NCBI GenBank assembly: GCA_964514585.1
Contig: CAZETU010000001.1
Coordinates: forward strand, 120,901 to 144,900
DNA: 24,000 nucleotides
Direction: 5' to 3'
DNA from: Candidatus Woesearchaeota archaeon
GTDB lineage: Archaea; Nanobdellota; Nanobdellia; Pacearchaeales; GW2011-AR1
Shown here: positions 1 through 24,000 of the stretch, in pieces
Layout of the letters: each line of letters starts with the position of its first letter
How positions within the stretch are numbered: position 1 is the stretch's first letter
Program-made: the position numbers and the translations under genes
The notes under the pieces: generated by a model
Told to the model about the DNA's origin: nothing
Seen by the model: the letters and a program-made list of their open reading frames with translations, nothing else
The model's database searches: none

Positions 1-278
1 GAATATTTTTTGCCTTCGGTCTCACCTAAATCACACTCTCGAAGTTCATCAACATAATTAACCAAAATCCCAGGATAATGTTTGACTATCTCATCGACAG
101 TCTCCCTCGCTCTAACAAAAGGACTGGAATAAATAACATTAATATTTTCTTCCTTCAGTTGCAATCCAAGTTTCTTTGCCTGAATAATTCCCTCTCTTGA
201 CAACTTGCCTTCGCGACCTTCCATTGTTTCAGCCTCATTCCCCTCGCTCTTAGCATGTCGAACTAAAATTAATTTCAT
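1..278 (-). CDS. Histidine phosphatase family protein (phosphoglycerate-mutase-like), N-terminal part; gene runs off the left edge
   Basis: Absent from the ORF track because the window edge truncates it. My reverse-complement translation from the ATG (plus 'cat' 276-278) reads MKLILVRHAKSEGNEAETMEGREGKLSREGIIQAKKLGLQLKEENINVIYSSPFVRARETVDEIV... This carries the LVRHxxS catalytic-His motif and the SSPxxRAxxT motif typical of the family. Confidence 0.65.
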   Translation of the reverse strand, partial: MKLILVRHAKSEGNEAETMEGREGKLSREGIIQAKKLGLQLKEENINVIYSSPFVRARETVDEIVKHYPGILVNYVDELRECDLGETEGKKY

Positions 279-308
279 ACAAGAGAAAGTAGTCCACAAT
301 TGATAAAC

Positions 309-1520
309 TTATTCATACCTTAAAGCATCAACAGCATTAATCTTACTAGCTCTCCACGCAGGAAGCATACCCGAAATCGCCCCAGTCAATGTAGCAAATA
401 CAACCAATCCTGCAAATAAAACCCAAGAATAATGAGGAGTAAGAAATCCATATCCAAGATTATCCAAAATTTCCGCACCAATATCCGTAGCAAGCCATCC
501 AATCAAAACTCCAATTACCCCAGCCACAAATCCAAGGAACCCAGACTCAAATAAAAATATTTTAAAAATCTCAGCATTCCGAGCACCAATAGACTTCAAA
601 ACCCCAATCTCCTTAAATCTCTCAAGCACCGACGTAATCATCGTATTAGCAGTATTAACCGCCGACACAATAACCGAAATAAAAGCAATCAAAATAATAA
701 AACCAATAATAATATCCAAAACAACAGTAAACGATTCCAGCAAATCAGCATAAGACTGAACACTAAAATCCTCCTTACCTTCATCTAATCCCCGATGTTG
801 CCGCAACTTTTTCTCGACCCTCTCAGCAACTTCATTAACATTATTTTTATCAGCCCTCGCAATAATCATTCCATAAGAAAGATCTTTTTCAGGATAAAGT
901 TCAATCATGAAATCGTTTGTAACATAGATATTAGCATCATCTTGTGGATTCCCAACGGACTCATAAAATCCAACAATCCTCAAATCCTGTCCCTGAATAT
1001 TAATCTTGCTATTAAGAGAATAAGCCTTGGGGAAAATCTTATTCTTAATCATATAATTGTAACCCAAAGTAACCTTCCCAGAGTCTCCTAATCGAAGCTT
1101 CCTCCCCTCAATAATATCAACATTAGAAAGTTCCATAATCAGAGGAATCTTAGGGTCATAACCTATAACAAAAGCATACTTCTTAGAATCATCCTGAATA
1201 ATTTCTCCAGCTCCCATATACGACCCCGTCACCTCGTAAATCCCAGGCGTTCTCCCAATCACATCTATATCATCATCCAAAAGTTTAAACGTTGTATCAA
1301 GACCAGGCACGCCACTCCCCTTAGGTTGAATCAATAACTTATCTGCCGATGACGAAGAAGTAAACTCATCAATATATTCATAAAGCCCCCAGCCAAAACT
1401 AACAAAAATAAAAATCGTAGCAATCCCCACAAAAATCGACAAAATCGTAAGAACACTCCTTGCCTTACTTTGCTTAATATTATTCAGCGAATATTTGACA
1501 CTCTCTTTACTGATTACCAT
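309..1520 (-). CDS. ABC transporter permease, MacB/FtsX type (permease 1)
   Basis: 403-aa ORF. It has an N-terminal TM helix, a large extracytoplasmic domain and a C-terminal FtsX-like 3-TM bundle (…VLERFKEIGVLKSIGARN…). Its start overlaps the GNAT stop by 1 nt. Confidence 0.85.
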   Translation of the reverse strand: MVISKESVKYSLNNIKQSKARSVLTILSIFVGIATIFIFVSFGWGLYEYIDEFTSSSSADKLLIQPKGSGVPGLDTTFKLLDDDIDVIGRTPGIYEVTGSYMGAGEIIQDDSKKYAFVIGYDPKIPLIMELSNVDIIEGRKLRLGDSGKVTLGYNYMIKNKIFPKAYSLNSKINIQGQDLRIVGFYESVGNPQDDANIYVTNDFMIELYPEKDLSYGMIIARADKNNVNEVAERVEKKLRQHRGLDEGKEDFSVQSYADLLESFTVVLDIIIGFIILIAFISVIVSAVNTANTMITSVLERFKEIGVLKSIGARNAEIFKIFLFESGFLGFVAGVIGVLIGWLATDIGAEILDNLGYGFLTPHYSWVLFAGLVVFATLTGAISGMLPAWRASKINAVDALRYE

Positions 1521-1942
1521 TATAATTTTTTAGAAAGTATAACCTCTTTAGGGGCTACCTTATAATTTAATTTTTTATAAAATTTAAACGCACCAGCTTT
1601 TCTACTTGTCATAACACTAATGGTTTTAATTCCTTCTTCAAGAGATTCTTCTTCTACAAATTTCAAGAGACTTTTACCAAAACCTTTTCTCTGATATTCT
1701 TCCTTTATCCAAAACTCATCAAGATAAATTTCTTTTTTCCCTTCTCCCGCTGTAGAAAGAAATCCAGCTATTTTTTTATCAATAATTGCTACATAGATAA
1801 TTCCTTTTGTGAACATGTCGCTTATTCTTTTATTTGCTGTTTGAAAATCATATCCCTGAGAAAACGGTTTTTTTGCGGATTCTGTTAAAAATAGTTCGGA
1901 AATTTCCTTCAATTCTCTTCTTTTCGCCTTTCTAATTTTCAT
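1520..1942 (-). CDS. GNAT family N-acetyltransferase
   Basis: 140-aa ORF with the acetyl-CoA motif A (YQRKGFGKSLL). It overlaps both neighbouring permease genes (ATGA overlap at 1939-1942). Confidence 0.8.
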   Translation of the reverse strand: MKIRKAKRRELKEISELFLTESAKKPFSQGYDFQTANKRISDMFTKGIIYVAIIDKKIAGFLSTAGEGKKEIYLDEFWIKEEYQRKGFGKSLLKFVEEESLEEGIKTISVMTSRKAGAFKFYKKLNYKVAPKEVILSKKL

Positions 1943-3156
1943 CCCCTCAACGCCTCCACCGGATTTTGTTTAGCCGCACTCATCGCAGGAACAATCCCCG
2001 CAATAGCCCCAATCATAAAACTTCCAAACAATGCCATTCCAATTAACATAAAATCAACAACGGGCGTCATGTCAGAACCAAGAAAGCTATTAATCCCAGC
2101 AACGCCAGCAACACTAATCAACGTCCCAAGAACAGCCCCGACCAAACCACCAATAAGCCCAAGTAAGCCAGATTCAAAAAAGAACTGCATAAAAATTTGC
2201 CAATTAGTCCCACCAATAGCTTTCATAATCCCAATCTCTTTTTTCCTCTCTAGAACCGAAGTCGTCATCGTATTAACAATCCCCAACGCACCAACCAAAA
2301 TTGAAATCGAAGCAATAATTATAATAAAAGCCTGAACGCCACCAAGAATACTATTCACCGTTTCCATCGTCGCCTCTGGAGTCGAAACCTCGAAATCCTC
2401 TTCTCCTTCATCAACATCCCTTCTCTTTCTTAATAGCTTCGCAATATCCTCAGCCGCACGGTCCATCAAATCTGGATCCTTAATGTGAGCAACTATTACA
2501 TCAACATCATCACCAGTATCAAATAAATCTTCCAAAGCAACTTGATCCATCAAAACAATACTATCCCAAACAAAACTCCCCTTCTTTTTCAATATCCCCA
2601 CAACCCTAAAACTTTTATCTTGAACTAACACATTATCTCCCAAAACGACTTCCTTTTCAAGACCAACCTTGTCAACAAAAAAATTAGCTCCCAAAACAAC
2701 CTTATTGGAATCTGAACCACCAAGCATCCTTCCTTTATCAATTTCAAGATCATTAACTTCATACATAAAATCAGCATCATCCCCACGAGGAACATTCGAA
2801 GCAAACCCAAAAATAACCCTATCATTAAATTCCAACTTGCCCGTTTGAATATATCGAGGCAAAACCCTGTTCACAGAACCAATATTCTCTATCGCTCGAG
2901 CATCATCTTTAGTCAAAGAATTCACAACACCACTTCCTGGCGGGCCATAAGCATTAAGTCCCCCAGCCTGAACCGTAATTATTTCCGTAGAACTAATCCC
3001 AAATTGAGCACTAACCGCCGCCTGTAACCCATTCCCAAGACCAATCAAAGCAACAACAGCAGTCACCCCAATAAAAATACCAAGTAAAGTCAACCACGAC
3101 CGAATCCCACGATGCCGTAAATTTTTCAAAGCAAGAATCAAATAATCAAGATTCAT
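1939..3156 (-). CDS. ABC transporter permease, MacB/FtsX type (permease 2)
   Basis: 405-aa ORF with the same architecture as 309-1520 (…VLERKKEIGIMKAIGGTN…). Its start overlaps the ATPase stop by 1 nt. Confidence 0.85.
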   Translation of the reverse strand: MNLDYLILALKNLRHRGIRSWLTLLGIFIGVTAVVALIGLGNGLQAAVSAQFGISSTEIITVQAGGLNAYGPPGSGVVNSLTKDDARAIENIGSVNRVLPRYIQTGKLEFNDRVIFGFASNVPRGDDADFMYEVNDLEIDKGRMLGGSDSNKVVLGANFFVDKVGLEKEVVLGDNVLVQDKSFRVVGILKKKGSFVWDSIVLMDQVALEDLFDTGDDVDVIVAHIKDPDLMDRAAEDIAKLLRKRRDVDEGEEDFEVSTPEATMETVNSILGGVQAFIIIIASISILVGALGIVNTMTTSVLERKKEIGIMKAIGGTNWQIFMQFFFESGLLGLIGGLVGAVLGTLISVAGVAGINSFLGSDMTPVVDFMLIGMALFGSFMIGAIAGIVPAMSAAKQNPVEALRG

Positions 3157-3977
3157 TATTTCACTCCGTTAGATTTGCCCGACTTGATTGGAACTTTAGT
3201 TCCCTTTTTTGAGGGTACACCATTGAGCGCAGCTTCTTTCTTCTTCTTCTTAGTAACATCAATAAACCTAGACCCAACCCTCTTCGTAACTTTCTCCAAC
3301 TTCCCATCTAACAACCAATAAACAACATCAGCATACTCCTCAGCCAAATCCGGATCATGAGTAACCATAATAATCGTCTTCCCCTGCTTGTTCAACTTCT
3401 CCAAAAAATGCATAACAATATCCCCAGTCTTAGTATCCAAATTCCCAGTCGGCTCATCAGCAAGAATCACTTCGGGATCATTCGCCAAACTCCGCGCAAT
3501 CGCAACTCTCTGCATCTGCCCCCCAGAAATCTCTCCAGGATAATGATCCATCCTATCATGCAACTCAACCAACTTCAACAACTCCTCAGCCCGCCCAGCC
3601 CGCTCCTCAACACTCGTCCCCTGAAACATCATCGGCAACATCACATTCTCTTTCACCGTCAAATTCGGAATCAAATTAAACGATTGAAAAATAAACCCAA
3701 TCTTCTTCCCCCGAATCTGCGCCAAATCAGACTCACTCAACTCACTAATATCAGCATCATCTAAATAAATCGTCCCAAACGTCGGCATATCCAAACTCCC
3801 AACTAAATTCATCGCCGTCGATTTCCCAGAACCAGAAGGTCCCATAATAGCAACAAACTCTCCCTCATAAACTTTAAACTCCAAATGACTAAGCGCCTTC
3901 ACAACAGAGTCCCCCATGGGGTAATGCTTCGAAACATTCCTCAATCTAATAAACTCTTTCTTTACCTCTTTCGCCAT
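3156..3977 (-). CDS. ABC transporter ATP-binding protein (MacB/LolD-like) with Lys-rich C-terminal tail
   Basis: Walker [10 protein letters not shown], signature [13 protein letters not shown] and Walker B ILADEPT are all present. The ORF track starts at a TTG (3992). I prefer the ATG at 3977 ([15 protein letters not shown]…). Confidence 0.9.
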
Positions 3978-4027
3978 ACAGAAAATACACAAATATCATA
4001 TATAAATATAGTGATAGCAAAACTTAC

Positions 4028-4057
4028 ATTTCACCAGAAATACCTACTGGGTAAACC
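4028..4057. repeat. Copy D of the ACCA-apex hairpin repeat (atttc-acca-gaaat) followed by acctactgggtaaacc
   Basis: Perfect 5-bp stem at 4028-4032/4037-4041 with loop acca. The adjacent 16-mer at 4042-4057 matches 5662-5677 (tRNA-Arg trailer insert) at 15/16 positions. Confidence 0.6.
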
Positions 4058-4075
4058 AAAACAACATGCGTTTAG

Positions 4076-4101
4076 AAAACTTGTAACACAAGTTTTATAA
4101 A
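4076..4101 (+). promoter_or_regulatory. 8-bp perfect inverted repeat overlapping the rpoN TATA box
   Basis: The arms are aaaacttg (4076-4083) and caagtttt (4089-4096). The second arm runs into ttttataaa (4093-4101), which is centred about 26 nt upstream of the rpoN ATG. That spacing fits a leaderless archaeal promoter. Confidence 0.4.
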
Positions 4102-4122
4102 CCAAAATTTCGCTACTTCAAT

Positions 4123-4320
4123 ATGATAATCCCAATAAGATGTTTTAGTTGCGGAAAACCAATCGCACACTTATATCCAAAATACAAAGAAATGGTCGAA
4201 TCAGGCAAGACCCAAAAAGAAGCACTAGACGAGTTAGGCATCAAACGATACTGCTGCAGAGCACAAATTCTAGGACAAACAGACACATTAGAATTGATTA
4301 ATAAATTCAAAAAGTTTTAA
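4123..4320 (+). CDS. rpoN: DNA-directed RNA polymerase subunit N (Rpo10)
   Basis: The 65-aa product MIIPIRCFSCGKPIA…LGIKRYCCRAQIL has the characteristic zinc-binding CxxC…CC pattern and the length of archaeal RpoN / eukaryotic RPB10. Confidence 0.9.
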   Translation: MIIPIRCFSCGKPIAHLYPKYKEMVESGKTQKEALDELGIKRYCCRAQILGQTDTLELINKFKKF

Positions 4321-4340
4321 TTATTTTTTTAAATTTTATC

Positions 4341-4790
4341 ATGGGAAATATAAAAGTTATCTCTTGGGATGTATACGGAACTTTAATAGCAACACATTAT
4401 GATAAATCCACAGATTGCGGGGACATCCCATTAAAACTTAGACCAAGCGCATTAGAAATTCTAACAGAAATAAAATCAAGACAAATCATTCAATGCACAT
4501 GCTCAGATGGCCACTTGGAAAATCTAAAAAACAATTTAAGAGAAGCAGGAATAAATTGGACAGATTTCTTCGACGATTTATACAAAATGGAACCATTCCA
4601 ACAAAAGGATTTCTCTTACATAATAGAAAATTATAATATTAGACCAGAAAACCTCTTAGTTGTCGGAGACAATTATGATATAGATATCTCTTTAGCAAAA
4701 AGACAAGGTTGCAAAACTTTACACGTCCCAGAAAAAGAAGAGTTCAAAAAGAATCCATTAGACACATCAAAAATACTAGAATTATTATAA
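4341..4790 (+). CDS. HAD superfamily hydrolase (DxYGT subtype)
   Basis: Motif I WDVYGTL, motif II CTCSDG and motif IV VVGDNYDIDI are present. 149 aa. Confidence 0.65.
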   Translation: MGNIKVISWDVYGTLIATHYDKSTDCGDIPLKLRPSALEILTEIKSRQIIQCTCSDGHLENLKNNLREAGINWTDFFDDLYKMEPFQQKDFSYIIENYNIRPENLLVVGDNYDIDISLAKRQGCKTLHVPEKEEFKKNPLDTSKILELL

Positions 4791-4871
4791 ATAGACAGTT
4801 CCGCGTGTTCCCACCAAAGACAGTATGGACACATTAGAACTAGTTAACAAATTCAAAAAATTCTAATTATT
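4789..4871. repeat. Chimeric duplicate: a fragment of the 5S rRNA 3' end fused to a fragment of the rpoN 3' end
   Basis: By my hand alignment, 4789-4832 matches 5442-5485 at 38/44 positions (3' terminus of the 5S gene, minus strand). 4828-4871 matches 4282-4325 at 38/44 positions (last 12 rpoN codons, stop and ttatt). The join is at gacac, which both parents share. Confidence 0.75.
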
Positions 4872-4872
4872 A

Positions 4873-5301
4873 TTAATGCCAGTCATAAAAACCACTACTT
4901 ATAACTTTACTAACAAGATGACGCCTAAGCTCACAATCAGGCATTTGCTCAACCTCTCCATCTCTTATCTGAATGGGCCAACACTGCATTTTTCCTCTTG
5001 CATAATAATCAGGTGATTCTCTTAGATGTTTTTTCGCATCTTCAGGAGACTTACCAAGACAGAAAGCAGATTCATTACATACATAACATTTATCAGGATT
5101 CCCAAAATCATGACGTCTCCTTATGGGAACTTTATAAAGATTCAACTTTTTATTATCTTTTTCGAAATCAAATTCTCCAATCAATAATCCCAGTATTCCC
5201 AGTCCGGCTATTCTATTAAATTGTCTTCTATTCAACATTAAATTAACAAGTGAACCAAGTTTATAATAATTATTGAGATAGATTATTATTAAATTTTTCA
5301 A
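4873..5301 (-). CDS. Hypothetical small Cys-containing protein with a twin-arginine (Tat)-like signal
   Basis: 142-aa ORF. The internal Met22 (start at 5238) gives MLNRRQFNRIAGLGILGLLIG, i.e. an RRxF motif plus a hydrophobic region. The mature part contains CYVC and three more Cys. I recognise no family. Confidence 0.5.
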   Translation of the reverse strand: MKNLIIIYLNNYYKLGSLVNLMLNRRQFNRIAGLGILGLLIGEFDFEKDNKKLNLYKVPIRRRHDFGNPDKCYVCNESAFCLGKSPEDAKKHLRESPDYYARGKMQCWPIQIRDGEVEQMPDCELRRHLVSKVISSGFYDWH

Positions 5302-5388
5302 ATTTTTTCTTTATTCTAATTAATCAGCCGAATAAAGTCAAAAGAAATCAAATTATCTGCGACAAAGTCGGTAAGTAATTTGGAACCT

Positions 5389-5439
5389 AAAATTCTGCAG
5401 AATTTTCCCAATGATTTTTTCACCAGAAAAAATGTTAAT
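5389..5439. repeat. Double-hairpin intergenic repeat, copy A
   Basis: Hairpin 1 is aaaattc-tgca-gaatttt (5389-5406). Hairpin 2 is attttttc-acca-gaaaaaat (5414-5433), a perfect 8-bp stem. 35/48 positions are identical to copy B (6119-6166). Confidence 0.7.
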
Positions 5440-5445
5440 AAAAAT
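5440..5445 (-). terminator. Oligo-T (T5) run directly after the 5S rRNA 3' end
   Basis: The minus strand reads …GAGCTGTCTATTTTTATTAAC. Archaeal RNA polymerase terminates at oligo-T tracts. Confidence 0.4.
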
Positions 5446-5552
5446 AGACAGCTCCGTGCGTTCCCATCAAAGACAGTACAGACACGAACATAACAAGCTT
5501 AACTTCTGAGTTCGGAACGGGATCAGGTGTAACCAAGTTATTATGGCCGTCT
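5446..5552 (-). rRNA. 5S ribosomal RNA (orphan, roughly 107 nt, ends approximate)
   Basis: The reverse complement reads AGACGGCCATAATAACTTGGTTACACCTGATCCCGTTCCGAACTCAGAAGTTAAGC…GATGGGAACGCACGGAGCTGTCT. This contains the universal 5S loop/helix motif CCGAACTCAGAAGTTAAGC, the GGGAAC box, and a terminal helix I (AGACGGC / GCTGTCT). Confidence 0.85.
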
Positions 5553-5570
5553 AACATTACATCAAAATTC

Positions 5571-5582
5571 CATTTTATAAAC
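5571..5582 (-). promoter_or_regulatory. TATA box for 5S rRNA
   Basis: The minus strand reads gTTTATAAAAtg, centred about 25 nt upstream of the 5S 5' end. Confidence 0.45.
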
Positions 5583-5592
5583 TTAACGATTC

Positions 5593-5598
5593 AAAAAA
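5593..5598 (-). terminator. Oligo-T (T6) after the distal tRNA-Arg 3'-end copy
   Basis: The minus strand reads …CAGGAGCGTTGAATTTTTTGA. This is the first T-run downstream of tRNA-Arg. Confidence 0.4.
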
Positions 5599-5620
5599 TT
5601 CAACGCTCCTGACAGGACTT
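5599..5620 (-). repeat. Exact 22-nt copy of the tRNA-Arg 3' end (no cloverleaf partner)
   Basis: ttcaacgctcctgacaggactt is identical to 5683-5704, at an offset of 84 nt. Confidence 0.9.
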
Positions 5621-5687
5621 CACTCACCAGAGGGATGTCAAATGGACGCGATCACCAGATCACCTACTGGGTGAACCTCAGGTTCAA

Positions 5688-5763
5688 CGCTCCTGACAGG
5701 ACTTGAACCTGCGACTTCTTCCTTAGGAGGGAAGCACTCTAATCCAAACTGAGCTACAGGAGC
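5688..5763 (-). tRNA. tRNA-Arg (anticodon CCT)
   Basis: The reverse complement folds as a cloverleaf: GCTCCTG TA GCTC AGTTTGGATTA GAGT G CTTCC CTCCTAA GGAAG AAGTC GCAGG TTCAAGT CCTGT CAGGAGC G. 76 nt, no encoded CCA. Confidence 0.9.
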
Positions 5764-5785
5764 ATAAAACAATCAACAGAAAACT

Positions 5786-5797
5786 CTTTTTAAAATT
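5786..5797 (-). promoter_or_regulatory. TATA box for tRNA-Arg
   Basis: The minus strand reads aaTTTTAAAAag, centred about 28 nt upstream of the tRNA 5' end. Confidence 0.4.
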
Positions 5798-5798
5798 A

Positions 5799-5815
5799 AT
5801 GAGGGAAGGAGGATT
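5799..5815 (-). repeat. Exact 17-nt copy of the tRNA-Leu 3' end
   Basis: atgagggaaggaggatt is identical to 5898-5914, at an offset of 99 nt. Confidence 0.9.
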
Positions 5816-5898
5816 AAAAGTCCTTTACGAACTTTTCAGCAAATCTTTGATTTGCGCTTCAAGCTTCTCCGAAGCGCCGGTCGTTCGAATCCGACACA

Positions 5899-5982
5899 TG
5901 AGGGAAGGAGGATTCGAACCCCCGTAAGCATAAAGCTAACAGATCTTGAGTCTGCCCCGTTTGACCACTCCGGCATTCCCTC
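5899..5982 (-). tRNA. tRNA-Leu (anticodon CAA), long variable arm
   Basis: The reverse complement folds as GAGGGAA TG CCG GAGTGGTCAAA CGG G GCAGA CTCAAGA TCTGT TAGCTTTATGCTTAC GGGGG TTCGAAT CCTCC TTCCCTC A. 84 nt. Confidence 0.9.
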
Positions 5983-6003
5983 ATAATATAACTCAATAAA
6001 TTC

Positions 6004-6013
6004 AATATAAAAA
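6004..6013 (-). promoter_or_regulatory. TATA box for tRNA-Leu
   Basis: The minus strand reads cTTTTTATATtg, centred about 26 nt upstream of the tRNA 5' end. Confidence 0.4.
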
Positions 6014-6050
6014 GTTATTGATAGTTTTCATGAGAAATTATGCGGCGAAG

Positions 6051-6083
6051 CCCATGATTTTTTATGAAATAAAAAATAGATAA
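6051..6083. repeat. Hairpin repeat copy C
   Basis: cccatg + attttttat-gaa-ataaaaaat (6057-6077), a perfect 9-bp stem. The lead-in cccatg parallels cccaatg in copy A and cctaacg in copy B. Confidence 0.55.
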
Positions 6084-6115
6084 TATCCGAAATTTATTTC
6101 CAGAAACTATCCCTA

Positions 6116-6166
6116 GGAATTCTAAAAAATTCCCCTAACGATTTTCACACCAGTGAAAATATTAAT
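6116..6166. repeat. Double-hairpin intergenic repeat, copy B
   Basis: Hairpin 1 is ggaatt-ctaaaa-aattcc (6116-6133). Hairpin 2 is attttcac-acca-gtgaaaat (6141-6160), a perfect 8-bp stem. The stem differs from copy A by paired (compensatory) changes. Confidence 0.7.
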
Positions 6167-6290
6167 TCATCTATGCGCGGCCGTTGATTAGGATCGTTGC
6201 GTAGCTTAGGTTTTTGGTTGGGTATTAGGCGAGATAAAAACCTCAGCCTATCTTTCCTAAGAATGCTGATTAAGAGCCCGACAAAGCCCC

Positions 6291-7538
6291 TTAAATTGCC
6301 TTTGTGGGCGTTTTGTAGCACTTGTTATCTTCTAGTAGCCATTTCCAAACTGGCATCAGAATTATTTCCTTGCTTTCAATTTCAAATTTGTCCTCTTGAT
6401 TATGTGTTAAGATTAGCCCCTGTTTTAGCTTCAATTCATTCATTGCTTCCAGTAAGCCATTTATTTCCCTATCTCTATTTTCTTTATTAAAATCATAGCA
6501 AACCTGAATTGCTTGAATAACTTTTTCTTTCTCTTTAACTATAAAATCACATTCTTTGTCTTTTTGAAAATAAAATATTTCTTTGTATTTTTTTCTTAGA
6601 TTTAGGAATACTTCATTTTCTAGCATTTTCCCTTTATCTTTTGAAAAGGAAACTGAGTTAGCATAAGAGAGTCCATTATCTATGGAATAGACTTTTTTTG
6701 GATTAACTTGCTGTTTTTTGTAGGAGTAGCTAAATTTAGGTATTGTGAAAATTAAATAAGAATCCTCCAAGTAAGAAATATAGTCTATGATTGTTTGGAC
6801 TGATTTGACTTCTAACATTTTTTTAAGAGAGTTTGCGGAGAATTCTTTTCCAACATTACTTAATAAATAAATTGCTAATTTATTTAGTATAGCGGTATTT
6901 TTAATCCCAAACCTATTGACTATGTCTCTCATTAAAACATCTCTTAATAATTCATGCAAGAGAGTTTCGTCATCATCTTTTAAGAATTCTGGAAATCCTC
7001 CTTTGTATAAATAATCTGAATAAGATTTTTCATTTGGTTTCTGCTTGGAGAATCTTAAAAATTCAGTATAAGAAAATGGAAAGAGCTCGTAGCTTAAGTG
7101 TCTTCCAGTAAGTCTTGTCCCAAGTTCTCGGCTTAGAAGTGATGCATTTGAACCTGTTATCATTACTTTGTTTTTTCTGTCCACTAAATATCTAATGAAT
7201 TTTTCCCATTTGTCAATATTTTGAATCTCATCAAAAAAGTAAACTCCTCCAGCGCCATAAATTTCATTAAAAATTTCTTCTGCGATATTGAAATCTGTTA
7301 GCTTAAAACCTTCTAGTCTAGGGTCTTCAAGATTTAGATAATAAAAAACTTTTTGTCCTTTTAGAATTTGATTCAGAAGGGTGCTCTTTCCGCATCTTCT
7401 AATCCCTGCAACAACTAAGGCAAAGGACTTATTCAATTTTATTTCTTCAGTCTTTTCTCTAGAGATACCTTTTTCAGTTGATTCTACCCATTTTCTTTGT
7501 TCTTTTATTACTTTGGTTAGGTCTTCTTTTGTTATCAT
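6291..7538 (-). CDS. AAA+ ATPase with C-terminal DUF4143 domain (COG1373-type)
   Basis: Walker A GIRRCGKST and Walker B VYFFDEIQ are present. The AAA_14-type LTGRHLSYELFPFSYTEFL motif is also present. It is followed by the DUF4143-like region (…GKEFSANSLKKML…YLEDSYLIF…). Confidence 0.85.
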   Translation of the reverse strand: MITKEDLTKVIKEQRKWVESTEKGISREKTEEIKLNKSFALVVAGIRRCGKSTLLNQILKGQKVFYYLNLEDPRLEGFKLTDFNIAEEIFNEIYGAGGVYFFDEIQNIDKWEKFIRYLVDRKNKVMITGSNASLLSRELGTRLTGRHLSYELFPFSYTEFLRFSKQKPNEKSYSDYLYKGGFPEFLKDDDETLLHELLRDVLMRDIVNRFGIKNTAILNKLAIYLLSNVGKEFSANSLKKMLEVKSVQTIIDYISYLEDSYLIFTIPKFSYSYKKQQVNPKKVYSIDNGLSYANSVSFSKDKGKMLENEVFLNLRKKYKEIFYFQKDKECDFIVKEKEKVIQAIQVCYDFNKENRDREINGLLEAMNELKLKQGLILTHNQEDKFEIESKEIILMPVWKWLLEDNKCYKTPTKAI

Positions 7539-7558
7539 GTTTTATATAAGATATTTAA

Positions 7559-7618
7559 TTTTATAAAGGTTTCTATTGGGAATGGAAACTTCTTTCTATT
7601 GGGAATGGAAACCTTTAT
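7559..7618 (-). promoter_or_regulatory. TATA box plus two exact 20-nt direct repeats (period 23) framed by an 11-nt inverted repeat, upstream of the ATPase gene
   Basis: tttctattgggaatggaaac occurs at 7570-7589 and 7593-7612. The outer inverted repeat is ataaaggtttc (7563-7573) / gaaacctttat (7608-7618). On the minus strand cTTTATAAAA (7559-7568) is centred about 25 nt upstream of the ATG at 7538. Confidence 0.55.
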
Positions 7619-7753
7619 GTTAACTCTATCCCCTCCCCTAAGCCCCCCACGTCAGTACTATCATACATACATATTATGCCGACTGACTCTTTGGTAATTT
7701 TGTTTAATTTTCATCGACGATAAACTCTGTCCTACACCCAAGAAATCGGAGTC

Positions 7754-8383
7754 CTATTTTTGGGCTTTTTTTGCTAATTTTACTAGCTTATCTAGCCTCG
7801 ATTTTACATATCTTTTGTCAACTGCATCACCATATTTTTTATATTTTTTCACCTTATTTCTATCCGTCACAACGAAAAACCACTTATCATAATTTTCCAA
7901 AACTTTCAGCTTCTCTTTCATCCTACTAATTTTAGAAAAGATGGAACCCGTTTCAATTTCAATCGCAAATCTCTTTCCACGAATTTCAAAAACAATATCC
8001 GGTTTTTTAGTCACAAATAATTCCGTTTCAATCCCATTCTTTTCTAAGAACTCAGAAATATTCTTAGTTAGAAATAGGTGAGTAAAACTTTCATTATGTC
8101 TTGGGAGCAAAAGAAAGTCTTCCATTTTCCCATTCAAGAGATTTTTATATTTTTTAATTTGATAATCATCATTCAAGAGATATTTGACTTCGTGTTTGGT
8201 TATATTTTTCTTATGAAAATATCTTTTATCTGAATCAACTTTTATATTCACACTTCTTCGATAGGTTCCAATAGGCAGAGGTTTATATGGTTCTTCATCT
8301 TCAGTCTCTTCAGAGTCTAATTCTTCATTTTTATCATCCACAGCATATTCTAAATTTACTTTCCCAATTTTCTTCTTCGGCAT
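7754..8383 (-). CDS. Hypothetical protein with a PD-(D/E)XK-like nuclease-fold motif; probably longer at the N terminus (up to 8647)
   Basis: 209-aa ORF. The C-terminal half reads …THLFL…KKPDIVFEIRGKRFAIEIETGS…WFFVV, a D…ExE pattern in a beta-strand context. The acidic N-terminal region is low complexity. The frame stays open upstream (see findings). Confidence 0.55.
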   Translation of the reverse strand: MPKKKIGKVNLEYAVDDKNEELDSEETEDEEPYKPLPIGTYRRSVNIKVDSDKRYFHKKNITKHEVKYLLNDDYQIKKYKNLLNGKMEDFLLLPRHNESFTHLFLTKNISEFLEKNGIETELFVTKKPDIVFEIRGKRFAIEIETGSIFSKISRMKEKLKVLENYDKWFFVVTDRNKVKKYKKYGDAVDKRYVKSRLDKLVKLAKKAQK

Positions 8384-8622
8384 TTTCTTAATCCTTTCTT
8401 TTTCCTCAAGTTCCCATTTTTTATAATTTCTACGCGATTTGTAACGGAAAAATATTAAGAGGATTATTCCAAGAAAAGCAATAGAAAAAATAGTAATAAT
8501 AAAAATCGGATTAATAATGAAAGAGAATAACTTACTAGGAAATTCTTGAATGTTCTTTTTAATTTTTTGAAGTGGTTCTGCAAGAATGACTAAAAGAGCT
8601 CCTACGGATAATAAAAATGGAA

Positions 8623-9825
8623 CTAATGCGTCGTCAGAAGTTTCAATCTTATTGCCTCCTGAATATTTCCATAAACTCGATTAACATCCACCGTTATCGC
8701 AACCATCTGCCTTTTCATATTTTCAACCTGAACTTCTAGTAACTCTGACCTATTTTCTGATTTTGTAAGTCGCTTTTCTAATTCTGTTTTAGTTACATCA
8801 ATTAGTAAATCCTCTTCAGAAATTGTATCTCTCATCCCAAGCATTTCAGAATAATAATGAATCTTGTCAGATTTCTTCCATCCGAATCTGAATTTTAATG
8901 CTGATTCGGATTTGTATCTTGGCAACCAATAGCAACAACTGCAATGCCTAAAATCATACATTGTTAAATCAGAATATTTCTGGCCTGCCAAGCTTTTTTC
9001 ATCACCAAATAGTTTTTTAGCAACTCTTTTCAAATAACGATTCACGACTGGCGGACTAAATTTGAACAGATAATCTTCTGTATCTAATTCATTCTCCTTG
9101 ATGTATCTTTTAACTAATTCGGAACAAATCATCAGCTTAATCCTTCTTCCGAAAGTTTTGCTTATTTCATCCCGAATGTTCAACTCCTTAAAATCCTTAG
9201 ACAAATCAGAAACTTTCACATTCATTAATTCAGTTGGAGACCTAATTCCTGTATCAAATAAAAACATCACAATCGTCTTATATTTTGGGTTGCAGTTTTC
9301 GGAGAATAATTTTATTTGCTCTTCATTTAAATAAACCCATTTGGGTTTCTCTCTAGAAGTATCTAAGTAAGTTGTAATATCTTCAACCTCTTTTCCCGCC
9401 TTCCTTGCGACTTTTTGATACCAGTGCCAGAATGCCTTAAACATCTTGACAAAGTCTCGTGTCGCCTTATATTCGCGCCCGTCCTGCCGTCTTATCACTC
9501 CCTTTCTCATATCAACAAAGAATTGGCAGAGTTGTTGCTCTGTCAATTTAGTCAAGTCATCAACATCTAAAACTTCTTTAAATTTTCTAGTCAGAAAAGT
9601 TAGTCTGAGCCTAATCGTATTAAGTCTTATAAAACTTCTAGCACCTTTTTTCGAAGATAAGGAAGTGTTGATTCCAAGTTCCATATCAATCAAGTATTGT
9701 AGAATTATTGACGAGTTAGCTCTGGAGAGGTCAGGAATGCCCCCTGCTTCCTTGACTCTATTTTTCCAACGGGTCAGCGACCCTTCGTGGTTATAAGGAT
9801 CAATCTTCATGGTGTCAGTGTCCAC
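8623..9825 (-). CDS. Tyrosine recombinase / phage-type integrase
   Basis: 400 aa with a GTG start. It carries box I FDTGIRSPTEL (catalytic Arg), box II YDFRHCSCCYW (HxxR-like), and a C-terminal …SDKIHYYSEML that holds the candidate catalytic Tyr. Confidence 0.85.
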   Translation of the reverse strand: MDTDTMKIDPYNHEGSLTRWKNRVKEAGGIPDLSRANSSIILQYLIDMELGINTSLSSKKGARSFIRLNTIRLRLTFLTRKFKEVLDVDDLTKLTEQQLCQFFVDMRKGVIRRQDGREYKATRDFVKMFKAFWHWYQKVARKAGKEVEDITTYLDTSREKPKWVYLNEEQIKLFSENCNPKYKTIVMFLFDTGIRSPTELMNVKVSDLSKDFKELNIRDEISKTFGRRIKLMICSELVKRYIKENELDTEDYLFKFSPPVVNRYLKRVAKKLFGDEKSLAGQKYSDLTMYDFRHCSCCYWLPRYKSESALKFRFGWKKSDKIHYYSEMLGMRDTISEEDLLIDVTKTELEKRLTKSENRSELLEVQVENMKRQMVAITVDVNRVYGNIQEAIRLKLLTTH

Positions 9826-9967
9826 ATGGACGCGTTATTTAATAATTGTCGAGAACGAAAGAATATAATAGACTGGACAGGACATCTGCTAATTCTTGTT
9901 TTTTTCTGTTTCATTTAGTTTATTTCTAAACAAAAAGTAGTCCCACCAAGATGCCAAAAAGGTAGAA

Positions 9968-10079
9968 TGCGCGGGCGGGGACTCGAACCCCGGTCATTTG
10001 GTCTCTTCATTGAAGGCAATAGATATTCCATCAACTAAACATTTGGAAGCCAAATATTCTGCCACTAAACTACCCACGC
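9968..10079 (-). tRNA. tRNA-Gly (anticodon TCC) with a 41-nt intron at the canonical 37/38 position
   Basis: The reverse complement folds as GCGTGGG TA GTTT AGTGGCA GAAT A TTTGG CTTCCA[intron]A CCAAA TGAC CGGGG TTCGAGT CCCCG CCCGCGC A. The exons sum to 71 nt. Confidence 0.85.
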
Positions 10080-10102
10080 ACAAAATAATCATCTAATTCA
10101 AG

Positions 10103-10112
10103 GTTTTAAAGT
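10103..10112 (-). promoter_or_regulatory. TATA box for tRNA-Gly (overlaps the HNH gene stop codon)
   Basis: The minus strand reads aaCTTTAAAAcc, centred about 28 nt upstream of the tRNA 5' end. Confidence 0.35.
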
Positions 10113-10438
10113 TTATTGTTTTTGAAATGTTTTTTCCGATGACAGTTGGAACAAAGGGCCTCACACTTATCTAATTCAGACTTTATTCTTTCGATAGAAA
10201 ATCCATCAGCAACCATTTTAGAAATACCCTCTTCTTTCTTTCCAGTTTTATGATGAAAATCAATAGTAGCAGGATGATCTTCTCCACACAAACAACATCG
10301 CAAAGAGGATTTATGTTTCCGAAACCACGCCCGAATTTCATTTTTACGCTTCTTAACATGGGCCTTTTCTGAAGCTTTATTATTCGCATACCACCTACGC
10401 CTACAATCCCTTCTTTTTTCTAAATCCCTGTATGGCAT
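10106..10438 (-). CDS. Small HNH endonuclease-family protein
   Basis: 110 aa with CCLCG…IDFHHK…N…CSNCHRKKH, i.e. a CxxC…HH…CxxCH zinc/HNH signature. The N terminus is basic. Confidence 0.75.
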   Translation of the reverse strand: MPYRDLEKRRDCRRRWYANNKASEKAHVKKRKNEIRAWFRKHKSSLRCCLCGEDHPATIDFHHKTGKKEEGISKMVADGFSIERIKSELDKCEALCSNCHRKKHFKNNKL

Positions 10439-10453
10439 AAAAAATTAAGGATA

Positions 10454-10474
10454 CCAAACTTTATAATAGTTTGG
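10454..10474. promoter_or_regulatory. 7-bp perfect palindrome centred on a TATA-like element in the HNH/secF divergent intergenic region
   Basis: ccaaact-ttataat-agtttgg. Confidence 0.35.
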
Positions 10475-10530
10475 ATTCCCTATCCCCCCTCAACAATTAA
10501 CTTTAAAACTAAACATTTTCTAACTATATT

Positions 10531-11541
10531 ATGAAATTTGAATCGTGGTATGACAAAAATTACAAGAAACTCCTAATAATACCAGCAATACTTCTAGCCT
10601 TATCCCTAATATACATAACCGCATTCTACGTCCAAACAGGCGACATCATCAACAAAGACGTCTCCCTAACAGGAGGAACAACAATCACAATCCAAACAGA
10701 TGTATCAGCCCAAGAAATAGAAAATGCAGTATCACAAACACTAACTGATTTTGAAGTCAAAACCATATCAGATAATGCAGGAAATCAAATACAATTAATG
10801 ATTACAGTAGGCGAACAACACTCCGAAGCACTCGAAACAGCCTTAGAAGAATTTCTCGGCTACGAATTAGCTTCCGAAAATTCATCAAAAGAAACAACAA
10901 GTGCATCTCTTTCGGCAGATTTCTACAAACAACTTATCGTCGCAATTCTCCTAGCATTCTTCTGGATGGCAGCAGTCGTGTTCATAATTTTCTCCAAAGG
11001 CAAAAAGGCAAAAACATGGGCAATAATCATAAACATTCTTCTCGGTTTCTTCATGGGAAACTTTTTCCTCACGATTAACCCAGTAGTGTCCGCAATCATA
11101 TTCTTAGCATTTGCAACATTTCTAATCCGAATGTACATAAAAAATTCAGTCCCAGCTTTCGCAGTTATGCTTTCAGCCTTCTCCGACATCGTCATGACAT
11201 TAGCAATCGTAAATTTCCTCGGAATCAAGCTCTCTACCGCCGGAATTGTAGCATTCCTTATGCTTATTGGTTACTCAGTTGACACAGACATACTTCTAAC
11301 AACAAGACTTCTAAAGAAAAAAGAAAGCGTCAACTCAGCACTTTTCGGAGCATTCAAAACAGGAACAACAATGACAATAACCTCCATCATCGCAATAATA
11401 ACAGCTCTTATAGTAGTATTCTCATTCGCCTCAGTTCTAAACCAAATCTTCACAATATTACTTATCGGTCTAAGTCTCGACCTTTTCAACACATGGGTTA
11501 CCAACGCCTCAATAATTAAATGGTACGTCGAAACGAAATGA
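10531..11541 (+). CDS. secF: Protein-export membrane protein SecF
   Basis: 336 aa: an N-terminal TM helix, a roughly 110-aa external domain and a 5-TM bundle with …LIGYSVDTDILLTTRLL…. It is paired with secD by an ATGA overlap. Confidence 0.8.
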   Translation: MKFESWYDKNYKKLLIIPAILLALSLIYITAFYVQTGDIINKDVSLTGGTTITIQTDVSAQEIENAVSQTLTDFEVKTISDNAGNQIQLMITVGEQHSEALETALEEFLGYELASENSSKETTSASLSADFYKQLIVAILLAFFWMAAVVFIIFSKGKKAKTWAIIINILLGFFMGNFFLTINPVVSAIIFLAFATFLIRMYIKNSVPAFAVMLSAFSDIVMTLAIVNFLGIKLSTAGIVAFLMLIGYSVDTDILLTTRLLKKKESVNSALFGAFKTGTTMTITSIIAIITALIVVFSFASVLNQIFTILLIGLSLDLFNTWVTNASIIKWYVETK

Positions 11542-13079
11542 AAATAACATTTAGAATTTGGTTACTAATTGCATGTGTAATGCTGTCCTTGGTCGCGATA
11601 TTCTCAATTCCCCCAATGATATTTGAAAAGGGAGTAATAGTTTCATCAGTAGAACAAAATTCAACCATATTCGAAAGCGGGCTCAGAACAGGGATGATAA
11701 TAACTGAAATAAACGGACAAACAATAACATCAATAGACGATTATTCATTAGCATTCGCTCCTCTTCAAAATTTAGGAGAAAACGAAACACAAAAGCTAAC
11801 GATAAAAACTGAAACCATAGAAATAATTAATTTATTCACAAAAGACGTAATTAATGATATTTCCGTAGAGAAAATCCCATCCTCAAAAATAAAAACAGGT
11901 TTAGACTTACAGGGTGGAGCAAGGGCATTCGTAAAAGCAGATGTCCCACTTTCAGACACACAATTAGCAGATTTAATCTCAGTATCAGAACAAAGACTAA
12001 ATGTTTACGGGTTATCCGACGTGAAATTCTTCAAGGTTGTAACCTCAAATCAAGAAAAATTGATGGGTATAGAAATTGCAGGCTCATCCCCAGATGATTT
12101 AGAGGAGCTAATAGCAAAACAAGGACACTTCGAAGCAAAAATTGGAAACGAAACAGTTTTTGTCGGAGGAAATGAAGATGTAACTCATGTCGGACGAACA
12201 GGCCAAGACGCATTCATTTCAGAATGTTTTGAAGTAGAAGGAGGTGAAGCGTGCAATTTCAAATTCGTAATCTTCCTAAGCGAGGACGCAGCCCAAAGAC
12301 ACGCAGATATAACGGACGAACTATCAATTAATGGATCCTATCTTAGTAAAAAATTAGATTTCTTTATCGACGAACAACTAACATCTTCATTAAACATCGG
12401 AGCCTCTCTTAAAGGAAATATTGCAACACAAATTCAGATTTCAGGTTCGGGCTCAGGAGCAACAAGACAAGAAGCAATTGAACAAGCAAAAATAGAAATG
12501 AAGACGTTGCAGACAATACTAATCACAGGGTCACTCCCGTACCAATTAGAAATAGTAAAGATAGACAAGATATCTCCAAACCTAGGAGAACAATTTACAA
12601 AACAAATTTTATTAGCTGGGATCTTCGCAATTTTAGCAGTTTCAATAGTTGTATTCGTCAGATATAGAAAAATCAAAATTTCATTTGCATTAGTAACGGT
12701 CTCCCTTTCAGAAGTTTTAATTATCCTTGGAGTGGCAGCATCAATTGGCTGGAATTTAGACCTGCCTTCAATAGCAGGAATCATAGCAGCTATAGGTACG
12801 GGGATAGACTCTCAGTTAATTATTTTAGATGAGGCACGAGATAAACACGAATCGATGGTTCAGAGAATTAAGAAAGCGCTTTTTATCATCGTGACAGCGT
12901 TTACAACAACTTTTGTTGCAATGATTCCATTAACAGGTTTTCTAGGCTTCATGGGCATCGGAGCAGCCTCAGCAGGCCTTCTAAAAGGTTTTGCAGTAAC
13001 GACATTAATTGGTATAACAACAGGGGTATTAATATCCAGACCAGCTTTCGCAGACATAGCAAAACAATTGGAGAATTAA
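11538..13079 (+). CDS. secD: Protein-export membrane protein SecD
   Basis: An N-terminal TM helix, a large external domain and a C-terminal 5-TM bundle (…AIGTGIDSQLIILDEARDK…). I prefer the ATG at 11538 (MKITFRIWLL…), which overlaps the secF stop, over the track start at 11520. Confidence 0.8.
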   Translation: MKITFRIWLLIACVMLSLVAIFSIPPMIFEKGVIVSSVEQNSTIFESGLRTGMIITEINGQTITSIDDYSLAFAPLQNLGENETQKLTIKTETIEIINLFTKDVINDISVEKIPSSKIKTGLDLQGGARAFVKADVPLSDTQLADLISVSEQRLNVYGLSDVKFFKVVTSNQEKLMGIEIAGSSPDDLEELIAKQGHFEAKIGNETVFVGGNEDVTHVGRTGQDAFISECFEVEGGEACNFKFVIFLSEDAAQRHADITDELSINGSYLSKKLDFFIDEQLTSSLNIGASLKGNIATQIQISGSGSGATRQEAIEQAKIEMKTLQTILITGSLPYQLEIVKIDKISPNLGEQFTKQILLAGIFAILAVSIVVFVRYRKIKISFALVTVSLSEVLIILGVAASIGWNLDLPSIAGIIAAIGTGIDSQLIILDEARDKHESMVQRIKKALFIIVTAFTTTFVAMIPLTGFLGFMGIGAASAGLLKGFAVTTLIGITTGVLISRPAFADIAKQLEN

Positions 13080-13080
13080 A

Positions 13081-13542
13081 ATGCATTTTAGGTGGCACAT
13101 CTTATTTGGGTTTGTAACATCTTACATTCTCATTCAATTTTTTAATTTTTCTTTATTTTCAGGATTAATTATTTTTCTAGCATCATGGATGATCGACTGG
13201 GATCATTATCTATGGTATGTTTTTGAAACAAAAGATTGGAATCCAGCCCATGCAATAAGATGGTATGTGAAATCAATCCCAAAATGGCACAAACTTTCCT
13301 TACGAGAAAGAGATAAATTCAAAAGAGGAGTTTTTATTTTTCATGGAATTGGTTTTTGGATAATTCTAATAGTATTATCTTTCATCAGCATTTTCTTTCT
13401 GTGGGTTTTAATGGGCGTCGCCATTCACATGGTAGCAGACATAATAGAATTAATCAAAAGAAAAGAACCCCTATATAACAAAATATTCCCATGTTATGTT
13501 ATACGAAGAAATAAAAACAAAAAAGGATTAAATAAGTTATGA
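13081..13542 (+). CDS. Small polytopic membrane protein, possibly a DUF457/YdjM-like metal-dependent hydrolase
   Basis: 153 aa. Conserved-looking His/Asp residues lie at TM boundaries (HILFG…DWDHY…FHGIGFW…AIHMVADI). Confidence 0.4.
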   Translation: MHFRWHILFGFVTSYILIQFFNFSLFSGLIIFLASWMIDWDHYLWYVFETKDWNPAHAIRWYVKSIPKWHKLSLRERDKFKRGVFIFHGIGFWIILIVLSFISIFFLWVLMGVAIHMVADIIELIKRKEPLYNKIFPCYVIRRNKNKKGLNKL

Positions 13543-14900
13543 CTAATTTTGTAAAAGAAGAGGTTAAAGATATAAAAGGAATCGCTAGAAGATTTAAGCG
13601 AAGAGATTTTTCCGGGAATACTGGAAAGGTTATAAAAAATTCAACATATCAATTAATGTCTACGTTTGTCACAAAAGCGGGAAGCATTTTATTTACAATT
13701 ATTTTAGCACGATTTTTAATGGGAGCAGAACTTTTTGGGTTATATGGATTAGCCTTCTCAACGATTTTATTTCTTGGAATTTTTAATGATTTTGGGATTA
13801 GTTCAGCTCTAAACTTTTTTCTTTCAAAAAATATTGACAAAAACCCAGGAAAAGCAAAAGGATACTTCTATTATTTGACAAAATGGAAGATTGCATTCAT
13901 GATGTTAACAATTCTAACAATCATATTGATATCAAAAGGATTGGCATCAAGTTATCAAAAACCAATCTATCTTGCCATTTTAGCCGGAATTATATATTTG
14001 CCAGCAGCTATATTTTCAGCACATGTAATCCAAATTTTTACATCGACAAATAATTTTAAACCAATACTCGTCAAAGAAATAATTCTCCAAGTTTCAAGAC
14101 TAACAATTATTCCTTTAGGAATTATCTTCTTTCTTTCTAAGGTAAAATCTACCGACGCATATCTATTCTGGATTATAATTCTTTTATCATCGTGCCATTT
14201 AATTGCGGGGGCCTATCTATATTTCATTATCAAAAAAACCCAGCCATTTAAAAAACAGAATCCAATCAAATTATCAAAAAAAGAAAGAATAAATTTAAGA
14301 AAATTCATATTGCCATTAACAGTTACGGCTCTCTCTGGGACTTTTTTTGTATTTATCGACCAAATCATGTTAGGCCTTTACAAAATAACCGGAGAGATGC
14401 TAGGTTTTTATTATATATCAGTTAATTTAGTATCTTCAATATCAGTCATTATTGCATTTTCTGGCGCAGCAATATTTCCAATATTAACAAGAATAAAAGA
14501 TTCTAGACTCGAAAGAGGATTCAGAAAAAGTAAAAACATAACTCTAATAATATCGATTTTAGTTTTTATTCTTTCATTTTTATTAGCACCATTAATTATA
14601 AAAATTCTCTATGGGACAGAATATGTCGGAGCAATAATATATTTCCAAATTTTGTCTCTTCTGATAATAAGTTTCTCCATGACAAGTATTTATACAGCAT
14701 ATTATATGAGTCAAAAAAGGACAAGAATAATTTCCATATTAGTTGTATTGTCAACCGTTCTAAATATAGTTTTAAATTATGTATTCATAGGATTCGGTCT
14801 TCAATTTAGCATGTCTTACGCAGTCATAGGGGCCTGTATCGCAACGCTAATTAGTCAATACTTATATATGCTAACACTTATAATTTTTAGAAGAAGATGA
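13539..14900 (+). CDS. Polysaccharide biosynthesis protein / oligosaccharide flippase (Wzx-like, MOP superfamily)
   Basis: 453 aa with about 12 predicted TM segments, in the context of glycosyltransferase genes. Its start overlaps the upstream stop (ATGA). Confidence 0.75.
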   Translation: MTNFVKEEVKDIKGIARRFKRRDFSGNTGKVIKNSTYQLMSTFVTKAGSILFTIILARFLMGAELFGLYGLAFSTILFLGIFNDFGISSALNFFLSKNIDKNPGKAKGYFYYLTKWKIAFMMLTILTIILISKGLASSYQKPIYLAILAGIIYLPAAIFSAHVIQIFTSTNNFKPILVKEIILQVSRLTIIPLGIIFFLSKVKSTDAYLFWIIILLSSCHLIAGAYLYFIIKKTQPFKKQNPIKLSKKERINLRKFILPLTVTALSGTFFVFIDQIMLGLYKITGEMLGFYYISVNLVSSISVIIAFSGAAIFPILTRIKDSRLERGFRKSKNITLIISILVFILSFLLAPLIIKILYGTEYVGAIIYFQILSLLIISFSMTSIYTAYYMSQKRTRIISILVVLSTVLNIVLNYVFIGFGLQFSMSYAVIGACIATLISQYLYMLTLIIFRRR

Positions 14901-15616
14901 AAGAAAAGTTATTATTTCAAGATAAAAATGAAAACGACTTAATAGGATTTTTAAAACAAAACAAACAAACAAAAATTTTAAATTTTTTAAATCTACATGA
15001 ATTATACCAATTTAATAAAGAAAAAATCTACCAGAAGGCAGTCATCGAAAAGAACAACATAAATTTTATAGATGGATTTGTGATTTCTGCCTACCTATCA
15101 TTTAACAATATTAAAAGAGTCCCAAGGGTAAGGGGCCCAACTTTTACAAGAAGTTTTTTATCAAATCCAGATTTATCAAAAAATAAAAGACATTTTTTTA
15201 TCGGATTTGATAATAAGGATTTTAAAAATCTAAAAAAAAATTTTCCTCACCTAAAAAATATATCTTGCTACAATCCCCCTTATATTAAAAATCTAAAATT
15301 TTCAAAAAAAGAAATTAATAAAATATCAAAATTAATAAACAAATTCAAACCAGACTATGTGTGGGTTGGTATTGGGGCTTCAAAGCAGAATATTTTGTCA
15401 TCAGACCTCTCTAAAAAAACCACCGCACAATATTTTATTAATATAGGAGCAGCGCTAGATTTTTTAATAGGTAAAAAACGAGAAGCTCCATTAATTGTTA
15501 GGGAACTAGGGATAGAATGGTTTTATAGACTTGTGACAGATTTTAAGTATTCTAAGAAAAAAGTTTGGAGAAGTCTAATTGGATTAAAATATTTGAGGCA
15601 AGTGAAATTGCAATGA
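14897..15616 (+). CDS. WecB/TagA/CpsF family glycosyltransferase (GT26)
   Basis: Family-typical segments are present: …INFIDGFVIS…, …VGIGASKQN… and …GAALDFLIGKKREAPLIVRELGIEWFYRL…. Confidence 0.8.
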   Translation: MKEKLLFQDKNENDLIGFLKQNKQTKILNFLNLHELYQFNKEKIYQKAVIEKNNINFIDGFVISAYLSFNNIKRVPRVRGPTFTRSFLSNPDLSKNKRHFFIGFDNKDFKNLKKNFPHLKNISCYNPPYIKNLKFSKKEINKISKLINKFKPDYVWVGIGASKQNILSSDLSKKTTAQYFINIGAALDFLIGKKREAPLIVRELGIEWFYRLVTDFKYSKKKVWRSLIGLKYLRQVKLQ

Positions 15617-16707
15617 AAAAGAAAATCTTGTTCCTAAGTCCCTTGCCACCACCAAGTTATGGGAGTGCCCTCTCAAGTCAAGCAAATCTAGAAATATTAA
15701 AAAAAGATTTCGAAGTACATTCAATAAAACTCAATTTCGCCAAAAGCATGTCTAATATAGGAAAAATAGACCTGAGTAAAATCAGGGGAGTAATCAAGAC
15801 ATCAAAAAAAATAAAAGAAGAGATAAAATCATTTAATCCAGATATCATATATTTTGTTCCAGCAACTTATCAAATTGGACTATTTAGAGATTCTCATTAT
15901 GCATCCATTATAAGAAAATTAACAAGCAAAAAAATAATATTTCACATAAGAAGTCGAATACTAGAAAAGCATTGGAGAAATCCACTCTATAAATCAAGAT
16001 ACAAAAAAATGCTAAAAAATCAGAAAGCAATAGTTCTAGACGAATCATTAATATCAGATCTTCACGAATTAATATCTAAAGAAAGTATCAAAATCCTTTC
16101 GAATGCAATTCCGAATGCAATTCCAGAAACAAAGTTTAAAAAAATAGTTAAAAAAAGATTAAAACAAAATTCTTTCAACATATTATTTTTTTCAAATATG
16201 GACAAAACAAAGGGGTGGACAATTCTTCTCAAAGTTTGCAAGATTTTAAAAAATAAAGGAATAAAATTTGAATGTAACTTTGCTGGAGCATGGCCATCTA
16301 GAAAGGAAGAAAAAGAATTCAAAGATTTTGTAACTCAAAACAATCTCAAAGAAGTTAAACATCTGGGAAAATTAAGTCCAACAGAAAGGAACAATCTAAT
16401 GTCTAAATCGGATATTCTTGTTTATCCGACGACACTTGACACCTTTGGTCGCGTAATTGTAGAAGCAATGATGCTAGGTCTTCCAATAATAGCAAATGGG
16501 ATAGCAGCAATCACAACTACAATTCAGCATGGCAAAACAGGCTTCGTCTTGAAAGAAAATTCTCCAGAAGAGATTGTATCATACATAGAAAAACTTCAAG
16601 ATAAAAAACTAAGAAAAAAAATGGGGCTTGCGGGAAGAAAAAGATTTTTGAAAGAATATGAAATCAAAAAATACGAAAAGAAATTTTTGAAAATTATCAA
16701 TTCTTAA
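15613..16707 (+). CDS. Glycosyltransferase family 4 (GT-B fold)
   Basis: It has the N-terminal MKKKILFLSPLPPPSYG and the C-terminal …SDILVYPTTLDTFGRVIVEAMMLGLPIIA… (E-x7-E-like region). I prefer the ATG at 15613, which overlaps the GT26 stop. Confidence 0.8.
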   Translation: MKKKILFLSPLPPPSYGSALSSQANLEILKKDFEVHSIKLNFAKSMSNIGKIDLSKIRGVIKTSKKIKEEIKSFNPDIIYFVPATYQIGLFRDSHYASIIRKLTSKKIIFHIRSRILEKHWRNPLYKSRYKKMLKNQKAIVLDESLISDLHELISKESIKILSNAIPNAIPETKFKKIVKKRLKQNSFNILFFSNMDKTKGWTILLKVCKILKNKGIKFECNFAGAWPSRKEEKEFKDFVTQNNLKEVKHLGKLSPTERNNLMSKSDILVYPTTLDTFGRVIVEAMMLGLPIIANGIAAITTTIQHGKTGFVLKENSPEEIVSYIEKLQDKKLRKKMGLAGRKRFLKEYEIKKYEKKFLKIINS

Positions 16708-18502
16708 TCCAATATTTATACCAAGAATAAAACAAAAATAATCTGATTTTGTAATTATTGGTAACGATATTATTGTTAAGAAAAATTTCCTCCAAGTAAA
16801 ATTTTTCCCACTCTTTAGATAAAACTCCGACATCAACCAATTCTTTCAAAATAGATTTCAACTCATTTTCATAAGATTTCCTTTGCATCCATTCTCCAAT
16901 TGGAGGAGTAAATCCCTGTTTCTTTTTGTTAATTATTTCTCTAGGTAAAAATTTGGACACAATTTCTCTAAAGAAAGTTTTTTCTCCAAATAATGAGACC
17001 TTATATTTAGTAGGCAATTTCATAGAATACTCTATCAGTCTATAATCTAAGAATGGACAACGAACCTCCAGCGAATTAATCATCGAAGCTCTATCAACCT
17101 TTGTTAAAAAATTATCTGGCAAAGTATAAAAATAAATATCCATAAGTCGCACAGCCTCAACTAAATTCCCATTAGTTTTTGTAAGACATTTTTTCAACTG
17201 GGTAGACAAAAGTTCTCTAGCTATCTTAGGCTTATAATAACTTTTTCTAGCTTCAGAATAAAAAGATTCTTTAGAGAGTAGACTTAATCTGATACCCTCC
17301 TTTAATCTTTCAATAGGTAAGAGCATTAAGATTTTTCTAAAAAACCTAGGCAACTTTCTTAGAATTTCCATTTGGTAAGCCATTTTATATCGAGGATATC
17401 CCCCAAATATTTCATCACCACCGTCTCCACTTAAAGATACGGTTAACTTCTCCCTCGCAAATTTTGACAACATTCTCGAAGGGAACATGGAATAATCAGC
17501 AAAAGGCTCATCATAATAATAAAAAATATCTTTTAACATTTCCTGAAAATTTTTTTCTTTGAAATATTTATGATGATGATCCGTGCCGAGATGCTTCTCT
17601 AAAATATTTATTCTGGGAGTTTCGTCTAGAGACCCATCAAAACCAATAGAATAAGTATTGATATTTTTATTGAATTTTTTAGAATAATTAACAATCGTAG
17701 AAGAATCGAGTCCACCACTCAAAAAAGCCCCAAGAGGAACATCGGAAATCATCCTCAATTTTATAGAATCAGTCATTAGCTCATCAAATTCTTTTTTCAA
17801 GCTAGCTTTATCATTAACTGGATCAAAATCAGGCCAATCATAATATTTTTTCTTAGTCAACATTTTTTCATTCAAATCAAAAATCAAAGACTCTCTTTGT
17901 TCTAATTTTTGAATATTTTTATAAATAGAATAAGGAGCCGGTATAAACCCCAAAGAAAAATACAAGTCCACAGCATTTTGGTTTAACTCAATTTTTAGCT
18001 CATGTTTTAGTATTCCCTTTATTTCCGAAGAAAAAACGAATTTATTTTTATCAAAATAGTAATACAGGGGCTTTTTGCCAACCCTGTCTCGAGATAAAAA
18101 TAAAATATTTTTTTGCGGATCAAAAATACAAAACGCCCACATCCCATTAAATCTATCAACACAACCCTCGCCCCACTCTAAGTATGCAGCAAGTATTACC
18201 TCCGTGTCAGAAGCCGATTTAAATTTATATCCCTTAGAGACTAACTCTTTTTTAATTTCCAAAAAATTATAAATTTCACCATTAAAAGTTATCGTAACAT
18301 TTTTACCCCGATGAGAATGCGTCATAGGTTGAGTTGCATTCTCAGAGAGATCAATTATTGATAAACGCCTTTGTCCCAAGGAAAGTTTGCATTTTTTATC
18401 AAAAAATTCTCCTGACATATCAGGACCCCTATGGACAAGGGAGTCATTCATTTTCTTTAGAATAGATTTGTTTATAAAATTAAAGCCATTTATTCCGCAC
18501 AT
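16697..18502 (-). CDS. asnB: Asparagine synthase (glutamine-hydrolysing) family amidotransferase
   Basis: The N-terminal nucleophile MCGI and the PP-loop SGGLDSS are present. 601 aa. Its 3' end overlaps the convergent GT4 gene by 11 nt. Confidence 0.9.
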   Translation of the reverse strand: MCGINGFNFINKSILKKMNDSLVHRGPDMSGEFFDKKCKLSLGQRRLSIIDLSENATQPMTHSHRGKNVTITFNGEIYNFLEIKKELVSKGYKFKSASDTEVILAAYLEWGEGCVDRFNGMWAFCIFDPQKNILFLSRDRVGKKPLYYYFDKNKFVFSSEIKGILKHELKIELNQNAVDLYFSLGFIPAPYSIYKNIQKLEQRESLIFDLNEKMLTKKKYYDWPDFDPVNDKASLKKEFDELMTDSIKLRMISDVPLGAFLSGGLDSSTIVNYSKKFNKNINTYSIGFDGSLDETPRINILEKHLGTDHHHKYFKEKNFQEMLKDIFYYYDEPFADYSMFPSRMLSKFAREKLTVSLSGDGGDEIFGGYPRYKMAYQMEILRKLPRFFRKILMLLPIERLKEGIRLSLLSKESFYSEARKSYYKPKIARELLSTQLKKCLTKTNGNLVEAVRLMDIYFYTLPDNFLTKVDRASMINSLEVRCPFLDYRLIEYSMKLPTKYKVSLFGEKTFFREIVSKFLPREIINKKKQGFTPPIGEWMQRKSYENELKSILKELVDVGVLSKEWEKFYLEEIFLNNNIVTNNYKIRLFLFYSWYKYWIKN

Positions 18503-18536
18503 AAAAAATTAAGAATTAAAGATTATTTAAGAGTAT

Positions 18537-19415
18537 CTAGGGATTATCAAACTCTGCTACTAACAGCCACCCATAATTATCCTTAATCCATTGCTCAATA
18601 TTTCTAGGAACCAAGGGCAGCATTTTAAAGCCCATATGAGTGACCGATATTTTAACATTCTTAAATCCAATTTTTTCTAATTCTCTTTTCAATTCCCTCG
18701 GAGTAAAATGCCTATGATAATATCCATCCGTATAAAAATCCTGAACCTTTTCCAAATCATAACCTCTGAATATTTTTCCTTTCAAAAAAAGCCAATTTAA
18801 TCCATTAATATAATACCTTGCACTATTCTTATTGTATACCATAATCAACCCTCTTCCCCCTTTCTTAAGAACCCTTGAAACATTTTTGAACGCTTTAATC
18901 GTATTCTTAGAATGATGAAGAACCCCCCATGAAAAAACAAAATCAAAAGAACCATCCTTAAATGTCATTTTTTCTGCATCTTGATTCAATGCTCTAACCT
19001 TTACTCCTTGAGTTTCAGCATTTAATTTTGTAATTTCTATAGCTTGTTTTGTAATGTCCACCGCCGTCACATTTGCTCCAGACTTTGCAAACAAACAACT
19101 CCCAGCACCAGACCCACATCCAATTTCCAAAACCGACTTCCTTCGAAATTTAGTAAAATCAAAATTACCCAAGAATTTACTATTCAATAACTCTTTTTCT
19201 GCAAAAAGAAACTCTTTTTTCGTCTTGGGAATTCTTTCTTTATCTTCCCATTCTTGATAAGTCATAGGCAGAGATTCCCACCACAATCGATTTTTCTCCT
19301 GATCATTTTCCAATTTAGACAAATCGTCTATCCTTTTTTTGAAAACCCTTACTTTATTTTTCATGTTAAATAATGAGAATCTCCCTTTATTAAATTTTAT
19401 AGTATTTAGAATCAT
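18537..19415 (-). CDS. Class I SAM-dependent methyltransferase
   Basis: Motif I VLEIGCGSGAGS and the post-I acidic residue VTAVD are present. An alternative start at Met18 (19364) would remove the 26-nt overlap with the GT2 gene. Confidence 0.8.
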   Translation of the reverse strand: MILNTIKFNKGRFSLFNMKNKVRVFKKRIDDLSKLENDQEKNRLWWESLPMTYQEWEDKERIPKTKKEFLFAEKELLNSKFLGNFDFTKFRRKSVLEIGCGSGAGSCLFAKSGANVTAVDITKQAIEITKLNAETQGVKVRALNQDAEKMTFKDGSFDFVFSWGVLHHSKNTIKAFKNVSRVLKKGGRGLIMVYNKNSARYYINGLNWLFLKGKIFRGYDLEKVQDFYTDGYYHRHFTPRELKRELEKIGFKNVKISVTHMGFKMLPLVPRNIEQWIKDNYGWLLVAEFDNP

Positions 19416-20322
19416 TAAATTTTATAGCTCTAGTAAATAAACCATCAATTAATCCCCTGAAGTATTTTTTAAGAACAGTCAGTTTATTGGACTGCCTCAA
19501 AGAAATATAAATATTTTTAATATTTTTAATAAAAAATAAATTCATTATGAAGACAAAAAATTCCCTATTGGTTGCATGAATTCTTTCCAGCCAAATCATA
19601 TTTCTAGTGGAGTAATATGCTTTAAAACCAGAAACTCTTCCAGACGATGCAGCCCCTTTGTGCCAAATTTTTGCAGCTGGATTAATGAAAAACTTATATC
19701 CAGATTTTTTTATTCTAAGTGCCAACTCTATTTCTTCGCCATAAGCGAAAAACTTTTCATTAAAAAATCCAGATTTTTTAACCATATCAGATCTGACTAG
19801 CCAACATGATGCCGATGTATAATCAACGCAAAAAGGAGCTTTCCGCAATTTAATTTGTTGCAGATCACGATCCCATGGTTCACCTCCGCCCTTCTTTAAA
19901 TTAAATTTTCCTGGAGAGTCTGTTTCCCCAAGAACATTTTTATCATAGTAATTAAAAACCATAGGAGAAACTACCCCAATTTTATCATCACTCAACATAG
20001 TGTTAAGTAATTTTAACAAAAAATCTTTATCAACCACAGTGTCATTATTTAAAATCATAAAATATTCAAATCCAGAGCCTAAAGCCTTTTTAATCCCCAA
20101 ATTATTACCCAAAGCAAACCCCAGATTGTTCTTATTTGATATAAATTCTATTTTTCTATTTTTTATTTGCTTGAGTTTCTTTATCGAATCATCATTAGAC
20201 CCATTGTCTATTAAGAATATTTTATAATTCTTGAAATTATTCCTCTTGATGCTTTTTAGGCACTCAATCGTGTCTTCCGACCCATTCCAATTCAATATAA
20301 TTATAGCTATCTTTTTACTCAT
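19390..20322 (-). CDS. Glycosyltransferase family 2
   Basis: IAIIILNWNGSEDTIECLKSI…LIDNGSNDDS…NLGFALGNNLG…LNNDTVV is the classic GT-A/GT2 N-terminal pattern. Confidence 0.85.
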   Translation of the reverse strand: MSKKIAIIILNWNGSEDTIECLKSIKRNNFKNYKIFLIDNGSNDDSIKKLKQIKNRKIEFISNKNNLGFALGNNLGIKKALGSGFEYFMILNNDTVVDKDFLLKLLNTMLSDDKIGVVSPMVFNYYDKNVLGETDSPGKFNLKKGGGEPWDRDLQQIKLRKAPFCVDYTSASCWLVRSDMVKKSGFFNEKFFAYGEEIELALRIKKSGYKFFINPAAKIWHKGAASSGRVSGFKAYYSTRNMIWLERIHATNREFFVFIMNLFFIKNIKNIYISLRQSNKLTVLKKYFRGLIDGLFTRAIKFNDSKYYKI

Positions 20323-20438
20323 CTCAATAGATACATGTTTTATTTTTTAAAGATATAGATTGCCATATGTCTAATATATTTGAATAGGCATGTTTCCAGA
20401 ATATAAATTTTAATAAACCCAAATAAGTAGACAAAAAC

Positions 20439-20897
20439 ATGAAGCTAAATTTTATTTTGGATATCGACGGAGTGATGACAACAGGGCAATTCTTATATTC
20501 AAAAGATGGCAAGTCCCATAAAATTTTTGGATCCCATGATTCCGACGGACTAAAATTAATCAAAGACAAAGTTAATATTTTATTTATAACTGCAGATAAA
20601 AGAGGATTCCCTATTTCGAAAAAAAGAATTGAGGATATGGATCACCCTATAAAACTTATAACCGAACAAGATAGATATTCTTACATAAAAGAAAATTTTG
20701 GATTTGAAAATACTATATTCATGGGAGACGGCATCTTTGATGCACCATTACTAAAAGATTGTAAATTTGGCATTGCTCCTGCAAATGCAAGGATTGAAGC
20801 AAAAAAGACCGCCGACTTTGTAACTCCCTCTAAATCTGCAGAAGGCGCCGTTTGTGATGCATGTATAAAAGTGGATAGATTATTTTTTAGAAATTAA
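20439..20897 (+). CDS. KdsC-family HAD-IIIA sugar-phosphate phosphatase (KDO-8-P / nonulosonate-9-P phosphatase-like)
   Basis: LDIDGVMTTG…SHDSDGLKLI…FMGDGIFDAPLLKDCKFGIAPANA… and a length of 152 aa are typical of the YrbI/KdsC family. Confidence 0.8.
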   Translation: MKLNFILDIDGVMTTGQFLYSKDGKSHKIFGSHDSDGLKLIKDKVNILFITADKRGFPISKKRIEDMDHPIKLITEQDRYSYIKENFGFENTIFMGDGIFDAPLLKDCKFGIAPANARIEAKKTADFVTPSKSAEGAVCDACIKVDRLFFRN

Positions 20898-20969
20898 ATT
20901 TATCACTCATATTATAATCTCCACATCCTTTACTCTCAAATAGTTTATCTAAATTGAGTTTTAGTAGAC

Positions 20970-21443
20970 TTGTTTAATAATACCCCTCTGAATAATATAA
21001 AACTATATATAAGGAGAATCTTGGATAATTCAATGAGAGATAGTCCGATGAGAGTCATGTTCGTTTATCATAATCAAGTTGAAGATGGATTTATGCCCCA
21101 GGCCATTGCTGTCCTTGGGGGGATGATGAGAGATCATAACATAGAAACAAAATTATTTGATACAACACTTTATCGAGATAAAGACTCACACCTTGCTAGA
21201 ACAGATAGAGAGCTTAGAGAAAGTCAGGCAAAAGGAGGATATCAGAAAGTTGAGGGGTTTGATCATACGAGAGAAGTGGTTGACTTAGCGGGTAAATTCT
21301 ATGAAGAAGTAGAAAAATATAAACCAGATTTAATCGCTGCTACTTCAACTTCTTTTGAATTCGGATCCTTGACTAGATTCATTCTTCCTGCAAAAAGAGC
21401 TTTTGAGGTCCCAGTAATTGTTGGGGCTCGCATGCCACTGTAG
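20970..21443 (+). CDS. B12-binding-domain N-terminal fragment of a radical SAM enzyme (interrupted by a frameshift)
   Basis: …MRVMFVYHN…KPDLIAATSTS…VPVIVG then a premature stop. The real start is probably Met22 or Met27 (21033/21048). Confidence 0.65.
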   Translation: MFNNTPLNNIKLYIRRILDNSMRDSPMRVMFVYHNQVEDGFMPQAIAVLGGMMRDHNIETKLFDTTLYRDKDSHLARTDRELRESQAKGGYQKVEGFDHTREVVDLAGKFYEEVEKYKPDLIAATSTSFEFGSLTRFILPAKRAFEVPVIVGARMPL

Positions 21444-22462
21444 TGCCATATGAAGCAATTCAAAATCCGGCGGTAGATTACGTTTGTGTAGGAGAAGGAG
21501 AAAGGCCCCTTTTGAGCTTAGTAAGGGGGTTGGAGGGAAATGTGGATACCTCAAAAATTCCCAACCTCGTTGTAAAAAAACAAGGAAGAATTATTACCAA
21601 TTCTCGTTTCCCCATTCTTACAATGGATGAAACTCCAGATGCAGATTGGGATTTATTGGGAGAACTACATAGAATTCGCCCATTCGAAGGGAAATTAAAA
21701 AAATATGGTTGGTTTGAAACAAGTAGAGGATGTCCACACGAATGTAGTTATTGTATTAATTCAGCATTACACGGCATGGAGGCCCCCGGGGAAATTCAAC
21801 CAGGAGATTATAGATTTTTTAGCCAAGATAAAATTATTAGTAGAATGGTGGCAAAGAAAGAGAGATATGGGTATGATCATGTCCAACTTATTGATGAAAA
21901 TCTGGCCGCCAGGCCCCAAAGAGAACTAGAAAAACTTGCAGAGGCATTCAAAGAGAATGTTGGAGTCGGGTTTTTTACTCAGAGTCGTCCTGAGCAATTT
22001 ATCGGGAGGTCAAAGAAGGCCAAAATCATGGCCGAAATGGGTTGTGAGATGGTTGCCATGGGAATGGAGTCTGGAAGTGAATCGTTGAGAAAAAATGTAT
22101 TAAATAGACCGATGAAAGACGGGATAATTGAAGAGGCAGTGGACGCCTTAAGAAAAGAGGGGATAAAAGTTGCCGGTTATTATATAATGGGATTCCCTGG
22201 AGAAACAAGAGAAATGATAGAGGAAACAATTGCTTTGCATAAAAGAGTTCAACCAGATAGATTTTCTGTCAGATTTTTACATCCATTTCCTGGGACCACA
22301 ATCAGGGAATTGTGTATCGAGAAAGGTTATCTATCACCGGATTTTGAATCCAGAAACCAGGACGCAAGCTTTTTTAAAGATCCAGTTTTAAATCTTCCCT
22401 CTCCTCCACATCCATCAAGAGAAGAATTATTTGAACTACAAGCAAAACTACAAAATAGCTAA
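21443..22462 (+). CDS. Radical SAM domain portion of the same B12-binding radical SAM enzyme
   Basis: It carries the CxxxCxxC cluster motif GCPHECSYC. The frame is open back to 21407 and there encodes GSHATVVPYEAI, the continuation of the B12-domain GGxHxT motif. Confidence 0.8.
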   Translation: MPYEAIQNPAVDYVCVGEGERPLLSLVRGLEGNVDTSKIPNLVVKKQGRIITNSRFPILTMDETPDADWDLLGELHRIRPFEGKLKKYGWFETSRGCPHECSYCINSALHGMEAPGEIQPGDYRFFSQDKIISRMVAKKERYGYDHVQLIDENLAARPQRELEKLAEAFKENVGVGFFTQSRPEQFIGRSKKAKIMAEMGCEMVAMGMESGSESLRKNVLNRPMKDGIIEEAVDALRKEGIKVAGYYIMGFPGETREMIEETIALHKRVQPDRFSVRFLHPFPGTTIRELCIEKGYLSPDFESRNQDASFFKDPVLNLPSPPHPSREELFELQAKLQNS

Positions 22463-22565
22463 TTATTTCACAAAAATTCTCTTCTTATTTTTTCTTCAAT
22501 ACTTTTTGCATCTAATTCAAATTTTTTATAAAGATTTTCAAAGTAAATATATTAGTTTACCTCAA

Positions 22566-23531
22566 TTATTTGAAAAATAAATCCTTCTGTCTTGCGTTTT
22601 TATAAAAATTGAGAGAAGTTCTTAGTATTCCTTCAATATCCAATCCATGTTTTTTGTATAAATCCTCTGGAGCTCCACTTTCACCAAACCCCTCGATTCC
22701 AATACTTTTCATAGGAACCCCAACGCCATTTTTAGCAATTATTTCGGAAACAATAGTGCCTAGTCCCCCTACTATTGAATGATCTTCCACCACCACAATA
22801 CATCTGGATCTTTTGGCGTAATTAAGAATCGTTTCTTCATCGATTGGCTTCAGAGTGGAGATGCTAATCACCGATGATTCAACGCCCTCCTTGTGTAATT
22901 CTTCTGCAGCCATTAAAGAATTATATACGGTATCCCCACTTGCTATAAACGTTAAATCTCTGCCTTCCCTAAGTACTGTAGCTTTGTTAAATTCAAATTT
23001 ATGTTCTTCAGGCAAGACCAAAGGGGAAGGAGTTCTTGATAATCTCAAATAAGCTAAATTGTTAGTCTTAAGTAAATAATCGGTTATTTGTTGCGCTTCT
23101 CGGGCATCTGCTGGCTGAAAAATTTCCATTCTAGGAATCCCCCTCATTACATTAATATCAGTAATTCCCATCTGTGTTTGCCCATCCTTTCCTATTGCTA
23201 ACCCAGAATGAGTTCCTACGACTAAAGCACCCACATCGTTATATCCAAGAGAAACCAATATTTGCTCATAAGCCCTACTCGTAATAAAAGCTCCAAAACT
23301 TGGGATAACTGGTCTTAAGCCTTCAATTGCCACACCTCCAGCCATACTAATAGCATTCTGTTCTTGAATCCCAACTTCGCAAAACCTATCAGGAAACTTT
23401 TTTGCAAATTCATTTGTTTTTGTTGCTCCAGTTAAATCACAGCCAAAAACAATTATTCTTGGGTCATCGCCGTTTCTTAACAATGACTTACCAAAGCCAT
23501 CTCTAGTAGCAACTCTATTTAATTCTTCCAT
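22566..23531 (-). CDS. Transketolase, C-terminal (pyrimidine-binding + C-terminal domain) subunit
   Basis: …FPDRFCEVGIQEQNAISMAGGVA…PSFGAFI…VGTHSGL…GQTQMG…DINVMRGIP… are typical of the split-transketolase B subunit. Confidence 0.9.
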   Translation of the reverse strand: MEELNRVATRDGFGKSLLRNGDDPRIIVFGCDLTGATKTNEFAKKFPDRFCEVGIQEQNAISMAGGVAIEGLRPVIPSFGAFITSRAYEQILVSLGYNDVGALVVGTHSGLAIGKDGQTQMGITDINVMRGIPRMEIFQPADAREAQQITDYLLKTNNLAYLRLSRTPSPLVLPEEHKFEFNKATVLREGRDLTFIASGDTVYNSLMAAEELHKEGVESSVISISTLKPIDEETILNYAKRSRCIVVVEDHSIVGGLGTIVSEIIAKNGVGVPMKSIGIEGFGESGAPEDLYKKHGLDIEGILRTSLNFYKNARQKDLFFK

Positions 23532-24000
23532 TTTAATTCTTCCATTGCGATGGAATAATCCTCCTCGTCCAATAATTTACTATGCCATTTCCATGGTTCC
23601 CTTTCCATAAGCGAAACCCCCTTGCCCTTTGTGGTATCAGCAATTATTAACGATGGCTTTCCATTTCTTTGAGATATTTCTCTCGCATTTTCATAAGAGT
23701 TTAATATTTGGGAAATATCGTGACCATCAATACACTGGACATAAAATCCGAATTCGCTCAATATGCTTGGCAAATTTTCTAATGGCATTCTTTCTCCTAT
23801 AAATCCTTCTAGTTGACATTTATTTTTATCAACAATTATAGTCAAATTATCCAATCCCAAATTCACAGAGGACATAAATGCTTCCCAATTTTGTCCCTCT
23901 TGGATTTCTCCATCTCCAAGTAAAACATATACCCTTCTATTTTCTTTCTTTTGTTTAATAGCATATGCAATTCCTGCAGCTAAAGATAGCCCTTGACCCA
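23519..24000 (-). CDS. Transketolase, N-terminal (thiamine-diphosphate-binding) subunit; 5' end beyond the window
   Basis: The frame is open to the window edge. My translation of 24000-23876 gives …GQGLSLAAGIAYAIKQKKENRRVYVLLGDGEIQEGQNWEAF, continuing into the track ORF (MSSVNLGLDNLTIIVDKN…). GDGxxxEG…N is the ThDP-binding motif. Confidence 0.9.
   Translation of the reverse strand, partial: GQGLSLAAGIAYAIKQKKENRRVYVLLGDGEIQEGQNWEAFMSSVNLGLDNLTIIVDKNKCQLEGFIGERMPLENLPSILSEFGFYVQCIDGHDISQILNSYENAREISQRNGKPSLIIADTTKGKGVSLMEREPWKWHSKLLDEEDYSIAMEELKWKN

Follow-up and report, generated by a model that had tools for sequence, protein, structure and literature searches.

An 83-nt 5S rRNA/rpoN chimera in an archaeal genome as the probable scar of illegitimate recombination between related lineages

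The window analyzed here is a 24 000-nt stretch (C1:120901–144900) of the archaeal genome G000, which comprises 18 contigs and 1.04 Mb with a GC content of 37% and is 90% complete. Within it, the genes for RNA polymerase subunit N (rpoN) and 5S rRNA enclose two cargo genes and, between the latter, a fragment of 83 nt in which a piece of the 5S gene is fused to a piece of rpoN. We propose, with a probability of roughly 0.8, that this chimera was left behind by a single illegitimate recombination, in which two versions of the rpoN-5S interval from related lineages were joined. The first version would have been rpoN-HAD-5S and the second rpoN-ORF142-hairpin element-5S. In the crossover, 5S of the HAD version would have been connected with rpoN of the ORF142 version, the latter from a diverged lineage. 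The breakpoint would lie about 43 nt into the 5S gene, counted from its 3′ end, and 12–13 codons from the rpoN stop codon, on the short word AC-N-GACAC that both genes share (8 nt in their present form). The expected product is rpoN (intact)-HAD-(5S stub/rpoN stub)-ORF142-5S (intact), in which both essential genes remain complete, no cargo is lost and the original 3′ neighbor of each cargo persists as a stub. A merger of two haplotypes by illegitimate recombination had already been suggested in a preliminary description of this DNA, and the existence of a HAD-only form, the allelic nature of the rpoN stub and a parallel case in a second genome of the genus support it. Such an event is of a known kind and calls for no new mechanism.

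The chimeric fragment and its two parent sequences

The local gene order reads ABC ATPase (3156–3992, minus strand), rpoN, a HAD-family hydrolase gene, the 83-nt fragment, ORF142, a hairpin element and the 5S rRNA gene, followed by tRNA-Arg and tRNA-Leu. The rpoN gene (RNA polymerase subunit N/Rpo10; 4123–4320, plus strand, 65 amino acids) is intact and matches Pfam family PF01194 (RNA_pol_N, E 9.8e-26); its orthologs show 75–92% identity genus-wide. The first cargo is a small HAD-family hydrolase of 149 amino acids (4341–4790, plus strand; PF00702/PF13419), and the second is the orphan ORF142 of the open reading frame list (4873–5301, minus strand), with 142 amino acids or 121 if read from the ATG at 5238. 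Between ORF142 and the 5S 3′ end lies a repeat element of three hairpins (5340–5440). The 5S gene itself is complete (5443–5554, minus strand) and represents the single match to Rfam RF00001 in the genome (74.2 bits).

A repeat search of the window returned two pairs of repeats that meet in the fragment, both on the plus strand. In the pair D1, positions 4782–4832 correspond to 5435–5485 over 51 nt with 84% identity. The latter copy, which we term B, is of the parent type and comprises the 3′-terminal part of the functional 5S gene with its trailer, and the former is a truncated copy termed B′, whose gene-derived part (4790–4832) is the reverse complement of the RNA. In the pair D2, positions 4282–4328 correspond to 4828–4874 over 47 nt with 85% identity. 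Here, the parent-type copy A is the present rpoN tail with its last 12 codons, the stop codon and a short trailer, and A′ is a detached copy of this tail, whose stop codon (4864–4866) abuts that of ORF142. The copies B′ and A′ overlap at GACAC (4828–4832), as can be read directly from the sequence. As first counted in the preliminary description, the 5S-derived part (4789–4832) and the rpoN-derived part (4828–4871) are each identical to their parent at 38 of 44 positions. When the region 4782–4877 was searched against the 1.04-Mb genome with blastn-short, real matches were limited to two, namely 5S with E 1.8e-5 and the end of rpoN with E 7e-5, and no further copy of 5S or rpoN was detected by this search. 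B′ covers about 43 of the 112 nt of the 5S gene and RF00001 matches positions 5443–5554 only, hence the stub is not a full-length gene.

The initial placement of the switch between both parents at GACAC holds, but the microhomology is longer than the 5 nt first assigned to it: the present-day rpoN and 5S genes share the 8-nt word ACAGACAC (4279–4286 in rpoN, 5478–5485 in 5S), which is the longest direct word common to both genes. At the corresponding site, the fragment carries ATGGACAC. A shared 8-mer arises in 32% of shuffles and its mere presence is not remarkable; the notable point is that the junction sits on ACAGACAC. In the rpoN allele of G003, one of the genus genomes compared (numbered G0xx; contigs and loci are numbered L0xx), the junction site reads ACG GAT ACA, and its match with the fragment extends to the codon before GAC (ACG, versus ATG in the fragment). 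Given a parent with ACG at this codon, a single C-to-T change would account for the junction. The identity at the junction lies in the short range of 3–10 bp between otherwise unrelated sequences. All 12 differences between the stubs and their parents are transitions, a pattern that we rejected as an unusual signal because 75–80% of the differences between natural alleles at this locus are transitions and about 20% of comparable allele pairs differ by transitions exclusively.

The fragment is spanned over its entire length (4789–4871) at 100% identity by seven independent metagenome assemblies (JGI 3300005915, 3300005916 and 3300023262; ENA ERZ27316021 and ERZ27315835; Logan SRR7528416 and SRR5581655), and contigs from many samples carry the exact HAD, ORF142 and rpoN proteins. 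An assembly chimera of two co-occurring strains is therefore a practically negligible explanation: the seven assemblies were produced by different assemblers and agree over the junction, and the word of 5–8 nt that the junction shares with its parents is far shorter than any word size used by a k-mer assembler. The longest exact run common to the fragment and either parent measures about 11 nt. What could be held in favor of a chimera is that contigs break inside the fragment in one sample, ERZ27315536, the only one in which this occurs, and that the contigs L052 (JGI 3300005915) and L053 (ENA ERZ27315536) switch to divergent sequence within the ABC ATPase gene. From position 3312 or 3433 rightwards (compared region 3234–3433), both contigs agree with the window at 100% identity, and their left part is 14–23% diverged from it and resembles the congeners G018/L062 and G019. 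This switch is either a recent recombination tract between co-occurring lineages or an assembler strain switch.

By its formation, the junction also generated an ATG (4825–4827) in frame with the rpoN-like codons and thereby an open reading frame of 13 codons (4825–4866, MDTLELVNKFKKF), which is probably accidental. We regard it as highly improbable that the fragment is a selected functional element, be it this short reading frame or a terminator that serves HAD and ORF142, which converge on it, in both directions. Such a role would fit the position of the fragment, which fills the entire 82-nt gap between both genes, the in-frame start codon and the little decay seen in A′. However, neither strand is predicted to fold in a remarkable way (z = −1.4 and −1.9), a terminator scan of the fragment yielded no terminator-like site, the changes in B′ break conserved 5S positions, and the counterpart of the fragment in the genome G013 is altered by a deletion and other changes (see below).

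Allelic origin of the rpoN tail and decay of the 5S stub

The order of the two stubs, 5S end followed by rpoN tail, is exactly the order expected at the junction of a tandem duplication, as had been pointed out in the preliminary description. The fragment might thus have arisen in place and in a single lineage: the stretch that begins with the rpoN tail and closes with the 3′ end of 5S would have been duplicated, one cargo copy later replaced or lost, and the stubs would then have diverged. Besides the order, the equal divergence of A/A′ and B/B′ (6 of 44 positions each) is in line with such a duplication, and so is the presence of a 56-nt unit behind the nearby tRNA-Arg gene, the tandem copy number of which varies between assemblies. 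We nonetheless consider this origin quite unlikely. The two cargos are without similarity, so that the two units are not copies of the same sequence, and the differences between both rpoN tails are of a kind that a duplication in place would not produce.

Five of the six differences between A and A′ are synonymous and one is an exchange between isoleucine and valine, as listed originally. The peptide encoded by the fragment is DTLELVNKFKKF followed by the stop codon, and this same peptide ends rpoN in most members of the genus and hence represents the majority allele. At all six sites, the closest relative of G000, G005, as well as the metagenome contigs L058, L061 and L062 agree with A′, and every state of A′ is found in some functional allele. 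On the DNA level, A′ and the rpoN tails of G005 and L062 have 36 of 39 positions in common, whereas A matches that of G005 at only 30 of 39. Since it is the detached, non-functional copy in which the six differences match the relatives, a duplication in place followed by decay is ruled out for A′; it would have put codon-random changes into the free copy, the opposite of what is observed. Moreover, five synonymous changes in 12 constrained codons predict about 15–20 changes in a neutral stub of 39 nt, of which 0–1 are observed. A′ is hence an allele and not a decayed duplicate, and the proposal that the stub descends from a once-functional divergent rpoN allele is supported by its genus-majority peptide and its agreement with the closest relatives at six of six sites. 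A relative with an rpoN 3′ end identical to the fragment, which the preliminary description had suggested looking for, was not found.

If derived changes are expected in the non-functional copy, this expectation holds for B′ and fails for A′, since at each of the six sites that differ in rpoN it is the functional tail A that carries the derived or foreign state. The 39 nt of rpoN that precede A (gene positions 121–159) match G005 at 37 of 39 positions, compared with the 30 of 39 for A itself, and this step in identity falls on the GACAC boundary (Fisher p = 0.024; binomial p = 0.037, on 39 nt). The attached tail A thus looks foreign to its own gene, with modest support from p values of about 0.02–0.04 on 39 nt.

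The 5S part behaves differently from the rpoN part. B is identical to its G005 counterpart at 42 of 44 positions, and B′ has changed at three positions that are invariant in all 5S genes of the genus (AGCT>AGTT, CATC>CACC and GTAC>GTAT). With these substitutions, B′ shows mild decay, as expected of a stub.

Cargo haplotypes of the rpoN-5S slot and a second junction

The view of the rpoN-5S spacer as a variable cargo slot is borne out by the comparison across the genus. In the genus genomes read, rpoN and 5S remain adjacent with spacers of 33 nt to 4.5 kb, and the orientation of rpoN facing 5S is conserved in the genus and beyond. Depending on the genome, the slot holds a radical SAM protein, a GDP-mannose dehydratase, a serine hydrolase, a DegT-methyltransferase fusion, a LAGLIDADG endonuclease, orphan reading frames or nothing. 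The 5S gene is inverted in four genomes. A LAGLIDADG-type reading frame of about 280 amino acids lies beside the inverted gene in G013 (locus L020, 1181–2023, minus strand) and in G020 (locus L023, 1206–2045, minus strand), and G006 and G017 possess an inverted 5S gene without such a reading frame. In other families of the order (L028–L032), the slot is occupied by a minus-strand gene of about 90 amino acids that is homologous across these loci and is the ancestral slot occupant outside the genus; the protein from L028, the one that was scanned, shows a weak match to the Rpr2/Rpp21 RNase P domain (27.4 bits, below the Pfam cut-off of 29.3).

It had been predicted that variants of the interval with a single cargo should exist, carrying either the HAD gene or ORF142. 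This is true for the HAD gene. Five metagenome contigs (L058–L062) read ABC-rpoN-HAD and then directly 5S, which is complete in L058–L061, while L062 ends 17 nt into the gene. Their HAD proteins are 71–79% identical to that of the window. In these HAD-only contigs, the HAD stop codon overlaps the 5S 3′ end by 1–2 nt, the same geometry as in the window, where B′ overlaps the HAD stop codon, and in L058, L061 and L062 the local sequence of this abutment is homologous to that of HAD and the fragment in the window. Hence, the 5S stub is the remnant of an rpoN-HAD-5S haplotype, namely of its 5S gene. The known HAD-only haplotypes carry A′-like and not A-like tails, which means that the donor of A is unsampled. 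Neither of the two cargos belongs to the core genes: as with ORF142, no ortholog of the HAD gene was detected in the 48 other species of the genus, and none of its homologs in other genera is located near rpoN or 5S. A HAD remnant was likewise absent from positions 4875–5440. The 168-nt spacer of G005 has a 14-nt exact word in common with the HAD 3′ end, which we rejected as a HAD remnant because the comparison on the protein level was not significant. GC content was also rejected as a marker of foreign cargo, the values for HAD (0.316) and ORF142 (0.322) being similar.

For ORF142, no haplotype with this cargo alone was found, and this parent of the proposed merger is one that we infer. No similarity was found between ORF142 and HAD, in agreement with the earlier statement that the two units carry unrelated cargo. 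ORF142 is without a Pfam match and without a homolog among 5.8 billion proteins, 48 genus genomes and 120 family genomes. The protein is rich in cysteine and contains an N-terminal RR motif (RRQF) followed by a hydrophobic segment. Its original labeling as a Tat-signal protein is doubtful, since TatC was not detected in the 90%-complete genome. The hairpin element that follows ORF142 contains one hairpin with a TGCAG-centered palindrome and one with an ACCA loop. It occurs in about ten intergenic copies in the genome (among them C1:318869, 202943, 107973, 60887, 271245 and 210748; C2:148449; C6:16806; C5:227), one of which is identical over 45 nt, and the copies differ by compensatory changes in the stems. 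The copy at C1:318869, where the neighborhood was read, sits just beyond the stop codon of a gene, and G003 has the same element beside its own 5S gene.

A second junction, again of a 5S stub with an rpoN-tail stub, is present in G013. Over 78 nt it can be aligned with the fragment of the window at 70.5% identity, and it carries a 9-nt deletion and further changes. The left half of this locus corresponds to G008 (rpoN body 88%, cargo reading frame 78% on the amino acid level, 5S stub 93%) and also matches G002, the identity of the cargo protein across G008 and G002 being 76–78%. The right half corresponds to G020 in its LAGLIDADG reading frame (48% on the amino acid level), in the rpoN stub (89% over 27 nt), and in the inverted 5S gene and the tRNAs that follow. 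Both parental single-cargo haplotypes of the G013 junction therefore exist separately in other species. The events in G000 and G013 were independent of each other, because each stub is nearer to a real allele elsewhere than to the stub of the window. Taken together, the pattern of differences between A and A′, the HAD-only haplotype and the sampled parents of the G013 junction reveal that the joined segments come from two diverged genomes.

The 5S parts of G000 and G013 share their end point, GACAGTA with a T after it, and in either stub the conserved GTAC has been lost (to GTAT). The tetranucleotides GTAC and ACGT are strongly depleted across the G000 genome, at 0.28 and 0.32 of expectation, which suggests restriction avoidance. 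Given the depletion of GTAC, its parallel loss in unconstrained copies is a plausible explanation for the shared end. Extra copies of the 5S 3′ end were found in two of the 49 genus genomes, namely G000 and G013, and both are fused to an rpoN tail. Further junctions were absent from the 49 genus genomes and from the genome contigs examined by a pattern search, and four matches of this search in metagenome contigs were false positives.

Routes of the recombination and comparison with known systems

The physical route that brought both versions of the interval together was likely either an unequal crossover between two chromosomes or the arrival of incoming DNA with one-sided homology and a join at the microhomology, similar to homology-facilitated illegitimate recombination (HFIR). 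The end of an imported tract was not located in either flank of the junction. Concerning the direction of the transfer, we lean weakly towards A′-ORF142-B as the putative native part and A-HAD-B′ as the added piece, because A′ and B resemble the nearest relatives; the sampled HAD-only haplotypes with their A′-like tails count the other way.

HFIR in naturally transformable bacteria is described as using microhomologies of 3–10 bp (PMC6382021; de Vries and Wackernagel 2002, PMC122324). The event proposed here resembles HFIR in that DNA was added and not swapped, one end was joined at a microhomology, donor and recipient are related but divergent, and the flanking genes are intact. As to the one-sided homologous anchor of HFIR, the observations made here are the step in identity to G005 at the GACAC boundary and the lack of a located tract end. 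The event differs in the host, an archaeon for which we know of no route of DNA uptake. Finally, the genes that share the microhomology, rpoN and 5S, are different ones from a single locus, and the product therefore mimics a tandem duplication. Junctions of unequal crossover and segmental tandem duplication share with the fragment the order in which the end of a unit precedes the start of a unit, the short direct repeat and the preservation of flanking genes, but the units here carry unrelated cargo and the stubs are allelic, not paralogous.

A different origin would be a site-specific event, in which an enzyme cut out the spacer as a cassette and reinserted it, B′ and B being the duplicates of the attachment site. 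The enzyme might be a homing endonuclease with its cleavage site in the 5S gene or an integrase, for which the 3′ end of 5S would serve as attachment site and ACAGACAC as the core of the crossover. B′ (4782–4832) and B (5435–5485) indeed bracket an insert of 600 nt in the manner of att repeats at the 3′ ends of RNA genes, exact 3′-end duplicates accompany the neighboring tRNA-Arg and tRNA-Leu genes, a LAGLIDADG gene occupies the slot of G013 and G020, and the identical end nucleotide of the 5S part in G000 and G013 is a possible hint of more than plain microhomology. We still judge this origin improbable. The slot of G000 contains no integrase or endonuclease, Pfam searches of HAD, ORF142 and their neighbors returned no recombinase, the LAGLIDADG reading frame of G013 is without a homolog in G000, and a further reading frame in the window (8623–9825, minus strand, 400 amino acids) has no Pfam match at E 0.01. 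In addition, the only extra 5S 3′ copies among the 49 genus genomes are the two that are fused to rpoN tails, ACAGACAC is not conserved genus-wide in rpoN or in 5S, and B and B′ have no exact block longer than 11 nt in common. An order-wide Rfam search revealed one full-length 5S gene per genome; as partial copies are invisible to this search, it is silent on an integrase.

A related and somewhat speculative idea, to which we give a low probability, is that the rpoN-5S spacer forms a discrete cassette, which a site-directed process exchanges. The 5S gene may be cut at the conserved GACAGTAC by the slot-borne LAGLIDADG endonuclease (as found in G013 and G020), or a circle may be excised and reinserted between two AC-N-GACAC words. 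If true, such an exchange would explain why the 5S part ends at the identical nucleotide in the junctions of two species.

The tandem accretion of integrative elements at tRNA 3′ ends is comparable to the merger of two interval versions in that the added DNA lies between direct repeats of a stable-RNA 3′ end and cargo builds up in adjacent units. In the present case, however, an integrase is absent, the repeat is 84–86% identical and not exact, and the distal one of the two repeats continues into part of a protein-coding gene. To our knowledge, att recombination does not yield a repeat of the latter composition. In additive flexible genomic islands, two core genes that are always the same enclose a slot with content that varies between close relatives. 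The rpoN/5S pair encloses its slot in the same way, but on a tiny scale (0–4.5 kb, one to few genes) and with the junction that created the two-cargo state still legible. The fragment preserves a readable trace of how diverged lineages of small uncultivated archaea (DPANN type) recombined without a mobile-element gene, and it offers a stepwise view of how a tiny slot between core genes gains cargo additively. As imperfect direct repeats, A/A′ and B′/B predict a fallback to either single-cargo form.

Two observations concern the vicinity of the slot. The last 17 nt of tRNA-Arg together with 5 nt of its trailer are repeated exactly 84 nt downstream (window positions 5599–5704), and other assemblies of the same population (L050, about 5270–5420) contain a third copy in the form of an extra 56-nt unit, so that the copy number of this array varies. 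A motif of the form TCACCAGA..ACCTACTGGGTRAACC is found both in the divergent intergenic region between the ABC ATPase gene and rpoN (4031–4057) and in the insert of the tRNA-Arg trailer (5652–5677).

Follow-up and report, generated by a model that had tools for sequence, protein, structure and literature searches.

Two short palindromic stretches in an archaeal genome, one behind the 5S rRNA gene and the other at an integrase cassette, are alike in fold and differ by paired changes in their stems, which raises the question of what kind of element they belong to and whether it does anything for its host. Both lie in a 24,000-nt stretch of DNA, referred to in the following as the window, from a DPANN archaeon. 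DPANN archaea are uncultivated and have tiny, tightly packed genomes; to our knowledge, almost nothing is known about their transcript ends or the repeats that they tolerate. A literature search found no account of such an element in this group.

Anatomy and covariation of the family-1 element

All stretches quoted in the earlier note were found where it had placed them. The alignment between the two copies, A (5392–5439) and B (6119–6166), is real, although 36 rather than 35 of the 48 positions agree. In each copy, an acca loop sits on a perfect stem of 8 bp, and the stems do differ by the paired changes that the earlier note had listed. Searches with nhmmer and a covariance model showed that the two stretches are parts of a larger element of ≈105–140 nt, referred to as family 1, which is present in 12 copies in the 1.04 Mb genome, A and B being two of them (Table 1). 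An intergenic repeat family with conserved structure and compensatory stem changes, as the earlier note had proposed, thus exists.

Table 1. Features of the window that bear on copies A and B
Feature	Position	Strand	Basis
Family-2 element (core TTTACCCAGTAGGTATTTCTGGTGAA)	4017–4080	−	nhmmer E=1e-10, direct repeat D17; contains 4028–4041 hairpin
Family-1 copy A	5340–5441	−	nhmmer E=7.7e-20; covariance model R1 88 bits, E=1.5e-12 over 5332–5441; alignment
Copy A HP-c, two-part	5349–5382	−	Centroid fold; outer stem CAAATTA/TAATTTG around conserved core CTTACCGACTTTGTCGCAGA
Copy A HP-b	5389–5406	−	AAAATTC-UGCA-GAATTTT; 3' arm is a U4 tract
Copy A HP-a	5408–5438	−	Sequence, consensus fold, pair counts
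5S rRNA gene	5443–5554	−	Rfam RF00001, 74 bits; copy A sits past its 3' end
Family-2 fragment in tRNA-Arg trailer insert	5650–5677	−	D17, 15/16 identical; weak nhmmer match, E=0.95; contains 5650–5661 hairpin
Family-3 module	6027–6068	−	nhmmer E=1.4e-5; long hairpin with CUUCG apex, directly 3' of copy B
Family-1 copy B	6066–6168	−	Model R1 98 bits, E=2.7e-14 over 6060–6168
Copy B HP-c, two-part	6078–6112	−	Fold
Copy B HP-b	6116–6133	−	GGAATT...AATTCC, fold
Copy B HP-a	6135–6165	−	Upper stem ATTTTCAC/GTGAAAAT, loop UGGU (plus-strand acca 6149–6152), bulged C
9/10 copy (cggccgcgca) of tRNA-Gly 3' end	6174–6183	−	Match to 9968–9977

The gene-sense strand of the neighbouring genes is the minus strand of the window; this is the informative strand, on which the loop reads UGGU. 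In this direction, the element consists of HP-a (≈31 nt; 13–14 bp with one bulged C and a UGGU tetraloop), HP-b, a two-part HP-c that occurs in at least four subtypes, and then an optional fourth hairpin or a UUCG-hairpin module. The two hairpins previously assigned to each copy are both real, but the element has three or four. HP-a of copy A is built from a lower stem, the bulged C and an 8-bp upper stem, ATTTTTTC/GAAAAAAT, with its loop at 5422–5425 (acca on the plus strand). Copy A starts just past the 3' end of the 5S rRNA (5443), where a TTTT run precedes it, and its last bases are a T4 run at 5340–5343. Copy B ends in a T-run at 6067–6077; its minus strand folds into three hairpins at −27.9 kcal/mol (z=−4.15), compared to −15.0 for the plus strand. 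The 12 copies are dispersed singly and inverted pairs are not the rule. No match to the element was found in Rfam 15, either at the gathering score in the window or at relaxed E cut-offs of 10 and 1 in the window and loci L003, L066 and L187.

Covariation in the alignment holds and grows as further copies are added. Among 58 copies from six species, 94% of the stem cells pair, whereas no more than 61% do so when the 3' partners are slid as a control. Cells changed on both sides number 219, compared to 60±9 in shuffles, with none of 500 shuffles reaching the observed values, and two-sided changes occur in 20 of the 23 stem pairs. The outer stem of HP-c has 19 distinct arm sequences in 32 copies, around a fixed core, and keeps 6–7 contiguous perfect pairs in 30 of them. 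The core in copy A, for example, is identical in the 5S-linked copy of genome G047, the Pacearchaeota MAG RS_8_59, where the outer stem is compensated to CAAACCG/CGGTTTG. Regarding the strand, the base of HP-a has a U·G pair in 48 of the 58 copies, and there are 25 G·U cells versus 10 A·C cells elsewhere in the stems. Whole-element folding energy was uninformative on this point, averaging −34.9 and −34.2 kcal/mol for the two strands over all copies. Template-switch correction during replication can keep perfect palindromes symmetric without selection on RNA, which counts against reading the pairing as an RNA fold.

The C-ACCA-G apex by which the earlier note had defined its family turned out to be a poor guide. 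The closing pair varies, with G-UGGU-C variants, while the UGGU loop, the bulged C and the lower stem are kept, and the apex lumps together three unrelated things: family 1, a second family and a junction palindrome. The proposed genome-wide scan gave a split answer: hairpins with ACCA/TGGT loops exceed chance when the stem is at least 8 bp (7 observed, 0.23±0.42 expected from 40 first-order Markov genomes), but are at or below chance for stems of at least 4 bp (27 vs. 37±6) or 5 bp (15 vs. 10±3). The apex alone therefore cannot join the hairpins at 5650–5661, 5623–5632 and 4028–4041 to family 1. Indeed, the flanking sequence of 5650–5661 and 4028–4041 places both in family 2, and the 10-mer CTCTGGTGAG at 5623–5632 may be a second family-2 fragment. 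Family 2 also bears a UGGU-capped hairpin but is otherwise unrelated to family 1. It occurs in 24 of 49 species, often as tandem arrays of 54–60 nt; these are not CRISPR arrays, as the whole units repeat at 88–100% identity without unique spacers. The family-2 element at 4017–4080 lies ≈25 nt upstream of the TATA box of a minus-strand gene. What had been taken for a third copy (6057–6077) is the junction between the terminal T-run of copy B and the A-run of a family-3 UUCG-hairpin module. The genome has three family-3 matches, each of them directly 3' of a family-1 copy, and relatives of this module were found in 9 of the 49 genus genomes searched.

Placement at gene ends and U-tracts

The location of the element had been described as flanking RNA genes or promoters. 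The rule is a different one: copies start a few nucleotides past the 3' end of a same-strand gene, which can encode a protein, 5S rRNA or a tRNA. In this genome, 10 of the 12 copies start 0–4 nt from the stop codon of a same-strand ORF, the stop in one case lying within the first bases of the element. The other two are copy A, behind the 5S rRNA, and copy B, which starts 13 nt past the 9/10 copy of the tRNA-Gly 3' end at the integrase cassette. This short repeat is likely the far boundary of the 3.8-kb cassette, and copy B would have stood after tRNA-Gly before the cassette was inserted. In the relative G041, tRNA-Gly is followed 2 nt on by tRNA-Leu, with no cassette, and in G047 a family-1 copy starts 5 nt past a tRNA-Gly gene.

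Across the 58 copies, a protein ORF ends between −4 and +9 nt from HP-a in 35, two more copies follow 5S and one follows tRNA-Gly; the placed copies are always in gene-sense orientation. The genes upstream are core genes and include TBP, TFS, S2, S10 and proteasome alpha in this genome and, across copies, also L15e, FtsZ, SecY, aIF5B, NDK, SBDS and PolB. A cassette tied to the downstream gene was ruled out, since the downstream proteins are unrelated. Replication-linked strand bias was likewise set aside: all nine copies on contig C1 are co-stranded, but so are 67% of its genes, and single contigs of G047 carry copies in both orientations.

The element is also rich in U-tracts. U4–6 tracts occur in the 5' arm of HP-a, at the end of HP-b and after HP-c in the copies of this genome, directly past HP-c in 10 of the 12, and most of these copies have U4+ tracts at about +7, +47 and +96. 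At least two U4+ tracts were found in 39 of the 58 copies. The family-1 sequence therefore has the layout of an intrinsic-type terminator, with a stable hairpin followed by a U-tract past a gene end, and in G003 the first T-run past the 5S gene is the element's own. T-runs after stop codons were dropped as a genome-wide signature, because A-runs are about equally frequent there. In Methanococcus, more U4 tracts lead to higher termination efficiency and more aCPSF1 binding (PMC8716108).

We favor, at about an even chance, the reading that copies A and B belong to a lineage-restricted, REP/BIME-like mosaic repeat that caps the 3' ends of transcription units as a terminator or stabilizer. The element would be transcribed as the trailer of the upstream gene, and its several U-tracts would act as the archaeal termination signal, at which RNA polymerase would pause and aCPSF1 bind. 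The hairpins may protect the 3' end against 3'-to-5' decay and, in a genome this compact, keep transcription from running on into the next gene, and HP-a could be recognized sequence-specifically by a protein. Against a terminator, we know of no requirement for hairpins in archaeal termination, and the U-tract of HP-a itself would halt the polymerase ahead of hairpin synthesis. Since most congeners do without the element, any host function must be dispensable.

Distribution and spread

The options listed in the earlier note (terminator or insulator, protein site, ncRNA, mobile repeat) include the readings that we now rank first and second. The second, which we consider somewhat unlikely, is that family 1 is purely selfish, non-autonomous mobile DNA, similar to MITEs, PATEs or REPs, with single-stranded DNA hairpins read by a transposase supplied in trans. 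Its position past stop codons would then reflect target preference and the loss of harmful insertions, with no host role. The distribution speaks for such spread. Among 49 species searched in the one Pacearchaeota-type (DPANN) genus to which the carriers belong, copies number at least 45 (G047), 12, 2, 2, 1 and 1, with none in the other 43. Of 43 species, 40 have an empty orthologous site at the 5S flank, and the TBP-FKBP spacer is likewise empty in G003, G041 and G001; across a filled/empty junction, divergence of the intergenic DNA precludes an alignment even with the nearest available species. HP-c subtypes cross species boundaries, and the same gene (L15e, 5S) carries different subtypes in different species. 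G047 lies far from the other five carriers on a tree of the single gene TBP, yet its 5S copy has the same 20-nt HP-c core as copy A. Furthermore, some ORFs end at a stop codon supplied from within the element.

The search for a mobilizing enzyme pointed the other way. Both expanded genomes carry Y1 (IS200-type, PF01797) transposase genes, two in G000, each with an in-frame TGA, and five in G047. However, no family-1 match lies within 2 kb of these genes in either genome (best E=0.38, filters off), and the hairpins at the Y1 gene ends are unrelated to family 1. Y1 genes are also present in 10 species without the element and absent from four species with it. An origin from IS200/IS605 ends or RAYT-gene ends was ruled out on these grounds, as was retro-mobilization, since a reverse transcriptase (RVT_1) is present in G000 and G003 but missing in G047 with its at least 45 copies. 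No autonomous parent with the same ends was seen near the Y1 genes or among the longer family-1 matches (130–166 nt), whose extra length consists only of insertions of other hairpin modules. In the alignments, the 3' boundary is variable and nothing at the 3' end mirrors the 5' end (TCAACATTTTTTC...); terminal inverted repeats were not found, and no target duplication could be defined. The 0–5-nt spacing from gene ends is tighter than expected from purifying selection alone. Finally, no pair of copies is more than ≈90% identical, indicating that the copies are old, yet they still fold. Even as a selfish repeat and nothing more, family 1 would be useful for tracing the history of strains and lineages, although its interest would then be ordinary.

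The gene-end repeat that we favor would itself have grown through some copy mechanism, as bacterial REP/BIME or BOX repeats did, with most present copies being old and presumably retained by selection on the fold.

Possible roles of HP-a and comparison with known systems

While the stems covary, the HP-a sequence and the UGGU loop stay constant. This pattern suggested a more specific reading, which we consider unlikely: a dedicated RNA-binding factor would dock on HP-a, the whole unit would be a portable, hairpin-dependent archaeal signal for 3'-end formation and termination, and the UGGU hairpin of family 2 would give this factor another class of site. If true, this would define a hairpin-dependent terminator class in Archaea, where, as far as we know, termination depends on U-tracts and aCPSF1 alone.

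The same constancy could instead reflect a site in double-stranded DNA. HP-a would then be the core site of a recombinase or architectural protein, with inverted arms around an asymmetric CTGGTG spacer and edges like attC R''/R' or origin recognition boxes. HP-a is conserved in sequence to a degree unusual for a stem with only a structural role, its center is asymmetric, its edges, T(C/T)(A/G)AC ... GT(T/C)(G/A)G, loosely resemble RYYYAAC/GTTRRRY, and copy B adjoins the integrase-cassette boundary. However, free covariation is seen at the arm positions that border the loop (TTC/GAA, CAC/GTG, CGC/GCG, CCG/CGG), which a protein reading bases in DNA would forbid, and in HP-b, HP-c and the fourth hairpin the pairing alone is conserved, while the sequence is not. 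An attC site would have to be longer than the 31 nt of HP-a, and the copies are scattered behind core genes rather than forming cassette arrays or clusters at origins; their dispersal and co-orientation with genes ruled out origin recognition boxes. Taken together, we regard a DNA site as quite improbable.

Least probable of all, and very much so, are independent multi-copy sRNA genes with their own promoters that merely lie behind other genes: the strongly covarying multi-hairpin layout with a U-tract at the end would fit, but there is no conserved TATA/BRE-like box, the 25–30 nt before HP-a are unrelated coding sequence, the variable parts are stems rather than single-stranded guides, and C/D boxes, H/ACA boxes and Rfam matches are all lacking. 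Several other identities were rejected. CRISPR, C/D, H/ACA, SECIS and tRNA-like elements were ruled out by the lack of boxes, unique spacers or Rfam matches, and the right end of a TnpB/omega-RNA unit by the unrelated core genes upstream and weak zinc-ribbon matches. The (A/U)GNN-type loop on a ≈14-bp stem suggested an RNase III (Rnt1-like) site; this was ruled out as well, the RNase III domain being absent from G000, G047, G003, G005 and G041.

The 58 aligned copies of family 1 share a structure, of RNA or DNA, that is anchored at gene ends, covaries strongly and has a fixed tetraloop. This set is sufficient for a covariance model, for metatranscriptome searches and for tests, in a model archaeon, of what hairpins contribute to U-tract termination.

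Each known system resembles the element in part. Integron attC sites likewise begin at the stop codon of the ORF before them, or overlap it, and have hairpins with an extrahelical base and stem-base motifs loosely like those of HP-a, but they are single hairpins of 57–141 nt with R''/L''-L'/R' boxes, in cassette arrays beside an integron integrase, whereas the copies here are dispersed behind core and RNA genes, and no cassette array of them was seen. PATEs, derived from IS200/IS605, are also hairpin-rich and without terminal inverted repeats, and Y1 transposases are present in the two expanded genomes; however, the resident IS200-type end hairpins are unrelated to family 1 and the genus-wide association is weak. 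BOX, RUP and SPRITE of Streptococcus pneumoniae and Correia/NEMIS of Neisseria are of similar size (≈100–150 nt), modular (cf. boxA-boxB-boxC), strongly folded and dispersed by genes, but these families come with terminal inverted repeats, target duplications or both and are found on both sides of genes, while family 1 has a fixed position and orientation relative to the upstream gene end. Archaeal aCPSF1/FttA terminators similarly have two to three U4+ tracts within ≈100 nt past the gene end (PMC8716108). Such terminators are not known to be conserved repeats or to depend on hairpins, whereas family 1 is a repeat family as a whole, with U-tracts that lie within or after hairpins that covary.

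The reading that we favor likens the element to the REP/BIME repeats of enterobacteria and pseudomonads, which have known roles in upstream-mRNA stabilization and termination. Both are extragenic and located at the 3' ends of transcription units, keep their structure through compensatory changes, combine hairpin modules in mosaics and vary widely in copy number among close relatives. Family 1 differs in being archaeal, in adjoining the stop codon and in combining three or four unlike hairpins in each unit, where REP/BIME has a single 35-nt palindrome, without a GTAG head, inverted REPIN pairs or a RAYT-type gene flanked by copies. A REP is defined as an imperfect palindrome of 20–40 nt that has a conserved tetranucleotide at its 5' end and often forms inverted pairs; the 105–140-nt unit with its several hairpins falls outside this definition. 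Family 1, with copy numbers between 0 and at least 45, shows that mosaic repeats in the style of REP/BIME can expand in symbiont-type archaeal genomes of 1 Mb.

A family of intergenic hairpin elements

Two 48-nt intergenic copies, A and B, had been proposed in an earlier note to belong to a hairpin family with a conserved C-ACCA-G apex. The strings quoted there were all found at the coordinates assigned to them, and A and B matched at 36 of 48 positions. The window corresponds to G000:C1:120901-144900. The proteins related to the TBP of this genome derive from MAGs labeled as Pacearchaeota, Woesearchaeota or Nanoarchaeota, which places the source among the DPANN archaea. When the source genome (G000; 1.04 Mb, 18 contigs, ≈37% G+C) was scanned for CACCAG-centered palindromes, seven with perfect 8-bp stems were found, all sharing flanks with A and B. 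The long-stem class of ACCA/TGGT-loop hairpins is real, with 7 observed for stems of ≥8 bp against 0.23 ± 0.42 in Markov-simulated genomes, but the apex on short stems is no evidence in itself, the counts being at or below chance (for stems of ≥4 bp, 27 observed and 37 simulated; for ≥5 bp, 15 and 10). A profile made from the seven long-stem copies and used to search the genome gave four further clear copies and one diverged copy, and R1, a covariance model of this family (family 1, or the element), identified 12 copies in the genome (E ≤ 8e-5).

On the sense strand, that of the neighboring genes, the first hairpin (HP-a) reads T(C/T)(A/G)AC-ATTTTNNC-UGGU-GNNAAAAT-C-GT(T/C)(G/A)G, a 13–14-bp stem with one bulged C. 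It is accompanied by HP-b, with 7 bp and a variable loop (UGCA, ACACA, GAAA), by HP-c, which is two-part and comes in at least four subtypes, and often by a fourth hairpin. The two-hairpin 48-nt copies span HP-b and HP-a, but the rest of the element had been missed. The loop is TGGT in ≈46 of 58 copies, but the closing pair is either C-G or G-C and not fixed. The remaining hairpins grouped with A and B had to be removed from the family: those at 4028-4041 and 5650-5661 belong to a separate repeat, family 2 (a 16-mer, 15/16 identical, is common to them beyond the hairpin), that at 5623-5632 shares only the 10-mer CTCTGGTGAG and may be a fragment of family 2, and "copy C" (6057-6077) is the terminal T-run of copy B paired with the A-run of another repeat, family 3. 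Rfam had no match to family 1, and no description of such an element was found in the literature. Family 1 is a real family, new to catalogues; it falls within the known general class of structured mosaic repeats that lie in intergenic DNA at the ends of genes.

Placement at gene ends

Ten of the 12 copies in the source genome follow a same-strand ORF (102–721 aa) whose end lies either 0–4 nt ahead of HP-a or within the first bases of the element. Five of these ORFs encode TBP, TFS, ribosomal proteins S2 and S10, and proteasome alpha, one encodes a xylose-isomerase-like TIM-barrel domain, and four have no Pfam match. Across all species, a protein ORF ends at −4 to +9 nt from HP-a in 35 of 58 copies. 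These ORFs use all three types of stop codon, and in six cases the stop falls within the first bases of the element. Outside the source genome, too, the genes preceding the element are core genes (L15e, FtsZ, SecY, aIF5B, NDK, SBDS, PolB and others). The genes downstream show no kinship to one another.

Features around copies A and B, and further loci of families 2 and 3
Feature	Location	Strand	Remark
Family 1, copy A	5340-5441	-	
5S rRNA	5443-5554	-	
tRNA-Arg	5687-5764	-	
tRNA-Leu	5898-5983	-	
Family 3	6027-6068	-	often directly 3′ of family 1
Family 1, copy B	6066-6168	-	
Integrase cassette, 3.8 kb	between tRNA-Gly and tRNA-Leu	-	
tRNA-Gly	9968-10079	-	with intron
Family 3, further loci	L016:1639-1685; L054; L069; L070		
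Family 2, further arrays or copies	L220; L224; L231		

Copy A starts just past the 5S 3′ end. Copy B is preceded by cggccgcgca, which matches the 3′ end of tRNA-Gly at 9 of 10 positions, and starts 13 nt beyond it. In the source genome, tRNA-Gly and tRNA-Leu are kept apart by the integrase cassette of 3.8 kb (6174-9977) together with copy B and family 3, whereas in the congeneric species G041 the gap is 2 nt, with no cassette (L213, G041:C4:109400-109560). This supports the 3′ end of tRNA-Gly as the probable integration site of the cassette. Since G041 lacks the cassette and one family-1 copy in another relative, G047, begins 5 nt after a tRNA-Gly gene, copy B most likely once followed tRNA-Gly.

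Several other features of this region were observed. A copy of the tRNA-Leu 3′ end lies ≈100 nt downstream of the gene (5799-5815 and 5898-5914); it is also kept in G041 (L213) and in the relative G003 (L210), with different spacer sequences, and is thus being maintained rather than a scar left by a single insertion. The stretch at 4782-4874 is a chimera that fuses a 5S 3′ part (84% identity with 5435-5485) to a second copy of the rpoN 3′ end. The 5S-like flank departs from the 5S sequence at the point where HP-a begins in copy A, so the chimera may preserve the pre-insertion state. The GC skew of contig C1 is very strong and uniform, (G−C)/(G+C) ranging between −0.17 and −0.45 across all 20-kb bins, and minus-strand genes are 2:1 in excess over 344 kb, with no switch point.

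Distribution and associated repeats

Among 49 species of the genus (E ≤ 0.05), G047 has at least 45 copies, the source genome 12, G003 and G015 two each, and G005 and G041 one each; none were found in the remaining 43. When 150 other genera of the family were searched, each represented by one genome, a single hit was obtained, which was weak and of similar architecture. The element stands behind 5S only in the source genome, G003 and G047 among the 43 species in which a 5S gene was found, the others having a plain T-rich trailer instead, and the TBP–FKBP spacer is filled in the source genome and not in G003, G041 or G001. The HP-c subtypes behind L15e and behind 5S differ from species to species. 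In a tree based on TBP alone, five of the carriers group in a single subclade and G047 is placed far off, yet the 5S-linked copy of G047 has a 20-nt HP-c core identical to that of copy A, and its outer stem is compensated. This hints at transfer between lineages, a one-gene tree being weak evidence.

Family 3 is a long hairpin of ≈47 nt with a C(UUCG)G-type apex (TTCCATAAAAAAT...CTTCG...ATTTCTCATGGA). Read in this orientation, it has a recurrent A·C mismatch, equivalent to G·U on the other strand. It directly follows ≈13–17 of the 58 family-1 copies, and in the source genome each of its three matches stands behind such a copy. By BLAST, it was found in 9 of 49 genomes searched in the genus, in some relatives independently of family 1, as behind 5S in G041 and G019. 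Being joined to family 1 and yet also separate, it shows that the system is a mosaic of hairpin modules. A further module recurs downstream of several family-1 copies, 130–200 nt past their starts (L054, L063, L058 and L065, in G047 and G041); it consists of CCGACTTGGC(T/G)G and, behind it, a GCGAAA...TTTCGC hairpin.

Family 2, with the core TTTTTACCCAGTAGGTA(T/G)CTCTGGTGAGCTAAG, is present in 24 of 49 species, often as 54–60-nt tandem arrays; across species, a core of ≈26 nt is 100% conserved. These arrays repeat near-identical whole units, and a CRISPR was therefore rejected. The source genome has ≈8 copies, including a 58-nt tandem array at C1:289.2 kb (C1:289194-289472; L215, L219) that is broken by an assembly gap and lies between two genes oriented opposite to it, its CTTAG providing a stop codon. 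At four of five loci in this genome, family 2 lies 20–45 nt upstream of a TATA box. The apex in relatives, AGCUC-UGGU-GAGCU, looks like a tRNA D-arm, and several copies there were seen within 50–450 nt of 5S genes.

Conserved pairing, strand and possible role

In a model-fitted alignment of 58 copies, which is biased towards the structure of the model although plain MAFFT alignments show the same compensations, standard pairs occupied 94% of cells, against 77% in shuffles, and 20 of 23 pairs had changes on both sides. The covariation reported for A and B was borne out among further copies, with 219 double-changed cells against 60 ± 9 in shuffles, a number reached by none of 500. When the 3′ partners were slid, pairing fell to 39–61%. 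Among the 32 copies with the commonest HP-c subtype, 19 distinct arm sequences occur in the outer stem, and in 30 of these copies the fixed core CTTACCG...CGCAGA is enclosed by 6–7 perfect pairs without a break. No pair of copies is more than ≈90% identical, showing that the copies are old and still folding. Template-switch repair can also keep perfect DNA palindromes symmetric, so covariation alone is no proof of RNA-level selection.

The base of HP-a has a U·G closing pair in 48 of 58 copies, and on the sense strand the rest of HP-a together with HP-b contains 25 cells with G·U and 10 with A·C. Copy B strongly favors this strand: its three-hairpin fold on the minus strand has an energy of −27.9 kcal/mol (z = −4.15), compared with −15.0 for the plus strand. 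Copy A shows no preference, and whole-element folding energies do not discriminate between strands on average. The sense strand is also indicated by the T-runs at the end of the element and by its constant orientation with respect to the upstream gene. That this is the informative strand, with a UGGU and not an ACCA loop, is moderately supported.

No mobilizing enzyme was identified for family 1. Y1 transposases are encoded by both expanded genomes, but 10 species that lack the element have them as well and four carrier species do not; the Y1 genes are not flanked by family 1, and their own ends are unrelated. Two IS200-type Y1 matches in the source genome (G000:C5:31193-31552 and 59638-59997; L201, L202) had identical scores and one in-frame TGA each. 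Reverse transcriptase was excluded for family 1, being absent from G047, and so was RNase III, of which no domain was found in G000, G047, G003, G005 or G041.

In the copies of the source genome, U4–6 tracts occur at three fixed sites, in the HP-a 5′ arm, at the HP-b end and after HP-c (10 of 12 copies), and 39 of the 58 copies have at least two tracts of U4 or longer. In Methanococcus, termination efficiency and aCPSF1 binding both increase with the number of U4 tracts (PMC8716108). Based on these tracts and the Methanococcus data, we consider it about an even chance that the family-1 unit would act as a compound terminator and as a trailer protecting the 3′ end, and would have multiplied by copying, the likeness to REP/BIME and BOX repeats lying in this mode of spread.

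Follow-up and report, generated by a model that had tools for sequence, protein, structure and literature searches.

A duplicated tRNA-Arg 3' end and an inverted T-arm copy in a Woesearchaeota-type archaeon: probably the scar of a small DNA insertion

The window analysed here is a stretch of 24,000 nucleotides; its source is a DPANN archaeon of the Woesearchaeota/Pacearchaeota group, placed by GTDB within Nanoarchaeota. Three RNA genes follow one another on its minus strand, tRNA-Leu(CAA) at 5982-5899, tRNA-Arg(CCT) at 5763-5688 and the 5S rRNA at 5554-5443, and the trailer features described below lie on the same strand. The tRNA-Arg(CCT) gene is complete and intron-less, with no CCA encoded (Rfam tRNA model, 64.3 bits; ARAGORN). 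Behind it, the end of the gene is found a second time: the direct repeat TTCAACGCTCCTGACAGGACTT, 22 nt long, occurs exactly at 5683-5704 and at 5599-5620, the copies being 84 nt apart, and spans T-loop A57 through discriminator G73 plus five trailer nucleotides (TTGAA). The proximal copy (5683-5704) completes the working gene, and the distal one (5599-5620) is read as a displaced tRNA 3' end. Searching with up to three mismatches gave two matches in the window and none in each of 100 shuffles.

The first nine trailer nucleotides (5679-5687, TTGAACCTG) repeat the T-arm 5' half (5703-5711) exactly, in inverted orientation; the string CAGGTTCAA occurs three times in the window, 0.16 occurrences being expected. 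Between the repeat copies lies a 62-nt hairpin-rich insert (5621-5682), which has imperfect inverted ends and is 84% homologous to the insert of the related loci L040/L066. The first oligo-T after tRNA-Arg, a T6 run, is found at 5593-5598, beyond the distal copy. The two repeats, the insert and the T6 run had been described in the initial annotation and were found as described; its view that the repeat is no coincidence is supported. Its remark that nothing tRNA-like stands upstream of the distal copy was not quite right, as the insert body is preceded by AGGTTCA, a match to the T-stem 5' strand and the start of the T loop, which reads GCAGGTTCA in the relative L040.

The parallel that had been drawn with the neighbouring tRNA-Leu(CAA) (5899-5982) is real. 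Its 3' end is repeated exactly over 17 nt (T-loop A58 to A73 plus one nucleotide) at 5898-5914 (proximal) and 5799-5815 (distal), 99 nt apart. The 82-nt insert between the copies (5816-5897) holds a 15-nt inverted T-arm copy of 87% identity (5878-5892), followed by three perfect hairpins. One 20-nt module of this insert recurs, in inverted orientation, in the tRNA-Arg trailer of locus L055.

About 45 related loci (numbered here with an L) were gathered, with the neighbouring HAD-hydrolase gene and a clade-specific 5S pattern as anchors. The proposal that the 84-nt unit is an insertion is supported: empty orthologous sites were found in L020, L027, L062 and L065, where tRNA-Arg is followed by a spacer of 32-66 nt and then by the 5S. 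The tRNA-Arg genes of L020 and L027 have canonical introns (46 and 84 nt, respectively). The 5S of L062 is identical to that of the window, and the unit is missing there too. Moreover, the window sequence past the distal copy aligns with the spacer directly behind tRNA-Arg in L020, so that the distal copy stands at the ancestral position of the gene end.

The arrangement is recurrent. Direct copies of the tRNA-Arg 3' end 25-107 nt downstream of the gene were found in L033/L047, L035/L048/L054/L064, L039, L049, L050/L051, L055 and L058, and imperfect ones in L040/L066 and L057, the same layout being present in about ten other lineages. Controls (3' ends upstream, 5' ends downstream, reverse complements) gave essentially no such copies. 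In the window and about ten related lineages, the repeat begins between T loop positions 56 and 59 and extends 1-5 nt beyond the discriminator, its length varying from 13 to 28 nt among loci. The general order is a complete tRNA, a short spacer, an inverted T-arm copy, a partial direct T-arm copy, a hairpin-rich insert and the distal end copy. An inverted copy of the T-arm 5' half (exact, 7 nt or more, within 35 nt of the gene end) was found in 12 of the 16 loci with a distal copy, as against three of the 49 without one and one of 65 upstream controls, and the inverted trailer is therefore a conserved part of the layout. The refutation that had been envisaged, a decayed second tRNA-Arg gene with no conservation of the inverted trailer, is thus not what the counts show. 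As to a decayed tandem gene as such, the observations point both ways: the distal part does run collinear with the T-stem 5' strand, the insert and the 3' end, but a conserved inverted T-arm copy and the hairpin insert stand alongside, and no lineage has the 5' two-thirds of a second tRNA-Arg.

The same locus was recovered through exact-protein look-ups from four independent Antarctic-lake metagenome assemblies of the same population (JGI and ENA samples; L001/L009, L002/L010, L003 and L004). All four carry the repeat, which is thus not an assembly artefact, although the number of copies, two or three, may be one. The tRNA-Arg repeat is present three times in each of the four assemblies, with spacings of 56 and 84 nt, and twice in the window. 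In the three-copy allele, the extra unit is made up of the repeat, 33 nt from the start of the insert and a single T. The two-copy state of the window is either a variant allele or a collapsed assembly, and a single crossover between repeats would suffice to produce it from the three-copy form. A CRISPR-like array was considered and rejected: the 'spacers' of the three-copy allele share 33 nt, and tandem duplication is therefore the reading. The tRNA-Leu of L040 is followed by two identical 73-nt units, and L064 differs from L035 by unit homogenisation. Array expansion and unit homogenisation are thus both directly visible, and they explain why the repeat copies usually stay identical.

Within the tRNA-Arg insert, a two-hairpin module (5644-5678; ACC-CAGUA-GGU, then GAUC-UGGU-GAUC) is followed by a second, partial C-UGGU-G hairpin (CCCTCTGGTGAGTG, 5621-5634), which directly abuts the distal copy and is conserved in L040. 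The two ACCA-apex hairpins noted initially belong to a recurring hairpin type with a C-UGGU-G loop; four perfect hairpins of this type occur in the window, each of them on the minus strand. The loop is constant and the stems vary, covarying between copies, which hints at some structural constraint. The 35 nt of the module are paralogous (45.7 bits) to a two-hairpin motif 1.6 kb away on the same strand (4023-4058); that motif lies upstream of an ABC-transporter operon, has covarying stems and is also found in L033. A covariance model of the module, run over 243 kb, returned nothing beyond its four training sites and one duplicate locus, and a high-copy dispersed repeat was rejected on this ground. 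Searches of Rfam, at the gathering score and at E <= 10, found only tRNAs and 5S in the sequence, leaving the insert without a known family. In C/D box small RNAs, a C box (RUGAUGA) and a D box (CUGA) flank the guide. A C/D box RNA or a guide for T-loop methylation was also discarded as an identity for the insert, since L040 does not conserve the CUGA and GUGAUC-like strings and the register of the guide is wrong by one position.

Close relatives show how fast these units change. Between the window and L040, identity is 99% in the 5S rRNA, 84% in the insert, 78% in the adjacent spacer and 84% in the tRNA-Arg gene. Purifying selection on the insert finds no support in these figures, because the insert (84%) stands so near to the spacer (78%). 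The tRNA-Arg genes of this pair are of different sequence types, which means that close relatives have swapped this gene. The loci L033 and L049, also close relatives, have near-identical flanks and inserts of 89 and 12 nt, respectively. Distal copies have decayed in L036, L033 (tRNA-Leu) and L062, and those of L040 and L057 (tRNA-Arg) and L035 (tRNA-Leu) carry the acceptor strand of another functional allele, as a displaced end of the resident gene would. Finally, a T5 run directly behind the tRNA in L035 and a T6 run inside the insert in L033 precede the distal copy, which would therefore seldom be transcribed in these lineages. Considered together, the readings of the 84-nt unit as a DNA-level scar are likely to be right, rather than those that make it an RNA device. 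The unit probably has no function, and the distal copy would likewise have none.

Comparable layouts occur at other genes. At the 5' ends of tRNA-Gly and tRNA-Leu, relatives show a mirror layout: the promoter is followed by a 5' fragment that reaches as far as the D loop, then by a hairpin insert, a copy of the D loop together with its inverted copy, and the complete gene. The 5S rRNA of the window (5443-5554), downstream of the distal copy and with a promoter-like TATA box at about 5572-5582 (by comparison with L020 and L027), is accompanied by a displaced and diverged (~85%) copy of its last ~44 nt at 4789-4832 on the minus strand, in the ancestral position beside the end of the HAD-hydrolase gene. 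The fragment adjoins a copy of the rpoN 3' end, the two being fused at a GACAC that both contain. The 5S rRNA of the window, like those of L041 and L050, is followed by a small ORF, different in each, and then by its own 3' end in a second copy. The distal flank also matches the rpoN 3' end over 13 nt, but this was given no weight, because ~0.7 such matches are expected by chance in 5.5 kb.

The tRNA-Gly(UCC) gene of the window (10079-9968) has a 43-nt intron, which marks the organism as an archaeon, and is directly followed by a tyrosine-integrase gene (9825-8623, 400 aa; PHROG integrase, E = 8e-17), which lies ~3 kb from the tRNA-Arg repeat. In L054, a homologous 4.7-kb integrase element has 14 nt of the tRNA-Gly 3' end repeated on its two sides, and in L050 and L060 a 79-nt insert is bounded by the same tRNA-Gly block. 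The sequence GCCGCGCAT at 6173-6181 is a likely right-end site in the window. The idea that the mini-inserts behind tRNA-Gly are deletion derivatives of the integrase element was dropped, as they show no similarity to its ends.

As to the cause, integrase-type integration at the block between T loop and 3' end, with later reduction and reshuffling, is tentatively favoured, and template switching comes close behind. According to this favoured scheme, a short hairpin-rich DNA would have been inserted at the tRNA-Arg block between the T loop and a point slightly beyond the 3' end, by site-specific recombination of the integrase type with mobile DNA bearing a tRNA-like attachment segment. The insertion would have duplicated the last 17 bases of tRNA-Arg and left the block present twice: the proximal copy would complete the working gene, and the distal copy would be the displaced end, standing before the original downstream spacer and the 5S promoter. 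The element body may have been deleted afterwards, or the insert may be a miniature cassette moved by an integrase encoded elsewhere, and template switching would probably have patched in local sequence. The present locus behaves as a small tandem repeat in which unequal crossover or gene conversion shifts the copy number and keeps the copies identical. A recombinase may have made the tRNA-Arg and tRNA-Leu insertions alike, and the inverted T-arm copy could be the binding half-site on the element side.

The anticodon loop, the T loop and the 3' end are the three tRNA regions used by bacterial and archaeal integrases, and integrases targeting the 5' half of tRNA genes are also known (PMC8371274). 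The window shares with integrase sites a direct repeat of the tRNA 3' part together with an intact gene, a canonical boundary and an empty site in relatives. The suggestion that the geometry is that of a recombinase core site stands in part: the boundaries are those of a classical integrase attachment block, and an integrase gene lies ~3 kb away. Against it, no integrase is encoded between the repeats, no free attP was found in viral contigs and the arms of the inverted repeats stand 15-17 nt apart, the 15 nt of the window being about twice the usual 6-8 bp core overlap of tyrosine recombinases. No integrase or element genes stand between the tRNA-Arg or tRNA-Leu repeats in about 14 lineages, the inserts all measuring 12-145 nt, and in the gathered loci a far-distance repeat bracketing an element was found for tRNA-Gly in L054 and for neither tRNA-Arg nor tRNA-Leu. 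Exact-pattern scans of viral contigs for a free attP gave no relevant match; the first genome and metagenome scans with tRNA-Arg patterns, in collections that do not include this population and thus as a weak test, gave no matches.

The first rival, a strong one although somewhat unlikely, is template switching during replication or repair, with no mobile element involved. A fork or a break at the structured tRNA gene would let the nascent strand fold back on the T arm, giving the inverted copy; the strand would then copy short nearby stretches and re-enter at the single-stranded T loop, so that the gene end is copied twice, and only products keeping one intact tRNA would survive. The junction at which the inverted T-arm copy is followed by the partial direct one is a palindrome, which is more typical of fold-back template switching, and at the 3' ends as well as the mirrored 5' ends the palindrome is placed precisely where the complete copy meets the partial one. 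The flanking copies always come from the local tRNA, and a hairpin module is common to the tRNA-Arg, tRNA-Leu and tRNA-Gly trailers in either orientation. Moreover, TTGAA and AAGT microhomologies can be read in the sequence at the two outer junctions; together with the half of the tRNA-Arg insert that is paralogous, on the same strand, to 4023-4058, they suggest templated filler rather than element DNA. The joining of 5S and rpoN fragments at the shared GACAC and the lack of element genes in all tRNA-Arg and tRNA-Leu inserts also agree with template switching. Random errors would, however, hardly be expected to hit identical loop positions in many lineages and in three tRNAs; the insert termini (GYGAGYA) are conserved next to different tRNAs, and different ORF cassettes occupy the same 5S site in three lineages. 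Distal copies of another allele fit imported DNA more easily, and no template was found in the window for 17 nt of the tRNA-Arg insert or for most of the tRNA-Leu insert.

An unlikely but more far-reaching possibility is that Woesearchaeota-type archaea have a dedicated process by which small hairpin cassettes are placed in the D and T loops of tRNA genes and in the 5S rRNA 3' end, the flanking gene end being copied both directly and in inverted orientation. Its agent might be a miniature mobile element, or else a recombinase that works on the folded DNA of tRNA genes. Taken by itself, a family of miniature non-autonomous mobile elements with the D and T loops of tRNAs as targets, which would duplicate the target directly and in inverted orientation, for example by target-primed copying with strand switching, is quite improbable. 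In its favour are the narrow size range (a tRNA-Gly leader spacing of 57-58 nt in four species, a trailer spacing of 63-107 nt) and the insert families common to different tRNAs, each with its own flanking copies. Furthermore, the same tRNA-Arg sequence is found empty in L065, with a family A-like insert in L035 and with a family C insert in L055, where a tRNA-Arg 5' fragment cut in the T loop is joined to an inverted family C end. The features of a MITE, that is, terminal inverted repeats, a fixed target duplication and many dispersed copies, are nevertheless absent: the repeat length varies (13-28 nt), the terminal inverted repeats are weak, the ends in the window matching at 10 of 12 positions and being subterminal, and the 243-kb covariance search added the duplicate locus alone to its four training sites. 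No transposase is associated with the inserts, and no known mechanism gives this layout.

Still less credible is a functional structured trailer RNA, in which the inverted copy would sequester the T arm and the distal copy pair with the 5' acceptor strand, and which would control the folding or processing of the pre-tRNA, termination, or insulation of the 5S promoter. In minimum-free-energy folds, the distal copy does pair with the 5' acceptor strand, and the inverted trailer with the T-arm 5' half (z = -2.0 and -3.6), which makes a competing trailer/T-arm helix thermodynamically plausible. The suggestion of such a helix is thereby upheld as a prediction, and the identities of insert and spacer (84% and 78%) show no sign of selection for it. 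Also in line with an RNA role are the constant C-UGGU-G loops recurring on varying stems and the usual co-variation of proximal and distal copies between species. Such co-variation is, however, explained by the observed unequal crossover; the unit is missing in many relatives and ranges from 89 nt to 12 nt between close ones, the insert is conserved no better than the adjacent spacer, and the T5 (L035) and T6 (L033) runs imply that the distal copy would rarely be transcribed there. Finally, a non-canonical T-loop intron, with the distal copy as the true 3' exon and 84 nt spliced out, is very improbable: the repeat boundary does lie in the T loop, where non-canonical archaeal introns occur, and the trailer is present in 10 of 16 distinct intron-less tRNA-Arg genes and in none of four distinct intron-containing ones (one-sided p ~0.04), but the gene is complete without splicing as a contiguous 76-nt tRNA (64.3 bits), the distal acceptor strand mismatches the 5' strand in L040 and L057, and no equal-offset splice pair with a bulge-helix-bulge (H >= 3, both flanking helices >= 2) was found, by a strict motif rule of low sensitivity that recovered one of four known introns of the clade.

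These observations bear on how archaeal tRNA genes become split or permuted or gain non-canonical introns. The main published model of tRNA gene disruption in archaea, integration of mobile elements, rests on few cases. This clade offers dozens of small, datable intermediates at three tRNAs and the 5S rRNA, from empty sites and fresh, exact duplications to tandem arrays and to relics that have decayed or that preserve older alleles. The process can thus be tested by comparative genomics and population reads, and the recurrence at tRNA and 5S genes across the clade suggests a recurrent way of rearranging tRNA genes. If a dedicated process is at work, the loci would be natural intermediates of tRNA gene fragmentation, non-canonical introns and allele swaps; if the scar reading holds, the unit itself would have no cellular role, and its value would lie in the insight it gives into tRNA gene rearrangement in these archaea. 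For annotation, this means that tRNA finders can be misled by partial tRNA copies and by long structured trailers, which can also collapse in assemblies and mimic attachment sites.

Several known systems resemble the present case in part. Microhomology-mediated repair leaves templated insertions and fold-back junctions, normally as one-off events. The short direct and inverted copies of flanking or nearby sequence and the junction microhomologies are shared with the units described here, whereas the layout here recurs at the same tRNA loop positions across lineages. Casposons carry Cas1 and terminal inverted repeats and make fixed target duplications of 14-15 bp at tRNA 3' ends. Insertion at a tRNA 3' end with target duplication, and tandem arrays that share the duplicated segment, are common to both, but the fixed 14-15 bp duplication, Cas1 and the terminal inverted repeats are not seen here. 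In streptococcal integrative conjugative elements, cis-mobilisable elements and the tandem accretion of att-flanked remnants, kilobases long, are known. Their repeat-insert-repeat-insert-repeat arrays and their remnants without an integrase resemble the arrays of this clade, from which their length sets them apart.

Closer parallels are found at tRNA genes themselves. Attachment-site duplications made in tRNA genes by elements with a tyrosine integrase were reportedly treated by Williams in 2002. Such att duplications (PMC8371274) have, as here, a direct repeat of the 3' part from the region of the T loop and 3' end, with the intact gene on one side and the displaced end on the other, and the clade has a real example at tRNA-Gly (L054). 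In contrast, the inserts described here are of 12-145 nt without element genes, an inverted partial T-arm copy is followed by a direct one, and hairpin modules are common to the trailers of different tRNAs. In Caldiarchaeum subterraneum, a tRNA-Thr fragment is separated from the complete copy by a 1.8-kb recombinase-encoding element (Sugahara et al. 2012, PMC3293823), and this locus has been proposed as a route to disrupted tRNA genes (PMC3293823). A partial tRNA copy beside a complete gene, heterogeneous in the natural population, is seen in both cases, but the copies here are tens of nucleotides apart, and several tRNAs and both gene ends are involved. The finding is best filed as a new form of tRNA-end duplication by DNA insertion, a miniature and recurrent variant.

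Two sequence types of tRNA-Arg(CCT) were distinguished when the related archaeal loci L020, L027, L034 and L038 were compared with the window and L040, and the trailer unit, the hairpin-rich insertion with its duplicated 3' end, was absent from all four distinct intron-containing tRNA-Arg(CCT) genes and present in 10 of the 16 distinct intron-less ones. The 5S rRNAs of the window and L040 are 99% identical, yet their tRNA-Arg types differ. In another related locus, L055, the minus strand at ~5867-5990 carries a 5' fragment of tRNA-Arg that spans positions 1-58 and whose anticodon loop is mutated. This fragment ends within the T loop, where it is joined to an inverted copy of an insert end, the same end that sits behind the intact tRNA-Arg of L055, 4.2 kb away; housekeeping genes separate the two.

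Past the 5S rRNA, the window holds a segment of ~650 nt with a 142-aa ORF (4789-4866 and 4873-5442). Next after it comes a duplicate of the 3' end of rpoN (4828-4866), which encodes DTLELVNKFKKF*; GACAC is the point of fusion between this duplicate and a diverged one of the final ~44 nt of the 5S rRNA (4789-4832). Comparison of related loci showed that the HAD-hydrolase gene immediately adjoins the 5S rRNA in relatives. At the equivalent site, L041 and L050 carry ORFs that differ from that of the window and from each other.

Four perfect minus-strand hairpins of the window (4023-4058, 5415-5434, 5650-5663 and 6141-6160) share a C-UGGU-G loop on differing stems, as against an average of 0.57 per strand for a random tetraloop. 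All four are intergenic and lie on the strand of the RNA genes, and hairpins resembling this type are present in L033, L036 and L040. Such hairpins might act as terminators or as binding sites for proteins.

Downstream of tRNA-Gly, the region 6173-9967 is likely an integrated element, its genes including an integrase (9825-8623), an AAA_14/DUF4143 ATPase (7538-6291) and a 209-aa ORF. The right end of this element is probably GCCGCGCAT (6173-6181), which matches the tRNA-Gly 3' end at 9/10 positions. In the contig L002/L010, from the same population, other genes (301 and 390 aa) are found past the ATPase. Immediately upstream of the ATPase gene there is an exact 20-nt tandem repeat, TTTCTATTGGGAATGGAAAC, in two copies 23 nt apart (7570-7612). 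The tRNA-Gly(UCC) itself (9968-10079), detected by Rfam and overlooked by the default run of ARAGORN, has an intron at the canonical position, of 43 nt (Rfam) or 41 nt (ARAGORN). Between it and secF, a 110-aa ORF (10106-10438), found in L040 too, resembles HNH endonucleases (PHROG E = 4e-22).

What the first reader, a model, noticed from the sequence alone, without database searches (positions are those of the whole stretch)
5799..5919. tRNA-Leu shows the same pattern: a 17-nt exact 3'-end copy 99 nt downstream and a 10-bp inverted copy of its T loop in the trailer
- **Direct repeat.** atgagggaaggaggatt (5898-5914: end of the T arm, acceptor 3' strand, discriminator and 1 trailer nt) recurs exactly at 5799-5815, directly abutting the tRNA-Arg TATA box.
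- **Inverted repeat.** In the trailer, gttcgaatcc (5883-5892) is the perfect reverse complement of ggattcgaac (5910-5919, the T-stem/T-loop segment). It brackets the acceptor 3' strand at a 17-nt spacing.
- **Insert.** The 82-nt segment between the copies is densely self-complementary on the minus strand: GCGCTTC…GAAGCGC (7 bp), GCAAAT…ATTTGC (6 bp) and AAAAGT…ACTTTT (6 bp).
- **Interpretation.** Two adjacent tRNAs share this organisation with different sequences. That suggests a common mechanism: site-specific integration scars with att-like duplications, mobile trailer or intron-like modules, or a functional structured 3' trailer. I do not know of a described element with this layout.
Basis: seen in the sequence. 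Interest (0 to 1): 0.7.

Follow-up and report, generated by a model that had tools for sequence, protein, structure and literature searches.

The report
Mini insertion modules behind archaeal tRNAs

Summary
**Observation:** confirmed. The 17-nt direct repeat (5898-5914 and 5799-5815) and the 10-nt inverted T-arm copy (5883-5892 versus 5910-5919) are exact and far beyond chance.

**What it is:** an insertion.
- In related Woese-/Pacearchaeota genomes, tRNA-Leu(CAA) abuts tRNA-Arg(CCT) with 0-3 nt between them. These are empty sites.
- Other relatives carry one to four units at the same place. Each unit is an inverted T-arm piece, then 2-3 hairpins, then a copy of the tRNA 3' end.
- In 58 syntenic loci, 25 of 140 tRNAs have such a copy. 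Periods are 63-183 nt, median 96. The tRNAs involved are Leu, Arg, Gly and Met.
- The inverted piece and the repeat go together (Fisher p = 3e-10).
- Identical or homologous hairpin cores follow different tRNAs within one genome.
- Copy number differs between assemblies of this same organism.
- The hairpins show compensatory changes on the tRNA-sense strand.

**Ruled out or unsupported:** no Rfam family matches, there is no consistent bulge-helix-bulge (intron) motif, and there are no C/D boxes.

**Best reading:** small, non-autonomous insertion modules at tRNA 3' ends that behave like integrative elements (att-type duplication, tandem build-up) and are transcribed as part of the tRNA trailer. 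The enzyme is unknown. The arms of the neighbouring integrase element do not match the modules.

**Verdict:** new variant of a known kind, moderately to highly interesting.

The parts
5899..5982 (-). tRNA-Leu(CAA) gene, complete and intron-less. No CCA is encoded.
   Evidence: ARAGORN; Rfam RF00005 at 54.5 bits
6003..6013 (-). TTTTTATATTG, a TATA-like box about 21-31 nt upstream of tRNA-Leu position +1. Putative promoter.
   Evidence: Sequence. Function is inferred.
5910..5924 (-). Segment 'a': T-stem 5' strand plus T loop of tRNA-Leu. This is the left arm of the inverted repeat.
   Evidence: the repeat finder I1
5898..5914 (-). Segment 'b+t', copy 1: T-loop A58 to the discriminator plus 1 nt (AATCCTCCTTCCCTCAT). 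This is the tRNA-proximal direct repeat.
5878..5892 (-). Segment a': inverted copy of the T-arm 5' half. GGATTCGAAC matches exactly, and 15 nt match at 87%. It starts 5 nt after the repeat.
   Evidence: The inverted copy is associated with 3'-end copies across 152 tRNAs, p = 2.6e-10.
5816..5897 (-). The 82-nt inserted module ('W family'): a' followed by three hairpins at 5877-5854, 5855-5839 and 5836-5816.
   Evidence: Fold z = -2.3. Homologous modules in L075, L071 and L007 show compensatory stem changes. The segment is absent from empty sites in relatives.
5799..5815 (-). Segment 'b+t', copy 2: the displaced original tRNA-Leu 3' end, followed directly by the tRNA-Arg promoter region.
   Evidence: In L015 the equivalent copy abuts tRNA-Arg itself.
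5786..5798 (-). TAATTTTAAAAAG, a TATA-like box about 22-34 nt upstream of tRNA-Arg.
   Evidence: Sequence. Similar promoter spacers occur in relatives with and without modules. Function is inferred.
5688..5763 (-). tRNA-Arg(CCT) gene
5599..5704 (-). The parallel tRNA-Arg unit. Repeat copy 1 is at 5683-5704, the insert at 5621-5682 and repeat copy 2 at 5599-5620. A T6 terminator-like run follows at about 5593-5598.
   Evidence: A homologous insert occurs in L008 and L076. An extra 56-nt unit is present in three other assemblies of the same organism.
5443..5554 (-). 5S rRNA gene, downstream of the tRNA pair. Its own 3' end is duplicated at 4782-4832.
   Evidence: Rfam at 74.2 bits; repeat D1
6173..9977 (-). 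Neighbouring integrase-bearing element, integrated at tRNA-Gly(TCC). It contains the integrase (8623-9825), an ORF of 209 aa and an AAA_14/DUF4143 ATPase. The candidate far-end att copy is CGGCCGCGCAT at 6173-6183, against CGCCCGCGCAT at 9967-9977.
   Evidence: PHROG_1 integrase, E = 8e-17; Pfam. The L016 homologue is flanked by a 13-nt repeat of the tRNA 3' end.

Best explanation
**What it is.** The 82-bp segment is a small, non-coding, hairpin-rich insertion module. [quoted passage not shown]

**How the insertion is laid out.**
- The event duplicated, or recombined within, the last 17 bp of the gene, from T-loop A58 to one base past the discriminator.
- The gene therefore stays intact. Its original 3' end now lies 99 bp downstream, still attached to its old neighbour, the tRNA-Arg promoter.
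- The module begins with an inverted copy of the tRNA's own T-arm 5' half. Together with the real T arm this forms an inverted repeat bracketing the duplicated segment.
- The tRNA-Arg next door carries a different module of the same design.

**What is shown.**
- It is an insertion.
- It belongs to recurrent families found behind many tRNAs in Woese-/Pacearchaeota (DPANN archaea).
- Units pile up in tandem next to the tRNA.
- Copy number changes between strains.
- Hairpin cores with precise ends recur behind different tRNAs in one genome.

**What is inferred.**
- The modules are non-autonomous mobile elements moved in trans by a recombinase that recognises tRNA T arms. They would be the miniature counterpart of integrative elements and cis-mobilisable elements that accumulate at tRNA or tmRNA genes.
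- The inverted T-arm copy supplies the second, symmetric arm of the recombination site.
- In this organism the modules are read through as part of the tRNA 3' trailer. Their hairpins are kept because a single-stranded form, RNA or DNA, matters for their propagation or processing.
For: **It is an insertion.**
- In relatives, tRNA-Leu and tRNA-Arg are 0-3 nt apart in L020, L041, L057, L006, L026 and L044. The same site is filled in the window and in L004, L008, L015, L025, L030 and L032.
- In L015 and L012 the distal repeat abuts the next tRNA and includes its first bases.

**It recurs.**
- 25 of 140 tRNAs in 58 syntenic loci have a 3'-end copy. Periods run 63-183 nt.
- The left edge of the repeat lies 13-19 nt (two outliers 23 and 26) before the tRNA 3' end, in the T loop or T-stem 3' strand.
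- Further cases follow Leu(TAG), Arg(TCT) and Met(CAT).

**The inverted T-arm piece belongs to the module.** It is present in 19 of 36 tRNAs with a repeat and 5 of 116 without (p = 2.6e-10). At least three of those five have a repeat that the strict criterion missed.

**Tandem and mixed arrays exist.** There are up to five repeat copies. L039 tRNA-Gly has the order A-A-B-C, with the tRNA-distal repeats degenerate.

**The same core follows different tRNAs.**
- In L039, 52 nt are identical behind Gly and Leu.
- In L010, homologous cores sit behind Arg and Gly.

**Strains differ.** Three other assemblies of this organism, 100% identical in the aligned segment up to the array, carry three Arg repeat copies against two in the window.

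**The organism's other tRNAs show it too.**
- Leu(AAG) has a 45-nt degenerate 3' copy about 120 nt downstream.
- Gly(TCC) carries an integrase element.

**tRNA-targeting integrases are common in this clade.**
- 2203 homologues at E <= 1e-20.
- They sit directly after tRNA-Gly, tRNA-Glu and tRNA-Asp genes.
- The L016 element's repeat starts at tRNA position 62, the same point where the family-1 cores sit.

**The hairpins are under structural constraint.** In family 3, 98.5% of cells are paired against 85% in shuffles. Seven pairs show double changes, with 0 of 500 shuffles reaching that. Slid controls collapse. G.U pairs lie on the tRNA-sense strand.

**The principle is known.** Tandem islands flanked by a 20-bp ssrA 3' repeat, inserted in the T loop, are described in PMC3146451. 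Partial-tRNA-separated tandem elements and remnants are described in 10.1101/2020.12.28.424599.
Against: - No recombinase or autonomous parent element could be tied to the modules. The conserved arms of the neighbouring integrase family (ACCyTTTTGrCCA..GGGGAC..TTTTTGTTTAGAAATAA) do not occur in them.
- A 63-110-bp circle is too small to be a comfortable substrate for a classical integrase.
- The inverted arms are 11-22 bp apart, not the 6-8 bp typical of tyrosine recombinases (my knowledge of those enzymes).
- Identical cores combined with different tRNA-specific repeats do not fit simple att homology. They look more like a target-site duplication.
- A plain duplication, in turn, does not explain the target-derived inverted copy, or the second direct T-arm copy seen in families 1 and 3.
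- The window's own Leu core was found only once in this organism. Elsewhere it appears only as diverged homologues at the same kind of site.
- The RNA-like covariation would equally fit a host function.
Confidence: 0.5

Rival explanations
1. **Functional structured 3' trailer or small RNA.** The module is a host-beneficial RNA co-transcribed with the tRNA. It might regulate or assist tRNA processing, act as a tRNA 3'-half mimic, or act as an antisense to the T arm. The tRNA-derived pieces would be functional pairing elements rather than recombination scars.
For: - Hairpins are conserved with compensatory changes, and G.U pairs lie on the tRNA-sense strand.
- In the window, both units lie between the tRNA and the first strong T-run. 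T6 follows the Arg array, and nothing longer than T4 occurs in or after the Leu unit.
- The consensus fold pairs a T-stem-5'-like strand in the module with the T-stem 3' strand of the repeat. This gives a pseudo-T-arm with an acceptor-3' tail.
- The inverted piece tracks the local tRNA sequence, for example L002 against L010.
Against: - Presence or absence varies among close relatives and strains. Unrelated core families occupy the same site. Copy number runs from 1 to 4.
- Many tRNAs of the same type lack any module.
- In several families a T4-T7 run directly follows each repeat and could terminate transcription before the core.
- There is no Rfam match and there are no C/D boxes.
- Pairing of the inverted piece with the T arm would compete with tRNA folding.
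Confidence: 0.2
2. **Target-site-duplicating insertion by an unknown integrase with a long staggered cut.** A Cas1/casposase-like or other enzyme uses the tRNA T arm as a 'leader'. The core (X) is the mobile entity. The 15-21-bp repeat is made from the target at each insertion, which builds polar arrays.
For: - The same core combines with different tRNA-specific repeats within one genome.
- The repeat can include bases of the downstream neighbour gene.
- Repeat length clusters by family: 16-17, 18-19 and 19-21 nt.
- Identical units lie next to the tRNA and degenerate ones lie distally.
- Casposons are reported to target tRNA 3' ends with target-site duplications and to integrate in tandem. PMC4779613 was listed; its details rest on my own knowledge.
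Against: - No terminal inverted repeats are apparent at the core ends.
- No Cas1 or other candidate enzyme was seen in the loci examined.
- Repeat lengths overall span 12-26 nt.
- The model does not explain the inverted and second direct T-arm copies.
Confidence: 0.15
3. **Local replication slippage, template switching or unequal recombination.** The native tRNA trailer was rearranged with no mobile element involved. The palindromic T arm would promote inverted-plus-direct duplications.
For: - Exact tandem units and copy-number change occur.
- Some arrays end with a partial unit, so the true repeat is 37-47 nt (L014, L015 Gly, L033).
- The T loop contains the palindrome TTCGAA.
Against: - Slippage cannot create the core sequences.
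- It cannot place identical or homologous cores behind different tRNAs.
- Empty sites have no precursor trailer at all, because Leu abuts Arg.
- The extra Arg unit in other strains has a junction with one untemplated base rather than a clean microhomology join.
Confidence: 0.1
4. **Non-canonical intron, or a piece of a split or permuted tRNA.** The 99-nt segment between the two repeats would be spliced out, or the distal 3' end would be used in trans.
For: - DPANN archaea are known for split tRNAs and odd introns (my knowledge; reviews listed).
- Removing exactly one period would restore the same tRNA.
Against: - The tRNA is complete and scores normally without any splicing.
- A strict bulge-helix-bulge scan of 36 units gave no consistent motif, and none at the unit boundaries.
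- A central helix between two identical repeat copies would need a self-complementary 4-mer, which the Leu repeat lacks.
Confidence: 0.03

Closest known systems
Integrative elements that target tRNA or tmRNA 3' ends, and their tandem accretion. Examples are Dehalococcoides ssrA genomic islands, tycheposons and cis-mobilisable elements (CIMEs).
   Same: - The RNA gene stays intact, with a partial 3' copy in direct orientation at the far end.
- The left edge of the repeat lies in the T loop. In one case here it lies in the anticodon arm.
- New arrivals sit next to the gene and push older ones outward.
- Integrase-less members are flanked by att copies.
- Populations differ in content (for the published systems; here).
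   Different: - The inserts are 43-133 bp rather than kilobases. They carry no genes and are too small for a conventional excised circle.
- Each starts with an inverted copy of the local T arm.
- Identical cores occur with different tRNA-specific repeats.
- The cores show RNA-type structural covariation.
- No cognate integrase was identified.
Casposon integration and CRISPR spacer integration (Cas1-family integrases)
   Same: - The target is the 3' end of a tRNA gene.
- A long duplication of the target occurs, and tandem insertions share the duplicated segment.
- The array is polar, lying behind a fixed 'leader'.

The casposon facts rest on my knowledge; PMC4779613 and PMC4046053 were listed.
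   Different: - No Cas1 gene and no terminal inverted repeats were seen.
- The duplication is 12-26 bp and variable.
- Inserts are repeated copies of a few structured families, not unique spacers.
- The inverted T-arm copy has no counterpart.
MITEs and hairpin-bearing non-autonomous elements, such as IS200/IS605-derived PATEs and REP elements
   Same: - Small, non-coding, rich in hairpins and multi-copy.
- Cores have precise ends and insert at a specific sequence.
- A Y1 transposase fragment occurs in one related locus (L090).
   Different: - There are no terminal inverted repeats.
- The flanking repeat is long and derived from the tRNA.
- The elements occur only behind tRNA genes, on the tRNA strand.
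- No parent element is known.
tRNA intron transposition and T-loop-disrupted (split or permuted) tRNA genes in Archaea
   Same: - Related short inserts are found at the same T-loop position in different tRNAs.
- The setting is archaeal.
- A link between mobile elements and disruption of the tRNA 3' half has been proposed (PMC3293823, listed; reviews listed).
   Different: - The functional tRNA here is uninterrupted.
- The interrupted copy is a downstream pseudo-3'-end.
- There is no bulge-helix-bulge motif.

Membership tests
Integrase-type (att) integration at a tRNA gene | Intact tRNA gene plus a direct partial copy of its 3' end bounding the insert | tested here: met
   17-nt exact copy 99 nt downstream. 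The tRNA is complete.
Integrase-type (att) integration at a tRNA gene | Empty site in related genomes | tested here: met
   Leu and Arg are 0-3 nt apart in six relatives.
Integrase-type (att) integration at a tRNA gene | Repeat starts in the T loop or anticodon loop and runs to or past the 3' end | tested here: met
   The left edge is 13-19 nt (two outliers 23 and 26) before the 3' end in 25 cases. The 45-nt copy for Leu(AAG) starts in the anticodon arm. A bona fide element in L016 starts at position 62.
Integrase-type (att) integration at a tRNA gene | The element encodes, or is demonstrably served by, a site-specific recombinase | tested here: not met
   The 82-nt insert has no coding capacity. 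The arms of the adjacent integrase family are absent from the modules. No close relative of the integrase was found in viral contigs.
Integrase-type (att) integration at a tRNA gene | Excision to a circle and re-integration | not testable with these tools
   This needs read-level data or an experiment.
Cis-mobilisable element / tandem accretion | Several att-bounded units in tandem behind one gene, with differing content | tested here: met
   L039 Gly has the order A-A-B-C. The L039 Leu array has three units from two families. L007 has a mini unit followed by a 285-aa ORF cassette.
MITE (non-autonomous DNA transposon) | Terminal inverted repeats and a short target-site duplication of fixed length | tested here: not met
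   The ends of the insert are not complementary (sequence). Repeats span 12-26 nt.
MITE (non-autonomous DNA transposon) | Multiple dispersed copies of one core in a genome | tested here: inconclusive
   Met for families 1 and 2 (L039 and L010). The window's Leu core was seen only once in about 40 kb of this organism.
Archaeal BHB intron / split or permuted tRNA | Bulge-helix-bulge motif at the boundaries, and a tRNA that is incomplete without processing | tested here: not met
   No consistent motif in 36 units. The tRNA is complete.
C/D box or other described small RNA family | Match to a curated model, or box motifs | tested here: not met
   A permissive Rfam scan of 5560-5930 returned only the tRNA. 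Gathering-threshold scans of the window and six loci returned only tRNA and 5S. No RUGAUGA/CUGA pair is present in the window's units (sequence).
CRISPR array | Short repeats separated by unique spacers, with cas genes | tested here: not met
   The 'spacers' are repeated copies of a few families. The repeat is the tRNA 3' end. No cas gene was noted among the ORFs and called genes examined, though not all window ORFs were scanned.
Casposon-like target-site duplication | Cas1-family integrase, terminal inverted repeats and a 14-15-bp duplication | tested here: inconclusive
   The duplication includes bases derived from the target flank. However, no terminal inverted repeats or Cas1 were seen, and lengths are 12-26 nt.

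The most novel reading that the evidence does not exclude
These units are a previously undescribed class of roughly 50-130-nt structured, non-coding mobile modules in DPANN archaea that are specific for the T-loop/3' end of tRNA genes.

- The hairpin core (X) is the mobile entity.
- At each insertion, three pieces are built from the target itself: the 15-21-bp tRNA 3'-end repeat, the inverted T-arm copy and, in some families, a second direct T-arm copy.
- The route would be a long staggered cut or a single-strand- or RNA-guided mechanism.
- The result is a polar array behind a tRNA 'leader', an architecture formally parallel to casposon and CRISPR integration but without known enzymes.
Probability: 0.25. 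Interest if true: 0.85.

Novelty: new variant of a known kind. Interest (0 to 1): 0.62.

Why it matters
- **Scale.** About one tRNA gene in six, in this syntenic sample of Woese-/Pacearchaeota, carries a miniature, structured, copy-number-variable module that regenerates the tRNA 3' end. This layer of genome dynamics in very small archaeal genomes is not annotated at present.
- **Annotation.** The partial tRNA copies and pseudo-T-arms can confuse tRNA finders and assemblers.
- **Mobile-element biology.** What is the smallest unit that can exploit a tRNA attachment site, and what moves it?
- **RNA biology.** The modules are probably transcribed with the tRNA and keep conserved hairpins. One family keeps a tandem G.A motif.
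- **Evolution.** If the repeat and the inverted arm are made from the target at insertion, this would be a new insertion mechanism with a formal resemblance to the origin of CRISPR arrays.
- **Practical use.** The strain-level polymorphism gives a convenient natural marker and a testable system in metagenomes.

Tried and rejected
- **Chance.** Rejected by shuffles.
- **Assembly artefact.** Rejected. The same architecture appears in dozens of independent assemblies, and the Leu unit is identical in four assemblies of this organism.
- **Known RNA family.** Nothing matched in Rfam at gathering or permissive thresholds.
- **Intron, circular RNA, split or permuted tRNA.** No consistent bulge-helix-bulge motif.
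- **C/D-box guide for T-loop methylation.** There is no C box. The CUGA after the Arg inverted piece would point at A57 rather than C56, and it is absent from the Leu unit (sequence).
- **Opposite-strand pseudo-tRNA.** No tRNA hit on the plus strand. The apparent T arm there pairs poorly.
- **MITE with terminal inverted repeats.** The ends are not complementary.
- **Remnant arms of the neighbouring integrase element.** The conserved arm motifs of that family are not in the modules.
- **Virus-borne attP.**
  - The window's Leu core is absent from viral contigs.
  - The 'T arm ... inverted T arm' pattern hit only three loci in two contigs, where it looks like ordinary hairpins.
  - The integrase has no close relative in viral contigs.
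- **An early misassignment.** I first took the intron-containing tRNA at 9968-10079 for tRNA-Trp. It is tRNA-Gly(TCC).
- **A possible repeat between 6080-6175 and 5360-5445.** Not significant by BLAST.
- **An a' 'imported from tRNA-Gly' in the L010 Arg unit.** This rests on one base and was dropped.
Full report
**1. Setting**

The window comes from a DPANN archaeon of the Woese-/Pacearchaeota group. Its SecF has relatives of up to 83% identity in MAGs labelled Woesearchaeota, Pacearchaeota or Nanoarchaeota.

On the minus strand the order of features is as follows.

| Feature | Coordinates |
|---|---|
| tRNA-Gly(TCC), with intron | 10079-9968 |
| Tyrosine integrase | 9825-8623 |
| ORF, 209 aa | 8383-7754 |
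| AAA_14/DUF4143 ATPase | 7538-6291 |
| tRNA-Leu(CAA) | 5982-5899 |
| tRNA-Arg(CCT) | 5763-5688 |
| 5S rRNA | 5554-5443 |

**2.

- The 17-mer ATGAGGGAAGGAGGATT occurs exactly twice, at 5898-5914 inside the tRNA and at 5799-5815. No shuffle gave a match.
- GGATTCGAAC occurs once on each strand, at 5910-5919 and 5883-5892, against 0.03 expected. The inverted repeat extends to 15 nt at 87%.
The 99-nt unit folds better than shuffles, z = -2.3.
- tRNA-Arg shows the same design with a 22-nt repeat 84 nt apart and a 9-nt inverted T-arm copy. Its fold is not exceptional, z = -0.6.

**3. It is an insertion**

I fetched 57 syntenic loci through SecF. The Leu(CAA)-Arg(CCT) pair is conserved next to SecF.

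- *Empty sites.* In L020, L041, L057, L006, L026 and L044 the two genes are 0-3 nt apart.
- *Filled sites.* In the window and in L004, L008, L015, L025, L030 and L032, the space holds one or two units of the form 'insert plus copy of the Leu 3' end'.
- *Which copy is the original.* In L015 the distal copy abuts tRNA-Arg directly, and the repeat includes the first base of tRNA-Arg. In L012 the Arg(CCT) repeat includes the first bases of the next tRNA. The distal copy is therefore the original 3' end, and the tRNA-proximal copy came with, or was made by, the insertion.

**4. It is a widespread, composite module**

*Frequency.* In the unbiased set (57 loci plus the window), 25 of 140 tRNAs have a copy of their last 13 nt (at most 1 mismatch) 20-260 nt downstream.

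| tRNA | With copy / total |
|---|---|
| Leu(CAA) | 10 / 34 |
| Arg(CCT) | 7 / 38 |
| Gly(TCC) | 3 / 36 |
| Leu(AAG) | 3 / 9 |

- Periods run 63-183 nt, median 96.
- The left edge of the repeat lies 13-19 nt before the tRNA end (two outliers at 23 and 26), in the T loop or T-stem 3' strand.
- The right edge lies 0-4 nt past the tRNA end, unless whole units repeat.

*More cases.* A metagenome scan for two copies of the Leu 3' end 58-88 nt apart gave 12 more loci. These include units behind Leu(TAG), Arg(TCT) and Met(CAT).

*The inverted piece belongs to the module.* An inverted match of at least 8 nt to the tRNA's own T arm, within about 35 nt of the 3' end, occurs in 19 of 36 tRNAs with a repeat and 5 of 116 without (Fisher p = 2.6e-10). 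At least three of those five have a repeat that the strict criterion missed.

*General anatomy.* The layout is tRNA[a b t] - a' - (a2) - X - [b t].
- a is the T-stem 5' strand plus the T loop.
- b is the rest of the T arm, the acceptor 3' strand and the discriminator.
- t is 1-5 nt of native trailer.
- a' is an inverted copy of a.
- a2 is a second direct copy of a, seen in some families.
- X is a family-specific core of 2-3 hairpins.

**5. Families, mobility and dynamics**

Several core families recur.

- *The window's family ('W').* The window's Leu unit has diverged homologues in L075 (Leu-CAA, same synteny), L071 (Leu-TAG) and L007. They share CGGATTCGAACGA. Their terminal hairpin keeps pairing through double changes, for example TACTTAC/GTAAGTA against TGCTTGC/GCAAGCA.
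- *Family 1* (..ACTTCAA..TTGAAGT..CAGAAA..TTTCTGAG) follows Gly, Leu and Arg tRNAs. In L039 a 52-nt core is 100% identical behind tRNA-Gly and within the tRNA-Leu array. The repeat and the inverted piece match each local tRNA.
- *Family 2* (..GAGATGCAAATTGTGAGTA) follows Arg, Leu, Gly and Met tRNAs. In L010 homologous copies follow both Arg and Gly.
- *Arrays.* Arrays reach five repeat copies and can mix families. L039 Gly has the order A-A-B-C, with the distal repeats degenerate. Gene-sized cassettes can sit in the same arrays, as with the 285-aa ORF in L007.
- *Strain variation.* Three other assemblies of this same organism, 100% identical in the aligned segment up to the array, carry three Arg repeat copies. 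The extra 56-nt unit consists of the repeat, the first 34 nt of the insert and one further T. The window has two copies.
- *Other tRNAs of this organism.* Leu(AAG) has a 45-nt degenerate copy, from the anticodon-stem 3' strand to the 3' end, about 120 nt downstream. All four tRNAs seen in about 40 kb of this organism therefore carry some 3' duplication.

**6. Structure**

- *Family 3.* For seven distinct sequences behind Leu(TAG), RNAalifold predicts 19 pairs.
  - 98.5% of cells are paired against 85% in shuffles.
  - Seven pairs show changes on both sides against 2.7 expected, with 0 of 500 shuffles as high.
  - All measures collapse when the partners are slid.
- *Strand.* G.U pairs lie on the tRNA-sense strand. 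The constraint therefore acts on the sense-strand RNA or the top-strand single-stranded DNA.
- *Shape.* The consensus closes the unit with a T-stem-like helix. The GGGGG of the a2 copy pairs with the CCTCC of the repeat. This helix encloses two hairpins, one with a tandem G.A (CGAG/CGAG) motif. The window unit folds similarly, with GGAG pairing to CUCC and enclosing three hairpins.
- *Transcription (inferred).* In the window no T-run longer than 4 separates the tRNAs from the units, and a T6 run follows the Arg array. Read-through transcription is therefore likely.

**7. Links to integrases**

- The 400-aa ORF is a tyrosine integrase (PHROG_1, E = 8e-17; PF00589 is recorded for many homologues).
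- Its 77%-identical homologue in L016 lies in a 4.7-kb element behind tRNA-Gly(TCC). That element is flanked by the 13-nt repeat CCCGTCCGCGCAT, which covers positions 62-73 plus one base, and has long inverted arms.
- The window's element has a candidate far-end copy at 6173-6183, matching 10 of 11 positions.
- Homologues number 2203 at E <= 1e-20, and they sit directly after tRNA-Glu and tRNA-Asp genes elsewhere. tRNA 3' ends in this clade are therefore under frequent site-specific recombination.
- The starting point of the L016 repeat, position 62, is where the family-1 cores sit.
- Against a direct link, the conserved arm motifs of this integrase family are not found in the mini modules.

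**8. Interpretation**

*Shown.* These are insertions that regenerate the tRNA 3' end. They belong to recurrent families, accumulate in tandem, vary between strains, and have structurally constrained hairpins.

*Inferred.* They are non-autonomous mobile modules that exploit tRNA-specific recombination, miniature counterparts of att-flanked integrative and cis-mobilisable elements. The published parallels are Dehalococcoides ssrA islands, which have a 20-bp repeat, insert in the T loop and form tandem islands (PMC3146451), and tycheposons, which show partial tRNAs between tandem elements and remnants (10.1101/2020.12.28.424599).

*What no known mechanism explains.*
- att homology does not explain identical cores with different repeats.
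- A plain target-site duplication does not explain the target-derived inverted and second direct T-arm copies.
- Units of 63-110 bp are very small for circular intermediates.

Rivals are a host-functional trailer RNA, a Cas1-like long-stagger insertion, slippage only (which can explain array expansion but not origin), and an intron or split tRNA (rejected).

**9. Novelty**

My literature searches found general accounts of partial tRNA genes left by integration (PMC9897764) and of accretion. They found nothing describing roughly 100-nt structured modules with an inverted T-arm piece behind archaeal tRNAs. The library is not exhaustive. I classify the finding as a new variant of a known kind. 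There is a real chance, about 0.25, that the insertion mechanism itself is new.

Noticed in passing
window 6173-9977 (minus strand): An integrated element of about 3.8 kb lies behind the intron-containing tRNA-Gly(TCC) at 9968-10079. It contains a tyrosine integrase (8623-9825), an ORF of 209 aa and an AAA_14/DUF4143 ATPase. The candidate far-end att copy CGGCCGCGCAT is at 6173-6183. A further degenerate copy, TTCGCCGCAT, lies at 6040-6049.
   Followed up: partly
window 4282-4328, 4782-4874 and 5435-5485: The last 47 nt of rpoN (4123-4320, + strand) recur at 4828-4874 (85% identical). The last 51 nt of the 5S rRNA recur at 4782-4832 (84% identical). The two copies are fused back-to-back with a 5-nt overlap (GACAC). 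A HAD-hydrolase gene (4341-4790) and an ORF of 142 aa with a twin-arginine-like signal (4873-5301) lie in the two intervals. The permuted junction suggests integration of a circularised rpoN-5S intergenic segment, or a tandem duplication. In L008, rpoN and the 5S gene appear to lie about 50-100 nt apart, with no room for these two genes.
   Followed up: partly
L058, L059/L081, L082 and L083 (same organism, other samples), equivalent to window 5599-5704: Three other assemblies carry an extra 56-nt unit in the tRNA-Arg array. It consists of the repeat, the first 34 nt of the insert and one T. The spacing is 56+84, against 84 in the window.
   Followed up: yes
L081 12994-13225 (same organism, about 10 kb to the left of the window): tRNA-Leu(AAG) is followed, after about 100 nt, by a 45-nt degenerate copy running from its anticodon-stem 3' strand to its 3' end. 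The copy is preceded by a small GCGCC..GGCGC hairpin.
   Followed up: partly
window 4042-4057 versus 5662-5677: A 16-nt near-repeat, ACCTACTGGGT(A/G)AACC, links the tRNA-Arg insert to a site just upstream of the promoter region of the ABC-transporter operon. Both contain a CACCCAG..CTGGTG inverted motif, which may be a protein-binding site.
   Followed up: no
window 7563-7618: Two exact 20-nt direct repeats (TTTCTATTGGGAATGGAAAC, 23 nt apart) lie inside a 26-nt inverted repeat, just upstream of the AAA_14/DUF4143 ATPase gene. The arrangement looks like an operator.
   Followed up: no
L001-L057 (syntenic loci): The Gly-Leu-Arg(-5S) tRNA cluster lies on either strand relative to SecF in different relatives. 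Inversions with breakpoints near these tRNA genes must therefore be frequent.
   Followed up: no
L024, about 3200-4150 (between the tRNA-Leu array and tRNA-Arg): A free-standing 312-aa ORF with two LAGLIDADG-like motifs (a homing-endonuclease type) lies directly after a two-unit tRNA-Leu array.
   Followed up: no
L090 1-346; L081 14673-15206: A Y1 (IS200/IS605-type) transposase fragment lies next to an integrase element in a related archaeon. In the window's organism, a 177-aa ORF with a weak serine-'Recombinase' domain hit lies beside the ribosomal protein S9 gene. Both are candidate enzymes and were not examined.
   Followed up: no
window 10106-10438: A 110-aa protein with a weak HNH match is conserved (57-74% identity) between tRNA-Gly and SecF in ten relatives (several hits among loci with and without modules). 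Its function is unknown.
   Followed up: no

Follow-up and report, generated by a model that had tools for sequence, protein, structure and literature searches.

We place a ~3.8-kb integrative element at positions 6174-9977 of the window, the 24-kb stretch of DNA analyzed here, and we give this reading as a whole a probability of roughly 80% as the best explanation. The host is a Pacearchaeota-type DPANN archaeon represented by a 1.04-Mb MAG, and the element lies at the 3' end of a tRNA-Gly(UCC) gene, where a first-pass annotation of the sequence had already suspected one of this size carrying an integrase. That suspicion is borne out by empty sites in relatives and by a sister element in genome G022. 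Read from the tRNA, the element consists of attL, an arm of ~80 nt, an integrase gene, a membrane-protein gene, a 125-nt non-coding block, a promoter/operator, the ATPase gene PDC-S01, and a probable attR; all three ORFs lie on the minus strand, as described earlier. It should be noted that this is an ordinary kind of integrase-driven insertion, and that no publication was found for the integrase family.

Across the genus, the gene order at this locus is ABC transporter, 5S, tRNA-Arg/Leu, tRNA-Gly(tcc), and SecFD. An empty-site search, which the first-pass annotation had recommended, revealed at least nine species in which tRNA-Gly adjoins the tRNA-Leu/Arg/5S cluster with a gap of 39 to 150 nt; these empty sites come from other species of the genus, not from the same species. 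G014 has 39 nt and G010 has 86 nt between tRNA-Leu and tRNA-Gly, and the gap is likewise short in G005, G009, G011, G017, G003, and G023, whereas it is 3984 nt in the window. Because of this difference, the segment is identified as inserted DNA. The same site in G022 contains a 77%-identical integrase, two unknown genes, and a reverse transcriptase (RVT_1/HTH_40). The G022 element ends in a 13-nt repeat of the tRNA end and in terminal inverted repeats of ~30 nt, and the end of its contig overlaps the contig bearing tRNA-Leu. In G013, the site holds a homolog of the C-domain of the membrane protein, a Fic gene, and a 58%-identical ATPase, without an integrase.

The target gene is located at 9968-10079 on the minus strand (Rfam RF00005, 55.3 bits) and its 3' end abuts the element. 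The default run of ARAGORN on the window missed this gene, and a run with introns allowed returned tRNA-Gly(tcc) with a 41-nt intron. The attL core (9967-9977) consists of the last 10 nt of the tRNA and one downstream base. The 9/10 copy of the tRNA terminus that had been reported at 6174-6183 was recovered: TGCGCGGCCG is the sole other copy of TGCGCGGGCG (9968-9977) with at most one mismatch in the 24-kb window. Matches to TGCGCGGGCG averaged 0.07 in the shuffled window, and two matches occurred in 0/100 shuffles. Including the preceding A, the repeat is 10/11 identical (6173-6183), with an exact block of 8 nt that reads CCGCGCAT on the tRNA strand. This probable attR is found 108 nt beyond the stop codon of the ATPase gene, and the spacer around it has 29% GC, in agreement with the AT-rich setting described before, and its position agrees with the far-end repeat of the G022 element. 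Unlike in G022, a terminal inverted repeat was not found on the attR side in the window, where the alignment score fell below the shuffle mean. The far boundary is only probable, because the repeat is just 10/11 identical (8 nt exact) and the terminal inverted repeat is absent; the short attR and the absent inverted repeat also suggest that this copy may be decaying or immobile.

The composition of the element deviates only mildly from that of the genome. Its GC content is 32.6% as compared to 37.2 ± 3.1% in genome windows of the same size (9th percentile), and its tetranucleotide usage is no outlier. The earlier impression of an AT-rich segment was correct, and of the proposed GC and k-mer profile only the mildly low GC set the segment apart. 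Our current hypothesis is that the element entered by site-specific recombination at the last 8 to 11 bases of the tRNA-Gly(UCC) gene, in which case the integrase would cut within CCGCGCAT and the element would restore the tRNA end.

Between attL and the integrase is a conserved arm (9888-9966, minus strand). About 80 nt of it can be aligned (score 93) to the G022 element, which occupies the same site. The arm probably contains predicted integrase-binding sites and a promoter, and arm-like sequence is also present 3' of tRNA-Glu(ctc) in the metagenome contig L086, in G000:C5, and in G005. The integrase (8623-9825, minus strand) is 400 aa long if read from a GTG at a distance of 142 nt from the 3' end of tRNA-Gly, as given in the first-pass annotation; an alignment of the family suggests that the true start is likely the ATG at 9810. 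The gene had been said to face the tRNA, which is right as to position but loosely worded, as it is co-oriented with tRNA-Gly and reads away from it.

The integrase matches phrog_1 integrase (7.8e-17) and, below the family cut-off, NCBIfam XerA (1.5e-11), and it has no Pfam Phage_integrase match at E ≤ 0.01. It carries a YxxR variant of the HxxR motif. The AF2 model has a pLDDT of 81, and Foldseek matched it to Cre, Tn1549 Int, XerA, and lambda Int with E values of about 3e-8. Residues R195, K223/K230, Y290, R293, W316, H323, Y324, and Y325 are invariant in 35 integrase sequences. With a recombinase fold and conserved active-site residues, the protein is a divergent tyrosine recombinase. Four full copies of the family are present in this genome, 32/49 genomes of the genus have the family, and it is widespread in Pacearchaeota and Woesearchaeota MAGs, from which we assembled a set of 80 related integrase loci. 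A co-oriented tRNA is found within 400 nt upstream in 33 of the 60 loci with sufficient upstream sequence, at a median distance of 74 nt; the family is habitually located just behind tRNAs. No other record of an identical integrase protein was found, and no sequence relatives of the element were detected in PLSDB plasmids, INPHARED phages, or IMG/VR.

A less probable reading is that the insertion is real but fixed, with an integrase that is domesticated or idle and genes that are kept for a benefit to the host, such as defense or a membrane function. The imperfect attR without an inverted repeat and the largely ameliorated composition are consistent with this, as are the flanks and ATPase, which are identical in an independent metagenome contig (L086). 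However, the integrase and membrane protein are intact and retain all family-invariant residues, and the attL arm shows good conservation when compared with G022. Recent movement of the family is also implied by its sister copies, which in close relatives are found at several distinct tRNAs.

Contig L086 also bears on how the segment was put together. It begins with a tRNA-Glu(ctc) end. Over bases 1 to about 7900 of the window, a stretch that includes the ATPase, the identity is 100%, while its integrase is only 82% identical and the region of the integrase and membrane protein is 82 to 91% identical. This pattern indicates that the ATPase part and the integrase part differ in history. It could reflect a composite island, in which a unit of integrase and membrane protein was inserted beside an older, integrase-less PDC-S01 cassette in the Leu-Gly gap; the repeat at 6174-6183 would then be the scar of an older event and the three genes would never have moved jointly. 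The integrase-less arrangement at this site in G013, the missing inverted repeat on the attR side, and the tandem accretion at tRNA-Asp in G013:C22, where three 11-nt repeats are found, point the same way. We nevertheless consider a composite origin unlikely. The stretch from the membrane-protein gene to the ATPase has no copy of the att core, and the one-mismatch copy at 6174 is the only one in the window. The switch in L086 falls inside the membrane-protein CDS (about 8300-7900) rather than between genes, and homologous recombination between sister elements thus fits better than stacking. It should also be noted that L086 could be partly an assembly chimera.

The membrane protein (7754-8647, minus strand, 297 aa) starts at an ATT at 8647 behind a GGAGG, and its gene overlaps the integrase gene by 25 nt. 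The first-pass annotation had listed it as a 209/297-aa cargo protein. The 297-aa form with the ATT start holds, and its N-terminal frame is conserved in relatives, where the corresponding codon in G002 and G009 is GTG; the cargo status does not hold. The pairing of integrase and membrane protein, in this order, recurs in G005 (at tRNA-Glu(ctc)), G002 (at tRNA-Gly(gcc)), and G018, as well as in metagenome contigs where Fic or other genes are the neighbors; 22/71 related integrase loci carry the membrane protein. It is the translationally coupled, conserved partner of the integrase.

The protein consists of two TM helices (by hydropathy), an acidic disordered linker, and a C-terminal domain with a predicted PD-(D/E)xK nuclease fold. 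The membrane anchor and nuclease-like motif had been pointed out before, and the structure prediction then proposed supports the nuclease fold. The AF2 model has a pLDDT of 86, and Foldseek matched the domain to Hjc, Bax1, OkrAI, Can2/Cdn1, and VRR-NUC at marginal E values (1e-3 to 1e-1). No solved structure gave a significant match to the protein sequence, and weak CoiA_nuc matches were obtained for 23/45 family members. The match to Hjc covers residues ~188-277 over about 80 columns, with a probability of 0.99 and a target-normalized TM of 0.43 to 0.47. E186, H190, D217, E230, E232, and K246 are conserved, and acidic residues among them are shared with Hjc/CoiA-type nuclease domains. The protein differs from those domains by an additional beta-rich subdomain, by its membrane anchor, and by a third catalytic motif that reads ExE, with a displaced lysine, instead of (D/E)xK; nor is it, like Hjc, a soluble dimeric resolvase that stands alone.

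A second kinship is to VirB3-VirB4 (PrgI-PrgJ-like) fusions of type IV secretion/conjugation-like systems, which also start with a two-helix membrane hairpin. The C-domain shares 46% identity with the C-terminal end of a PrgI-VirB4-like protein of 974 aa that this genome itself encodes (PrgI + P-loop_TraG/AAA_10), the likeness extends to many such proteins in the genus, and the domain is also found at the end of the VirB3-VirB4-like ATPases that larger sister elements encode. In contrast to these fusions, the membrane protein lacks the ATPase (about 700 aa), has a 40-aa acidic linker instead, and shows no PrgI Pfam match at its N-terminus. Short forms are present in G005, G018, and G043, where no long VirB4 form was found, and any dependence on a resident transfer machine is thus hypothetical. 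The protein could be viewed as a short, ATPase-less relative of the VirB3-VirB4-nuclease fusions. On account of this kinship, its most likely substrate would be DNA at the membrane in the course of transfer or entry, with either mobilization or exclusion as the outcome. Located 3' of its stop codon is a non-coding block (7630-7753, minus strand) with a mean column identity of 75% in an alignment of five elements, which exceeds the conservation of the neighboring coding sequence. The block, which contains an invariant 30-mer and a GTCAGT...ACTGAC hairpin, is either a candidate terminator or a putative site for the element's own proteins.

The cargo gene (6291-7538, minus strand) encodes an AAA_14 ATPase (2.6e-36) fused to DUF4143 (1.2e-22), the Pfam assignment made earlier, and DUF4143 belongs to the PD-(D/E)XK superfamily list (PMC3424549). 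No named system had been recognized, but the PADLOC run suggested at the time identified the protein as PDC-S01 by a full-length match to PDLC04787 (3.9e-113). PDC-S01 is classed by PADLOC as a single-gene candidate, and it is a defense candidate without experimental validation that is abundant in archaea (PMC12988326). The gene is single copy in this genome. It shares the two-domain architecture of other PDC-S01 proteins (AAA_14 + DUF4143, COG1373), and only the conserved operator with its two repeats and the location on an integrase element set it apart from them. The iteron-like operator noted before was found at 7563-7618 and consists of two exact 20-nt direct repeats (7570-7589 and 7593-7612) within a 26-nt inverted repeat; it abuts a TATA-like box about 25 nt 5' of the ATPase ATG. 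The motif is kept 5' of the 80%-identical ATPase in G013:C22, which lies beside a 52%-identical integrase and is flanked by the tRNA-Asp repeats.

The first-pass annotation had combined the ATPase and the membrane nuclease into one two-gene defense or maintenance module. In both the window and L086, the two genes are neighbors with the same orientation, and they are more weakly paired in G013, where Fic lies between them. Co-occurrence data largely refute such a module, which we regard as very improbable: the ATPase is present in 0/80 related integrase loci from Pacearchaeota/Woesearchaeota MAGs, as compared to 22/71 for the membrane protein, and G013:C22 has the ATPase and an integrase without the membrane protein. 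Moreover, the ATPase comes with a nuclease domain and a conserved promoter/operator of its own, PADLOC lists it alone, and the membrane-protein gene overlaps the integrase gene, not the ATPase gene. The ATPase is independent of the other two genes, and the membrane protein is probably not its partner in defense. The integrase and membrane protein would instead form the core of the element, and the distal region would be a slot for exchangeable single-gene cargo, filled here by PDC-S01; in other species, this site holds a reverse transcriptase, or Fic together with PDC-S01.

Least credible of all is the reading that the genes are an ancestral block and that relatives lost it: the integrase identity to G022 (77%) is near that of SecF (74%) and the ABC ATPase (77%) in the flanks, but the block is missing in at least nine species including the closest, G005 and G023, the three occupied sites hold different genes, and the tRNA-linked family loci and tRNA-end repeats are the signature of insertion.

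In archaeal elements of the pNOB8 type, or type II, integration of Sulfolobus plasmids, the tyrosine integrase at the tRNA gene is intact and not partitioned. The integrative element described here likewise has a whole integrase gene beside the attachment site, targets the 3' part of a tRNA gene, and is bounded by short direct repeats that copy the tRNA end, by which the tRNA would be restored. Unlike pNOB8-type elements, it has no detectable sequence relatives in PLSDB, INPHARED, or IMG/VR, has YxxR for HxxR, is only 3.8 kb long without replication or conjugation genes, and resides in a mesophilic DPANN host. With bacterial tRNA islands and IMEs that carry defense cargo, it shares a tRNA-adjacent integrase, variable hotspot cargo, a small size, and the lack of transfer machinery of its own. 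Unlike these islands and IMEs, it has no relaxase or recognizable oriT, and we only infer its mobilization. Its one accessory core gene, as in those elements, has kinship to a component of a transfer machine, but it encodes a membrane-anchored PD-(D/E)xK fold that is kin to the termini of VirB3-VirB4-like fusions.

The source genome is a metagenome-assembled genome (MAG) of 1.04 Mb in 18 contigs, about 90% complete, and the window lies on its contig C1; related records carry the labels Pacearchaeota, Woesearchaeota or Nanoarchaeota archaeon. The target gene, tRNA-Gly(tcc), occupies positions 9968-10079 on the minus strand and was recovered by Rfam and by ARAGORN with introns allowed; the default ARAGORN run missed it because the gene contains a 41-nt intron. 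Three minus-strand ORFs follow, which the ORF listing gives as an integrase (8623-9825, 400 aa), a membrane protein (7754-8383, 209 aa), and an ATPase (6291-7538, 415 aa). The integrase gene is co-oriented with the tRNA and begins 142 nt from its 3′ end (157 nt from the likely ATG). The tRNA itself, this spacing, and the placement of all element ORFs on one strand, each put forward in the first-pass annotation, are thus confirmed. The proposed boundary repeat is real as well: the 10-mer at the tRNA-Gly 3′ end has a single other copy with at most one mismatch in the window (9 of 10 bases, 6174-6183), compared to an average of 0.07 in shuffled sequences. Extension by the neighboring base gives a repeat that is still short, with 10/11 identity (6173-6183); the tRNA-end repeats of sister elements in two other species of the genus measure 13 nt (genome G022) and 11 nt (G013). 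The lone mismatch is at the element-side edge and leaves an exact 8-nt block, CCGCGCAT, which would be a normal size for the overlap region of a tyrosine recombinase. The GC content of the element is 32.6%, as compared to a genome mean of 37.2 ± 3.1% for same-size windows (9th percentile), so that the AT-richness noted by eye is real, if mild, in base composition; tetranucleotide (k-mer) usage, in contrast, is unremarkable.

To place the locus in its genomic context, the 5S/tRNA-Arg/tRNA-Leu neighborhood was compared across 16 species of the same genus. The gene order ABC transporter, 5S, tRNA-Arg/Leu, tRNA-Gly(tcc), SecF/SecD is kept in the genus, and at least nine species provide the empty site that had been suggested as a check, with tRNA-Gly 39-150 nt from tRNA-Leu/Arg, compared to a Leu-Gly gap of 3984 nt in the window. 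The spacing between tRNA-Leu and tRNA-Gly is 39 nt in G014 and 86 nt in G010, both of which have the gene orientation of the window, and is similarly tight in G005, G009, G011, G017, G003, and G023. By this comparison the Leu-Gly segment of the window is an insertion, the boundaries of which are resolved to only ∼200 nt since the empty-site species differ from that of the window. The tRNA-Gly site is filled in two further species, with different genes in each. In G022 a reverse transcriptase (RVT_1 + HTH_40) and two unknown genes accompany a 77%-identical integrase there; the element ends in an exact copy of its own tRNA-Gly end, ∼30 nt beside each att copy form terminal inverted repeats, and the contig end overlaps the contig that bears tRNA-Leu. 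In G013 the site lacks an integrase and contains a homolog of the C-terminal domain of the membrane protein, a Fic gene, and, on the other strand, an ATPase with 58% identity; no att copy was found at the island.

The two ends of the window element differ in how well they are defined. The ∼80-nt arm adjoining tRNA-Gly is common to the window and G022 (alignment score 93). At the far end, an inverted partner of this arm is absent (score 19, shuffle mean 21), and a G022-like terminal inverted repeat was not found at the right repeat, where the alignment score fell below that of shuffled sequences and the motif search performed at chance level. A search of positions 5300-6400 for partial tRNAs and other RNA genes returned only the 5S, tRNA-Arg, and tRNA-Leu genes. 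Since the arm matches G022 and the far end has no inverted partner, we regard the left, tRNA-side end as firm and the right end, at 6174-6183, as probable. The integrase ORF is intact and wholly within the element, unlike SSV-type (partitioning) archaeal integrase elements, in which attP lies within the integrase gene and the gene is split on integration.

An AF2 model of the integrase, built from 35 family members, has a pLDDT of 81, and Foldseek matched it to Cre, Tn1549 Int, XerA/XerH, lambda Int, and IntI (E 3e-8 to 3e-6, probability 1.00, 300-350 columns). The predicted fold is that of a two-domain tyrosine recombinase with a core-binding and a catalytic domain. Residues R195, K223/K230, R293, W316/H323, and Y324/Y325, assigned by motif position, are invariant in the 35 sequences and would fit the tyrosine-recombinase catalytic set, bar the first His of HxxR, which is replaced by an invariant Tyr (Y290) in all 35. 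A Pfam search, PF00589 included, gave no match at E ≤ 0.01; the NCBIfam XerA model matched at 1.5e-11 with 44 bits, below its cut-off of 220 bits, and phrog_1 "integrase" matched at 7.8e-17. Relatives were absent from PLSDB plasmids, INPHARED phages, and IMG/VR viral contigs, our literature search found no paper on the family, and the exact protein did not occur elsewhere in protein records. Within the genus the family is present in 32 of 49 genomes. The source genome carries four full copies and two fragments; one copy is located 84 nt after tRNA-Tyr, adjoining a DNA methylase, and the remaining copies neighbor RelA/SpoT-like, HEPN + nucleotidyltransferase, DUF2779, and two methylase genes. 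From public MAGs we collected 80 integrase loci, 60 with enough upstream sequence for a tRNA count, and 33 of the 60 have a co-oriented tRNA within 400 nt upstream (median distance 74 nt). The targets are tRNAs for Asp, Glu, Gly, Ser, Tyr, Leu, and Gln. The nearest relatives (74-83% identity) occupy different tRNAs (Glu-ctc, Gly-gcc, and Gly-tcc), and their tRNA-side arm stays similar.

The membrane-protein gene is longer than listed. Before the listed ATG, the frame stays open for another 99 codons, none of which is ATG, GTG, or TTG, and this N-terminal part is kept in frame in G005, G018, G002, G009, and G043. The codon at 8645-8647, 7 nt after GGAGG, is ATT in the window, G005, and G043 and GTG in G002 and G009. 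Based on the open, conserved frame and the position of this codon, we infer a protein of 297 aa that starts at 8647, with its gene overlapping the integrase gene by 25 nt; the listed 209-aa length is a mis-call, since the start appears to be ATT. Conservation of a noncanonical start within the 3′ end of the integrase gene suggests that translation is low and coupled. Homologs follow the integrase at other tRNAs, beside other cargo, and the membrane protein is, from these gene contexts, the predicted partner of the integrase. The protein consists of two hydrophobic helices (∼7-24 and 40-68), basic residues, an acidic disordered linker, and a C-terminal domain. The AF2 model has a pLDDT of 86 overall and above 90 in the well-modeled C-terminal domain, and the top Foldseek matches are nearly all PD-(D/E)xK proteins (Cdn1, VC1899, Bax1, OkrAI, Hjc, Can2, VRR-NUC, and RecU), at weak E-values of 1e-3 to 0.2. 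The model thus predicts a restriction-endonuclease-like alpha/beta core of the PD-(D/E)xK superfamily, in agreement with the nuclease that had been suspected from a motif. Residues E186, H190, D217, E230, E232, and K246 are conserved across 45 homologs; the third motif is E-I-E rather than (D/E)xK, and the conserved lysine, K246, is elsewhere. Weak CoiA_nuc matches occur in 23 of the 45 homologs, a profile search against solved structures returned nothing meaningful, and PADLOC gave no match to the protein. After the stop codon, a 125-nt non-coding block (7630-7753) with an invariant 30-mer and a GTCAGT...ACTGAC hairpin is shared by five elements and is more conserved than the coding sequence. 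The proteins of the element may act on this block, or it may be a small RNA.

The C-terminal domain of the membrane protein also terminates proteins of 880-1033 aa. One of 974 aa, encoded on contig C3 of the source genome, has an N-terminal PrgI (VirB3-like) region followed by a P-loop_TraG/DUF87/AAA_10 ATPase, and its last 160 aa are 46% identical to the window protein. Numerous genomes in the genus encode such long forms, frequently within a few kb of a member of the window's integrase family. VirB4/TraG-type transfer ATPases are P-loop NTPases, whereas a domain search found no P-loop domain in the 297-aa protein, which has only its C-terminal domain in common with the VirB4-like protein. 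Given the shared domain, the 297-aa protein looks like the two ends of a VirB3-VirB4-nuclease fusion minus the ATPase. The idea that the short form needs a resident long VirB4 form is unsupported, as G005, G018, and G043, all incomplete MAGs, show the short form only.

The cargo ATPase contains AAA_14 and DUF4143 domains and matches the PADLOC model PDLC04787 (PDC-S01) at 3.9e-113, with residues 23-404 aligned to positions 9-409 of 412. By this match it is a full-length PDC-S01 member of AAA_14 + DUF4143 architecture, which supplies a name for cargo previously assigned to no named system. PDC-S01 is a candidate defense gene, validation of which is pending, and is the fourth commonest "defense" match in prokaryotes, with enrichment in archaea (PMC12988326). 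DPANN archaea are reported to be enriched in SoFic, AbiE, and several candidates of this kind (PMC12988326), and DUF4143 is listed within the PD-(D/E)XK superfamily (PMC3424549). Upstream of the ATPase gene, two exact 20-nt repeats are located inside an inverted repeat that abuts a TATA-like box. The site is conserved before an 80%-identical ATPase on contig C22 of G013, which indicates that it belongs to the gene's own cassette and is consistent with the iteron-like operator described in the first-pass annotation. In G013, 11-nt repeats of the tRNA-Asp end bracket this ATPase and its neighbor, a 52%-identical integrase; the membrane protein is absent.

Further information on the history of the ATPase comes from L086, a metagenome contig (ENA ERZ27316021). 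The contig matches the window at 100% identity over bases 1 to ∼7900, ATPase included, and beyond this point the identity is 56-91% per 100 nt through the remaining membrane-protein gene and the integrase. Its first 55 nt are identical to the end of source-genome contig C5, which consists of the tRNA-Glu(ctc) 3′ end plus 43 nt. This may reflect recombination between sister elements within the membrane-protein gene, or else a partly chimeric contig. In both cases the population contains a second, related element, and the ATPase has a history separate from that of the integrase module.

Taken together, the best reading of the locus is a small integrative element that consists of the tRNA-end repeat and its arm, an integrase with a coupled nuclease-fold membrane protein, the conserved block, and a cargo slot closed by the right repeat. 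A rival is that the segment is a composite of two events; the separate history of the ATPase is compatible with it, and against it the att core has no copy between the membrane-protein gene and the ATPase. A second rival, a fixed remnant, has the short, imperfect right repeat on its side and the intact integrase ORF against it. The pairing of ATPase and membrane nuclease as a two-gene system, raised in the first-pass annotation, is contradicted by co-occurrence: none of the 80 related integrase loci carries the ATPase, 22 of 71 carry the membrane protein, and in G013 the ATPase occurs without it; the ATPase gene, single-copy in the source genome, should be read as independent cargo.

Beyond the small integrative element itself, we consider it unlikely, at roughly one chance in five, that the integrase and membrane nuclease form the core of what would be the archaeal equivalent of integrative mobilizable elements, with the 297-aa protein as an ATPase-less VirB3-VirB4-nuclease fusion that docks excised DNA or blocks entry. 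If so, very small tRNA-targeting elements would shuttle single-gene defense cassettes (PDC-S01, Fic, and reverse transcriptases) among DPANN archaea. The 297-aa protein would dock the excised DNA on conjugation-like machines belonging to larger sister elements, or bar their entry, and its site of action would be the invariant hairpin block downstream of its gene. The element is of an ordinary kind; its unusual features are the apparent ATT start and the integrase family with its coupled, seemingly VirB3/4-derived partner. We know of no description of how DPANN single-gene defense candidates spread, and the locus is one likely vehicle, namely a small integrase element with a distal slot whose gene, at one and the same tRNA, differs between species. 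The genomes of DPANN archaea are tiny, with few CRISPR or restriction systems, and reportedly abound in compact single-gene defense candidates (PMC12988326). As experimental material, the locus offers an integrase family whose attachment sites are defined, a clear operator upstream of a PDC-S01 copy, and a predicted membrane-anchored nuclease-fold protein linked by sequence to a conjugation-like ATPase. For annotation, the lesson is to correct the "209-aa" gene and to treat the ATPase separately from it.

Several observations were made at related loci. The G022 reverse transcriptase (488 aa, contig C9, L076 5457-6923), with its HTH_40 domain, may be of a defense type. In the same genome, ∼16 nt of the tRNA-Leu 5′ end are duplicated ∼90 nt upstream of the gene (contig C32, L045 9358-9375 and 9449-9468), directly adjoining the right repeat of the tRNA-Gly element. 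On contig C22 of G013 (L081 4762-4772, 6439-6449, 7607-7617, and 10398-10469), three 11-nt copies of the tRNA-Asp 3′ end and a fragment of an integrase point to stacked insertions. Of these, the innermost holds just an integrase, inverted relative to the usual layout, and a PDC-S01 ATPase. A reading of G005/L088 as a two-gene "minimal element" was rejected, as a possible far repeat lies 6.6 kb off, past an ABC transporter. A second, related integrase element of the same population is tied to tRNA-Glu(ctc) at L086 1-55 and, in the source genome, at C5 74849-74903, C9 1-55, and C7 1-248. It breaks the assembly, leaving contig ends with a 55-nt overlap, and C7 begins inside a copy of the membrane-protein gene. 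Source contig C3 (L007, L008, L089, and L090), with 34.4% GC and one tRNA in 145 kb, carries two integrase paralogs, two VirB3-VirB4-nuclease fusion genes, restriction-modification methylases, HEPN/MNT, and a RelA/SpoT-like gene, and looks like a large mobile or defense-rich region.

Within the window, a 110-aa HNH endonuclease gene (10106-10438; phrog_2255 match, 3.7e-22) is located on the 5′ side of tRNA-Gly. Among the 16 relatives only G023 has one, and since it also lies beyond the tRNA at this tight site, the HNH gene is placed outside the insert and is possibly a separate selfish gene. The tRNA-Arg(CCT) 3′ end (22 nt) is repeated exactly 84 nt downstream (5599-5620 and 5683-5704), as is the tRNA-Leu(CAA) 3′ end (17 nt) 99 nt downstream (5799-5815 and 5898-5914); inspection by eye found no arm motif of the tRNA-Gly element in these mini-modules. 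Species differ in how tRNA-Arg, tRNA-Leu, and tRNA-Gly are arranged and oriented between the ABC transporter and SecFD (L031-L046), with inversions and swaps within a few hundred bases, which suggests repeated recombination at these tRNAs.
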